DNA of 64,000 nucleotides from Amoeboaphelidium protococcarum X5 (lineage: Eukaryota > Fungi > Aphelidiomycota): NCBI GenBank assembly GCA_023515725.1, contig JALDTO010000246.1, positions 219,680-283,679 of the forward strand. The letters are read 5' to 3'. Numbering within the stretch: the first letter of the stretch is position 1; each line of letters opens with the position of its first letter. Position numbers and translations under genes: made by a program. The notes under the pieces were generated by a model that had not been told where the DNA came from, searched no databases, and saw nothing but the letters and a program-made list of their open reading frames with translations. This document shows positions 1-64,000 of this stretch, piece by piece.

Positions 1-424
1 ATACGGCAGCAAATCCCACCAACAAGCCTATCATAGTCACAACAATCCACGTCTAGCTAGCATGCCATATCCTAATCGCGTGATGAATCAGCTTTCGCTT
101 CCGCCTCTTTGTAAAAATTCGATGTATAAAAGATTGAATCAATGGTATTTTTGAAGCATTCAAAGTACTGGTAGAAGCTGTAGTAGTAGCAGTAGCAGTA
201 GCTGTAGTGTAATCAGCTAAGTCATGCAAGCTGGCGTATCGTTCCATCTCTTTGAAAGCTCTCTGCTCCTTCAATCGCCGCTTCCTTGCCATAAGACCAT
301 CCCTTAACCAATCCACTGTATCATACTCTCGGAACTAATTCTTGCTATTATTATTACTATTACTGAATGAATTTACCGTATTTTGACTAGATGCTGACTG
401 CGCTTGAATAGGATCCAGTTCCAT
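1..424 (-). CDS. CLC voltage-gated chloride channel/exchanger (GEF1/CLC-3-like), N-terminal part; runs off the window
   Basis: Code-6 translation gives FREYDTVDWLRD...WHASQTWIVVTMIGLLVGFAA, the CLC N-terminal signature. Alternative in-frame ATG at 526. Confidence 0.8.
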
Positions 425-555
425 TTATAGTTATGTAATGTTCTTCAATAGTCCCTGGTGATTACAGTACTATTCAAATAAAGGAAGAGAATTGAAGAAG
501 TGGAAAGTGATAAATCTAAATTCCATTGATTTATAATATTTAGAAGCATTTTAAT

Positions 556-2178
556 TCAAATAGAATACTATTCAGATTCAATTTACTTTGCGCGTGCTCT
601 GCATTGTCTGTAATGTTACTCTAAAGCCCTGGTGTCCATGAAGCTTTTAGTTGAAGTACACGAACTTGACGCGTTCGGACAGCGCATTCTCATTCCAATC
701 AAAGGCTTTAAATATTCAAGGTGTAATTTATATCCACTGGACTGTCCATATTTAGAGTCGTCGTCGCCTTTACTATCTCCAGTAATCTTGACTGCTTATC
801 CACAGATGGAACACGGTTCATATTGATATCCCCGTTGCTGAGGATCTTTATTAGCTTCAACTACAACCACATCGGGGACATTCAAAGTCATTTGAGCATC
901 ACCACTAAGATCAGATTGATTAGAATGAATTTGAGCCAATTCTTCGCTTGATAACTTTTAATGCTTATACAGAGTATGCTGCCGCAAATCTTCAAATCTC
1001 TTAAATACTTTGCTACACCCATCAGCTTGACACTTGAACGACTCAGTACGATCTTACGGGTCTTTATTCGACTGCAGACCATGTATAGATAAGTGATGCA
1101 TTCGAATAGCACGTAGACTCTTGTATGATTTCTGACAGTCTGGGCACTTCCATACATGAGGAGTATCTTCTACTTCACCAGTTGTTTTTTCTTATGCCTT
1201 TTTCTATTAAAGTTTTCGCGTTCTATCCTTAACATACTTTACAGGATTATACAGCACTTCTTTAGTAATACTAGAATCGCCTATTACTTTTCCAATCTAT
1301 TAATCAGTCACGGCAGATGATAACTTATATCTATTAGTGTCTTAAGTCACGCTAACGGGATCAAAAAAATCAGAGTCAAGAGATAGAGACTACAGTTTAC
1401 TATCAAGATCAGTGGAATATTCATGGATAGAGCCATCAATACGCGTGAATCGGTAAGTAAAACTCTTCATCTCCTGCCGTGTATGCTTTATAGTGTGCTA
1501 ATTCTTAAAAGACTACCCATTCTTATTTCGCTTGCAAATATAACCTTCATAATCTGACTCAATACACGGCAAGATCTCAGCTAGGCGTAGATTCAAGCGT
1601 TATGGAGTGGTTGTGACTGAACTATCATCAGACACCAGGTGCCATCTACGCTCCTATCCAGACACTAGCGAAATGATTATACATGGATTAAATGCATGAG
1701 AATTACTCTAGTCCTGATAGCCAGATGGAGTATTATCGCTATCACTTAGCGCATTCTTGGCACTATGTAAAAAGTGTGCTAGCAGAAATCTGTGTAAATG
1801 GAAATTCTCAGTTCCCAAATGTGGATGATTCCAATAGATTATATCAAACTTTTAATCAGGGAAATGACCATCGAGATTCCACGCGTTAATCTAATGTAGA
1901 ACTTGCACGTCTTTATAGCCAGATAATCGCCTTAATATACCATCAGATTCTGGATACTTTTCCAGTACTTCCGCTCTAGAGTCGAAAGATGTACAAACCA
2001 TTTGAATCTTGACTATGTGAATATCACTACTGTCTAGTCCTAGATACTTGTGCGCCGGCCTCAACTGATCATCCTCATTAAATTCGCCGCAGTCATATAT
2101 TTACTTAGCTAGAGCAAGTGAAAAGCTAAAATTTCCATCTCCCAGCGCTAAAATTCTAATACTCTTCTCCAAAGTCAT
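556..2178 (-). CDS. BMT5/DUF2431-like SAM-dependent rRNA methyltransferase domain fused to C2H2 zinc fingers (540 aa)
   Basis: Motifs ILALGDGNFSFS, CTSFDS, FDIIYWNHPH, ISLVSGQ; fingers CPDCQKSYKSLRAIRMHHLSIH and CQADGCSKVFKRFEDLRQHTLYKH. Single open frame with UAR=Gln, ends in TGA. Confidence 0.85.
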
Positions 2179-2256
2179 TAGTTATCTAATACTATGTGTT
2201 AATGGTTAATAAGTTTTTTTTCAGATTATAAATTTTGTTGGAGAAAGCTGTTTTTG

Positions 2257-3435
2257 TCAAAACCCTGGTTGGAGAAGACCGGTTTTTATATATAATTTCT
2301 TTAAACACGTGATTTTGCTTAAACCAGCAACATATTCGTGATTATCATTCAAAAATACACGTACATACGAAATTTTGAAGCAAAAAGTCCAAGTGTTACG
2401 TGTTTTGTAAAATACTGGCTTAAGTGCAGGCGTATCACTGCCAATCACGCTTGTGTCGCTGCTTAACAACATCACATTATACTTAGTTGTTAGCGTTGGA
2501 ATATGTAACAGCTTCTAAAACTGACTCTGCTACAGAAGGCAATCCAAACCACTTTTAGTAAATGTCACCATGTGCAACTTTTTGGCAGGGAACGGAAGCA
2601 ACTTTGGATATCTCAAATGTACACACGCCAGTTGACGAATGCATTTTAAGAAGAGCCTGAGATAGACAAACCAGCTGGACTTAAATTTTGATACACTAAG
2701 AGGATATTGTACTGTTCCCAACGTCGAATCAGCTTCTAACTAACCCTTAATGTCCATCACTTCCTCAAAATATTCCTAAAGTCCATCGTCCAACATAGCA
2801 ATACTGTCAGCATTAAACTCACGATTCTTTTTAACTACTTTTTGAAGTTCATCAGAGCTTCCATCATTGCCAGCAAATTTCTCCAGCCTATTGAGACGTC
2901 TTGACGCAAGATTTACCAAATCATTGAGCCTGAATACAGCGCCGAGTCCAGCAATCTTCAAATGATATGCCACAACTCTCTTCAACGTCTTCCTAAGATT
3001 ACTAATAATGTGATTTTAACAAGCAACACCAAACTGATCTGCTGCAGACGCGAAGAGATACTTAAAATCGCTCCCAGATGGGTATTCAACCTGCAAACTC
3101 TTGAATTAATTTTGGTCGAACACTGTAAGTAGGAGTTTAGAGACTTCATTAGAAACGTCCGATTCCTTTTAACGTTTATGACCGTATACGAAGAGATGAA
3201 ATATATCGCGTATCACCTTTAAATCCAACATTGGTGAGGACCGACTTCTTTTCAGACCGATATCACCACACAAGAACGATAAAGCATAGAACTGAACGGT
3301 CATGCAGCCAATCAGATTAATTCTATTATAGTCAACAATGCATTTACTTATAACGTTCTATTCTTCATCAGTCCCTTTCCACGCTTTTTCAAATCCGCCT
3401 ACATATGATATAGTTCGATAGTTACTTTGGCTCAT
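2257..3435 (-). pseudogene. 3'-truncated Fanzor1-like gene (REC/WED half, no RuvC), 392 codons
   Basis: MSQSNYRTISY...YNRINLIGCMTVQFYALSFL...FASAADQFGVACQNHIISNLRKTLKRVV...PKLLPFPAKKLHMVTFTKSGLDCLL...TWTFCFKIS follows the Fanzor1 N-terminal motif order. Similarity ends near 2320, just before the expected TDG motif. Confidence 0.65.
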
Positions 3436-3839
3436 CTTTACTTTCTTTGAGATACAGTAAGACGTTAAGGAGTTGTGTTAATCGAAACCGAAACAGTGGC
3501 AAAGGAGCGTGTTTCCTAAGACAATCAAGCGTTTGCCCGTCCCACTGACTCATGTGCAGTATAGTGTTGTACAAAGAAGGTCTCTAACCCAAACCCGAAC
3601 CGATAGATTGGATCAGGAGATTTTTTCTTTCCTCGTAATGTTTGCTATTCACCCCTTGATCAACATCACTGCGCTCCGTGAAAAAGCAACGTCTCAGCCG
3701 TCTGTAACCATGTAATACAAAATTATTCTCTAGTCGATGTGTGTAATTACCTCTCAATGTATGTGTATGTAATTATTAAGCGTACTGTTCTCGCGCTAGA
3801 TGAACTAACTGCTCTTCAGGTAAGCCATCCATATTATTT

Positions 3840-5613
3840 GTTTTCTGTGCGTCCTCTCTCGTTTGTGTAGATTAAAGTTGAGAATGATAGTAATCCTTTA
3901 TGGAAGCTTCCGTATTGTTTAAAAGTTTGTATATGTGCCATTGTTGGATGTGGGGCAGAAGTCAACTCATGATTGTTAAAGTGACTCTTGTGCACATGTA
4001 TAGGAGCTACATTTTGCAGTCTATGAGCCTTCACACTCTCTCTGACCGACGCTCAAGGTTCACACGCTTGACATTAAGCTGCGTTTGCTACTTACTGTGC
4101 CTATTTTGAAATAGGGGACGGATCGGCGAAAGCTTTGAACTCTCTGATGCGTGCTTGAGTGCTAGGATTGAGTATGCCTCAAGGATACCACTCCTTTTGT
4201 TCGCTATAAGTGGTGACATTATGGCATCTCCGGATCCCGGTGTACGCATTTACCCAATGTTTGCCGGACGGAAGTTTTCTGTTACGATTGATACTCATCC
4301 TTTAACCTATTGTCAACGTATGCCTAGGAATCTGCTATTGCCATGTGAGGTAGAGAGTGCCGTGAGTTCAATTCTAAATGGGGAACTGATGTTATAGAAC
4401 GCGCTCTTTCGCAGATACTTGTTCTACTTTGGCGGAGTCCCGCTGTGGTTTACAGAGTATGTTTTGCATATTTGGAGGAAGATTGAGGAGAGGGATTCAT
4501 CTGCTGATATCCTTACTGATGAATTGATTTAAAGAGCCTACGTTTTCGCCAGGAATTAATACGTCAAGCTATGGGCGAATAATCTAAACCCTGTCGATTG
4601 TGTTGCGCTGGCTGCATATGAATTTTCAAGAAGAGCTATAGATTTATATGATATTAAAATTGGTGGCAAGTATTTGTATCGCATTTGTGATAGGTAGCTA
4701 TGTTTGGTGAATCAGTCTGGCGAAGTGGTCATTCCATATGCAATATTTCGTCACTTGGCTGGATATCGCTTTAGTTTCTTTGAACATTAATGTACTGAGG
4801 CAATCGGTTGTTTTATTGCCTGTATTGACTAATTTATTGACAAGGTAGATGAAAAAATGTATGACAAAGCACCATGGTAGTTTTGGGAGGTGTTTGGAGC
4901 TTACTATCATGCATTGTTGATTAATTCGCTGATTATTGTTGGCTATACAGAAGTTTAAGTGAATCGACTGTTTAAAGGGGCAATAATCAATGGATGTGAA
5001 GAGGAGGTCCTACTTAGACCAATGCTAGTTATGGAGATTGAAGATAAGTTTTCGCAAACTATGAATTAGACTCTTGAACGTATAGGGCGTTAGAAAGAGC
5101 GTCATGACTGGTTGAATGAAGGTATGTTGTTTTAAATGGCGAAAGAGGCTAAGGTGTAGATGTGATCTTTGCGCTGAAGAAGAAGTCCTCTGATGGGTAT
5201 GTGGTGTTTACTGATTAACGCAGTATTTCTGGAAGTAATAATCCGGGTTCTATTAATGTTGCTTAGTTGATGCAAAAAGCGCTTATTAAGCCTGATATAT
5301 TTACAGATAGCAGTACCTTGGTCACTGCATCTTTAGTGGTGTCAATGGTGAAAATGTCAGCGCTGTCGATTTGGAAACTGATAGCGTTGTGGTCTCTCGT
5401 GATATATATGATAAGTATCATGGTCTATTGGCGACTCACCCTGCATCCCGCCCGTTTGTGAAAATCAACTCGGATCCTATCTCATACATTTAAATGCTAC
5501 TGTAGGGGAAAGATAAACACTAATTGGCTGGTGCGATTGTTCGTCAGAGACAGGTAAAGCCATACATAGCGAGTGATGAACTAAGAGTTGTGGGTTCACG
5601 AATAGTCTCTTGA
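3840..5613 (+). pseudogene. Crinkler (CRN)-like effector remnant: NTPase-like region + PD-(D/E)xK nuclease + HhH-like tail
   Basis: Frame 4155-~5135 is open (YFGGVP, PWQFWEVFGAYYHALLIN), then frameshifts to NGERGQGVDVIFAL...VVFTDQR and YHGLLATHPASRPFVKINS. 5' part is degraded. Confidence 0.6.
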
Positions 5614-5884
5614 AGCATCTCTCATTGCTGATTATTAACAAAGAGTGTCGTTTAATTGAAGAGAATCTTGCAAAAATACATCATATTACTATATAAAGCT
5701 ATTTCATTTTTACTTTTGATCTTGGTCCCGGGCGTAAAACACCGTGCTCTTATATACTGTACATTTCTAGTGTTCTTTCAAACTGATTCGACCAAAAAAG
5801 CGTGAGAAACAATAGAAAAAACGTGTCAAAGATCCTAAAGCGATTTACTTCAAATAGACTGTTGAAAGTAAAACTAGTATAAAC

Positions 5885-7567
5885 ATGACTAAATTAAAAT
5901 CTATATTCGATACGCCGTCGTTGCGAGATAGCTTCATTAGCCATGGACTAAATGAAAGACACGTAATTAATGTGTAGCGATTCGTTTTAAAGAATGCTCA
6001 GGATCTGCTATCTGGAGATAAGAGCAAGGCGTGTATTGATTACACCATGATTAAAGATTTACCCAAGAGAGCTATTGAATTTTTGGAACGCGAATATCGT
6101 CCGTTTATCACTACTGTAACTGATGTGAAGACATCTGCTGACTAGAGTACTACTAAGCTTGTTATTAAATTGCAAGATGGCAAGATGATTGAGACGGTGA
6201 TAATGCGCTATGGCTCTGTCGATTTATCTACATTCCCAGAGGCTGAGCGTGAGCGTGCTGAGCGAAATTTACTTGCATAGCAGATAGACACGAATTTAAC
6301 CAATTCCGGTGATGGTGCAAGTATTATGAGTAATACCACATCAGCGACGCGTAAATACAAATCTAATGCGCGTTCCACCGTGTGTATTAGCTCTCAGGTC
6401 GGATGTGCTATGGGCTGTAAATTTTGTGCCACAGGAACTATGGGCTTGATGGCTAATCTTAGTGCTGGAGAGATTGTTGAGCAATTGGTTCATGCAAGTG
6501 CTGTGAACAAAAGCCCGATTGGTAATATTGTTTTCATGGGAATGGGAGAGCCACTAGACAATTATGCAGCGGTCAAGTGTGCTGTTGAGAGCTTCTGTCA
6601 CGTCAGTTTGTTTGGTCTATCACCAAACAAAATAACAATCAGTACAGTCGGAGTCGTCAATAGACTTCGTTAGATGGTGACTGATATGCCAATGATTAAT
6701 CTTGCTCTTTCATTGCACGCCCCAGAATAAGAATTGCGAAGGAAAATCGTGCCTAGTGCAAAGTCCTATGCTCTTGACTAAATACTTGACGCGGTTAATG
6801 AATTTGTGTTGAATTAGAATATTGCAGTCACTGATCGCGCCTTTGAAATCAATGCCGTCCGTCTGCAGAAGCTATCAGTCAAAGGGAAACTGGCATCCGC
6901 GTAGTTGGATAATTTAGAGACCATATCTGTGAGTTAGATGACCACGTCCGAGACTTTTAAGAAGAAAGTTATGCTTGAATATGTTCTACTGGGTCCGTCA
7001 GTGAATTGCTCGGATGATGTCGCTCATAGTCTCGGTCAACTTCTCACCTCTGTGGCTTTGCCTGAATCTATGGTACAGCTTGACACGGATGATGATAAGC
7101 GACTCCGATTCGAGAATAATATCATGCTCAATGTTATTCCGTATAATCCTACGATTGCTGGTGTACCACATGGCTACGAGCCACCACCTTATGAAGTTGT
7201 ACAACGCTTCGTGGAGATTGTCCGCACTTATGGTATTCATGTACTAGTGCGATAGGAGATGGGCTCTGATATCGATGCCGCATGTGGTCAGCTTGTTATC
7301 TAGAAGTAGACAAGTACCGAGAGTCCATGCAAAGATGCTGACATTGAAGATTCAATCGGAAATGCGGGAAAGATGTCCTCAGTTCAAGGTACCTCTGTGG
7401 TTAAGAGCAGACGAAATAAGGTAAAGAAGTCCGAGATTGCAGTGACTCCATCTCCTGTCAAAGCCTCTCATAAGCGAAATAACGCCCTTACTGTGGTTTT
7501 ATTGGGAGTTCTCATCTTGATGCTTGTGCGAATTACTTGGAAAATTTACTGGACGTGGATGAATTGA
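5885..7567 (+). CDS. RlmN/Cfr-family radical SAM RNA methyltransferase with C-terminal TM helix (560 aa)
   Basis: SSQVGCAMGCKFCATG (CxxxCxxC), MGMGEPL, LSLHAP, DIDAACGQL; hydrophobic tail; ends in TGA. Confidence 0.9.
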
Positions 7568-7719
7568 AATCGATTAAAATATTATACTGATAGTCCCCTG
7601 ATTTTCTTCGTACATCTCGATAAATTTTTCAGCTCAATTTCACGCAGCGGTAGCAATTTAGTTGTCCCTGAGATGGAATTTTTATCTTTGTCAATTCTTA
7701 TCAAAAAGTGTGGGGGAAA

Positions 7720-8724
7720 ATGTCCCGGCTGATATTGTTGTTGTTGATGACGTGTATGGTATGGATTGCCATTTGCTAAGCGTAACTTACATCTATCCAC
7801 TCCATAGCAAGTCGCGGCGATATCACGCGTCGCCCTGGACGTTAACTCTCAGTCAGTACAATGGCTTAAAGTAGGAGGAGATAAGAGCCACCTCGCCGGC
7901 CGAAATATATAACCTCCTCATATCCATCTGTATTTCAGAAGAAGGAAGCTGTGCTGAGATTCAAACAAGAGTTTCTGACATACAAGCAAGACATGGGCTT
8001 GTATAGATTGCCTTAACTCTCGATGGCAATTCAAGAGTTGATTCGTACAGACTCTTTAATGACTGCTACTCCGGAGGAAGAGATGTATGATATAGCGTAC
8101 TTTGTGTCTGATATCGTATCTATGCTGAAAGAAAATATCATAAACCGCGCCTAGAATACCAAGAAAGGTATGCCACTTACTATTAAGACTGAATAGTTGC
8201 GACAGCTTTCTCTACTGGCCTCAGCTGCATTATCTGCGTGCACTAAACTCATCAGATTGCATCATGAAGATGATACATATCGTGAGCTTATGTAATTTAA
8301 GCTGAAATAAGTAGAAGATGCAGTTAAAGCCGTAGTTTCTGCTCTATGGCAAATAGATGACGCGTCTACTTTTGGTAGCTATATGAAGTTCATGTATCCT
8401 TAATCGGCGCGTGAATTGCATATCGCAAGCGCAGTAATGACCATAGCGCTGTAGGCAAGCAATCAATTATGGTACTAGCTTTACAAGAAAGATTAATTGG
8501 AATATTATATAGAATTACAACAGTTTTAGAGTGCCATTCAGTCCAAGAAGTCGAGTTTAGTGTTCCGGGTAAACACTAAAGATTTCTCAACGTACTGGCA
8601 GTACCAAGTGGAAGGGAAAGAGGTTATTTATTCGGCACAAGTGAACTTTCATCATGAGTACGGATCAATTTATGGTAGAACTTTTCTGCCCTTTGACTAT
8701 GACAGTTTTGTCAGTGATTTGTGA
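7720..8724 (+). CDS. Hypothetical secreted protein (334 aa)
   Basis: Uninterrupted code-6 ORF; signal-peptide-like start MSRLILLLLMTCMVWIAICQA. Confidence 0.7.
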
Positions 8725-8820
8725 TTAATTTCAAGTTATATAAAGGTGGCCATAAATAAAAATTAATTTTTTTAAATGTGATATTTAACGCAAGTTGAAA
8801 CTGAAAGAGATTGTATGTGA

Positions 8821-9610
8821 TCAATACTAATTAGATTATTTTAGTAAAGCTCTAAGAGTCTTGTTAAGCTATTTGAATTGGTCCACTTTCAGTTCGCGTC
8901 GAATGGCAAATCTACCAGATGTACTGGGGAGTACGTAAACAATGGTTTCAGTATTGAGGAAGCCGCGATGAATTATTTTTGCCTTGGCTCCGTCCGCGAT
9001 TTTACCATGGGCCTTCTTCCCTAAGCATTACTATTAAGTCAATACTAAATGACTTGTCTCCGTGTCTTGCCAATGTTTTTGAAATATCTTGTAGATTCCA
9101 CGACCGACAAAGGCCACAATCTTGGGCCGATATTATTCCAACTTGGCACGCAGTTCAAAGAAGCCGTCACGATAATCAGTTTTAGTCAGATGGTTAGCTT
9201 CACGCGTAGGCCTTTTGGCAATGTTCGTCAGTCCAATGCGATACTTCTCGGGGCACTCATAATCATTAAGGCAGCTTAACTTGACACCATCAGGTAATAT
9301 TCTACACTAATCTCGCATCTAATGAGCGTCGTCTATTCAACGAACTGTAAAATACGATTTACCCAGATTGGTTCAAACACGTCCAAAACATGTTACTCTT
9401 GTGAGCATAGTGGTGTTGAGTAAGACTACTTTCAGCTCCAGGATTATCCCCTGAGAATACAATGTCCAAATCCGAGGACAAATAATCTGGAAGTGGCTTG
9501 TATATCTTAGGATCTAAAGCCTTTGTAAAAACTTTCATCGCCTTATTCCAATGATCCGCCGACTAACGAGAAAACGTTGTGATTGGTGAGCAAACGCTGA
9601 ATTATTTCAT
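8821..9610 (-). CDS. G/T(U) mismatch-specific DNA glycosylase (TDG/MUG family), one intron 9302-9362
   Basis: LDIVFSGDNPG, HHYAHKSNMFW, IGLTNIAKRPT, RPKIVAFVG, LPSTSGR. A 61-nt GT..AG intron restores the frame. Confidence 0.88.
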
Positions 9611-9659
9611 AGCGTGACTGGAGAGTAATATGAAACCGCGTATTGTACTAATCTATTAA

Positions 9660-11783
9660 TCAAGGCTTTTAAGTCAAATATAAATCTTGTAGTGAGGAAT
9701 GCGATGTTAAAGCTGCTGGTGCTTCCACATTCTGTTGGACTTTTGGCTACGAACGAACCTCTTGACTGAGGATGACATCAGCAGAGTGGACAGCTGATTA
9801 AGTTTACTCTATTTAGAGACGAGATGCTAATATGGTCGATCTCTCCACAATATTGGGAAGCAGGGCGTCTCCGCGTATGCTTGACTTGTAAAGCTGCGCA
9901 GGCATTAGTCGCAGCCGATTTGAGTCACCATTTTTGCTAATATCTGGTGACTATTTTCCGTTCATAATAGAGAATGACGACTCTGAAGCCACAGTTTAAG
10001 ATCCTTCACTACTGTCCGCGCGCAATCCACGATTGTGCATGTATGCTTTAGCAGAGAGCTTGGCCGCCGTGAGACGTTCGATCAGCTCCATGATGGACGG
10101 GCGCTTAGTTGCATCTTTATGCCATGCCAGACGTAGCAATTCTATAATTTCCACTGGAGTGAATGGATCCGGCCGAGCCAAGTACTTTTTAATGCTTGGT
10201 CGTAATCCTTCATCGCATATACCATTTATAAGCTCCTCCACGGTCAGTCCGGCCTGCAACTCCTCCATATACGGATGCAGCTCCGAAAAAATCTCCCAAA
10301 TCACTATGGCAAGTGAAAATGTGTCAGACTAAATATTGTGCTTTCCAGTTTTGAAAACTTCCGGCGCTATCCAAGGCACAGAGCCAATAAGCTTATCCTC
10401 CTCTCGTTTGCGCTACCCCAATCTCCTCTTGCCTTTCCTACTAATAGAACCTTGAAACTCTATGGTACCTGCAAACTCGCTCAGCCCGAAATCGCATACT
10501 TTAGCATTATGGCTGGCATCAATTAGGATATTCAAAGACTTGAAATCACGATGAATTATGGGAGGATTCTATGAATGTAAATAATTAAGTCCCCGAGCGC
10601 TGCCGGCAGCCAGATTTACGCGAACCATCGGATCAATGTCTTGGTACGTTGAGCTTTCAATAAATTCGAATAGCGAAGCATTTTCACAAAGTTCAGTTAC
10701 CAGGAGCATGTCAGGTTTTTGCAAAAAGGCGCCCATAAAAGTGACAATATTAGGATGACGAAGATTGCACATTACACGAATCTCACGCTCGAAAGCCTGT
10801 AGGGACTTACTGGCCTCTTTTTGCTTTTACCTCTTTGACTCGGAAACGCTCAACCAAGATTTAATTTTTAACGGAACGTCTTTCATTAATAAAGCCATAT
10901 CTTTAATAGATTTCCGGGCTGTAGTCGGGGATTAAGGCTATGACACCAAATCATTACAATGACTGTCATCCGGCGGTAAAAGCTTTTTAATAGCCACAAG
11001 ATTTCCTTTCCATTTCCCACGGTACACTTGACCAAATGTACCCTGTCCGATCAGACTATCATATACAACGTCATTTAAATCAATTTTCCAACTTTCGGTT
11101 TCCATTTCATTAAGAAACTACGATCGCAGCATTATTTCAGCCTGGTACACGTATATCGCAACTGCAATTATGGTAGACAACATGACTGGAATTTAATCAA
11201 CCAATTGATAGTAAGTTTACTAGATTATGGTGTATGTGAAGGAAAAATTTACAATGCACGTTATCACTGTGCTAATCAACGTTAGCAAGAATCTGCGCCG
11301 AAGCACTATTGAGAAGACCATGCTCATCAATGCATTCCATGCCAGAAATTGAATGGGAAAGCCTTAGATCCTCAAGTAAACCGACAGCAGTATAAGCAGC
11401 ACATCGACATACATGAAATGGCATATCACATATACAAACTCCATCTTGCTAAGCAAGTACTGACTTTACTTCTTGGAGGCCAGCCAACAGAGATAGACTG
11501 CAGCAAAAGACCATATCACCGAAATTGAAGGTATAATTAGAACAAAGGGTCCATACGAAAACCACTGCATCGTTATATCATAGTAGCCAAGCAGGATATA
11601 AGTGTAGAGGGGAACAAAGCAATTTACAACAAACGCCATAGGAAGATTCTTAATGATAAGATAGCGTTGATAATCTGTTTCAAGCCTTGAATCGGCAAAG
11701 CTTAACGTCCATTTGCTCGCCTCATAGCTCTTTCCGGACAGGGTTTGAAAATTGGTGATCTAAGTCAATGACAGCTGCAGCAT
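9660..11783 (-). CDS. Multi-pass (about 6 TM) membrane protein with TKL-type protein kinase domain (707 aa)
   Basis: About six hydrophobic segments, then [60 protein letters not shown]. Confidence 0.85.
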
Positions 11784-12285
11784 ACGTACCCCGCCTTAAA
11801 AATAATTATATTGCAATTAAAACAATCAGAATATACTATTGGAAAATAAAAGTCTTAAAGCCCGTTTATGAAGATCTTCTAAGTTGACTTATTTATATCA
11901 CTTTGTCCCATCAACGCTGCTCAGATTGACAACGCAAACTATAAATCTATCACTCCAGCCTCAACAACATCCTTAGCAAATAAGCAAGAGCCCATTCTTC
12001 GGGCGCAAATAATAGTTGTCCATTTTACTGTAAGAGAGTATTACCTGTAAGAAAGTTAACCGTTATACACAGCTAGTATCCGTCCGTGCACGGCTCTCGC
12101 GTGAAACGTCTTTACGGATGCTAACTGTGGAATCACACGCCGCATCGAGATCTCCATCGTCACCTGTTAATTGAAATCAAAGGGGCCGCTGATTTTTCAC
12201 CATGACACATCAACCGCCACTATATCTCAATTTTCAACACAATACCATTTTCTTGTTAAAGATATCTTCTATTACTGTCCTCAGT

Positions 12286-13878
12286 ATGGCAATGGAAACA
12301 TCAACTTAACGCGACTAACGCGTAAAATCATACAATAAAAAGTCATGGATTGTGGAAGCAGAGGAGCATAAACGTGATCAAACATTATATCTATCTCCGA
12401 TAGAGTGCAGCTGTTTGCAGGATATCTTTGTTACTCACATTTTTACTCTGCCCACGCATATTGATATTGACCAGTTTAAGAATGCTCTTGGTACGGTTTT
12501 GTCTAATTATCCCATGCTTGCTGGTAGAATGGTGTCTGATGGCATGGGACGCCTGGGTATTGATTGCAAGAATCAAGGTGTGTTATTGACTGTAGAATCA
12601 AAGCAGCACGACCCACTGTGGACCGTCAAGACGCTTACTGAGGACAATAAATTGAAGCTTCGTGGTCAATTAGTGAGAAAGCCCGCTATTTTGGTCCACC
12701 AACTCATCAATAAGTACCGCCAGAAAAATGAAGAGCATTTAAACGTTGTACAACGATTGAAGTATTGGCTTTATAATTTGTTCACCACTCGTAATCCATT
12801 GGTATCAATTAAAGTCACGTATTTGTCTGATAGTGCTACGGCAGTTGGCTTTTATTTCTCCCATGCTATTGGTGATGGAAGTTCATTTTATTGCTTTATA
12901 AGGGATCTGTTTGACGTGTTGGATGCATAAATTAGAGGGGACGACGCAGCTCTAAATACGGTCATGAAATAGAAAGTTGCCCCAGCTAGAGATCTTTTAG
13001 ATAAGTTCTTGAAAGCCAATCTTGTTTAGGATGTTACCGACTAAACTGCGGATTATCGCAAGCTTAACCTCCATCCAAAGCTTAGATTCTTGAGAAAGGT
13101 GCTCATGGCTAGAACTAAATGCATGTTCTTTGATATCACTCCTCAGTAGTTGGCTCGCTTTAAATAAGAAGTCGACTCTGATGCTGGGCGTGATTTGAGT
13201 ATAAAATTGACCACAATGGATATTTTACAGGCTAGATTGTGGAAGGAAATGTAAGCACTCGAGCGGAAGCATGGTCACTCAGTCAAACTTTTACCTTAGA
13301 TTAATATGCGTCCGCGTATTCACCAGTATGGTGATCAAGACGTCTAATACATTGGAGATGCTATTATATCTAGAGCTATTGATTTTCCTATCGCTGATCC
13401 TGATACTGCCTCTGTCGCTGTGGTTGCCCACGAGATTAGAAAATAGATGGGCAGTAGTGAATTGATGGAGCATTTTATTCAAGATATGAATTTTTTCTAA
13501 AAGTGGCACTAGAAAGGATTGTCCGAGTTCATTTATCCATAGTTCTCCTTGGAACGTAATTCAGGCGAAATCTTGGATATGGTGTAAACTTCGTGGATGG
13601 GATTCGATTATGAGTATCCAGGATTCGAACGCGTGAGACTAGGTGGTAAGTTTGATCGTGGCATTAAAGTTGGTAATGTGCATGTAAATTGGTTCTATGG
13701 TAGCATGGGCCCGAAAGAGATTGCCAGAACAACTATATATAGAAGAATATATAGAGATGGCTTTGAAGGTTAGTCTGGAGTACAGGTCTCATACTGTCTT
13801 CCGAATACCTCCTATAAGCAAGAGGAGATTAAGGCACTGCGACGCGCCTTTATCGGTGATATTGTCTCGTATGAGTGA
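12286..13878 (+). CDS. BAHD/transferase-family CoA-dependent acyltransferase (530 aa)
   Basis: YPMLAGRM, catalytic HxxxD (SHAIGDG), TTMDILQARLW, YIGDAI. Confidence 0.8.
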
Positions 13879-14071
13879 ACAGTACCTAAGTGCTGAACTT
13901 GATCACTACATGACTTACTGGTAGGCCTTATGTAAAATGTCTCTAGTAATCAGAATATGTGATCAATTTTTATAATGAAATGACTTCGTATAAAAATGCT
14001 TAAGACATAGAACGATTCATTTATTTCAATTATTACAAGTTCATACTCTAAACATTTTTTATACCAGAAAA

Positions 14072-15229
14072 TCACAAGAGCAGTTCAAGCACAAACGCCA
14101 TGCCGGTAATGACAAATGAGCTCATGTGCTCAAAATCAATATTAGCAACAGTGTCACGCGATGTGTGAATGTACGGACTTGACTCTTTGAAATGTCCCTC
14201 AAAGGGAAACGCTGATTTGTATCCAGCCTTATTCCAAGAGGCGTGATCGGAACAGCCGTAGCCACACTTGCTCTCCACGATGGAGCGTCCAGTGTACTCC
14301 TGCATCACTTTGCGCAGGAAACCAGTCAGCTGTTGGTTAACGTTATCAGTGATGATTCCGATTGCGTCAGTCTTACCGCGATAACCCGTCATGTCAAAGT
14401 GGATGGCAGCCATCACAGGGACGCGGTCTCTCTTGTACGCAGCAACAACATCCTAACTACCGAGGAGACCAGCCTCTTCCCCAGCATACCAGTGGAATTC
14501 AACTGGGTGACTAAAATTCAACTCGCCATCCCTATGAGCCTCACACATGAGAGTGAATATCTCCATGACAGTCACCGTACCGCTACCATCATCGTCCGCA
14601 CCGGGACGCCTCGAATCAAACCATCCCTTTACAGTATCGTAATGAGCAGATACTACGACAATCGGCACATTGGTGTGATCAGAGATAACACGTCGAGATT
14701 TAATAGAATTAGAAGGCTCCAATCTCGCAATTAGACTAAATTATGGAAAGGAGTGATCAAAGCGCCTGAAGGTCACTGGAGCACCAGTCTCCCTTGCGAC
14801 AGCCTTCAACTAAGCCTCCACCCATTTCGAAGAATCAACACCAGTCTTGCTGCGGTAATGACGATTCTCAAAAGAAGTCAATTCAGTCAATCTCTCACGC
14901 ATGCGGTCCAGTGAGAATGGATAACTCTTCAGCAAGGCCTTGACCTCATCCTAATGACTGACCTTGTCTGGAATGTCAGCACCTGACACAAGCGACTCAA
15001 CTAAAACAGAATCTTTCCCCAAATCTTGATGGTCAGTCAAATCAATAAACTTTTTTCCTTACAAAATCCAGTCTTCAGGATCAGCCCACACAGCATGACC
15101 TTCCGCATCAGACAAGAGTCTTAGATTGCCATTGTGTGAGTCAAGGCCGCCAAAGACGCGCTCCATCCAGAAAGGGACGGACAGGCAAGAGTGCACCAGA
15201 CAGGTTGCAACCACAGCGGATAATTTCAT
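14072..15229 (-). CDS. Secreted leucyl aminopeptidase, peptidase M28 (385 aa)
   Basis: Signal peptide; SAHYD, GADDDGSG, EEAGLLGS, CGYGCSDHASW, IHTSRDT. Confidence 0.92.
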
Positions 15230-15450
15230 ATTTAGAGATAGAGTTGAAGGTAAGGAGACTATAGTAAAAGTACACCTGAATATATTTTATAGAAAGAAAG
15301 AGATAAATGGTTCAAATACTTGTTAATCAATCAATGATAAATTAGACAATCTCCTAATCCTCCAATCAGACCATAGCGCTTTTAGATAATGACAATCAAT
15401 CTGATCATATGATCATCTCCGGTATGAGTGCATTTGAGCATTGTATATAT

Positions 15451-16710
15451 TCACCAGCCTAAGACCGTCTCAATAATCTTGCTAATAGTCGACTGCTACG
15501 GTTGAATATTGTTCACTTGTCGTTACGGAGGAAGAGTGTAGATGGTATTTCTAATCTTAGAATTCTCATCATTCCCCAAAGTGCTCCAACCAACTGAACT
15601 AGATTGAGTCTACTACATCTTTGCAATGAGCGGATCTTATTGATGCAGTAACTAGCTCTATGCTTATTAAAAAGTCTCAAAAGATGATTAATCCATGGAT
15701 ACATCAGCAACACCTCCACCGAAGCCACCATCAGTATTCATATCAAATGATTACTATTATTACCAATGATTAGCAATCTTAAGCTTTGAAGTATCCAAGA
15801 ATTAATCTGTATTCTGATACTTTCTAGGTCCATTTGGGGAGGAATAAGATTAAGATTTGAATCGATTACTTTTCAGAGGACTCTTTCTATCAGATCCCGT
15901 AATAACATCGGAAAATTTCATGGTATGATCAGATGGTGTACCTGGCACGGGATAACTTTAATCATCTAAAGATTCTCTGTAAGAACAAATACCAATAATA
16001 TATCCATCAACCATGAGTTCACCATTCTTTGTGAGTGCAATCTGAGCATAAAATTCGGATTAAAACTCAATATGCATCCATCGATCTTTGACGACATAAT
16101 CAACAATAGTTCCATTCTAGCCAAGGCCACGACCACCACCAGGAGATTACTTACTCTACGGCGATCTATACCCAAAAGATTAAGATGATGATGAAGTTCT
16201 CACATTAGCACTCAACTTTCGCAACACCTTTTCAGCCTTCTCAATTGGAAAACCAAACGTTGTGATTCTCCTCTTATGCACATTGTCCATATCCATACTA
16301 TTAAATGTTTACTGCCCATCACTATGTAATCCAACCGATGCAGGTATATTGTACCTGAGCGGCGTTCGATCTAACGACTTTTGAGCAGAGTACTAATGGA
16401 TAGGAGTGCCTAGGCTCATGGGAGATCCATCAATAGATTTGCTAGATCTAGGAGTAGATTCCAGAGTATCATAGAATGACTTGACCTGCCTCTACTCTGA
16501 CAAACTCTACTAGGATGAATTAATACTCTGCAAAGCAAATGGAGACTAAATCTTGGACTTGTCCTGACCACCAATATCTTGCGCAGACTTTTACTTTGAG
16601 GTGGAATTGGGAATGAAGAAAGACTTGACAAATGGACTAGCAGGCACTTGATTCTACGTATCCTGATCCAACCTGTTAGACTATCTGTCTAAGGATGGAG
16701 TGGTAAACAT
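15451..16710 (-). CDS. NUP53: Nucleoporin Nup53/Nup35 (419 aa)
   Basis: RRM motifs RITTFGFP and WMHIEFQS..AQIALTKNG; C-terminal amphipathic KIIETVLGW-TGA. Confidence 0.8.
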
Positions 16711-17382
16711 TGTACGGTACAACTGTATCGCGATTACTGTGATATTCTTATTATTATTCAGTTGAAAGTAAAGGAACAAGCGAGAGAACAACGCAACGAT
16801 TTTAACAACGAAAGGAAAGAAGTCCGTCGCTGAATAGTTTCTCTCTGGGTGTTTGTTGATTCACCGGTCAACCAACTTTTCAAGTCACTCGATCGAAAAG
16901 TAATTCTAGTGCTTTCGTTTCACATCCGCAATAAACTGTTCGTTCGCTTACAGTACAGGAAAGAATTCCAATGAACAAGATTTCTTAAGAATTCAAACTG
17001 ATCGATGCGCATCTTTGAATTATCCCGTTCCAATCTGTTTATTTTCACTGAGACTTTATGGACTTTCATAAGTTAAGAGTTATACCAGTATGTTAATCAT
17101 TATATCACCGATTTCCCACTGTTTATAACGCGTCAACAATTGGACTATTTTTGATCATTTACATTTAGTTACTGTGTCATCTCAGATCTATATATATTGT
17201 TGTTCTTTCAGTAAATGTTGATTGAGGAAATCGACTTGTCAAACAAAGCCGTTGTTTCTTTCATTCTCAGTTGATCTTCTTAAACAGTGACTTTTCTTCT
17301 GCAATTAATATTCTACTAGTATCATTTTTGAGTTGAAATATAATTTAGTCAAGTGTTGTTAGTACAAAAGATAGTATAAGAT

Positions 17383-18072
17383 ATGCCGTAAGAAAAGTAA
17401 GCGGCAAGTTTGCAAGTGTCCAGATTGTTAATGTGCGGTACTGGTGGAGTGGGAAAGTCTGCTCTCACTCTCTAGTTTATGTATGGAGATTTCGTTGAAG
17501 AGTATGAACCCACCAAGGCTGACTCGTATCGAAAAAAGGTTCCGCTAGAGACTATTGTGAAGTTTGCGCAGTCTGGTTCTGTAGGTGCCTCTGGATAGTC
17601 GAATGGTAATAATAATAATATGAAGGAGGAGAATGTTGTTGATATCCTCGATACTGCCGGTCAGGAGGAGTATGCAGCAATTCGTGATAACTATTACAGA
17701 AGTGGTGAGGGATTTGCTCTGGTATTCAGTATTACTGAGAATGAGTCATTCCAGCATGTGAGTGAGTTTAGAGATTAGATTTTGCGTGTGCTGAATGCAA
17801 GCGGTGGTGGTGGGGAGGCGAATGATATACCGATGCTTCTTGTTGGCAATAAGGCTGATTTGGCTCACTTGAGAAAGGTCACTGTAGAAGAGGCTCAGCG
17901 GAAGGCGACCCAGTGGAATATGCAATACATTGAGACTAGTGCCAAGACAAAGCAGAATGTAGATTAAGCGTATTACACACTGGTGGCCAAGGTGCGTGAG
18001 TATAAGATTAAGAAGGGCATTGCTGATAAAGCTGCAAAGAAGGGCCAGAAGAAGAAGTGCGTTGTGATGTAA
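17383..18072 (+). CDS. RAL: Ral-type small GTPase (229 aa if the TAA after the CaaX box terminates)
   Basis: [14 protein letters not shown], effector loop [50 protein letters not shown]. 3' end is ambiguous (see findings). Confidence 0.88.
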
Positions 18073-18151
18073 GCATAATACGTTGTAACAATACCATAAA
18101 TTTGCTAAAACTTTGACTTCTTAACCTTCACTAGTAATGAGAGAGTTTTTA

Positions 18152-19051
18152 TCACATTGGGCCTTTACGTGGTGATTACTTCACTTTAACACTATTAGTT
18201 GGTGAGAGTTGGTAAGGATCACTAAGCTTTTCATCATCTCCGGCGAATTGATCATCATCGACAATTACGGACGATTATTGACCACCTTCCACCTCACCGT
18301 ACGGATTTGAAAATGGTATAGAGTTCCGAAATGCAAATTTACATGAAAACTGGACAAGCGACACCAAGACACCAACCAAATTAGGACACCAAATATAAGG
18401 ATCAGGTTCACTGAGACCAAAGTATCCATAAAACGTCCAGAGACAAGCGTTTATAACACTGGCTATTAGTAATGGGAGACTGAAGACTGACGCGTCTCTA
18501 CTCTTGAGCACTTGAAACAGCGTGGACATTGGGGCAGCGTAGAAAATGACCAGTATCAGGATACAGCACCAGCCCATAATTTACTTACTTATTTAATCAG
18601 CACCATCCACCCCGGAATTGGGTATCTAGATAAAAGCAGCAAAGGAGGCGAACAAAATTAGACTTAAGCCAGACATAAAGAGTATCACCATAGTCCTCGC
18701 AGTGGTTTAGAAGAGCTTGGACGGAACGGCAGCAGAAATTCCACCAACAGCACCAGCACAGCGATAAAGACTGAATTGATGAAACACTGTGATAAAGTAG
18801 AACATTCCTATTAGACAGCCAATGACATTACTCCAAAATAGATATGGATTTCTAAGTATCGGTAAGAGGCCGTACATTGTCCATGCTAGCGCGTTACAAG
18901 GCATCATGGCAAAAGAAATTGGATTCAGAGTGGCAAGTACTTGAACAGAAGGGACATTCTTGCTTACAAACAGCCTATAAATTTATTGAAAAGGCGAAAT
19001 GTAAATTCCAGTAGCAGTCAGAACTCCCAAAATGGGCGCAACAGAGTCCAT
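18152..19051 (-). CDS. SWEET/MtN3 sugar transporter (299 aa)
   Basis: Two MtN3 repeats: YISPF..LNPISF..NALAWTMYG and FYAAPMSTL..INACLWTFYG..PNLVG. Confidence 0.9.
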
Positions 19052-19208
19052 CTATATTTGAGAGTACAGATAAGTAATACAATAAAGATTCGTCAACGGG
19101 AGATAGAGTGAACAAGCGAGAAAGTCAAAGACGAAATGCGGGAGAGGAAGCGCGCGTCTTGCAAGTCGTTATGTAACAGGAGAATTCCAAATATTTGTAT
19201 AAATGTAT

Positions 19209-20288
19209 TCAACTCATTTTAATAATTTCATCGCTTGCAGAAGCCGGAGTTAATACACCTAAATCAGTAAAAAGCATACTGATGTACTGAGGTGGAGTAT
19301 AATCCACTACAGGAACTTGTTCCTAACTGAAAGAAGTTCCAACTTGATCGCCGCGATGATCTGCTTCCATCTCTGCGACTTCTGATCGTTCGGGATAAAT
19401 GTCAAACTGGTCTAGAGGGAAGCATTTCACAAACTTGCAACTTTCAGCGACGCAATAAAATGGAACTTTATGCACTTTAGCAATAAGGCCAATCTGGTAA
19501 GTTCCAATGCTATTGATAAGACCACCATTTTCTACAATCGCTTCTGCTCCGACTAGAACCGCGTCCACATTCTGCATGTAATATCCAACAGACGTGTCGG
19601 TGATTAGACGCGAAGTCACGCCGTTCTACTAAAGCTCCCTTACAGTCGCCACACCAGTCGCTGATGGCATACTTTCACAGCAATACACACGAAATCTGAC
19701 ACATTCCTTAGTCTTGAGTAGTACAGCCATTACACTTCTGCTATATCCAAAAGTAAGTATGGTCATCCCCTCTTCAATGAATGGGACAGCGTACTTGATA
19801 AGGCGCGGAAGTTGATACTCCAGAACTGACACCAGTCTCTATCCAACGCGTATAATATAATCTGCAGGACTTTCGTGCGCATTAAGTTGCAATTGACTCT
19901 GATTCATAGATTATGAGGCTCCCACCTGGCTGCTGACCATTGACGGCGAGTATTGCGATATCATTCGCGTAAAAATATGAATGCCAGCCAAGACAGCGAT
20001 AGAAGGATATTCACCACGCTGGACACCGCTCTACTAAGCACCACCTCTATTAAGAAACGCTGCAGAGTTCATGCTGCTATTGGCAAGCTTGAGCTGATTA
20101 ATGTAAATGTTGATCTGATGCGTCAACTCACTCACTGTCAGCTCTCTTCTCCCCTCCGAACTCTCTTCAGAATCTCCATACGCAATATACTGAACAGAAT
20201 TTAGTAGAGCCTTTACAGCAGCTATTGGATGAGATAATCGCTCCTCCCTTAACACCTATTTATACTCTGCCAAAATGTCGAATGTCAT
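19209..20288 (-). CDS. GCN3: Translation initiation factor eIF2B alpha subunit (359 aa)
   Basis: [55 protein letters not shown]. Confidence 0.9.
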
Positions 20289-20398
20289 AATTTGATCAGA
20301 TCGGCGCGTAAATAGTAACTTGAGAAGAAGAGGTTAATGAAATATCAAGATATTATTACTTGATTGAACATATAATAATAAATACATTAAATGAGAGT

Positions 20399-22156
20399 TC
20401 ATTATTTACGCAATCGCTTCGATGGACTGTTAGATCGAGACCGCAGTTCTCGTGAAGGAGAATCTGATGCTCTCTTTGCCTTCTTTCTCTTTGGCATAAT
20501 CTAGTCCTAATCTTGATCATAATTGTCAGCATTTAAGGATCCGCTACCATCTTTTTATACGTGCTCTTCATCAATTAAACTGCCAGTTGTAGACTCTAGC
20601 TCATCTAAAAGTTCTTATTCAAGATCATTCAGGGCATCTTCATCCAGAATATAGTCATCATCCAATACCGATTCATCTCCCTCGTTTGAAAGCGATTAAC
20701 TCACTTCTTCATTGACACCGTTCTCATTATAAGCAGATTCAGACTTTTTTGGAATATTTGCAGAGTCAATTAGGTTCAGAGGTCGCCCTATACATAACTA
20801 ATCATTCTAAATAACCAAATAATCCAGTTCAGACAATCGCTACCAGTTACTAATACAATCATGAAAGTATTGCGGCGTAACAATCCATATTTTATCCTCA
20901 GGCTTGGCAATTTTGTTATGCTTTCTGACAGTTTCCACTTTGGCAGTTCCGGGATTAGCAGCTACCAGATGGGTGATATTCAGTAATGAGAAATCCGATC
21001 TCAACACCGCACCATAAGATGAAAACAACTTCCAGTCGTGGTATTTCGTGACATCAACTGCAGTTCCATCATTCAAACTGGTGGGAAACACGGCGGAGAA
21101 GCAGGCAGATACACCTCCAAGCACTTGACTCTTTCGCTCCTTTAGAATTTAGGCTGCATTTCTCTTATGGCCAACTTGCGCGTCCATGGCACTTGAACTT
21201 TTACTAAAGAACTAAGAATGCACAAAAGATAAAATATTTTTCAACTAGAATAGCTCAGTATCAGCATCAATATCGGGAAATGGTGCTTTACCACTTGATA
21301 ATCGCATATTTTGAGATGGAATAGAAGTGTCTTACATCTACTTTCCAGTCAAATCTTCAGACGACATTCTAGCATCAGCGGGTACATCATTAGATTCATT
21401 AGAGCTATCAGATACATATGGTGGGAGTGCTTTAACGGCTTTGCTATCAGGTGTCTATTCACCTGGAGCATTGATATCCTCGGTACCATAAAAGAACGTA
21501 TACGGCTTGACTTTGATCAAATTATCAGACCAATTCCACACATCCGACCTGTCATCCAAAATTAACACCATGGAGGAATCACAAGGGAATATATTCTTGA
21601 TATCTTTAGAGATGTTACTTCCACTCTCATCTCTTGTTAAAATGCGCTCCTTAAAGAGTTCATTGCGCGGATCGATGATAAGTCTGACAGCCTCAGCATA
21701 ATGCCGCGTACCCATAGTGTAGATATGAAATTCATACAGCTTGGACATGTCTTTAAGGAACTCGTACAATCCAGGCCGTAACTTGACGTAGTATCTGAGT
21801 CTAGGATCATGAGAAAGAGTAAAACTATGTACATCCTTAGTCACGCTCCACTACTATACTGTAGAATCATTGTGAATAACCTCTCCAATTCGCTGATTAA
21901 CAGAAGCATGGAGCACAGTCTGGTCCAAGTCTAGAATGAGCGATAACTTTTTCTCCTCCATCAGTCGCTGTGCAATCTAACGTTCAATCTTCTGTGCCTC
22001 GTTCTTGGTCACCTTAATATCTCTATGAGTGGGTACCATCGCAAACGTTTCATACTCTGACTTATCGCTCGTCAGCTGATCAAGTTCCCTCACTTCCTAG
22101 CCGCATACAGCACACAGTCCATGAAATTGAACTGGATGATCACATTAATCTGGCAT
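20399..22156 (-). CDS. FCP1: RNA polymerase II CTD phosphatase FCP1 (585 aa)
   Basis: CDHPVQFHGLCAVCG, LILDLDQTVLHA, VKLRPGL, ILDDRSDVW, BRCT (THLVAANPGTAKV). Confidence 0.92.
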
Positions 22157-22785
22157 ATCGATACTCAGTTGGTGTATTATAGCTTATACGAATGAGGCCG
22201 TTTATCTTAAAATTTTCCGAGTGTAAAACTATTCAGTGGTTTCTTATAAGTTTGAAGCGCGCCGGAGGGAGGAGTTAGGGAGAGGCGCGCGAGCGTTGAG
22301 CAGGCACTGGCTGGCTGTCATATCTGCAAAGTATAATGCTGTAATACAATAATAAGAAAGTTGAAGAAAAGACACAATTGGTAGTAATTAAATTTACTGA
22401 TTTTTTTATATTCATTGCTCTAGCGCTGAACAGCACTTTCGTTTTTTATGATGAGGATGCAGCTGAGAGATAGGAGAAGTTCATATAACTGTGTTGCCAG
22501 GCAGAGAAGGACCATCAGAGAATTTATAGACAGACCGCACCAACACAGAACTTCTGGCAAGCCTTGATTGTAAGCAGCCATGCATCTCAATGTAATAATA
22601 ATAACAATAATAATATAAACTCTTGCCAAGGAAATCTCTCCACTCTTAACTGAGGACTACAGAGCAGACAGATGCCTTGACAAACTTCGAATGGAGAAAT
22701 CTATAATCTAATATGATGTGACTCTACTGTGCTTCCAATGAAATGACTATAATACAAATGATCTACGGACGCACAGTAATACTCG

Positions 22786-23030
22786 TGCAGCGACGCCTAT
22801 GAAAGCTGACTACGGCGCCACATGCAACCAATGATAGAGGGCCAGCCAAAGATGCCAATGAAAGTAGACTACGGCACCAGTGGCGATGAGGAGAGGAGGA
22901 TGACTCTTGCAGCAACGCCAATAAGAATAGACTGCGGCGCCACATGCAAACGATGACGAGGACCAGCCAAAGATGCCTATGAATGTAAGCTGCGGCACCA
23001 GCGGCAATGAGAAAAGAGACTCTTTAGACA
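22786..23030 (+). repeat. Degenerate tandem repeat, ~60-bp units arranged as a ~121-bp A-B dimer x2
   Basis: Core GCCWAT..GACTRCGGCRCCA at 22795, 22854, 22917 and 22975. Confidence 0.75.
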
Positions 23031-23300
23031 TTGTTCGCAGCTCGCCAGTCAAAGAGAGATAATGAGATGTAAGACCAGCAAAGCTGCACAAGCGAGACTA
23101 GTGAGAGCACTGAGGATGAAGCAATACAGCATGCCTTGTATTAGCAGTCATCCATATAAGGGGGTGAGACTTACAGCAGAGGAAGGGACAAAGCTACCAA
23201 TAATCAGAGTCGGGCCAATCAAGTGCTCAAGTTCAAAATAACTCTGCAAGGCCATCTAGACTCAACCTTTGTCCTCTTCTACCAGCTCACTTTTTTATAA

Positions 23301-23549
23301 CCTTGGCATTGGCACTGGCAGCTATTGAGAATTTTTATAGGGCCAGTTAAACTTAATGCCAATACCAAGGCGGCGCGCGGGTCAAGCATGCAAGTAGTTA
23401 GCAATACCAGGACTCTCGGCATTTGAAGGCCAGTCATCACAGACAATGTCAATGTACATTTGGATTAAGATTTTTATTCAAGGCCAGCCAGAGAGATTGA
23501 TTATTAAAGTCCAGTTCAGCATTCAGCTATTCTAACAGACCCGCGCGCC
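23301..23549. repeat. Two adjacent inverted-repeat pairs
   Basis: CCTTGGCATTGGCA (23301-23314) / TGCCAATACCAAGG (23357-23370), 13/14 match; GGCGCGCGGGTC (23372-23383) / GACCCGCGCGCC (23538-23549), perfect. Confidence 0.7.
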
Positions 23550-23843
23550 AGATTTATTACACCAAGGCCACTGGCCCATTTCATACCCAGCTCTTTGCTG
23601 GGCATCTAAATTCCGGCCTTCACCAGCCACAACCCACTCAGCCATTGTTTCTATGGCCATCACCGGCCAACCCTTCCATCCGCCAGCAAACTAGCCAGCT
23701 TTTTTTTGACGGCCATCACAGGCCCACCTAGCCAGCAGCCAAAGCTCCAGCATGGTCCATAAACGACCATGAGATAGTCAGAGATAAATAAACTAGTCCA
23801 GCACCCCTTCGCCAAACAGTCAGAGAGATTTCCAGCCCGAGAA

Positions 23844-24548
23844 GCAGCGGTCCAACAGAATGACAGGCATAACCTCTGCTGCCGTTATGGTACAAACCTG
23901 CACTATAGGACCAGCACGAGCTCCATCAACCAGCGCCAACCAGAAAACAGAGACTTTCGGGAGGAAACACCTTAACAAGCAAAGAGGAGAGGACAAGTCT
24001 AAACTGGACTGAGGAGACACAGCACAGGAACTCTATTCAAAGTAGAGAAGATATTTCTCAAGCCCATTAGTGTAAGGCAATTTTAATCGACTATGAGCCA
24101 GCTCACAAACAGACTTATTGGGTGAGGCTCTCCTAAGTTCTGAGCTCAGGCACCACAATCATATTTGCCAGTCGGTGCAAGATCCTCCTTTTTATGTCTA
24201 GAGCCATTCCTGGATGCCCAGGTGACTTTTTGAATTTTTTATTCTTTTTTTAGCACCAAATTGCCTTCTCACCAGCCATTGCATCAGAAAACTAGACTCG
24301 ACTGGATAGCTGCGGTCCCATAGAATGGCTAGCAGAGCCTCTGCTGCCGCCATGGCACTGGCCAGCACTAAAGAACCAGCACGAGCTCCATCTACTAGCG
24401 CTAAACCAGAGGAAGGAGACCACCAGAAGGAGACAGTTTCAGAAAGCTAGTGAGAGGCAGATGGTGTTAGGCAACTTTTATTGAGCACGGAGCAGAGGAC
24501 TCCGTGTTGAGAAACTTTCCAACCCATTAGTATATAGGGTTCTAATTC
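23844..24548 (+). repeat. Diverged direct repeat pair (~240 bp each; 23844-~24088 and 24309-~24548)
   Basis: Shared colinear blocks GCGGTCC.A.AGAATG, CCTCTGCTGCCG, ACCAGCACGAGCTCCATC, CCCATTAGT. Confidence 0.75.
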
Positions 24549-26826
24549 AAAGTTTGAGACTTTTACAGCTATTATTAAGCATATATTTTTTAAAGTTATT
24601 TTGTAACCATTTACTCACTTATTGATCATATGCGATTTCTGATAAGCCTATACCATCGGCTCTCTTTTCTATACTGCCAGTGGACTTTGAATGCAACGAT
24701 CCATACATAATAATGGACTTTTTTATGCAGCTATGAGTAGAGCTTTGACTCTATATCTAATAAGACAAAGTCTGGATAATGTCAGACCAATATGAGCAAT
24801 GCATGATCAATTCATTATAAACCATTTCAGAGCCATTAGGCAGACGACTTATTGAACAACCAACAGATAGTGCAAAAGGTCTATTAGTTTGTTAAGATAG
24901 TAACTTATTCATTCGACATAGATCATTAAGGGCCCAACTGAAACGCATTTTCATCATCATTTATCGTCAATACCAGATGAAGGTTAACCATATAAAGTCG
25001 GATACAGAGAACCAATAAACAAAGAGTTCACTAGATGATAAGGGAACAGCAGGAGCATAATAGCTATTAGACATGAGGAAAAATAGCACAATGACCAATG
25101 ACTTTGGACAAAAGTTTTTAGAAATCATCAAGCACAGATCGCCAAGCTATTTTCAGAGTCATGATCCTACTGCAGTTAAGCTAGAGATTTGAGTAACCAT
25201 TTGGCACTGACAGCATCTTTTCGTAGAGCAATTAGTCACAGCCACCTTGTAAAGCCCTCGGTTATCAGAGTTTGAGTCAATAGCACAGATGTCAATAGTT
25301 TAGTGAGTGTCGATCTTTGAAACAGCTCAAGGACTTAAGCCACCAAAAACAGATAAGTACTAGGTAAACCGGTAAGCAATTAGTTCAAAATGCAAAGTGA
25401 GAGACACATCAACAGCAAAATAAGTGGGATTAACTGAGCACACTTTGTACACCGACCTTGAACGCAACTTCTCAATTGACATCATGACGATAACCTACAC
25501 GTAAAACACATATAGAATAAAACAAGAACAGTACAAGTCTGAATAAGTAAGCTTACCGGATAGAACAGAGTAACAAAGACTTGTAACTTTGTGGTCTCTC
25601 CAGCAAGCGAGAGAGAGTGACAGTCGAATGGAGCGGAATCACTTTGGGCGAGTTGGAACCTTGAATCTAAGCCTTGACCCAGCGTAAGGACCAGCAGCAG
25701 CATGAGAGAAGACAAGCACAGAGCCTTGTTACATACAGCAGACCATTAATCTTCAGAGCACTTATAACCTTGTATGGAAGCTTTCAAGGCAGATATCACC
25801 GAGCAGCAGCAGTTGGGAGACAGCCAGTAAGCCTTGATTCAGCAAGGAGAAGTACATATCATAGCAATGCAAAGAGACAAGCTAGATAGATATGGAGCAG
25901 ACTTTGATGCAGTAGAAGACTTGAGACCGGCCAGCATAGCACAGGAGACGGATCGTTTCAGAGGTAAGGAGGAGACAGCAAGACCACCAGCGAGCGATGA
26001 GCAAAGGATACCGAGACCTCCATCGAGTAGCATAAGTATCGCAGATAGGATTCACAGCGAGATATCAACCATAGGAAAATGTTCTTGGATGAAGAGTGAT
26101 AATAAAAGTGAAGAAGAGAGTGAGAGTGAGAGTGGGATTGTTTGATTGTGGGATATTGTGCGATGGTTTCAAATCTGAAACGGGGCTTGAGTGAAACGAC
26201 CACCATCAGATGGCAACTTGGTCAGTTCGTAATCAATTTCTTTGGGAATAAGCTCATCTACCGTATCAGAGAACGATCGCTCGATCTATACTAATATCAA
26301 TGGTACTCCAGAATGAGTGTTGAGTTGGAGCATGCTTCGTGAGTGTGAGTGGTCGTCCCAATTAGGAATTAATCGCGCGCGCTCGTCGCTGAAACGGGCC
26401 CACCGGGCCTAGACTTTGAGTTCAAATTCAAACAATGTACTATGTGGATTGTATGCATAAAGTAAGCACAAAGTGTATTTCAACAGAGAAATTTATAGTA
26501 ATGGTTCCTGATCTATCTACTTTTTTCTCATAAATGAACGCAAGTAGGTTCAAGGTTTTCCTTCTTGCGATTATACCCATTCGCTGCGCTCTTGGAGAAC
26601 AATCCTAACTAAATTTTATACGTCTTTGCCTTCGTTTCATGTAACTCATACGAGTGGCTCTATAACTTTTAGCTATACGACATAGATATGGTAAGACTCA
26701 CCGCGTTTATTGACAAGTATCGTTGTAATAAGTATGTTAATATTCTCTATCGCCATTATTTTGATCTTTACCAGCGTTCTTCCCATTACATCATCATTTA
26801 TTCGTTCTGAATTATACCAAAACGAG

Positions 26827-28746
26827 ATGGGGATTGAAGGTCAGTATGGAAAGTGGCTGAAATAGCAATATCCCAAAGCTTTCATTAATACTTAAAAGAG
26901 TGGACATGGTTAAAATAGATAGAGCGCTAGGCAGTCTGTCAATCACCTGTACATTGATCTCAATGCGTTCCTGCACAAAATCCCATTACATGCCTTTAAA
27001 AGTGAAAAGAGCATCTGTCTATCCTTATTCTCTTGTCTGACGCGTGTTATTAAATAGTATGATGTGAACAAGTCTATATACATAGCCATGGATGGTGTTG
27101 CCCCAGTAAGTAAATTCTTTGTGCAGAGATTGGGGAGAGAACACAAAATTATGCTTGATATTAGAAAGAATGCTGTTGGATAGAAAAGTAAGGGCGTAGT
27201 ATTTACTCCATATACGAGAATTATGAATTAGACGGCTTAATGGCTAGAATACTATGCTTTCAAACATTTATTACGCGCCAAATACGCCGGACTCTGTATG
27301 TACATAGATTCTGCTCTTATACCTGGTGAAGGCGAGCACAAGATTCTGAAGCATTTACGGTCGCTGAGCACGGTGGCTGGTGGAAATAAGAAATTCCCAT
27401 CTACTCGCCAATAAGATTTGAAGCAGGAAAGTGTTGCAATAGTGGGCACAGACTCTGATATTTATGTTTAATTGATGATGAATTCTTAACTGCTTGATCG
27501 ATTCTCTGATGTATACTTTGATAATCCCACCATGTTTCCTGATAAAAGCACTCTTGGAAGATTTTCATTAAAGTTGTTCAAATAGGAATTGGCTATTGAT
27601 GTGCGCAATAAGTGTCAAAAGCCTCTTGATTCTAATTCTTTGCTGAAGGATTTTGCTGCTCTCAGTCTATTGGTTGGGAACGATTACTTGCCCAAGGTGA
27701 GAGGATTAAAGATTAATTCACTTTATGACGCTTATATAAAGTTTCGTAATTAAGATAGCTCGGTAGAATAGTAGTAACGCGTCTGGGATGCAAAGAAGTA
27801 ATGTTTTAATTTCTAACATCTGAAGACTATTTGCACCATTGTGTCTTAAAGTTTCAATAAGTATGCACTAGATAAATTAAGATTCATTGGTCCTTAAGCT
27901 GAAGAATATTAGATTGAAGAGGAGCTGGAAGTTGAAGAGAATGTGACGATAGACTTGGAAGATTCTCCGCCGTCTGACACTGATAATGACGACCAGGAAG
28001 TTTTTAGTAATCTGCCGGCTGACGAAGATGATGATTTAAACAATGACATGGGCAGTAAACAATCTAATCCATTAGATCTTATAGATGACGCGTGCTTGTT
28101 AACTAACTATATTAAAGACAACAAGTTGTGGTTCAAACCAGATTTACAAGCTTATCTTCAAGGTTTAAACTTTGTTGGCAAGGTAATGTCTACCGGTTAG
28201 GTGTCTTGCAATACCTTTGAGTATAGGCCAAGGTTAGGAATCAGTCTACTTGATATTATTGAGTGCCAGGATATGAAAGCGAGAGAATGTAATACTCGTT
28301 AGAGATTAGACGGGTTGAATCATGTAATGGGACACGTTGCATTGATACCGTTTATACCTCAAGTCACTGATCATCTCTTTGATTCTGGATAGGCCAAAAT
28401 TGCTATTAACTTGACTCAAACTCTGATGTCTCGTATGTAAACTGATGGTGTCGATGATTCAGATGGTACACTGCCTGCCGAACTTCTTTCAAAGACATTA
28501 GTAGAAGTCAGCGAGTAATTGAATGATTCAGACTCTCTCCAAAGTAAGTCTCAGTTCGGGATTCTAAAATTTACGCGCATATGGTCCAAGGATAATGGTA
28601 AGTTGGCGATCGTGCCTTCGAATATATCTGTCCCGAAAGTTGTTTTTGAGGATGATAGTCAGCAGTTAGAGGCAATTTATATCTAGGGAGACTCTCACAA
28701 CATTTACAGGCACGAGTTGCTGAGTAAGTTCAATAATAAAGCGTGA
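26827..28746 (+). CDS. XRN-family 5'-3' exoribonuclease-like protein, short form (~639 aa; may have an upstream exon)
   Basis: MGIEGQYGKWL, HLYIDLNAFLH, IAMDGVAP, PGEGEHKI, GTDSDI, LLVGNDYLP. Confidence 0.85.
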
Positions 28747-28806
28747 AGTTAGGTGGTGAAATATAACAATATGAAGAACGTAATGAAGTCTATTGTTTAA
28801 CTTGAA

Positions 28807-30732
28807 TCAATTCTAATTCATTCCTAACAGGATATAAGCAGCTTCAAATTCATTTTATGGTTTCTGATTACTAGTATTGTTATTATCAGATTTGTTTACA
28901 ATGCCATGACCCAACGGATATGTTCTATTGGCAAGAGCACGTAGCGAAGAGTCTTCCACGAACAATTCACTTCTACGGGGAGATATTCTACGATCCACAT
29001 CCTCATCATACATCAGTGAGGAGGATGAATGTTAACTAGCACTGGCTGACAGCAGATAACTATGCTAACTGCCCATCTCCTCCTACTCCTCATCGCCAGA
29101 CGTCTCACTCAGGAAGCCAGTGTCATCTTCCATCGAGTTACCACCCATATAGCTATCATAATCACTCGATCCACTTCTATCAAGAATTGGCAAACGTGGT
29201 GGGAAAGGAAATGGACTTCTTCGATAACCATAAGGAGTAAATCTCATATTTACAGGTGTAGAGCTTCTACTAATAGGTGAATGCTTTACCAAAGGGCTAG
29301 TGGCCGGTAATGATTTGGCGTTCGGACTAGTAGCAGCCGCAGACTACGTGCTATATCGAGACTAAGCAGTAGGCTTAGGAGTAGCTCGAGGACTGACTGG
29401 CGGCGAAGATGAAAACGCCTTTGGCTTCTGGACGGCACGCGCACGCCTCGAAATCGGCGCTCTCACCACAGATCCGCCGTCATTATCAGAATCAGTATCA
29501 TCATACAGTCCTTGCACTTCAGTCTTTCTAGGCTTTTTAGGTGCAGCAGTGGATGGAGATTTCTTGACTGGCGATGGCTGAGGCACTGGCTCTCCTTTGA
29601 AAGATTTACTTTGCATCAACTACTTGGCTAACTAAACAACATCGGATGAAATTTAATCATGTCTATCCACCAATCTGGCTCTAAGATGGCGAGTAAATAG
29701 CCCAGTGATATCATTCCTTATGTAATGGATTTAGTCTACAGAAAGCAGAGGTTTCAACAGAGGTCCGCCATTATCGTCAACATCATCCCTCTACTCAGCC
29801 AGCAGTGTCCAATCAAAAGGTAAAGGCCTACGATGAACATCAGTCTGAGCAGAGCTTCCAGTAGGCACAACACCGCTCTTAATAAATTCATCGATGGACA
29901 TTGACACAGCCTTTGCCATTTCAATACGCGCCAATTCACGCTCCAGAGCATCACAGAATAGACTGTCGACGCAATTCTTGAACGAAGACCAGAAAAATAC
30001 TTTCTACTTCTTCTTTGATCTCACGCAGTCATGGTCGAATAGGAACACCAAGAAATCAGAGCGGGTATTCTCCAATACACAGTCCTTGGGAGGTGTCAGG
30101 CGTCGCAGGTCAGAGAAGATTCCCTCTTCAAACTTTTTCATATTAAACGGCTTCCGTCCAGTGTACAGGGTGTATCGATGCAACAACACCCTCACAATAT
30201 CAGTTCCACTGATGAACCAGCGACCTTTCCAGTTGACACAACTAACGCGAACACCATCATCGATCATATAAGAGGCGACATACTTGTGCTCATTAGCAAT
30301 AGAAGGAGCATCATCTAAAAACGTTTAGAGAGCAACTTCGTCTGCCGCATAAATCTCTTTGGAAAACTACTAAGGATCAATTTTAAGTATCTTGAACAGT
30401 CGAGTATCGCGATCATTGATAGCAAACTGCACGACAGCCGGATGATCAATGGTGGTCTAACTCAATTGCAAGGGAATATGGACAGAAGCACGAGGTTCAG
30501 ATTTTACTTGTGCTTACTAGCTTTCAATAGGAGCATTTACATTATCATCAGGATCCTCCACCAGCATCTACTCCATTTCTGTTTCAGCCACTTGATCGAC
30601 AGCGTCGTCGCTCAAACTCATCGCCACAACGCCTTCTCTCAGTCGGAGACCCGGGGTGGAAATATTGGACGGCGCTGGACTAGGTGGCGCCAGATATAAA
30701 TCCTTTTGATCCTTAAAATCGCCTGAATCCAT
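28807..30732 (-). CDS. STE12-like transcription factor (641 aa)
   Basis: STE homeodomain VSCVNWKGRWFISGTDIVR...KKFEEGIFSDLR...CVRSKKKQKVFFW (Q encoded by TAG). Confidence 0.88.
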
Positions 30733-31164
30733 CTCTTGATATAGTAATAATGATATATTATAACGGTAAATGCCAAAGATTGAGGTTATGCAACGTGGCG
30801 GCCCAATGGAAAGTGACGTACAATGGCTGTCGCTGTATCGATAAAAAGAATTTGTCTTCTCAAACGCGTTGTTTCGACTAAGTTACGTCTGGTCCTCGCT
30901 GTGATTGCAGAAATTTGACTCCTTAATCATGTTCGGTTGATTAAGGTTGCCGATTGATGGTGGACGCCTGACTTTTATTCGCGTGTGTATTCCATCGTGT
31001 TACTCAATCACACGCGTGTTTCAATAGCAGTAAAAGTGATCTTGTTTGCTTATGCCGCATCATTATTTAAAGTGGCATGTTATGAGGAGAAGGTGCAAAG
31101 TAGAAACTGTCAGCAAAATTTTAAATAAATATAATTTAGAAAAGAAAACAGATACCAAAGTATT

Positions 31165-34065
31165 TCATACAAAACGAGGATATGCAGCAAGAGTGCCTGT
31201 GCCAACAACCTTCATTGACTTATCAGCCTTGTCTTTTTGATGCATCTTTTGCTCATTAGCCGCTACATCATAATTATTTTCCCGCAGCCAATACAGCTAT
31301 GAAATCTTCTTCTTCTTGTTATAGCTGCATACATATATTCTACCCCTGCGTCTAGTAGCAAGTTCAGATCCAGGGCAAGGTGTCAGCAGTGAAAGTTTTA
31401 CATTACTTTTAAATGACTGAATAGCCTGGCTAGAGCCGCAGTGCGCAATCTCGATAAAGTTCTTGTGTGTGGCGATGATTTACTCATTGTCAATAACCAA
31501 AACACGGTTGGGAGCCAAATATTGACACTTGTCTTCATCTTTACCCAAGTCAACTGCGCTCAGTGTTCCCCAAATGAATTTATCAGCAAACTGAGCGCCA
31601 ATACGCCCATCAAATAATCTGCCGTCAGACGCGAGTAATCGGCTCATCGCACCATAAGTCCCGAGGTACGCAACATCATTCTGCTAAGGTTTAATCTGGG
31701 CAGTCTTCTTTGGTTGCATACTCTTTATAGTGCTGTACCACGACGGATTCTCAGTCGTCTTCCCATTGAGACTGTTTTAAGATTTAGCTACATCTTCTTT
31801 AGCATTTTAAGGAATTTAAATGGAGCCAATCCAACGATTCTATCCTTTGTCTTTAAGAACTTCTTTCGCCTGCTTTGTAAACTCTTCCAAGACTTGAATC
31901 TCACTAACCTGACTACTCTCAAAGTCAATAATGTTAGCTTCGCCTTCATACGCGACAAACAACTTGGTCACAAACTGACCATCATGATATATCGAGAAAC
32001 TTTTTGGAGTCTCTGGTAGCCAGAATGACTTGACTTTCATAAACTTCAAATAAGGCAACTTGGCCCATTCAAGAACAGTAATCTCATTTCTAAACAGTAC
32101 GCCCATGTAACAGGTAGCTTATGTCCTCGTCACAACAAAGTTTAGAGAATCACGGGTATCCACAATCTTCTAATAATCTACAGACCAGAAGCTCGGTCCA
32201 GAGCCGCCATTTCTCAACTGCTCCGTGTCACCACCCAAGTCATATAGCGAGTCAACATCGTCAAATCCGGGACTCTGTGACTTGTTAATCTCTTCAATGC
32301 CAAATAGAAATCTCACCAATTTCTTCATACTGCTCAAATTGTAGCTTCTAATCTAATTCAATCTACCACTAATGGCCATCATCACACTGTAATCCTCCAG
32401 TATTTCAATCTGCTTAAACTTTGTTCTACGCACAAGCCATCTGAGTCTCCCCACGGTGTCAGGGTAATTATACTTGGACTCTAATGACGTATCGTAGTTT
32501 TTTGAGTCATTATGACAAGTAATATCTGCAGCCAAGAGGCCATGATCACAGCCAATAAGTAGGAAGCAGTGGACAACTGGATTAATGCCAGTACGATCTT
32601 TTCCGTTCAGTACCAGCACATCTGCGCAGTTGACTTCAATCTTCAATCTCAAATCCAGAGGCACCACTTCATACAAGTTGCGCAATTTACCTTCATGTAA
32701 GAGCTACTTAGGAAGCTTTTAAGTGACATCATACAACTCTTCTCTATCAACCTCGCTGCGGTCTGCCTCAAGGTCTCCTTCACGATCGAGAGTCTTTTTG
32801 CGGAACACGCTGAGAAATGTATTACGTCTAGCTGATGGGGATATCTTTGTGACACCAAGCTAGCCACTCACACCATCCACCAACAGCCCGGAGCCAGTTC
32901 TCTGCATATCCGAATTGATAGATGCCTGCTAAGAATTTTTGGCAATCTCACTATTGGAACTCTGAGCACTCTTATTATTCTGAGACTACACGGCCAAATT
33001 GTTCTTTGACTAAGCTTTAGCACCATCAAACTACGAAAACTACTGCTCATCACCAGAGGAATCAGAGTTGTTATCTTTCTACTATTTTGCAGCAACAACA
33101 GCTCCTTATTTCGCCTAATTCTTTTTGGCGGCTGAAGCTCCAGCACTCTGAGCCTTTTTGGCATCTTTGGCAGCTCGCATCTCTTAAATTGCATTAAAAA
33201 GTATCTGACGATGCTCACCAGTAACATCTGCAGACACTTTCTACATCCACTCTGCTTACAGACTATCCTGGGCAGTCCATCGACGTTTCGGATCTTTCAC
33301 CAGACAGCCTTGAATAAAGGCAATCATAGGCTTTGACCACTTCTTCGGCTACCTCACCATCAATGTGTTGGAATCTGCGGATGGAATGAGGTAGAGAGCT
33401 CGCATTGGATGAATGTCACTCAATGGCGGATTCTTGTCAGCCAACTCAATGAGAGTTATTCCCATGGACCAGACATCAGTCTTACAATCATACATGTGCA
33501 GTGGACTATTCTCACTCATGATACACTCTGGACTCATCCAGTACGGAGTCCCTATGAACGTATGTGCACGGAATGATGTAGAGGCTGTAGTTACAGCACT
33601 GACACCAAAATCGGCCAATTTCACCTCTCCTTTCTCAGTAAGAAGCAGATTTCCACTCTTTATATCTCTATGAATTATATGTTGGTCATGCAAGTACGCT
33701 AGTCCCTTCATTGACTCAAATATCAGGTAGGAAATCTCATCTTCAGTCAGCAATCTGGGTAGATTTTTGTACAGCGAATCCACAGCCCCGCCAGAGCAAA
33801 ACTCCATACAAATCCAGAGATCATCATTGCGCACAAAATTACCCATGAATCCCACCACATTCGGATGCCTACATTCACGGATAATCTCAACTTCAAGCAG
33901 AATCTCTCTCAGCTCTTCCTCTTTGAGAGCCACCACTTTGACTGCAGTTATCCTCTTATCAGCTATCAATCGTCCCTTGTAGACGAAACCAAAATTTCCT
34001 TTACCAATAGTCTCAATCAACTCCACATGTCCCTTTGGATTCTGCAACTTTGTCACATCAAACAT
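31165..34065 (-). CDS. STE20/MAP4K (GCK) kinase with C-terminal CNH-like region (~966 aa; a short extra 3' exon is possible)
   Basis: IGKGNFG, HRDIKSGN, ADFGVS, FIGTPYWMSPE, DIHPMRAL. A possible GTATGA..CTGACAG intron lies at the 3' end. Confidence 0.88.
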
Positions 34066-34210
34066 TATAACTACTAATTCTATGTTTTTGATTACAAAGA
34101 GAAAAACTATTAAATAATTCTTTTCAATAAATTGTCTACCCAAACAGTGTTATATGCAATGTAGTATGAGTATAACTGTGCGATTACTCAATTAACACTA
34201 AACAGTTCTG

Positions 34211-37200
34211 GGCAAATTATATGGTTATACGCCTAGTCGGGAAAAAATTATATCGCTGCCGACCGCAGGTCGGTTGCGATATTTTATACGGATTTCAAGG
34301 GATGAGTAAGAAGAAACCGAAGATCTGCGATCATATCCACTCAATTACTCAATCAGTTCATAAAATCACGTCTATTTCAACTTTCTCTCTCTTTCTACAC
34401 GCTTTCTGAACTTTTTATAGAGACTTGTACGCATTTACAACAAAGAATCGTCTAACTAACTTGATGCATCGCATCTTTTGGAAGAATGGCCTTCAGTACA
34501 TTAATTGGAATCAGCCATCAATCTTGGCTTCCAGCAGATTTTGCAGACTTGTTTCACTGATTCGCTTCTCAAATTACTGTCCAACTCTTCTTCATTGACA
34601 AATCCGTTTTCAGGTGTCAACACGTCGTCGCCGAATCTCTAACGCAGCAGTTCAGTCAAATTGACAGCCTCAGTCATTGTGACAGGCCCAGTATCAGCTT
34701 AAATGATATCGACGGTATGATAAGTTAATTAGTTAAAGGTCGGCTGTTCGTTGATGTCTACATTCTCTCCAAAATTGTCAACTCTAGGAATATCATCACC
34801 ATCAGGCAGACCCAAAACTGGATTGAACAAAGTGCCCATATCCAGATTGGTGAAGTAAGCATCGTCTATACTATCAACTAATCTCTAAATATCCTAATCT
34901 GCAGTAGCAAGCAAATCATTGACACTCTAAACAGACTGAGTAGCAGGACAGATGCAGCTCAAATTGTTCAATGAAGTCTGTGTTTCTACAGATACATGTT
35001 CAACTACTTAGACAGTTTACTCAGTAGACACCTAATGCAACTACGGAATTTCGAACGGAATATGCAATGCTGTTGGGTCAGTCAAATGATTTTATAGCTG
35101 TCTGAACTGGGCCTTAAATGGATCAATCGCGTATTTGCATGCCAACTTACGTTCCACAATATCTTCAAAACTCTTCAAATGGCTTGGTGCTTTAAAAGAG
35201 TATTCTGATAACAAATCATCAACTTCAGACTAATTTGAGCAGGCGGCAATCTTGTTATAAACCAGAAAATTCCATCGATCAGCCATTTACTCATAATCTA
35301 CTTACTTATCATCACCGTTTTTCTTGGTGCAATATTGTTCAAACAGTGACATGAATAAGATGAGCTCTTTTTGGGAGGAGACGGGACGTGATATGACATT
35401 GAATGCAAACTTAGAGATCATATCATCAGAGTTCAGCTTGATGGGCTCAGTAGATATATCACTCTAATCCATATCAATAACAGTCAAATCAACTTCAACT
35501 GGATCGGCCAGTGCATCAATCAGTTCTTCATCAAAGCCACCTTCGCATTCCATCATCAGCTACTAGTCAGAAATGTTCTTTAGATCAAGAGATTTGCCCA
35601 AATACTTACTACAGCCAAATTTAACAGATTTTGAGAATTCAGATACCTGTGGAATGGTCAGATTCTCAAAAACAGGACACTTGAAGTATTTCGCATTGTC
35701 GACATACAACTGCTTAATTTAGCTCAGCACTAGTGGGTTGTAAATATGAAAATCCGGAGTCAGCCCACAGGTCAGTGCCGCATCTTGATTTCTTCTGTAG
35801 ACAAAGTCCATGAGCATAACATTATATAGCTCAGGAGAGATAGACTTTGCTTAAAACGCATTGTACAACATCATGTGATATCCTTCTTATTGGCTGGTAC
35901 CTCTAAAACACTTGAACTACTTAAAAGATCCATCATCTCCAGGCTTTAATTGCAAGTACATGTCAACACCAGGAGGATCTGATAAACAGCCATCTTTGGC
36001 GTGCTTCAGATTACGCTCGTGATGTTTCATTACTTGATCATCAATGAACTCACTGTTAACCGCTCTGAACATTTAGACCACCTGATCAATTCTATTCGAC
36101 AAAATATCCGCAGGTGGAACAAATCTTCTCACTTTACCATTACGCAATAGATAGCTTCTCTTGATCTGATCCATTTACTTATCTGATACTCCACGCTGCT
36201 GTAATACTGACTTCACATCTTGCATGTCTTCTTCAGAACAGATGAATATCGCGTCGCGGAGGTTGGAGGCAAAGAGAGAGTATAGAGGATGTTTCTTCTT
36301 AACAGGATACCGCTCCATGAAATGAAATATATCCAAGAGTACTCGCTATCCTTATCCAGTAGCTGACAGAGATTCAAACATATCAGAGAGAAATGCTCTT
36401 TCAGTGCAGCAGAGATCTGTGAAGAAAGCCTGAGGACCCTCTTCATCTTTGGCCGCATAGCGCTGCTTCAAGACTTCAAATTCACTAGTCAACTCTTTCA
36501 GACTTTTGTTTGGCACAAGCCAGAATCCAGCTACTTGGCCATACTCATTCACCAAGGAGTATAATCCCTCAAATATCTACTGAGACTTAGACACAGGCAC
36601 CTTGGCTGCTTTGAAAGTGTGATCACCGCTCAAAACTTTGCCAGTAACTTGCGCGACAGCGGCGTTCTTCAGATCATACACATCCATTTGGCTCTTATAA
36701 TAGAATTTCTTTAAAACAGTAGTGGATGGAATGGATACGTTATACTAATCTTTGTCGCTGAATTCTGGAAATGGGTCAATCAGTGCAGGCAAAGCTTAAA
36801 ACATTAAAGTCTTCTATGGGTTCCTTCTAACAAATGTTGATGCGGACAGATAGGCAAGATGTCTTGATTAATGCTAGTTGTTGAACAGCTCATCCAACAT
36901 CTTTACAAACTCATTAAAAGAGACTCCTCGCATGATCATCCTATCCATTAATTAAATCAATTAGTTGTCCAGGATCGTGTTGTCAATCACCGTACACGGC
37001 AACTATTGCTAAACATGAGGAGGAAGATGCTGCAAAGTATCTGGATCTATTCCACGAAACTCCTTACCAGTCCTGCCACCAGTACCACAGTGACACAGAT
37101 TGCATTTGTACCTCTTGAACATGATGTAATACGACTGACCAATGCCTATTACTTTTCGAGGCCCTACTGCTGACCAGCCTGCTACCTTAACGTGACCATC

Positions 37201-38247
37201 CACAACGCCATGAACTGGACAAGGCATGTGGCGAACACCAAGATGATGGAAAAACACTTCTGGCGTCCAGAATATAACTTTCTCCTTCACAAAATCCTAG
37301 CTCTCCATATAATCTGAGACTAATAAAGGATTAGGCGGATAAATCCAGATATCACGCCAGGACAGAGGATTCAGCGGCTTGCAATCGCAGACACCATGAC
37401 ACCTTGACGACGTTGCATTGCATTGATAGCCGCGCGAACCTGTTCCTTTAATGGCGTAGTCAATCTCATCAGTGTACTTGACTATAAATGCGGTGGAGGG
37501 ATGACTTCTCCAATTCTAATCTTTCTACTCAATCACTAACGTGGCATTAACTTGATCATCATTTTCGACTGAGGAGGTAGTATCATGATGAGCATTAATA
37601 TCATTTGTTTCAGGCGTCTGATCAGACGCGGATTGATGAACTGGTACATTAGCGAAAGAGTCCACTGATTGTAAGGATGCTCCAGTCAGCCAACTTGACA
37701 AAGTATTCGCGGAACCTGCGATACTGTTGTTCTTCTTTAACTATTCCAAACAAAATTTAGTGTGCGGCTTCTTATTAGATGGGAAATGAAGATTTTTACA
37801 TATCGGGCACTTCCAAGTCTTACCAGGATGGATCGGTGCATTTTCTGCGTCTTCTCTCTGCCTCTTGATCTTCCTTGCACCAGGAGGAGGGACATAATTG
37901 CTGATGGACATTCCATTGGTAGTGTTCATTCTCAAAATCTCTCTTAACAGTGAAGTTCGCTCTACAAAAGTAATGAAATAAGTATTGAGATTGGAAATTA
38001 AATCATACTATATTTTGACTACGACTTTCTTTTAGGCTTCTCACGGCACTTTTTATTTTGAATGCTGATATCAGAGTCAGATATAGGCAACTGTATATCT
38101 GATACTGAAGCTGATATTTCTGAAACAGTGTTGGTCGCACGCGCAGTTTATGTAGCGACATTGTCAACAACATTGTCAGCGACATTCGTTTGATCGTGTT
38201 AGCGACAATTTTGTAGCGACATTTGGCTTAAGAGTAGTAAGGTACCC
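34211..38247 (-). mobile_element. Intact ~4-kb cut-and-paste DNA transposon with 8-bp (7-9) target-site duplication
   Basis: CAGTTCTG(G) direct repeat at 34203-34210 and 38248-38255; GG...CC termini; one long transposase ORF; subterminal repeats and a hairpin. Confidence 0.8.
34366..37929 (-). CDS. DDE/DxxH transposase, DUF6729-like (1187 aa)
   Basis: N-terminal CPICKNLH finger, FWTPE..MPCP..RYKC, LSGDHTFK, FFTDLCC, LLDIFHFM (DxxH), CLSDPPG, FRGTSQQEGYH. All ORF-track fragments share one frame. Confidence 0.8.
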
Positions 38248-38810
38248 CAGTTCTGGATACCTACAAATGCTTAGAGAGTTAATGGTGAAACAAAGAACGA
38301 AGAAAATTACACCCAGCTTCTTTATGTATAGCACCAACGACACCTACCTAATAATAATCACTAAGAAAGGAGGGCAGGGAGAGTGATAATGTGGTTGCCA
38401 AGCGAGGTGCGGATATTTTGTTGATCTTGAAAGCCGAGTGAGTGAAACAAAGAGTTTTACAAAACGAGACTTTCTACTGTAGGCAGTGAGTGGTAAAGAA
38501 CCGATTCTTTTCTTTATTGAAATGCATGAGGTGAAACATCATTATTCATCGCCTCTTGAATTTTGTTTGGCACACGTTCGATATCTGTTTCTTGGCGTTT
38601 TTACTTAAAGTCACTGGTGCAACTGACGCGATCACTCTCTGAAATTCTTCCGTTTTATATTCAATCGAAGTTGCTCATCAAACCATTTCTATCGTTCGCG
38701 CGCTTTACACGCTCTGCCTCTAAAGCAAACACCGTTCAGTTCCAACTTCCGTAGAATAAATCCACTGTAATTCCTATAACTCAAAGTACATAATCCATCA
38801 AGTTGTTAAT

Positions 38811-40592
38811 ATGACTGCAGATTTTAGCTCTGGAAGGTAGAAGTAGCCACAGCGAGGACATTATGATCATTATCACAAGTTGCCACCACAGCATTATTTG
38901 GATGGTGCTTTCACTCGAGAGTGTCTCCAGTTGGTCCGTGAAATTGAGCCCACGGCTGAAGAGGTGGAATAGCTGAATGGAACGTACTTGTATTTGTATG
39001 AGTTTCTTAGTACTCTCTTCGGGAGGGACAATATTCTACTGCACAAATTCGGTTCTGCTGCTAATGGACTCTTCTTGCGTGGTTCCGTCGACATGGACTT
39101 GTGTATGGACCTGAGTGATGTCAAGCTGATTGAGATGGAGCAGTTGAGATTGCTGAAATGTGAGTAGATTAGAGAAGAGTATGCGTAGTCTGTGCGCGAG
39201 TATGAACAGCATGTTGCCACTAAAGGCACTGTAGCTGTTGGAGGTGGTAAAAGCGGTGATGATGGAGAATAGAAAGGAGATAGCGGTGATGTTGATGAGG
39301 AGGATGAGGAAGAGAAGGTGAAGGCTCCACGTCAATAGCCTCCTCCTACTATTCCTTAGGTGATTCTTGACTTTATCGGAGAGCGTTTGTCAAATGCTGA
39401 AAGTAAGCGATTTCAGGACGTGAAAGTTCTCACAAAGACTCGTATTCCAATTATCAAGTATCGAGATGCTGTTACTGGTATCAATGTCGATCTGGGATTC
39501 TAGAATACTTTGGCCGTGTATAACACCAGATTGTTGCATGCTTACAGTATGTTTGATGTACGGTTGAGGCATCTGGTGTATCTGGTAAAGTATTGGTCTA
39601 AGCGGCGTTCTATTAATGACACGTACTCTGGAACTCTGTCCTCCTACGCGTACGTATTGATGGTCATCCACTATCTGTAGTGTGGTGTTAGTCCACCTGT
39701 ACTGCCCAATCTATAAAAGCTATCTGCTGATGGCCAGACACCATAACGACTGATATCAGTAAAGACTTTTGGCCATGAGCTAGTGCCAATAGAAGGTTAG
39801 AATGTTGATGTGAATACCACGGAATTTCATGATCCGACTATAGTAGATAAAGAGTGGAGGCAAGTGGTCACGGATGAATAGTATGACACTTATTTCTTTG
39901 AGAATTTAGAAGCTATCAAGATTAAGAGTCTAAACGAGTAATCGCTTGGATCTTTGTTTTATGGATTCATAAAGTATTGGGCATTTGATTTTGACTTTAA
40001 AGAGCATGTGGCTTCTATTCGTCTGGGTGGTATACTGACTAAAGCCGATAAAGGCTGGGTTCCTCTGTTGGATTAACAGTAATAACAGAAAGAATCCAAG
40101 GATAAAGAGGAGTCTGTTCAGGATGGTGTTCCGTCCAATGTAAATGTTGCAAAAGAAAATAAGGAAGTCTCGGAGCAGTCCAAAACATAATAGTAGTAAT
40201 AGTAGCAGTCAAAGGAGCAGTATTAGAGATTTTGGGTTTGTATCGAAGATCCTTTTGAAGTGGGACATAATTTGGGACGCCCAGTAGGAAGAGACTCGCT
40301 GTATTTCATAAGAGGAGAGCTGCTACGTGCTTCATCCCTCCTCACTGGTGCGCGTAATTATAGTCGAGAGTATTTGAACCAAGTTGCCGTATTGGATCAG
40401 AATAGAGGCGCACCTCATTTTACCAACTTGCACCAACATGTTGATAGTCTAGTACCTAAAGATCTTCTATCCCAGATAGTTGCAGAGACTGAGTACAAGA
40501 CGCGTGAAGAGCACAAGATTCGCAACAAGGAGAACATGGACAGAAAGACCAAGCGGGAGGAGAAGGATAAACTTCGTGGTAATTAAGAGTGA
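38811..40592 (+). CDS. Cid1/TUT-family terminal uridylyl/nucleotidyltransferase (593 aa)
   Basis: FGSAANG...[49 protein letters not shown]. Confidence 0.9.
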
Positions 40593-40719
40593 TCTGTCTG
40601 TCCTGTTATATCTAAGATTGAATATCTTATATTACTAAGAACTATAGTTAAATGAAGCTTCTCAATTTCTTTGTATTGATAAGTCTTAGCCTTTTATTAA
40701 TATGTCGGTATTTTTAAAT

Positions 40720-41856
40720 TCAAACATCTTGAATCTCTTCCAGCTGAGCATTTTGCGCCTTCAACTCTTCCAGGAAGGACTCTGGCGCATCTTCCATAAA
40801 AGTGAAAGGAATTCTATATCCACTCAGCAGCATTTTAACATCATCAGGCGAGTGGGTGTTAACAGTCTATATAGCGATTTCATAATTCTGAAGAGACCCC
40901 ACGGAGCCAGTATGAGGAAATTTCAGATAAGCCTGAGATATCTCTGGATAAGACTACCAAGACTCCGCGTCCATTTTCAAGGTTACAGTACTCTATGGAA
41001 GACCATTCACGCCATGATGTCCGATATTAGAAGTGGTCTTACAGAAGCCTTTAAAGTCTCTCAATTTTGGCAACACAATCTCTGCAAATTTGCCCAAAAA
41101 GTCACCAAATACTTTGGAATCAGTCATACGCACTCTGACTGCAATAGGCATACCAGATCTGATTCGCTACTTGGCATTGGTGTCATTATCGCCGGCATAA
41201 ATGATTTGCGATTATTAGCCAGTGCACAAGTTCAGTGCCAACATTCCATACAGTAGAACCTTTTTTGATTACACCACAGCCTGGGGCATTCTCATCGCAA
41301 TGGATACACTCTGGATACGCGGCAAAGTTTCATAAATGTTGAGCTGGTTATGCATACTCTATGTATTACCAGACTAGGAGGAGGCAGAGATATCAAGATA
41401 CTGTGATAGCTTATCCAGCTGATTGACGCGTTACTTCTCCGCCTTCAGCTATTACGCTTTCAGTTCCAATTTCTTTTTAGAGCTGGAAGCCGAAGACTTA
41501 CTACCAACATCCTAGTTCTCGAGCTAATTCAGCTAGTACATACGCCACTGCTAACACTTTTCTTCAAATGGGGCATTAACATCCCGGTTCACCTCTTAAA
41601 CAATACGTCTATATGCCGACTAAGGATTAGCATGCCTAAAGTGGTCATAACCCAAAATCGCCAAATCTTCAGCCAAGTTGGCGTCATACGTCTCTTCATA
41701 TCGATTCAAGATCTATGACGGCATCAGTTTCTACGCGTTAACCTGATAACGTTCTAATGGTCGTTATGATAGTTGTGGAGGAGAGACTTTTTATTTTTTC
41801 ACAACCGCATTACTGACATTGGCCAGATATCTCCTTCCAAAACGCGTATTTATCAT
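40720..41856 (-). CDS. Mitochondrial ribosomal protein uL5m (MRPL7-like, 378 aa)
   Basis: LPRIQSVSI, RIRSGMPIAVRV, EIVLPKLRDFKGF, YPEI, LLSGYRIPF. Confidence 0.78.
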
Positions 41857-42073
41857 GATCTTTCTATAATAATTGAGATATACAGACTTATTGCGTTGGA
41901 ATGTCTTTGAAAACTAAGCGATAAAGTTCCCGCGTTTTGATCGCCTCTTTGTAGAATTTTTGATCAGCATAAGCACTCCTTCATTAAAAGCGATTATTTT
42001 GTGCCTTAACAGCTGAACCTTCTAAGATTGCAGTTAAGATTACTGGAATAGATTAACTGTTGATGAAAATTAA

Positions 42074-43523
42074 ATGTCTGTGAGTATGCGGAAATTATCC
42101 AATTTACAGGAAACAGTTAATGTTTTAATGGAGGAGACTGATCAAGTTCCTGGTAATGATCCACCTCTTAGTAGAAGGTAGATCCGCATTGGGTTTGCAA
42201 TATGCGGCCTGATCAATAATTAGGACCTATGTCGTGTTTCTGAGTGCTGCACAAGATATTATAAAATAGCAAGAGAATACAGGTGTGAGCGAAGGATCTA
42301 TATTGCTGGCTGATATAATTCCATCGCTGATTGTGAAATTTGTATTTCCTCACATGATGCACCGGGTGGGCTATGACCTGAGAATATTTATATGCATCGC
42401 CCTTAGTTTTATATCTTTGCACGTAGTTGCCTGGATTCCCAACATCTGGATTAGGTTATTTGGGATAGTCCTTGCATCTATTGCTAGCGGTCTTGGAGAG
42501 ATTTCGTTTCTGTCCTTGACTTCTGCTCCGTAATTTGTAGATCGGGATGATCATACCAATCGTGAACTGCTAAGCACCATGGCTCTGTCGGGATGGTCTA
42601 CCGGAACGGGAATGGCCGGTGTTGGTGGAGCGCTGGTGTATTTGGCTCTTACTACTTGGCTCAGAGTATCGCTCACTATCACACTGGCAATTGCTAGTAT
42701 TGCACCCCTCTTCATGGCGTACTCTTACTTTATCCTTTTACGACATTGGACTGGCTCCGCATTGGATTAGACGATAGCTGGGCGAATATTAGGACTTTTG
42801 AATTTTAAACGAGCTATAGTATCATAAGCGGATTATCAAGTATTGCCGGAAGAGTAGCCACAATCGTCTGATGGAATGTACATTGTGGATGAGTAATAGT
42901 TCGTATCGACTGTATCCAATAGTAGCGGTAAACTGGCTTTAAATGAAAGGTTATTGATACTACGAATAATGTTTGTCCCGTTCATGCTGCCTCTATTTCT
43001 AGTATTTATGGCTGAGTACACCATAAACTAGGGAGTATGTCCCAACTTGCTCTACGCTTCACCATCGCCGTCTTAGGATGAAATATCTCGACTGAGAGAC
43101 GCGTATGTGTACTATTAATTCCTATACTAGATCGGTGTTCTAGTCAGTAGAAGCTCAGTGGAGTGGTTTCCCATTCGTCAGATTTGGATTCTTAGTCTAC
43201 TTCAAGTTGGCACTCTCATCTTTTTGATTTGTGAAGCCTTATTCAGATTTATTCCATCTGTATATTTGATTTACATTGTGATTCTATGGGAAGGATTGCT
43301 GGGCGGATCTACGTATGTTAATGCTTTCAATTAGATCCGATAGAGATTTGGAGCAGATCAGAATTATTCGAGCGACAGTCGCGAATTCGCAATGGCCTCC
43401 GCGGCTGTCAGTGATACGCTAGGCATCTCTTTCGCTGGGCTGATTAGTATTTTCCTGTCTCCGGCACTGTGCAAGTATCAAGTTTAACAAGGTATTGAAC
43501 TATGTAAGCTTGTGAAGTAATGA
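42074..43523 (+). CDS. BTN1: Battenin/CLN3 (BTN1) with an apparent +1 frameshift near 42221
   Basis: GLINN / TYVVFLSAA, ILLADIIPSL, ASGLGEISFL, GWSTGTGMAG, AEYTINQG, YQIGVLVSRSS, EGLLGGSTYVN. Start could be 42074, 42086 or 42128. Confidence 0.85.
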
Positions 43524-43582
43524 ATCTATTTATTCTATCAAGTCAGTCTCGATTGATTATCATAGACTATCTTTCGCTTAAT

Positions 43583-43939
43583 TCAAGCAGGGTGAGGCAT
43601 TGATCGACACTTCCACAACTCTCGTTGGGTGTTTTCTCCACTCTGGTCAGAGGCAGCTTATTTCAGTCTTCTATTCAACAGTGGCTAGCCATTAGTAAGC
43701 TCAGTCTGCACATTTTAAACACCACTCGCAGTTTCTACAGCAGCTGGCTGCGATGCCTACTGTTGCACAGGCTAAGAGCGGCTTCGACTCACTGACCGAA
43801 TGACAAATTTCACACGAGGAATCTTGATACGAGGAGGACGATTGGCGATACGCTTTGGGATGTGCTGGTGATGATGGTATTCTTGAGCAATTGTCCAGGT
43901 GGCAGATGATGAATTTATCAGAGTTTAGTTTTAGATCAT
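43583..43939 (-). CDS. Small hypothetical protein (118 aa)
   Basis: ATG-to-TGA code-6 ORF, low complexity, no recognised motif. Confidence 0.35.
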
Positions 43940-44717
43940 TGTGCTATCGACGAGGCAAAGGTATGTATTAGATTACAGAGCAGGTATTAAAGAAATGACT
44001 AGATCAGACGCGTTAAACAGGATAACTGTTGAATATCACTCACAAATAAAGGATAACTAAATTGGGATAGAAGAAATAGAAAAATGTTATTCAGGTGATC
44101 AAGGTTTCATGCACTGCCTGTCCCCTGTGCATTTCAGTCAAGTAGGCATGTTGTTACACACGCTCATAGGAGATATCTTAAGACTCGCGCGCATTGTCCC
44201 TTTGCAGCTGAAACAGTGACGGCCCAATCAAATCACTTTAATCTGCCGTCCCGTTTCTCGCTAACCGTCATAGGACACGCGTCCTTTTAGGTGGATGATT
44301 ACAGTTCGTTTCAGTAAAATGTCCGATCACGGAAAAGTGTTTTGGGCACAAAAAATAATGACGAAGTTTTAAGCACGATACTTCCCTACAACAGATAGTA
44401 TTAGAACTCGTAATGCGAAGCATACGTGTAATTTGAACAATTATAAGTAACTTATGTGACGTCTGTTTAGATAATGCCGCAAAGTTCTCTATTTCATTCT
44501 CCAGTGATGGAAAGTGCCAATTTCAAAGCCATCGATTTTAGATTTAAGTAATCAAGTGATGGATTATAGTAATAAGAATACTTTTCCTATATATTATGTA
44601 GTTTTTGACTTTAGAAATTTTCAAACAGTGCCAAGTAATGAAATTCAATTTCATCGTTACTAAAAGCGGCTCTTACAGCGACTAGCAAACTCCAATTACT
44701 GACTTGTTGAAAAGGCC

Positions 44718-44724
44718 TATAAAA
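44718..44724 (+). promoter_or_regulatory. TATA box upstream of Fanzor
   Basis: TATAAAA about 65 bp before ATG 44788, followed by a pyrimidine-rich leader. Confidence 0.5.
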
Positions 44725-44787
44725 GCGCCAGACAGTTCACTATTTCTTCTTCCTCTTTCTTATCTAACTTCTCATAGATAAGAAGAT

Positions 44788-47103
44788 ATGGCAAAGAAAG
44801 TAACACGTAAATGCAAACTAAATACTGTCTTGAATCTTAGCGATGGTGATAAAGAGAGATTGATACCACAGATTCGACTGAGCTCAGTGCACCTCACCTT
44901 TGCATCCCGTCTGATCTATCTCAGTCTTAATGTATGGAATGAAGCCGGCAAGGCACTACCTGAGCTATCTCATTAGCAGTATTTCGCGTCAATGCTGGAG
45001 TATCTTTGCAACTCTGCGTTTCATCGTGACAATGAACACACACGAATACTGGCTGAAACAATCGCTCCTGAAGTGCGATAGAGATTGAGGCACGAAAGCC
45101 TGATTGGTCCAAATCCTAACCTGTACGTGTTTCAAGCGCGTAAGATTATTTAAGCTATCACCTGGCATCTGACTGAAACTATATGGGTCTACTAGAAGAA
45201 GGTGATTAAAGCTTAAATGGAGGCCTTTAATGTAAAAGGCCGAAGGCTTACCGTGTTTCTATAGCTGCTCAACTCTTTGCTGACTGAAGAAGCTGTTAAC
45301 ACGATGGAACACTTTGGGGGCGAGTACTTGGAGATTAATCCCGCGACTCAGATACATTTGCCTCCTGATTACGATGCTGGTGAAGATGAGGAGACAATTG
45401 CGCAATAAGATGCTGCTATTAAGGACGAGTTGCTGCAATTGTTATAAGTTGAAGAAGTTCGGCACTTGGTCTCAATGCATCGTCACCATTTATTGGATAT
45501 TGTCACCACTTCTTTTAAAGACAGAGCTCCAAGAAGGAGATACAGTAAAAGAAAAGCATAATCTCCTAGTCAGCTGCATGGACTCATCGGTTTCAAGCGA
45601 TAGAAATCGGGTAAGATGAAGTAGCGTGATACCCATCAAACATACATGCCATCAAGAGCACACCATGCATTTCAGAATTAGGAGGGCTAGAAAGTTTTGG
45701 TCCAATATCTGATGTATTAGCGTTAAACTCTCAAGGAGCTAGGCTTGCCATCATTCAAGATTTTCCCTACTGGTACCGATGTTCCGCGCCACATCTGCTT
45801 TGACAATAAAGTTTTGGCTCAGTGGGGATTTGAACAGTATCGCCTGGGCAATCAGTTGGGGGAGGAGTCGAAAGAGGAGGAGGATCAACGGTAATGTATC
45901 CTAAGGCTTAAAGTTTTGGGTCTTTAACAGCGGATGGCTCAATCTAAAAACGTCAGTGTCAGTATCACCTCTGATGGTTTTGCGTGCTCCGTGTCTGTTT
46001 CAGATTAAGGTGGGAAAGCGTATGCAAATGAAGCTTCAGACCTGCAGAGAAAAGCACGAAGCATTGACGTGTCTCAAGTAATTGTTGGGGCTTTTGCTTT
46101 GGAAAACTGTCGGAATCTCCAACAAAGATTAGATGGCTCTCGATTGATTGGCGTTGACCCTGGTAAGAAGAACGTACTGGTGTGGGGCGACGACGCGGAC
46201 GTCGATGGTGCAATTACGCTAAAAGAAGCCAAGAAGGAGCTAAAAGAAACGGGCCACATATCTGCTGGATACTGGTAACGTCTTGCATTGACTACAGAGT
46301 CTGAAGCCCATCTGTTGCATATCAAACCAACTGAAATCACGCTGATGGAGTAAGATATGGCCTAATCAAACACTTGCCAGTAGTATCTCGATGTTTACAT
46401 CAGATATTTTGAGGACGTCTATGCCTTCTACTCAAGATCATTCCATCGTAATTGGAGATTCCGACGATTTTGCGCGACCAAGTCTGCGTTTGGTAAAGTC
46501 ATCAACATGATGTATGGCAGACCAAAGCCACCAGTGCCTAAAATCAACGATCGGCGCCGAGGTAAAGCTGCAAAGAAGAGGAAACGCGAACTGCTTAAAT
46601 CTAATGGCAAGTTTTCACCTCCAGATAAGCCTCCGGTAATTGCGCTTGGTGACGCTGGTGTGAAGCACGTGCGTGGTAATCCTCCTGTTCCGGTGAGAAA
46701 ATTCGCGTTTGAATTCAGTCGTCGGGCATTGGTAGTTATAACGCCGGAGTTCCACACTAGCAAGCAGCACTCATTATGTCATGCAGATCTTCAATGGGAG
46801 CATGAAGTGGTGATGAGGTGCCGACACAAGAAGGCAAAGAAGATACTGCCTGGTCGTCGCCGGGCTTAAACTGTCTGCATCAAAGCTGATGGTCCAGAAA
46901 TCCTATCGTACGAATGTCCTGATCGTTTTAACCGAAGAGTCCAATCAAGATTTGGAGTTTGCCCAAACTGCCAAAACACTGGATGTGACGTCTTTGTAGA
47001 TCGGGACGTTAATGCTTACAGGAGTATGGCTCAAATAGTCCGCCATTACGCGATGCATGGTAGCAGACCTTAATGGAATTGCCGCGCCGAAAGGCGCGCC
47101 TGA
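44788..47103 (+). CDS. Fanzor1 (TnpB/Cas12-family) RNA-guided endonuclease, 771 aa
   Basis: One frame with UAR=Gln. FKIFP..PRHICFD, SITSDGFACSV, RuvC-I IGVDPG (D457), FYSRSFHRNWRF, VIALGD, RuvC-II TPEFHTSK (E654), CPNC, RuvC-III VDRDVNA (D740), GSRP tail. Confidence 0.92.
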
Positions 47104-47244
47104 TATATACAGTAATGTTTGTCGGACAAACCGATGAAATAGACTGTAAGCGACCTGTCTCTCAACGAGGAAAAGAAACGCGTCAGAATCCTCTAAGCTG
47201 AGGCATTTCAACTGTTTCAGATTCAGAATTCTGTCATCCACCTG
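47080..47244 (+). ncRNA. Candidate Fanzor omegaRNA scaffold
   Basis: CGCGCC-GAAA-GGCGCG hairpin 47083-47098 overlapping the last codons; stem TACAGT/ACTGTA 47108-47148 enclosing GTCGG/CCGAT; CCTC/GAGG hairpin ~47190-47203. This is the usual omegaRNA position. Confidence 0.55.
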
Positions 47245-47333
47245 TTTTACATTGAGATTGTATATATATATTTAAATGTTGAATTCATTGACAGTTTGTA
47301 TAATTAGTAGCAATAATCTACATAAAAAAGCTT

Positions 47334-49134
47334 TCAGTGAGACCAGTCGATTGATAGCTGGATTGAGCGTTTCCATTTGGCAAATTTCTCTTCACGTTCT
47401 ACATCACAGTTTCATAATGGACGCGCGTAGGTCAATGGATAAAAAAATTATATATATTTATATATATAAGACTTACCTTTTTGAGACCACCTGGGACTAA
47501 AATTGTCCATAGATTGCAAAGTAACAGCGTCACTGGAAGACAACTTATCAATTTCATAAAAACCAATAGCTAGACCGGCGGCTGTCGCAGCACCCAGTGC
47601 AGTACTCTCTTTCATTTACGGTCTCTGAACTGTAATGCCAAGAATATCAGCCTGGATTTGCATCAGCACATTTGAATTACTCATACCACCATCAACACGC
47701 AAAACCGCCAGATCAAACTCATGATCATTACTATCAGCCTTCATAGCCTCCAGAATCTCACGAGTCTACAAGGCCACACCTTCCAGTAGAGCACGGCAGA
47801 TGTGTTTCCTAGTGGTGAATTGAGACAAGCCAAATAGACAGCCGCGCGAATTTGGCTTCCAATACGGAGCAAATAATCCACTCAATGCCGGTACAAATAT
47901 CACTCCTCCTGAATTCTCAACTTCACCAGCCAGTTTACTTAGTTCCTGCGGAGTGGCTACCATTTCTAAAGAATCGCGCAGCCAACTTACAGCAGCACCA
48001 CTTATAGCAATGGATCCTTCATAAGCATAACACACTTGCGCATCTCTACCCAACTTATACGCAACTGTAGTCAACAGGCCACTCTCGCTGGGAGGAGGCA
48101 CACGATCTGGGCCTGTGTTCATAAGCATAAAGCAACCAGTTCCATACGTATTCTTGGCCATTCCTTTCTAAAAGCATTTTTAACCCACAATGGCTGCTTG
48201 TTGATCGCCCAAACACCCGCTGATAACCACTCCATCCCATTCGCCATATCCACTGACGCGTCCATATACTTCACTTGAACTCTTAATCCGAGGCAGAATA
48301 CTTTCATCAACATCGAATACTCTACATATAAGTGAGATTAATCAATTAATGATGATGAAAATCATAATGTAAGGATCCATTACTGAAGCATTGTTTGAGA
48401 ATATTCGCAAGTCTGCAAATCCATAAGCATCGTACGTGATGCGTTTGTAACATCAGTCACATGTACACCACCGTTGGATTTCCCAGTCAGATTCTACAAA
48501 ATAATATAAATTTCATTTCATTACAATTAGCCAAAAGAAAAGATTACAAATATTATCCACGAGTCGACAGTTCCGACAGCAAGTCTGTGCTCATCACACG
48601 CAGACTAGACATTCCGATCATTCTTCAACAACCACTTCAATTTGACAGCACTGAAATACGTACTAAATGGGAGACCACAAATATCCACAAATTTTCGCTT
48701 GTCACCCGCTCCTTTGTCTTAAACAAGCTCATCTACCAGATCGGATGTTCTTGAGTCAAGCCATACGATTGCATTACACAGCGGTTCGCCTGTCGTTCTG
48801 TCCCAGCAGCAAAGAGTCTCGCGCTAATTAGTAATGCCAATGGCTACTACTTTGCACTTATCGCTGGTACTCTTCTGTACCTAATCGATGCACGCATTAA
48901 TGGACTTGATAATTTCTTTTGGGTCTTATTCGCACCATCTACAAAGTACTATAAAAAGATGACAAGTTTGATTAAAGTAATAATTAGATCGCGCTATGCA
49001 TTCACTTACCCTGGTTACTAGTAAATCGACGGATACTCTTGCTGATGGGATGCAACTATATTACAATATTTGTCAAAGAAGATCACTCTGGACGACGTTG
49101 TGCCATTGTCAATCGCTGCAACAACCTCAATCAT
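47334..49134 (-). CDS. GUT1: Glycerol kinase, 4 introns
   Basis: [49 protein letters not shown] introns near 47.4, 48.35, 48.5 and 48.95 kb. Confidence 0.92.
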
Positions 49135-49313
49135 TTGAACGCGGCAAAGCTTGCAGAAGTACTCAGTCAAAGTCTCAAAATGTGACTAATCTCTCTTTGG
49201 TGGAAAAAGACTGAAACAACAAGCTTTAAATCTAAAACTAATATCATTTCCAAAAATTAGTCAACTACATTAAGAATATCCTAAAGTCACACATCAGTCA
49301 TTAATCAATTTCA

Positions 49314-51647
49314 TCAATAGGATGCATCGGAGGAGCCTTCACCGCGAGATTTTTCTGAGGATCTCCTTGCATTCTGGCGAAGACGGCCGCTGCTTCTAGA
49401 GCCACGAGTCACAGCATACCCATCTTCATCGTCATCACTGTGATTACCACCAGATCTCATTAGTCTGCTTGATCTCCTCTTGCCACCGCGAACCATTTCT
49501 TCAAAGTCACTCTCATCACTGTCTTCAACAACACGCTAAGCGGAGTGAGATTACTTCTGACGGCGACCATTCACTTTGCGCAGCTTGGACTCAAACTTAT
49601 CTTTCAAAGATTCAGACTTTTACGGCTACTATTTCTTGTTACCAGCAGAGTGACTATTCTTTTTAGAAACATTGCTAGCATCTTTATTAGACTTGCTTTT
49701 GATCTTTAACTGCAAAAGATGACTCTTCAACGAACGGATATGCATCTCAAAATGACTCAACCATAGCAATGAGGCGGAAGACTCTAGATTATCAAAATGC
49801 GCCAACCAAACATCTTTCCAAGTCGGATCCTCTTACTGGGATGCCGTTAGACGAGACTTGCAGTGAGGAGAGTCCTTGTTAATGTACAGCAATCTGCAAA
49901 ATTTACAATCGTGATGGCAGCCATAGAATTAAACGGTCAAAATATCCATAATCAGTGGCAACAATTCGCCATAGTCTTAAGATTACAACAACATTGTACA
50001 ATTATCAACGTTGAATTGCCACATTTTATCAAACTCAATGTAAGGATGTTTGAGTCCAGGGTGATTTCCGTCAGCATATGCGGCCAGAAATTCATGAAGT
50101 CTCTGCTAAATAATATCAAGAGAAGATACAATGTTGGAATATAGGTCGTACTTTCGCTTCTTGATCTGACCGCGGATAACATCAGCTTCATATTCTTCTT
50201 CAGCTTAAAACACTTGACAGATAGAACCATCACCAGAGAATGGAACCTCACTTCTTGGCAGATGATACTTTAAAGATTTGAATAGCTCAGACTCCATCTT
50301 GAACTTCTTTGTTAAAGTAGAGAGCAGGATTTTACATTGATCAGCGGAGCTAATAATTCCCCACTCACCATCCGAAGATTCAACAGGTTCAATTAAAATT
50401 ACGACAAGCTCCGGAATCCACCAATACTTGAATCTGGAGCGATCATACCCGCATACAAAGACGGTCTGACCGCGAAGTTCGTCAACAGTCTCTCTCGCTT
50501 TTTACAGAGATATGGAGCCATCTTTATCCTCCTCCAATTCAAGGTATTGTTTTGTCAAGCCGCTCAATTTTTACTGCAAAGCCTTGATTTCATCCTGCAG
50601 TTACTCAGTTTCAAGCTAACTGGGTCTCACTAAGTCCTGATATAACTTGCTCTTGAACATCTTCACATTATCCTTGACAGCCGGATCTTTACATTATTCC
50701 GCTGCGTACTCTGGAAAATTTTGCGCAACTTCTGTATCAATTTCAGATTGCACATTTTCGCAAACTTCATCAAAAGCTCTTTGAGCCCGTTGATACTGTT
50801 TCTTATACTCAAAAATGGATTATTAGACTTCCTGGATTTGATTACTGATCTGACGCATCAGCTTCTTGTTATTGACGCGATCTCCGGCAAATTGGTCGGC
50901 CATAGATAGAATTGCCTACTCATTACTCTCCCATACCTCAGACTCCATCGCAATATTAACCAGTAGTTTCAGAGCGCGTATCCTTTGATCAATCGCGATC
51001 TCGTTCCATGAAACGGTTTCAAAAAGGCGAAACAGTTCTTCGTCCTCCTCTAAGAGAATTAGTGAGAGCATTGCTTGGACGTTTAAGAGATCCATTTTGG
51101 GAAGTTTATCGGACAGCAGGTGCTACATGATACTCTTGAGCAACTTTCTGAGCCACTCATTATAAGCCATGATTCCACACCACAACTTCTTTATTGACAG
51201 AGAGTCTACTAACTTGGCATCAAATAATGCTCCAAATCCAGTCATGAAATCGTGTACTTCAAGAAAATCCATAAGTCTCTCAGCGCTGAAACCATCGGGA
51301 GCACCAAGAGCTTGCAAGTCCAGTCGGATCTCATCCTTGTGAAGAACAGCGAACGAATCTTTGGAGAGAGCTTTCGCTGGAATCTCGGTCTTGATAACAG
51401 TCTCTTTTTCTTGTAACACCACCTTGGTTTGATGAGCCAGCTTTATCACTTGTTCGTTCGACTCTGCCTTGCTAAAGTTCAACACAGACTGTTTGACAAC
51501 TTTACTCTGCTTAATACTGACTAGCTTGTATTCTGTTGCATTCACAATTTGGAAATCGTTTTCATCGTGAGAATTACTCTGTTAGCTCTTGAATTGACTG
51601 CCATGCTCGGAACCTGAAATCAAAGTATTATTCTACTCGACGGTCAT
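49314..51647 (-). CDS. DDT/WHIM-domain chromatin-remodelling subunit (ITC1/ACF1/BAZ-like, 777 aa)
   Basis: DDT-like LMDFLEVHDFMTGFG; WHIM1-like QRIRALKLL; WSD-like GYDRSRFKYWW; basic/acidic tail. Confidence 0.7.
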
Positions 51648-51885
51648 TCTCGCAGTATCAATGATAATATGCAGTATAACGTATACCTAATACAGACTTG
51701 CGAGAGATAGAGTTGGAAATATCTGTAAAACAAATTACGTTTCAACACGCGCTCAATGGCGACTGAAACAGTTTCCAAATCGATCAGATAGCCCGAACTT
51801 GGAATTTCTACTGCGACGAGCGATTTATCGATAGTCGCTTTCAATTTTCCCCCCGCCGAACTCAAAGTCCCATCCGAACAATTAC

Positions 51886-52257
51886 GTGGACGAAGAGGAA
51901 GGAATTGCGGAGGTAGACGCGGGCCCCTACCTGGTCGACTGTCTCCTAAAGTTGACTGATTTGAATGTGGTGTCCATGGAAGACATATCAATTCATCAAA
52001 GACATCACGTAGCTGTCGTTGAAGCCTTAATGAAGCTGGAGCATTTGTTTGCTTTAGACTTGAGACACAATGAGTTGGAAGATGACGTCGCAGAGAGATT
52101 GCTGTAAAGTTTAATGGAAAGCAGATGGCCCAAAATGATGAAACTGAAAGTAGGCAACAACGAATTTACTCATGGTAACAGAGATGTCGAGCGTCTGAAA
52201 ATGTTTGATGTTGTCGATATGTCATCTGATTCTTCTGAGATTGACGATCAAGATTGA
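51886..52257 (+). pseudogene. RNI-like leucine-rich-repeat C-terminal fragment
   Basis: LEHLFALDLRHNELED, MKLKVGNNEF; no convincing start. Confidence 0.45.
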
Positions 52258-52369
52258 TGGAGGATGCGATATGGTGCGTATAGTATGCAAGAGTTATAGC
52301 TCTATAAAGACTGTTCGGATTGAAACGGAATTGATTTAATTATTTTTTTATTAAGCCATCTTTCCTGTC

Positions 52370-52447
52370 AGTCCCTCAGATTGAGCCAATTCTCAAACGA
52401 GTCCCTCAGATTGAGCCAATTCTCAAACGAGTCTCTCAGATTGAGCC
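52370..52447. repeat. 30-bp tandem repeat x2.6
   Basis: Unit AGTCCCTCAGATTGAGCCAATTCTCAAACG, near-perfect copies. Confidence 0.95.
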
Positions 52448-52752
52448 TTCAAGATCCCCACCTCACCTCCCTATATGCGATCATTCGATTCGATGGACTT
52501 GAAAGTGTGAAAATTTTCAATTCTTAGATGTTAAATCTATACCTTTACTTAGGATGGCCTGCATTTGTTCCATATCGTATATCATCTCAATCCATAGAGT
52601 TTACGACGAAGATATTGGATAGCTTGCGAAAATGAAATGCTCCTATTAAAGATATTTCCAACGTTGTAGATCACCTCATTCCCCAAAGCAAGAAACATAA
52701 TTACTAACAATCAAACTAAAGATGTATAATATAAAAAATCTGAATATAAGTA

Positions 52753-53232
52753 TCACGCAATAAGAACCTAACGGGAAACACGCATCTACTCAAACGCTAA
52801 AAAGTCTGAAGTAGTGTTAGGGATCAGGCCCATCTGATTCAGTTTCCAAACACCGAGACAAAGCGCGGCAATTTAACACAGAACATACAATAGTCGACTG
52901 AGTAGTAGAGAACTGTCCTTGTCTTCAGCAACTTGGAACGGCTTGAAAACTTCAGCTATTCCAAATAAGGCCTTTAGCGGGTTATACAACATCATGGTGG
53001 TAATCATCACACTGAAAATCTAGACACCGCTGCCAGCCATCCAGAGCATGAAAAAGTTCATGGGTAAAGTTTTCAGAGGTGACGTGGCAAGATCTCTGGC
53101 ACGCTTGAGTTTCATGTCATTCACAGCTTTTTACTTTTCTTTCGACACAGACTCCAGCTAGGGACTATAAGCCAGCTTTAGTGGACTCTCAGTGTTATTC
53201 TAAGCGGAATACAATGGAGGAGTGGTAATCAT
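52753..53232 (-). CDS. EMC4: ER membrane protein complex subunit 4 (159 aa)
   Basis: PLKTLPMNFFMLWMAGSGVQIFSVM...KLNQMGLIPNTTSDF. Confidence 0.88.
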
Positions 53233-53463
53233 TCTCCGTTGTCAATTCTTAGTCGAAGGGCGTTGATCAGAGTTGGATTAGAGTTGATAGAATGATTGCA
53301 GCGAGAATAACGCCGGGAAAGATAAATACGCGCTTGCTGTCATTAACTCATCACCGCGAACGTCTCGTTGTCGTTCATTAAGCCAATCGCTCTTCATTCA
53401 GTGCTGCGTTCTGTATTATCTGCGACAATTAATCAGTTTATTACAGCCAACAGTTACACAAAT

Positions 53464-55551
53464 ATGTTTACAAGCGTTTTGATGCATGTCGCCTTCCTGC
53501 TGGGACTAGAATTCATTATTATAGCTGTAGTCCTTCTGTGGGCGAATAGAAAGTATATTCTGCCTAATGAACAGCCAGTGCCTTTGGGAATCAAGTTCTG
53601 CCGGTACGACGTGGCAAAGATGGAAGCCAAGACTGGTCATTAGATTTAGTAAATCGTAGTTTAAGATTAATAATTATATGACACTTTCAGAATTAGAAGT
53701 AGACTAAATTTAAAGTTATCCTCAAGTCTGCCTGAGCTCAAGTAATTCACTCAGCCAATTTCTCTGACTGATTTTGAGGCAGATCTGACGACTGGTGACG
53801 CTGATGATGTGCAGACGCGCGATCGAATGGTCAATGTTATAGTAGCTCAAGTTTATGACACCATGTCAAAGTCTGAATATTTTGATAATCTCACCCGCGA
53901 TAAGCTTTTGAAGATCCTAATTAACATCTCTAGATCGATCCCTGGAAGAATTATCGATATGTAAGAGGTCCAGTTGTTGAAGTTGAAATTTCCTCCATAG
54001 ACTCCTTAATTTTAAGACGTGTGGGCATTGAATGAACAGGATCCTGACTATTTTGGAATTTTCGCATGTGGCTCTTATGCTTGGTCAAAATAATCTGATA
54101 ATGTTGAAGGAGTATGCGACGTGGTAAAATCATAAAGTATTGATATCGGATTGGAATTCAAGATTCTGGGCAAGTTTCAGGTAAAGGTTGATGTCCAGAT
54201 TTGGAATATAAAGTTTGATATGTATGTGCGGTACGTGAAGCCTCCGTTCAAGTTCTTCTCTGTTAGTCTGATGGAAATGCCTTCGTATGACATGGACCTG
54301 AAAATCAGTTTGACTGACAGTACAGATGGTCTCAAGTACAAACTACATTAGATTGTTGAGAATATGGTCAAGAATTACATTGTGCCTGTGATTATTAAGC
54401 GTAATTTTGTGAGACCCAATGCAAGAATATTTAGACTGGGTGCAGATGAATCCGCTGTCATTGACTTTACTCAGGTAAATGAGGAACTGACTCAAGCTGC
54501 CAGACAGAGAAGAAATGAAGCTCTGAAGGCTTATTATCAGAAAATGTCTCAGGGTGATGGTAGTAAAAGAAATTCTTTGACCAGTTCCGGCCTATCTAGT
54601 CCAGTCTCTAATGGCAGTTAAACTCCGGAAGTTGGACGGGGGCTGATGGACAGTGGTAGATCTATATCGGGACAGGGTATGAAGTCAAAGCTATTTGAGA
54701 AGCTGTCCACAGTGTCCACATAGTTAAAAGATCAATATTAGAAATCTTAATCTGTACATACTGCTCAAGCACGTGCTACAACTCTATTGTAATCATTTAA
54801 TAACTAGCTACGTCGGCGTAAAGGTACCGAGTCGTCTCAAGAGGCCGCTGATAACGGAAACGCAATGCTGTAACCTGTCGTAAGCTAGACTCATCTTGAT
54901 AATACCACGGCCTCTTCTCCATAATTGTAATTGAAATAATCTGCTAATGCTGATATTTAAGCAAAGACGGTTGATGGCGTAGTAGAGACTGTGGTACCAA
55001 AATCTAACATTTAGAGAGAGTCTGAGTAGTCCATTATGGCGTCTAAGGCTGAAAATGAGGGTAAATCAGCAGATCTGAGAGAACTTGGTGATAATTCTGC
55101 TTAACAAGAAGCTCATCACAGTTCTAAAGAGCAACCGCTGTTGGTGGATCTGAGCGCTTCGTCAAACCCCAATTACGCCTTGATAAACACTGATAACTCG
55201 TCTGTCTCTCAACATCAAGAAGAAGATGGAGAAGAAGTATTCCATCCTGATGGTAATCTAAGTTTAGAGGATCTAATGAACAGTATTGAAGAAGAGATCA
55301 AGATGGAGAATGCAAGGTTGTCTCCTCCACTGCTCCCTCCCCGTGAAAACAGTGTTTAAACTCATAGCATGTCACTTTCTATTGTGCATAATGACGACAA
55401 TCACGACATTGCAATGGATGAAGATGATACTTTGGATGATATGATCATGAAGGAGATGATGTCTTTGAATCAAGAGACCGTTGCCGCAACTGACCTGTAA
55501 ATTGAAGACACCGCTGTTCCCAGCTCCTCGTAGCCATAAGAATCTGAATGA
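53464..55551 (+). CDS. TM-anchored SMP/TULIP lipid-transfer-like protein (MMM1/PDZD8-like, 695 aa)
   Basis: N-terminal TM; VNVIVAQVY, FSVSLMEMPSYDMDL, IKRNFVRPNAR; disordered tail. Confidence 0.65.
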
Positions 55552-55826
55552 ATATCGATATTTGAGGTCTGAATACAATTTTAAAGCGAAATGTGATTAA
55601 TATATAGGCCATAATTCTATATTGTTTCTTTTACGAGCTTCCAAAAATATATCCATTTTTAAAGCATGCACGCACCGGATTGATGCTATGCAGTCTAGTT
55701 TACTTTCCATTAATACGCAACGTGACAAATCATCGAGCAGCATAATGCATTGTACTGAGAGAGGTACATTCGTGGCTGAAAATCAACAACAAGACATTAA
55801 AATTCCATTTATATTTATTTCAATTA

Positions 55827-56651
55827 TCACTGCTGCATAAGTTCATTGTAACTTCTCTATACTTACGCTTTCACATGGGCAAACCCTGTACTGTAAGCTT
55901 TCTTCTTGTAAAGCTCAAAGGACTAGTCCAGGTCGTAGTGAGGCTAATACTCTTAGTTCTCAAGCAATCCCTTTGCTCTCAACTTGCTTCTCTGAAACAT
56001 AATGTTGCCAATAACCATGTTCAGCTGTCTTGCACTACGGATTACACCATTAAAATTTTAAGTCCACCAATAAGTCTAACCTATCAATTTCTAACACACA
56101 CTCCAATCCACGTTTTCTGGATCAAAAGATACTGCACACGCAGAAATGGCTTCAGATTTTTTCAGGTAATCATTGTATTGCTTAAGGAGACTCTGCGCCT
56201 TAACAATGTTGCGGTACAATCTGTACATGCGATACTGAGAAAATACATGCCAGAATCTTACGTTCAACTCAGATGCTTTAGGGACACCAAATACACGCTA
56301 TTCAAGAAAATCTTGGTATAACTTCAACAAATCCTTGCCATTTTCAACGCCAACAGCTAGGAGTGAAGCTTACGCGCGAACATTTGATGAAGCTTCGAAA
56401 TAGACAGACAACAACTAATCATACTTATCAGCCACATTGGACAGCAAAGAAGTTGTGGCTTCTCTCTCACTAAGAGCAAAAGTTGAGCTATCAACCGAGT
56501 CGATCAAAGGCGCAACTTCTTGGACACCAGAGTAGACACCAGGAGACGCGTATTCAATCCCATTACCATTATCAAAAGATCCGGGAAATGCAAAGCAAAG
56601 AGTGGCAGCACTCAAAGCAAACGCAGATATCAACGGGAAATTGACGCGCAT
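55827..56651 (-). CDS. Hypothetical secreted protein (274 aa)
   Basis: Signal-peptide-like start MRVNFPLISAFALSAATLCFA; open code-6 frame to TGA. Confidence 0.7.
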
Positions 56652-57137
56652 CGTCGTTATTATTCTAAAGGTAGATTGGTAGATAAATTGTCACTAGGTA
56701 AACAGAACAAACACTGGCGAAGCGCGTCGACAAAATTGATAAATTGTGGAGCTGACAGTAAGGGGCCACAAACTCATGTATTAGCTTACAACCTTAGTAG
56801 CCCCTGTCACTGCTGTATGAAGATGAAGAATATGTAAAACAAGTTGGAGGCCGAATTATTAATCTTCTTCTTGTCTAATCCCATCACACCATAATTCTTT
56901 TGGTATGGTGTTTGGTTGCCTGTAAAGCAATTTTGTTTTGTTTCATACATCTAGATTAGTACTTAACACCATGGAATTCTGATCAAATATCAGAAGTGTT
57001 TGAAGTAATCTAGCCTGTAATTTAACTCCATCATTAACGAAACGATAATAAAACATGCATATGTGCAGTTTCATTTTATACGGTGGTATGTCCATGAGTA
57101 GTTTCACCTCTTAAGAATGTTACTTTGGTCAATATGG

Positions 57138-57312
57138 ATAATGATTAAAGTCACTGCATTGCCATGAATGACAATGTTGATACTCTGGATGACATGATCA
57201 TGAAAGAGACGATGGATCCGAATTCAGTGACTGTCTCTGCAACTGGTTTGTGAATTAATGAATGAATTTATGGCAACACCGCTCGCATATCATTATCAGC
57301 ACTATAAGGATC
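57138..57312 (+). pseudogene. Degenerate duplicate of the 3' end of the SMP-protein gene (55388-55545)
   Basis: GATACTCTGGATGACATGATCATGAAAGAG vs GATACTTTGGATGATATGATCATGAAGGAG, with colinear flanks. Confidence 0.7.
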
Positions 57313-57687
57313 TACAGTTTGTGTGCAAAGGAAACACGAAAGGTTGAAAGAAATATAGATAAAACAATTAATCATCTTATACTTAAACACTCTGATTAAT
57401 ATTAATTGAACTGTATCATGGTGGAATTTATGTTCATGGACTGATATGACGACACTAGTTATACCGCGTTAAGTGTGGCGTAATATAATTGATTTCAGTT
57501 GAGCCACACAAAGGCGAGCGACGACGCGTTTTGGTGGTCATTCATTCAATTCATCCTTCTAACGGTTGTCTCGTACCGGCATTGTTTTCGTACAGTTCTC
57601 ACATTGGCGAAGTTGATCATATTGTGCTATATAACTTGTTGTAATAAATTTGTACCATATAATACCCATCATAGTAATACTAATAGA

Positions 57688-60168
57688 ATGTGGAATAGAT
57701 TTCCATTCTCAATACTATAGCTACTGCTGGCATTAAGTCTTGTAATATTTAATAAAGTTTATGGAACTACCGGCGTGAATTCGGAACCTTTTACTAATAA
57801 TTAGGGAAACAGATTGCTCTTGGATGAAGATGAAGTCGCCGCGGTTGACCATGTATTGTCTCAGTATTATAAATTTTAACCTCTGAATAGTGTAAGACAC
57901 ATTATTGAGGAGCATGTTAATTAAAAAGATTCGCTTGTGGCAGTTCTGCCTGATAAATGCTCATTCCTGGTTGGCCTTAGTGTTACGCCACCATCTCGAC
58001 GCGATCAGCAGACTGGCGGTGGTGGCGTCGACGCGTTGGAACTCAAGATGAACTTTGAACTTTAGTGTGCGGGTCCATCATCAGCTTATTATAGTTAATA
58101 GTATTATCAATCCGAAGATGGAACGCGATTAGACTAATAGTAAAGTTCCGCTCATCAGTCTCCATCTCCCAGTGATGATGGTTCCTTTGAAGAAACGTCA
58201 ATGACTTTTGATTTGATTGTTAGGCTGTCGACGTCTGCCTCATCACCCATCTCAAGTGCAGTGAACTAGCGCTTGTATGAAGCCTCTAGAATCTAGATGA
58301 ATGCACTAAAGCGACCGCTTGGTCATTACCCATTCTCCAGATCCTTATTTAGATCATCTGAAGAAGTATCGCATCTCAAGTAGTAACTGCAGGTTTAGTA
58401 GCTTAATCATCGACATTTGGAGTAGTAATAGCTGTAGTAGTAATTCGGTAACAATAATATGTAGCAGTAATAAGTGAATGATAGAACGCAAGGCTTTCAA
58501 ATGAGGCGATCTTCCTCAATATATGCTGAAAACTCTTAGCGTGCTGAATCTTATTCTTAAGCATATCAGTAATAGCAACCTGGTGCTGCTGGTATGACTT
58601 CAGTTGCGGCTGACATTGGTGCAAGACCACTGGCTGCCAGACGCAGATGGACGCCGCGATTTGCAAAACCAATGATGGAATAATAGGTCAAAAGTGCTGA
58701 TGCTAAGGTGTAACAAGATGCTAAATAGTCACAACCCGTAAGCGATTAAAAGTAACCAAAGATGGTGGTTGATAACAACGTTCATATGGATATCGTGTTC
58801 AAGACTTTAGCACTATCCACTGGAAAGATCAATATACAGTATGGAGATTTTGCCATAATCATGACTAGAAATCTTATTTAGCTTAGCGATTAGTGCAAGT
58901 TTGCATTCTCTGTCCGCGGTCACGTCTTGCAGGTGAACATGTTCTATATAGGAAAGTCTTCTCGCGGAGATGATGTTAATGGCTCATCTTCGAATAGTCT
59001 CGTATCATTGTTGTCCAGTTCTGCAAAGTCAATGTCCTCATTAAAGTCTCAAAGTTAGTCGTAGAATAGTCAGTGGTGGCCTAAGCGATCTCAGCTGTCT
59101 GCTGGGACTTTATTCGGAAGTGGTGGTGGTGATGGTACCGCGCCATTTGGTATGAGAAGAAATGGTGGTAGTAGTGCTGAACCGGTTAGAGGATAAATTG
59201 TTGAAGACAGGACACCTCGCGGTCAGTCGCCACAAGTCTAAAGTTATATGCTACGTGATGAGTCCAGATTGATGGATGTTAGTTTTGCTGCTGCTGGATT
59301 CTCATTCCCTGATTAGAGGTATGAACGTCATTACAAGAAGGCATTTGTGGATTTCATTAGGAAAGCTGCCAATCCGTCAATGCAGTATTATGGCCTTTCA
59401 CTCGTTCAGGTGGCGGAAGAGGTACGCTTGAAGATTAAGAATTTCTAGGATTTGGCCAATTACAACTTTGATATATTTCATGATCATCCGGCGTCACTCT
59501 TCTCTGTCGATGAGGTGGATCAGTCGTAGGAGTAGGATGCAGGGAATCTTAATGGTGATGATGATGATGATGGATTTAGAGATGAAGATCGAATTTACTT
59601 GGGATTGTACTTTATGCTTGGCTCTGATCTGTATAATCATTTGTAAAAGTTGTAAATGCTGGATAACCGTGCGGGCGAAGATGGATATGGTGCTCAACAG
59701 CGGGCTGATCTTCACGACTCTGGAAGTCTTGATGGATCGCTTAATCTAAAGTTGTTACCTTTTATCGCCAGCAATGTCAAGTGGGAGATTCCTACTATGA
59801 AGGCCAAGTTCCAGCCTTTAGCCAAAGACTCTTATGGAATGAGAACGTTTTAGAATGCTCTTGCCTTGTACTATCAGTCTAAAAGTGTTGTAAAGAGCAA
59901 GTTGGAGAATGCTCGGAAATCTGAACTGAATGGATCTAGGCGCCGTCATACAGGAAATTTTCATAGTCATCAAAGAGCTGGTTCTTTCGATGGCTCTCGC
60001 AGAGACGGCACTGATGTTCAGAATGGTTAACGCCGAGGATTCTTCCGCAATATAGCTTGCGGCATAAAGTCTGCATCAATACGATTTCTAAATTCCAAGC
60101 TGGGAACGGTGCTGGTCACTTTGGGCATAATGTCTGCCGCGTAAAGTATGTGCAATCGAAGTGGTTGA
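57688..60168 (+). CDS. Hypothetical secreted Q/S/G-rich protein (826 aa)
   Basis: Signal-peptide-like MWNRFPFSILQLLLALSLVIFNKVYG; no in-frame TGA for 2.5 kb; Gln runs encoded by TAG/TAA. Confidence 0.75.
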
Positions 60169-60439
60169 TTCTTGTTGTATATCTCGCTGTCTATTATGTC
60201 TATTTAAAACTTCATCCATGGCTCTATTGTGATTCTTTATTTTGTAAATATATACATTGTTTGTCTTATCCATTTATCCCATTTCTATTTCTGCGCTTGG
60301 ATTGAATGAGATAGTAGTTCTTGCACCGTTAGATGGGAAAATCGGAAGATTCACGACAAAATTACAAAGATTAGTCAAAAGATGATGTAATTAAGTTCAA
60401 TAAATATTTACTATCGTAATGGGGGATTCAACAAAGTAA

Positions 60440-62215
60440 TCAGGAGGCTGCCGCAGCACCAACAATCAAGTTGACATTTAGTCCAATCACCAGGATAGTA
60501 CAGAGCCATGCCAGTATGGTCAGTGGCCAGCCGTTGGTAAACTTTTCACTTCCATTCAAATCATCCCCATTAAGATTAGATCCAGAAAGCAAAGCTTATC
60601 CTTCCCCTGTTGTATTCGAATACTTTCCAACAACCGATCCAGATGATGATGATGACAATCTGTCAGAGCCACCCATTATCTGACGAGACGATGTGAATAT
60701 CACTAATGGCAACACTGCGAACGGTAACTGAATGCTCAGTATCACCTGAGATAGAACCAACAACTTTTCCGCACCATCATTTCCACCAATAAGGGCAATG
60801 ACCAGAGCGGGAATTATAGCCAACAGCCGCGTACCCAACCTTCTAAATACCAAGCGCAATCTCAGATTCAGAAATCCATTCATCACAATCTGACCGGCCA
60901 GAGTTCCCGTTATAGTGGACGACTATCCGCTAGCGAGTAGAGCAATTCCAAATGCCACGGCAGCAATCTTGCCGACATACTCCTCCAGCAGATGATAGGC
61001 ATCCTGGATCTCGGCAACGTCATACATGCCGCGCTTATTGAATGCACTAGAGCCCACAATCAAGATGGTGGCATTTATGACAAACGCGAACGTAAGTGCA
61101 ATAACAGTATCAATTGCAGCATAACGGAGTGAGTACTGCTTAGACTTTAGGCTATTCTACCACCAAGACATCTTATTAACAGTGCAACCATATTCTTGAT
61201 CAGCGTGACGCGTATTGCCAGAATCTGAATACTGTTCATCCATAACTTCAATCTCATACTTTTTATCTAACACCTAACCACCGGAGAGCATCTTAGATGG
61301 CACCACCTCATCAACCTTCTAATTCTTGTTATCAACGACATGAATTCTACCATTACCATCCTCAGACTATTCATTATCGGACATATCAATTCTCCTGGTC
61401 CTGCAGATGGAAGTATGCAGATACAGATTATGAGGCATCACAGTGGCACCCAGAATAGCAACTGCAATATACAACATTCCATTATCTTTAAACAGAAGAT
61501 CGACACGCGGGATGAAGCCCTCCATAATCTCCACGAAACTAGGTTTAGTGTAGGTGAGCAGGATGACAAAGCACACACCGACAATCAGCAGAATGACCAG
61601 AATGATGATTTCATACACCTTCTAGTACTTTTATCCCCACCACTTCAGAATGATAATCACATCCAAACCAGTGATAAGAATACCCCACACAATGGGGATT
61701 CCTAGTAGAAGATACAGCGCCAGAGCACTACCAATAACCTCAGCCAGATCTGTGGCGATAATGGCCAATTCCGTTAATATGTACAGGAAGCGATTCAACA
61801 CACGACCCATCAGCCAGTCATCTTTATGGAATACACGCCTGCATTACTCTGCCAAGTCCCGCCCAGTGACAATGCCCAACTTGCAGCAGAGCACCTGGAA
61901 CAAGAGACCAATCAGCGATGACATCAGCACAACAAACAGCAATCTATATCCATAACTTGCACCTGCAGATATATCGCTCGCCCAATTACCAGGATCTATA
62001 AATCCAACGGCGATCATATACGCAGGCCCGATAAATTTAAAGAAAGATCGCCATGATCGACCTCTGATATTATTGCGACTGCTACCACCTTCTCCACTTT
62101 CATCAATGTCAAACGTATCAGGATCTTGCAGTCTTTCATATTCCAGATGCTCCTCTTCGCTCATGAAGAAAATCTTGTTCAATCTATTTTTCCATCCCAA
62201 TTATTACTACTCCAT
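60440..62215 (-). CDS. NRAMP/SMF divalent metal transporter (591 aa)
   Basis: [45 protein letters not shown]. Confidence 0.93.
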
Positions 62216-62584
62216 CTTTAGAATTTTAATTTTCTAATTTTTATTAATTGTATAGAGATATGATAAAGAGGGAAAGAGTGAGGCAATGTGTGGCTTTATA
62301 TAGCGTGATAAGATGATGACACGATGAGAATCAGAATTTGAAATTTTGACGTGACGCGAGATCACTTAAACTAAGCTTTGCATTTTACACCCGTAAATTG
62401 AGTATATAATGACGTGATATCACTTTTAATCTCCGATTTATGGTGTATTTATCTTTTATATTTCGAAAATGGGATTAAAACGCTCTGATAAATAAAGTGG
62501 CGACACTTCAAAAGAATTTGGAACAATGAACAGCGGATAGTAAACTACTAATGCGCAGTAATCAGATAATAATCTATTTATCTA

Positions 62585-64000
62585 TCAGCTGTCATCGCCA
62601 TTTTCTTCTTATTAAAATCTTAGTTCAAATATAGCGACAAAGAAGCCATTGGTGAGATGTTTATGAGGATCAACGCGAATTACTTGGTCCATCCCATCAA
62701 CACCGCGATAAGTCCATTTGGGAAGCGCGTGATACAATTGCCATTAGTCTTTGCATTTCTGTAGACAATGTTCCACTACCATCTCGTTCTCTTCAACATT
62801 GACAGAGCATGTGCTATATGACACACGTTCTACAGCTGGAAATGAAAGAGCATGCAGGAGCATCTTTTTCTAGAACGAACTTAGATTCTCCAGTCGGTCT
62901 GCTGATTAGTCATTAGTATCATCAACCTAGGTGTCGTCAATAGATAAAGCGATTCGATTCCCAGACTTTTATTGAGTTCGATGAGAGTCAACCAGATAAT
63001 CTAGTCTGTTCACAATACCAGACCCGGAGCATGATGGATCAAGAATAATGAATCTGACTTGATTGTATGGTTCAGAGTGGGGATCAATATCGAGGAAACT
63101 CTGACACTATGCACTAACATTAAGACATCCATACTTGCGCATCTACATCTCCAAAGTGTTCAGTCTAACGCGATCGATATCAAAAGCGTACACACAACCA
63201 GCATTCAGATGATCTTCATACACGGCGGCACTGAGTTGACTAGTCTTATTGCCTGGGGCAGCACACGCATCAATACACACTGCGCCTTTATACTCAGTAT
63301 CATATCCATCAAACAGAGCAGCGACTGGCATACAGCTGGCCTTATCTTACAGAATCAGTGCTCCTTTTAAATACAACTTGTTCAGATGAAGATCATGTCC
63401 AGGTGGGAATACAAGCAGATTAGGTATATGCTCGTCAATAGCGAATATTTTAACAGACTTTTTATTTCTCTAAGATTATTAAGTGTTAGTTGATTTCATT
63501 TCTTCAGACATGGATAAAAGCGTATCTACCTGCTAGTAACCTTATTATTAGAGAGCTTTACAGACATCGCCGATACCCATGACAAAAGCATTCACTCTGG
63601 CATAGCGCGGTATTTTATCAGAAAGTGCAGCCATCTTTGCAATATTCTAATCTATGAGTTGACTATTATCTTTAACACTTTTCTGGATCTTAAGCTTAGA
63701 TAACTCTGAGCGGAGACGCGTCTTGTTCATCCATAGGTGGTTAAACAATTGTGCGGGTGGTCCCTTGTCTTTCATTACAATCACACTGTGCACCTTGCTC
63801 AGCTATCCTATGGCAATCTCGTACGCCATGACTACCAACAAAAATTAGAGATTATTAGTTTTACGCACTATAGCTTTGCTCAGACTCTGATACAATTGTG
63901 CGCTATTAATCAGCGTATCAACCACAGACTTGTACTCCAAGACGCGACATAGGAAAGCCATTAACTGCTTCTTATTTATACTCTAGTTCTTGCACTCGAA
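62585..64000 (-). CDS. NSUN5: NSUN5/RCM1 rRNA m5C methyltransferase, 5' end outside the window
   Basis: PRYARVN, LILQDKASC, DACAAPGNKT, LDPSCSGSG, YSTCSV. Confidence 0.9.

Follow-up and report, generated by a model that had tools for sequence, protein, structure and literature searches.

A Fanzor1 gene in a non-autonomous Tc1/mariner-type transposon of Amoeboaphelidium protococcarum and its one-sided target motif ATTA, the predicted TAM

The closest described counterpart of the element analysed here is Spu-1 of Spizellomyces punctatus, which encodes SpuFz1 (PMC3627910, PMC10432273). Spu-1 carries a lone Fanzor1 gene between TIRs with a TA duplication, lacks an internal transposase and occurs in many young copies; two conserved target bases stand 5' of its left end and form the TAM together with the TA, and its two-stem omegaRNA ends in the right TIR. 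The Amoeboaphelidium protococcarum element resembles it in each of these respects, the TAM and the omegaRNA being predicted, and SpuFz1 (PDB 8GKH, 9CEU-9CEZ) is the best structural match of its product (Z 19.2, 539 residues aligned). The two proteins nevertheless share only ~14% identity and differ in length (771 aa against ~635 aa), in TAM (predicted ATTA against CATA), in the first RuvC motif (DPG against DPN), and in the His that serves as first zinc ligand, the insertion and the use of code 6 in the aphelid protein. A Tc1 family with matching TIRs can be identified in A. protococcarum, whereas none was found for Spu-1, and exact-end patterns, which are blind to more diverged ghosts, revealed no ghost (omegaRNA-only) elements with these ends.

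Mariner-carried Fanzor1 genes with TA duplications and mariner TIRs have also been described as PUl-1/PUl-4 and PGv-1, for which, as in the aphelid, both autonomous and Fanzor-only forms occur (PMC3627910). These come from different hosts, while the aphelid Fanzors ride two transposon types in one species, one with Tc1 ends and one a pogo element with its own transposase. GtFz1 and PpFz1 (PMC11423790) have the same Fanzor1 fold (Z 14.7-17.6) and the TDG, DPG and shifted-E motifs at 10-16% identity, and their measured TAMs are TTAA and ATN. In the restorative homing of TnpB in IS200/605 and IS607 elements (PMC13565253), as in the mechanism proposed below, a TAM and a flank-derived guide serve to rebuild an empty site; according to a 2026 review, homing has been demonstrated for prokaryotic TnpB/IscB only and for no Fanzor (PMC13565253).

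The stretch analysed here (the window) comprises 64,000 nt of contig JALDTO010000246.1 of A. protococcarum X5, an aphelid that parasitises algae. It contains a 2,851-bp element (44298-47148) that is filled by a Fanzor1 gene (44788-47103, + strand) and holds no transposase. The element termini read TA-CAGT... on the left and ...ACTG-TA on the right. The left TIR, of Tc1/mariner type (44300-44325, +), matches 22-23 of 28 positions of the perfect TIR of L036, a 1,186-bp Tc1 (DDE_3) element of the same genome, and the right TIR with the right TA (47123-47148, +) is degenerate, with 20 of 28 matches. A non-coding 5' leader (44326-44787, +), as read from the sequence, contains a TATA-like box at ~44718-44725 that may act as the promoter; no transposase remnant was found in it, nor any Tc1 similarity outside the TIR. 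The element is a non-autonomous Tc1/mariner-type transposon with Fanzor1 as its sole gene. It lies between genes at 42213-43523 (+) and 47412-49260 (-), whose translations, on visual inspection, resemble a membrane protein of the CLN3/battenin type and a glycerol kinase, the latter gene containing an intron. Further along the window, at 52350-52447, a 30-nt unit occurs three times in tandem.

The A. protococcarum genome is duplicated (PMC10608142), and its 23.6-Mb assembly contains 15 left ends and 14 right ends of the element, that is, ~13-15 copies, which are real since the read depth of the family is ~13-17x the single-haplotype depth. Ten copies are full-length, with mutual identity of 98.6-100%, and eight of them retain an intact frame and catalytic triad. 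Comparison of filled and empty sites confirmed the TA target-site duplication. One copy (L011, G000:C264:380401-384143) has an internal tandem duplication of ~890 bp that cuts the RuvC domain short. At 45719 and 46595 the window copy departs from the consensus of the reads (Q311 where the reads give L, and L603 where they give R), both positions being non-catalytic.

The gene comprises 771 codons from ATG to TGA and includes 14 internal TAA and 10 internal TAG codons, with no internal TGA and no frameshift, in agreement with the sequence-only reading. These codons are read as glutamine, since nearly all long ORFs of the window are open with table 6 only, the table-6 translation of 44788-47103 is identical, with no differences, to a full-length protein already public in NCBI nr (P0034), 22 of the 24 UAR codons pair with UAR or CAA/CAG in a sister subfamily of 86% identity, and UAR=Gln has been published for A. 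protococcarum (PMC5304391). UAR accounts for 48% of the glutamine codons of the gene and 56% of those of host genes (P=0.30), which agrees with the suggestion that the gene is adapted to the host code.

The same reading had proposed that the code hides the gene from standard-code mining and that the gene may therefore represent an overlooked Fanzor lineage. Neither proposal held. The nr cluster of the protein has ten members, most of them full length, annotated under MIR68_ locus tags, and a stop-free piece of the gene (46411-46866) used as query retrieves the 771-aa protein at 99% identity. Relatives also occur in standard-code organisms, namely Amoeboradix, Radiomyces and metagenomes; one of these, a 939-aa protein (P0007) on a metagenome contig (L068), has a similar two-stem 3' layout. 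The accessible part of the supplement of Saito et al. 2023 already names two proteins of Amoeboaphelidium occidentale, and a literature search found no paper naming the A. protococcarum family or mentioning Fanzor together with aphelids. What conceals the protein is its divergence (~14% identity to known members) and not the code; both the kind of element, a Spu-1-like mariner-borne Fanzor1, and the protein itself, as a database entry, were already known.

This divergence is evident from domain searches. No Pfam match was obtained at E<=0.1, either for the stop-free pieces or for the full protein, and PF07282 was not detected on the window Fanzor1, though it was on relatives; a phmmer search of the PDB with the single sequence gave no match at E<=10. 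Only profile and fold allowed the protein to be placed. A 12-sequence profile searched against the PDB ranked GtFz1 first (E 9e-4) and SpuFz1 next (E 1.7e-3), and its alignment brings the TDG, DPG and shifted-E motifs into register. An AlphaFold model was built on the nr protein P0002, from which the window copy differs at three residues (T131A, G489D, L603R), and reached pLDDT 80.7 and pTM 0.81. The best seven Foldseek matches of this model in the PDB are all Fanzor1 (SpuFz1, E=1.7e-15), and VIA Z scores are 19.2-14.7 for Fanzor1, 12.2 for CasPhi (the best non-Fanzor), 10.4 for TnpB and 9.4 for the Fanzor2 ApmFz2. The model has the enlarged-REC Fanzor1 fold, nearer to SpuFz1/GtFz1/PpFz1 than to Fanzor2 or TnpB. 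Assignment to Fanzor2, of IS607-like elements, where a short TnpB-like protein is partnered by a serine recombinase and no TSD is made, was rejected on the TA duplication, the TIRs, the length of 771 aa and the weaker structural match. Judged by profile and modelled structure, the two comparisons that the sequence-only reading had called for, the product of 44788-47103 is a Fanzor1, as had been supposed.

The 771-aa protein consists of a REC/WED part followed by RuvC and zinc-finger parts. Residues S-D-G (395-397; 45970-45978, +) align with TDG in SpuFz1 and in GtFz1, both of which have solved structures and carry this motif in their last WED strands, and D396 and G397 are nearly invariant among homologs. 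The RuvC-I catalytic residue D457 (46156-46158, +), in the motif GVDPG, is invariant and aligns with DPG of GtFz1 and DPN of SpuFz1. Homolog and profile alignments place the shifted RuvC-II glutamate, a rearrangement considered a defining feature (PMC10711439), at E654 (PEFHTSK; 46747-46749, +), six residues ahead of the first zinc ligand (E654-x6-H661-x2-C664). The RuvC-III residue D740 (DRDVN; 47005-47007, +), assigned by motif and homolog alignment, forms an RD pair at 739-740 after the zinc finger. All of these positions had been assigned from the sequence alone, and when homologs are aligned each of them proves invariant or close to it. The predicted Cys-rich zinc region needs one correction. 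Its ligands exist, in the TNB region H661-x2-C664 ... C725-x2-C728 (46768-46971, +; translation and homolog alignment), and the first is His661 and not a cysteine, so that the finger is a variant of the C4 type. Its halves are split by a long insertion, with a 60-residue spacer between the ligand pairs, and the Cys and His residues of this insertion could form a second zinc site.

The gene is under purifying selection as well as intact: dN/dS is 0.15 against the 86%-identical subfamily and ranges from 0.06 to 0.23 across three protein regions, and the catalytic triad is kept across families at 41-86% identity. These comparisons indicate that the protein has been maintained over a long residence in the host. 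Among the young copies, 18 non-synonymous and 9 synonymous variants were counted, the outcome given by neutral drift after insertion.

The transposase that might mobilise the element was sought through its TIRs. Genome-wide, the left-end pattern is found at the Fanzor left ends and at two L036 ends only. The L036 copy is frameshifted, the TIR-matching Tc1 copies among the matches listed are frameshifted or partial, and no intact TIR-matching Tc1 transposase is among the matches listed in the genome search. Three other Tc1 families (TIR match 10-18/28) and an intact pogo family, L053-L056 (10-13/28), were rejected as mobilisers. The latter (e.g. G000:C200:127296) is a young 2.0-kb family (99%) whose TIRs are perfect and whose transposase is intact, and one of its copies, L054, is inserted ~70 bp away from the right end of a Fanzor element.

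The right end of the element has the arrangement seen in Fanzor1 systems, in the form of a predicted scaffold that contains the TIR and TSD, a known Fanzor1 pattern, followed by a variable guide. The putative omegaRNA scaffold (47079-47148, +; -26.7 kcal/mol, z=-5.5) includes stem 1 (47083-47098), a short hairpin lying within the last codons of the gene, and a long stem 2 (47108-47148), which the right TIR closes together with the duplicated TA. Across eight copies, from the window family and three related families, both-sided changes occur in 4 of 12 pairs, which none of 500 shuffles matched; since the structure was derived from the same sequences, this covariation is supportive rather than independent. 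In all copies conservation stops sharply past the right TA, and the following host flank (47149-47163, +), which differs from copy to copy, would be the guide, its length of ~15 nt being set by analogy with SpuFz1 and SfAV Fz1.

At the left end the element is preceded by a one-sided target motif. AT stands ahead of the left TA at 17 of 19 independent sites (background 0.105, P=3e-15) and after the right TA at none of 20, which rejects a palindromic target preference. For one insertion in the sister strain, the empty site in the window's genome reads ATTA with a single TA, so that the AT is target DNA and the TA is duplicated; one search for an empty site gave no hit. Because the layout of Spu-1 is alike, and its CA and TA together make up the measured TAM CATA (PMC10432273), ATTA (44298-44301, +) is the predicted TAM here. 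No intact target of ATTA plus guide was found in the genome for three guides checked, two of which had no such match at <=3 mismatches. This may mean that cleavable empty sites do not persist; it is also expected from the 8-20% divergence between homeologs. The right flanks of copies L004 and L011 start with CAGTA and thus give TA-CAG-TA, which is the classic footprint of mariner excision; these copies may have re-inserted where an earlier element had excised.

Together with a copy in the opposite orientation (G000:C244:171713-174563), the window copy bounds an inversion of ~89 kb, and on the homeologous contig G000:C136 (L018) the left flank of the window copy is joined to the right flank of the other. 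At this empty site the guide matches over 19 nt and the preceding motif is AATA; with AATA in place of ATTA, the site should resist cutting. Such a change is consistent with an active nuclease but is also to be expected from homeolog divergence. Another opposed pair, L008 and L009 (G000:C245:90477-93329 and 30988-33839), lies 57 kb apart, is identical over 2,851 bp and differs from all other copies at 20 positions or more; it could stem from a short-range jump made recently, from conversion or from a second inversion.

Taken as a whole, the element is probably a Tc1-type Fanzor1 transposon that is moved in trans and restored or copied by omegaRNA-guided cutting at ATTA. The Tc1 transposase of the L036 family would move it, and transcription through the right end would yield an omegaRNA of 85-90 nt, consisting of the scaffold up to the duplicated TA and then ~15 nt of flank as guide. 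The resulting RNP would cut ATTA plus flank sequence, a combination present only at an empty allele, be it at a site of precise excision or on a homolog or homeolog of the filled chromosome. Repair templated by the filled allele would then restore or copy the element (restorative or allelic homing), and this gain would keep the nuclease under selection.

Related families bear on this mechanism. The two A. protococcarum assemblies contain at least four related Fanzor1 groups, and a 43%-identical family is autonomous, with a pogo (DDE_1) transposase and a Fanzor between different TIRs. In the sister strain (GCA_023515745.1) this pogo+Fanzor element is inserted at one and the same base in a pair of loci that are homeologous or duplicated, L051:766-5319 (JALECJ010000258.1) and L065:1766-6319 (JALECJ010000256.1), which share the same RING and tRNA-Met genes and carry the element ~40 bp downstream of tRNA-Met. 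The two elements differ at 3 of 4,554 bp, with none of these differences in the non-coding spacer (994 bp), against a divergence of 3-7% in the flanks and of 2.7% in the RING coding sequence; a third copy, at a different location, is 2.1% diverged. Identity extends 16 bp to the left and 82 bp to the right of the element, and synteny ends ~700 bp to the right. On these comparisons the simplest reading is that a break at the empty site was repaired from the filled homeolog, that is, homing; competing readings are a hot spot that received two separate insertions, gene conversion of the ordinary kind and mis-assembly. The dating of the pair is weakened by a copy in the window's strain that is also ~99.9% identical over the part compared, and the signature is a single event in another family and strain than the window's.

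Two further observations concern these families. At G000:C207:293405-302397 (L057-L059), pogo+Fanzor units lie in tandem and are partly duplicated; the assembly has a gap there, and the repeat may have been collapsed or wrongly joined. An 802-aa Fanzor1 family (41% identity; L052:2165-5440, L067:3166-6440, G000:C142:302924 and C98:1401584) has a 3.3-kb element with a covarying scaffold and no obvious matching left TIR.

The one-sided ATTA also admits the reading that the Fanzor RNP picks the insertion site, recruiting the transpososome or making the break that it uses. REC/WED would then read the TAM, possibly aided by a few matching seed bases, and every copy would land at ATTA in one orientation. 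The bias is present even among copies of 99.7-99.9% identity, which leaves little time for selection against other insertions; ATTA occurs again at both independent sites of the pogo-carried family with its different TIRs, and transposase-only Tc1 and pogo elements of the genome have no ATTA target. However, the pogo family contributes those two independent sites only, Spu-1 has the same one-sided motif, so that the pattern itself is known, and an asymmetric transpososome acting on unlike TIRs could yield a one-sided target without any Fanzor. Shared short prefixes are a little more frequent among the right flanks than among random ATTA sites (P 0.001-0.03), but this test was post hoc with several statistics, and P rises to ~0.03-0.09 without the CAGTA pair, a possible excision footprint. 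Site choice by the RNP is considered unlikely.

It is improbable, too, that the Fanzor is an intact but silent or non-cutting passenger that binds, regulates or idles while the Tc1 transposase alone spreads the element. No copy of the window family was seen on both homeologs, nor was homing observed in that family, and no biological role has been proven for Fanzors (PMC10432273); the low dN/dS in all three regions, the conserved triad and the covarying scaffold nevertheless speak against such a passenger. The probability of a decayed pseudogene with real stops, or of some other protein family, is close to nil: the 24 in-frame TAA/TAG codons and the empty Pfam and phmmer searches could suggest it, and it is refuted by the host code, the interchange of UAR and CAR, the fold and the eight intact copies.

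As a tool, the protein adds another divergent Fanzor1, for which ATTA is the predicted TAM and whose scaffold is short (~70 nt); it can be assayed directly, and its use is real but incremental. As to biology, in the duplicated genome of this culturable aphelid a given site can occur both with and without the insertion, and several young Fanzor families are present; with identifiable transposases as well, it makes the native role of Fanzors, in homing and in target choice, testable from sequence and in vitro. That natural RNA-guided homing copied the pogo+Fanzor element across L051 and L065, and that Fanzors impose the one-sided ATTA on two unrelated transposases, is a tentative and rather doubtful combination; if true, it would be direct genomic evidence for a role of Fanzors in their hosts.
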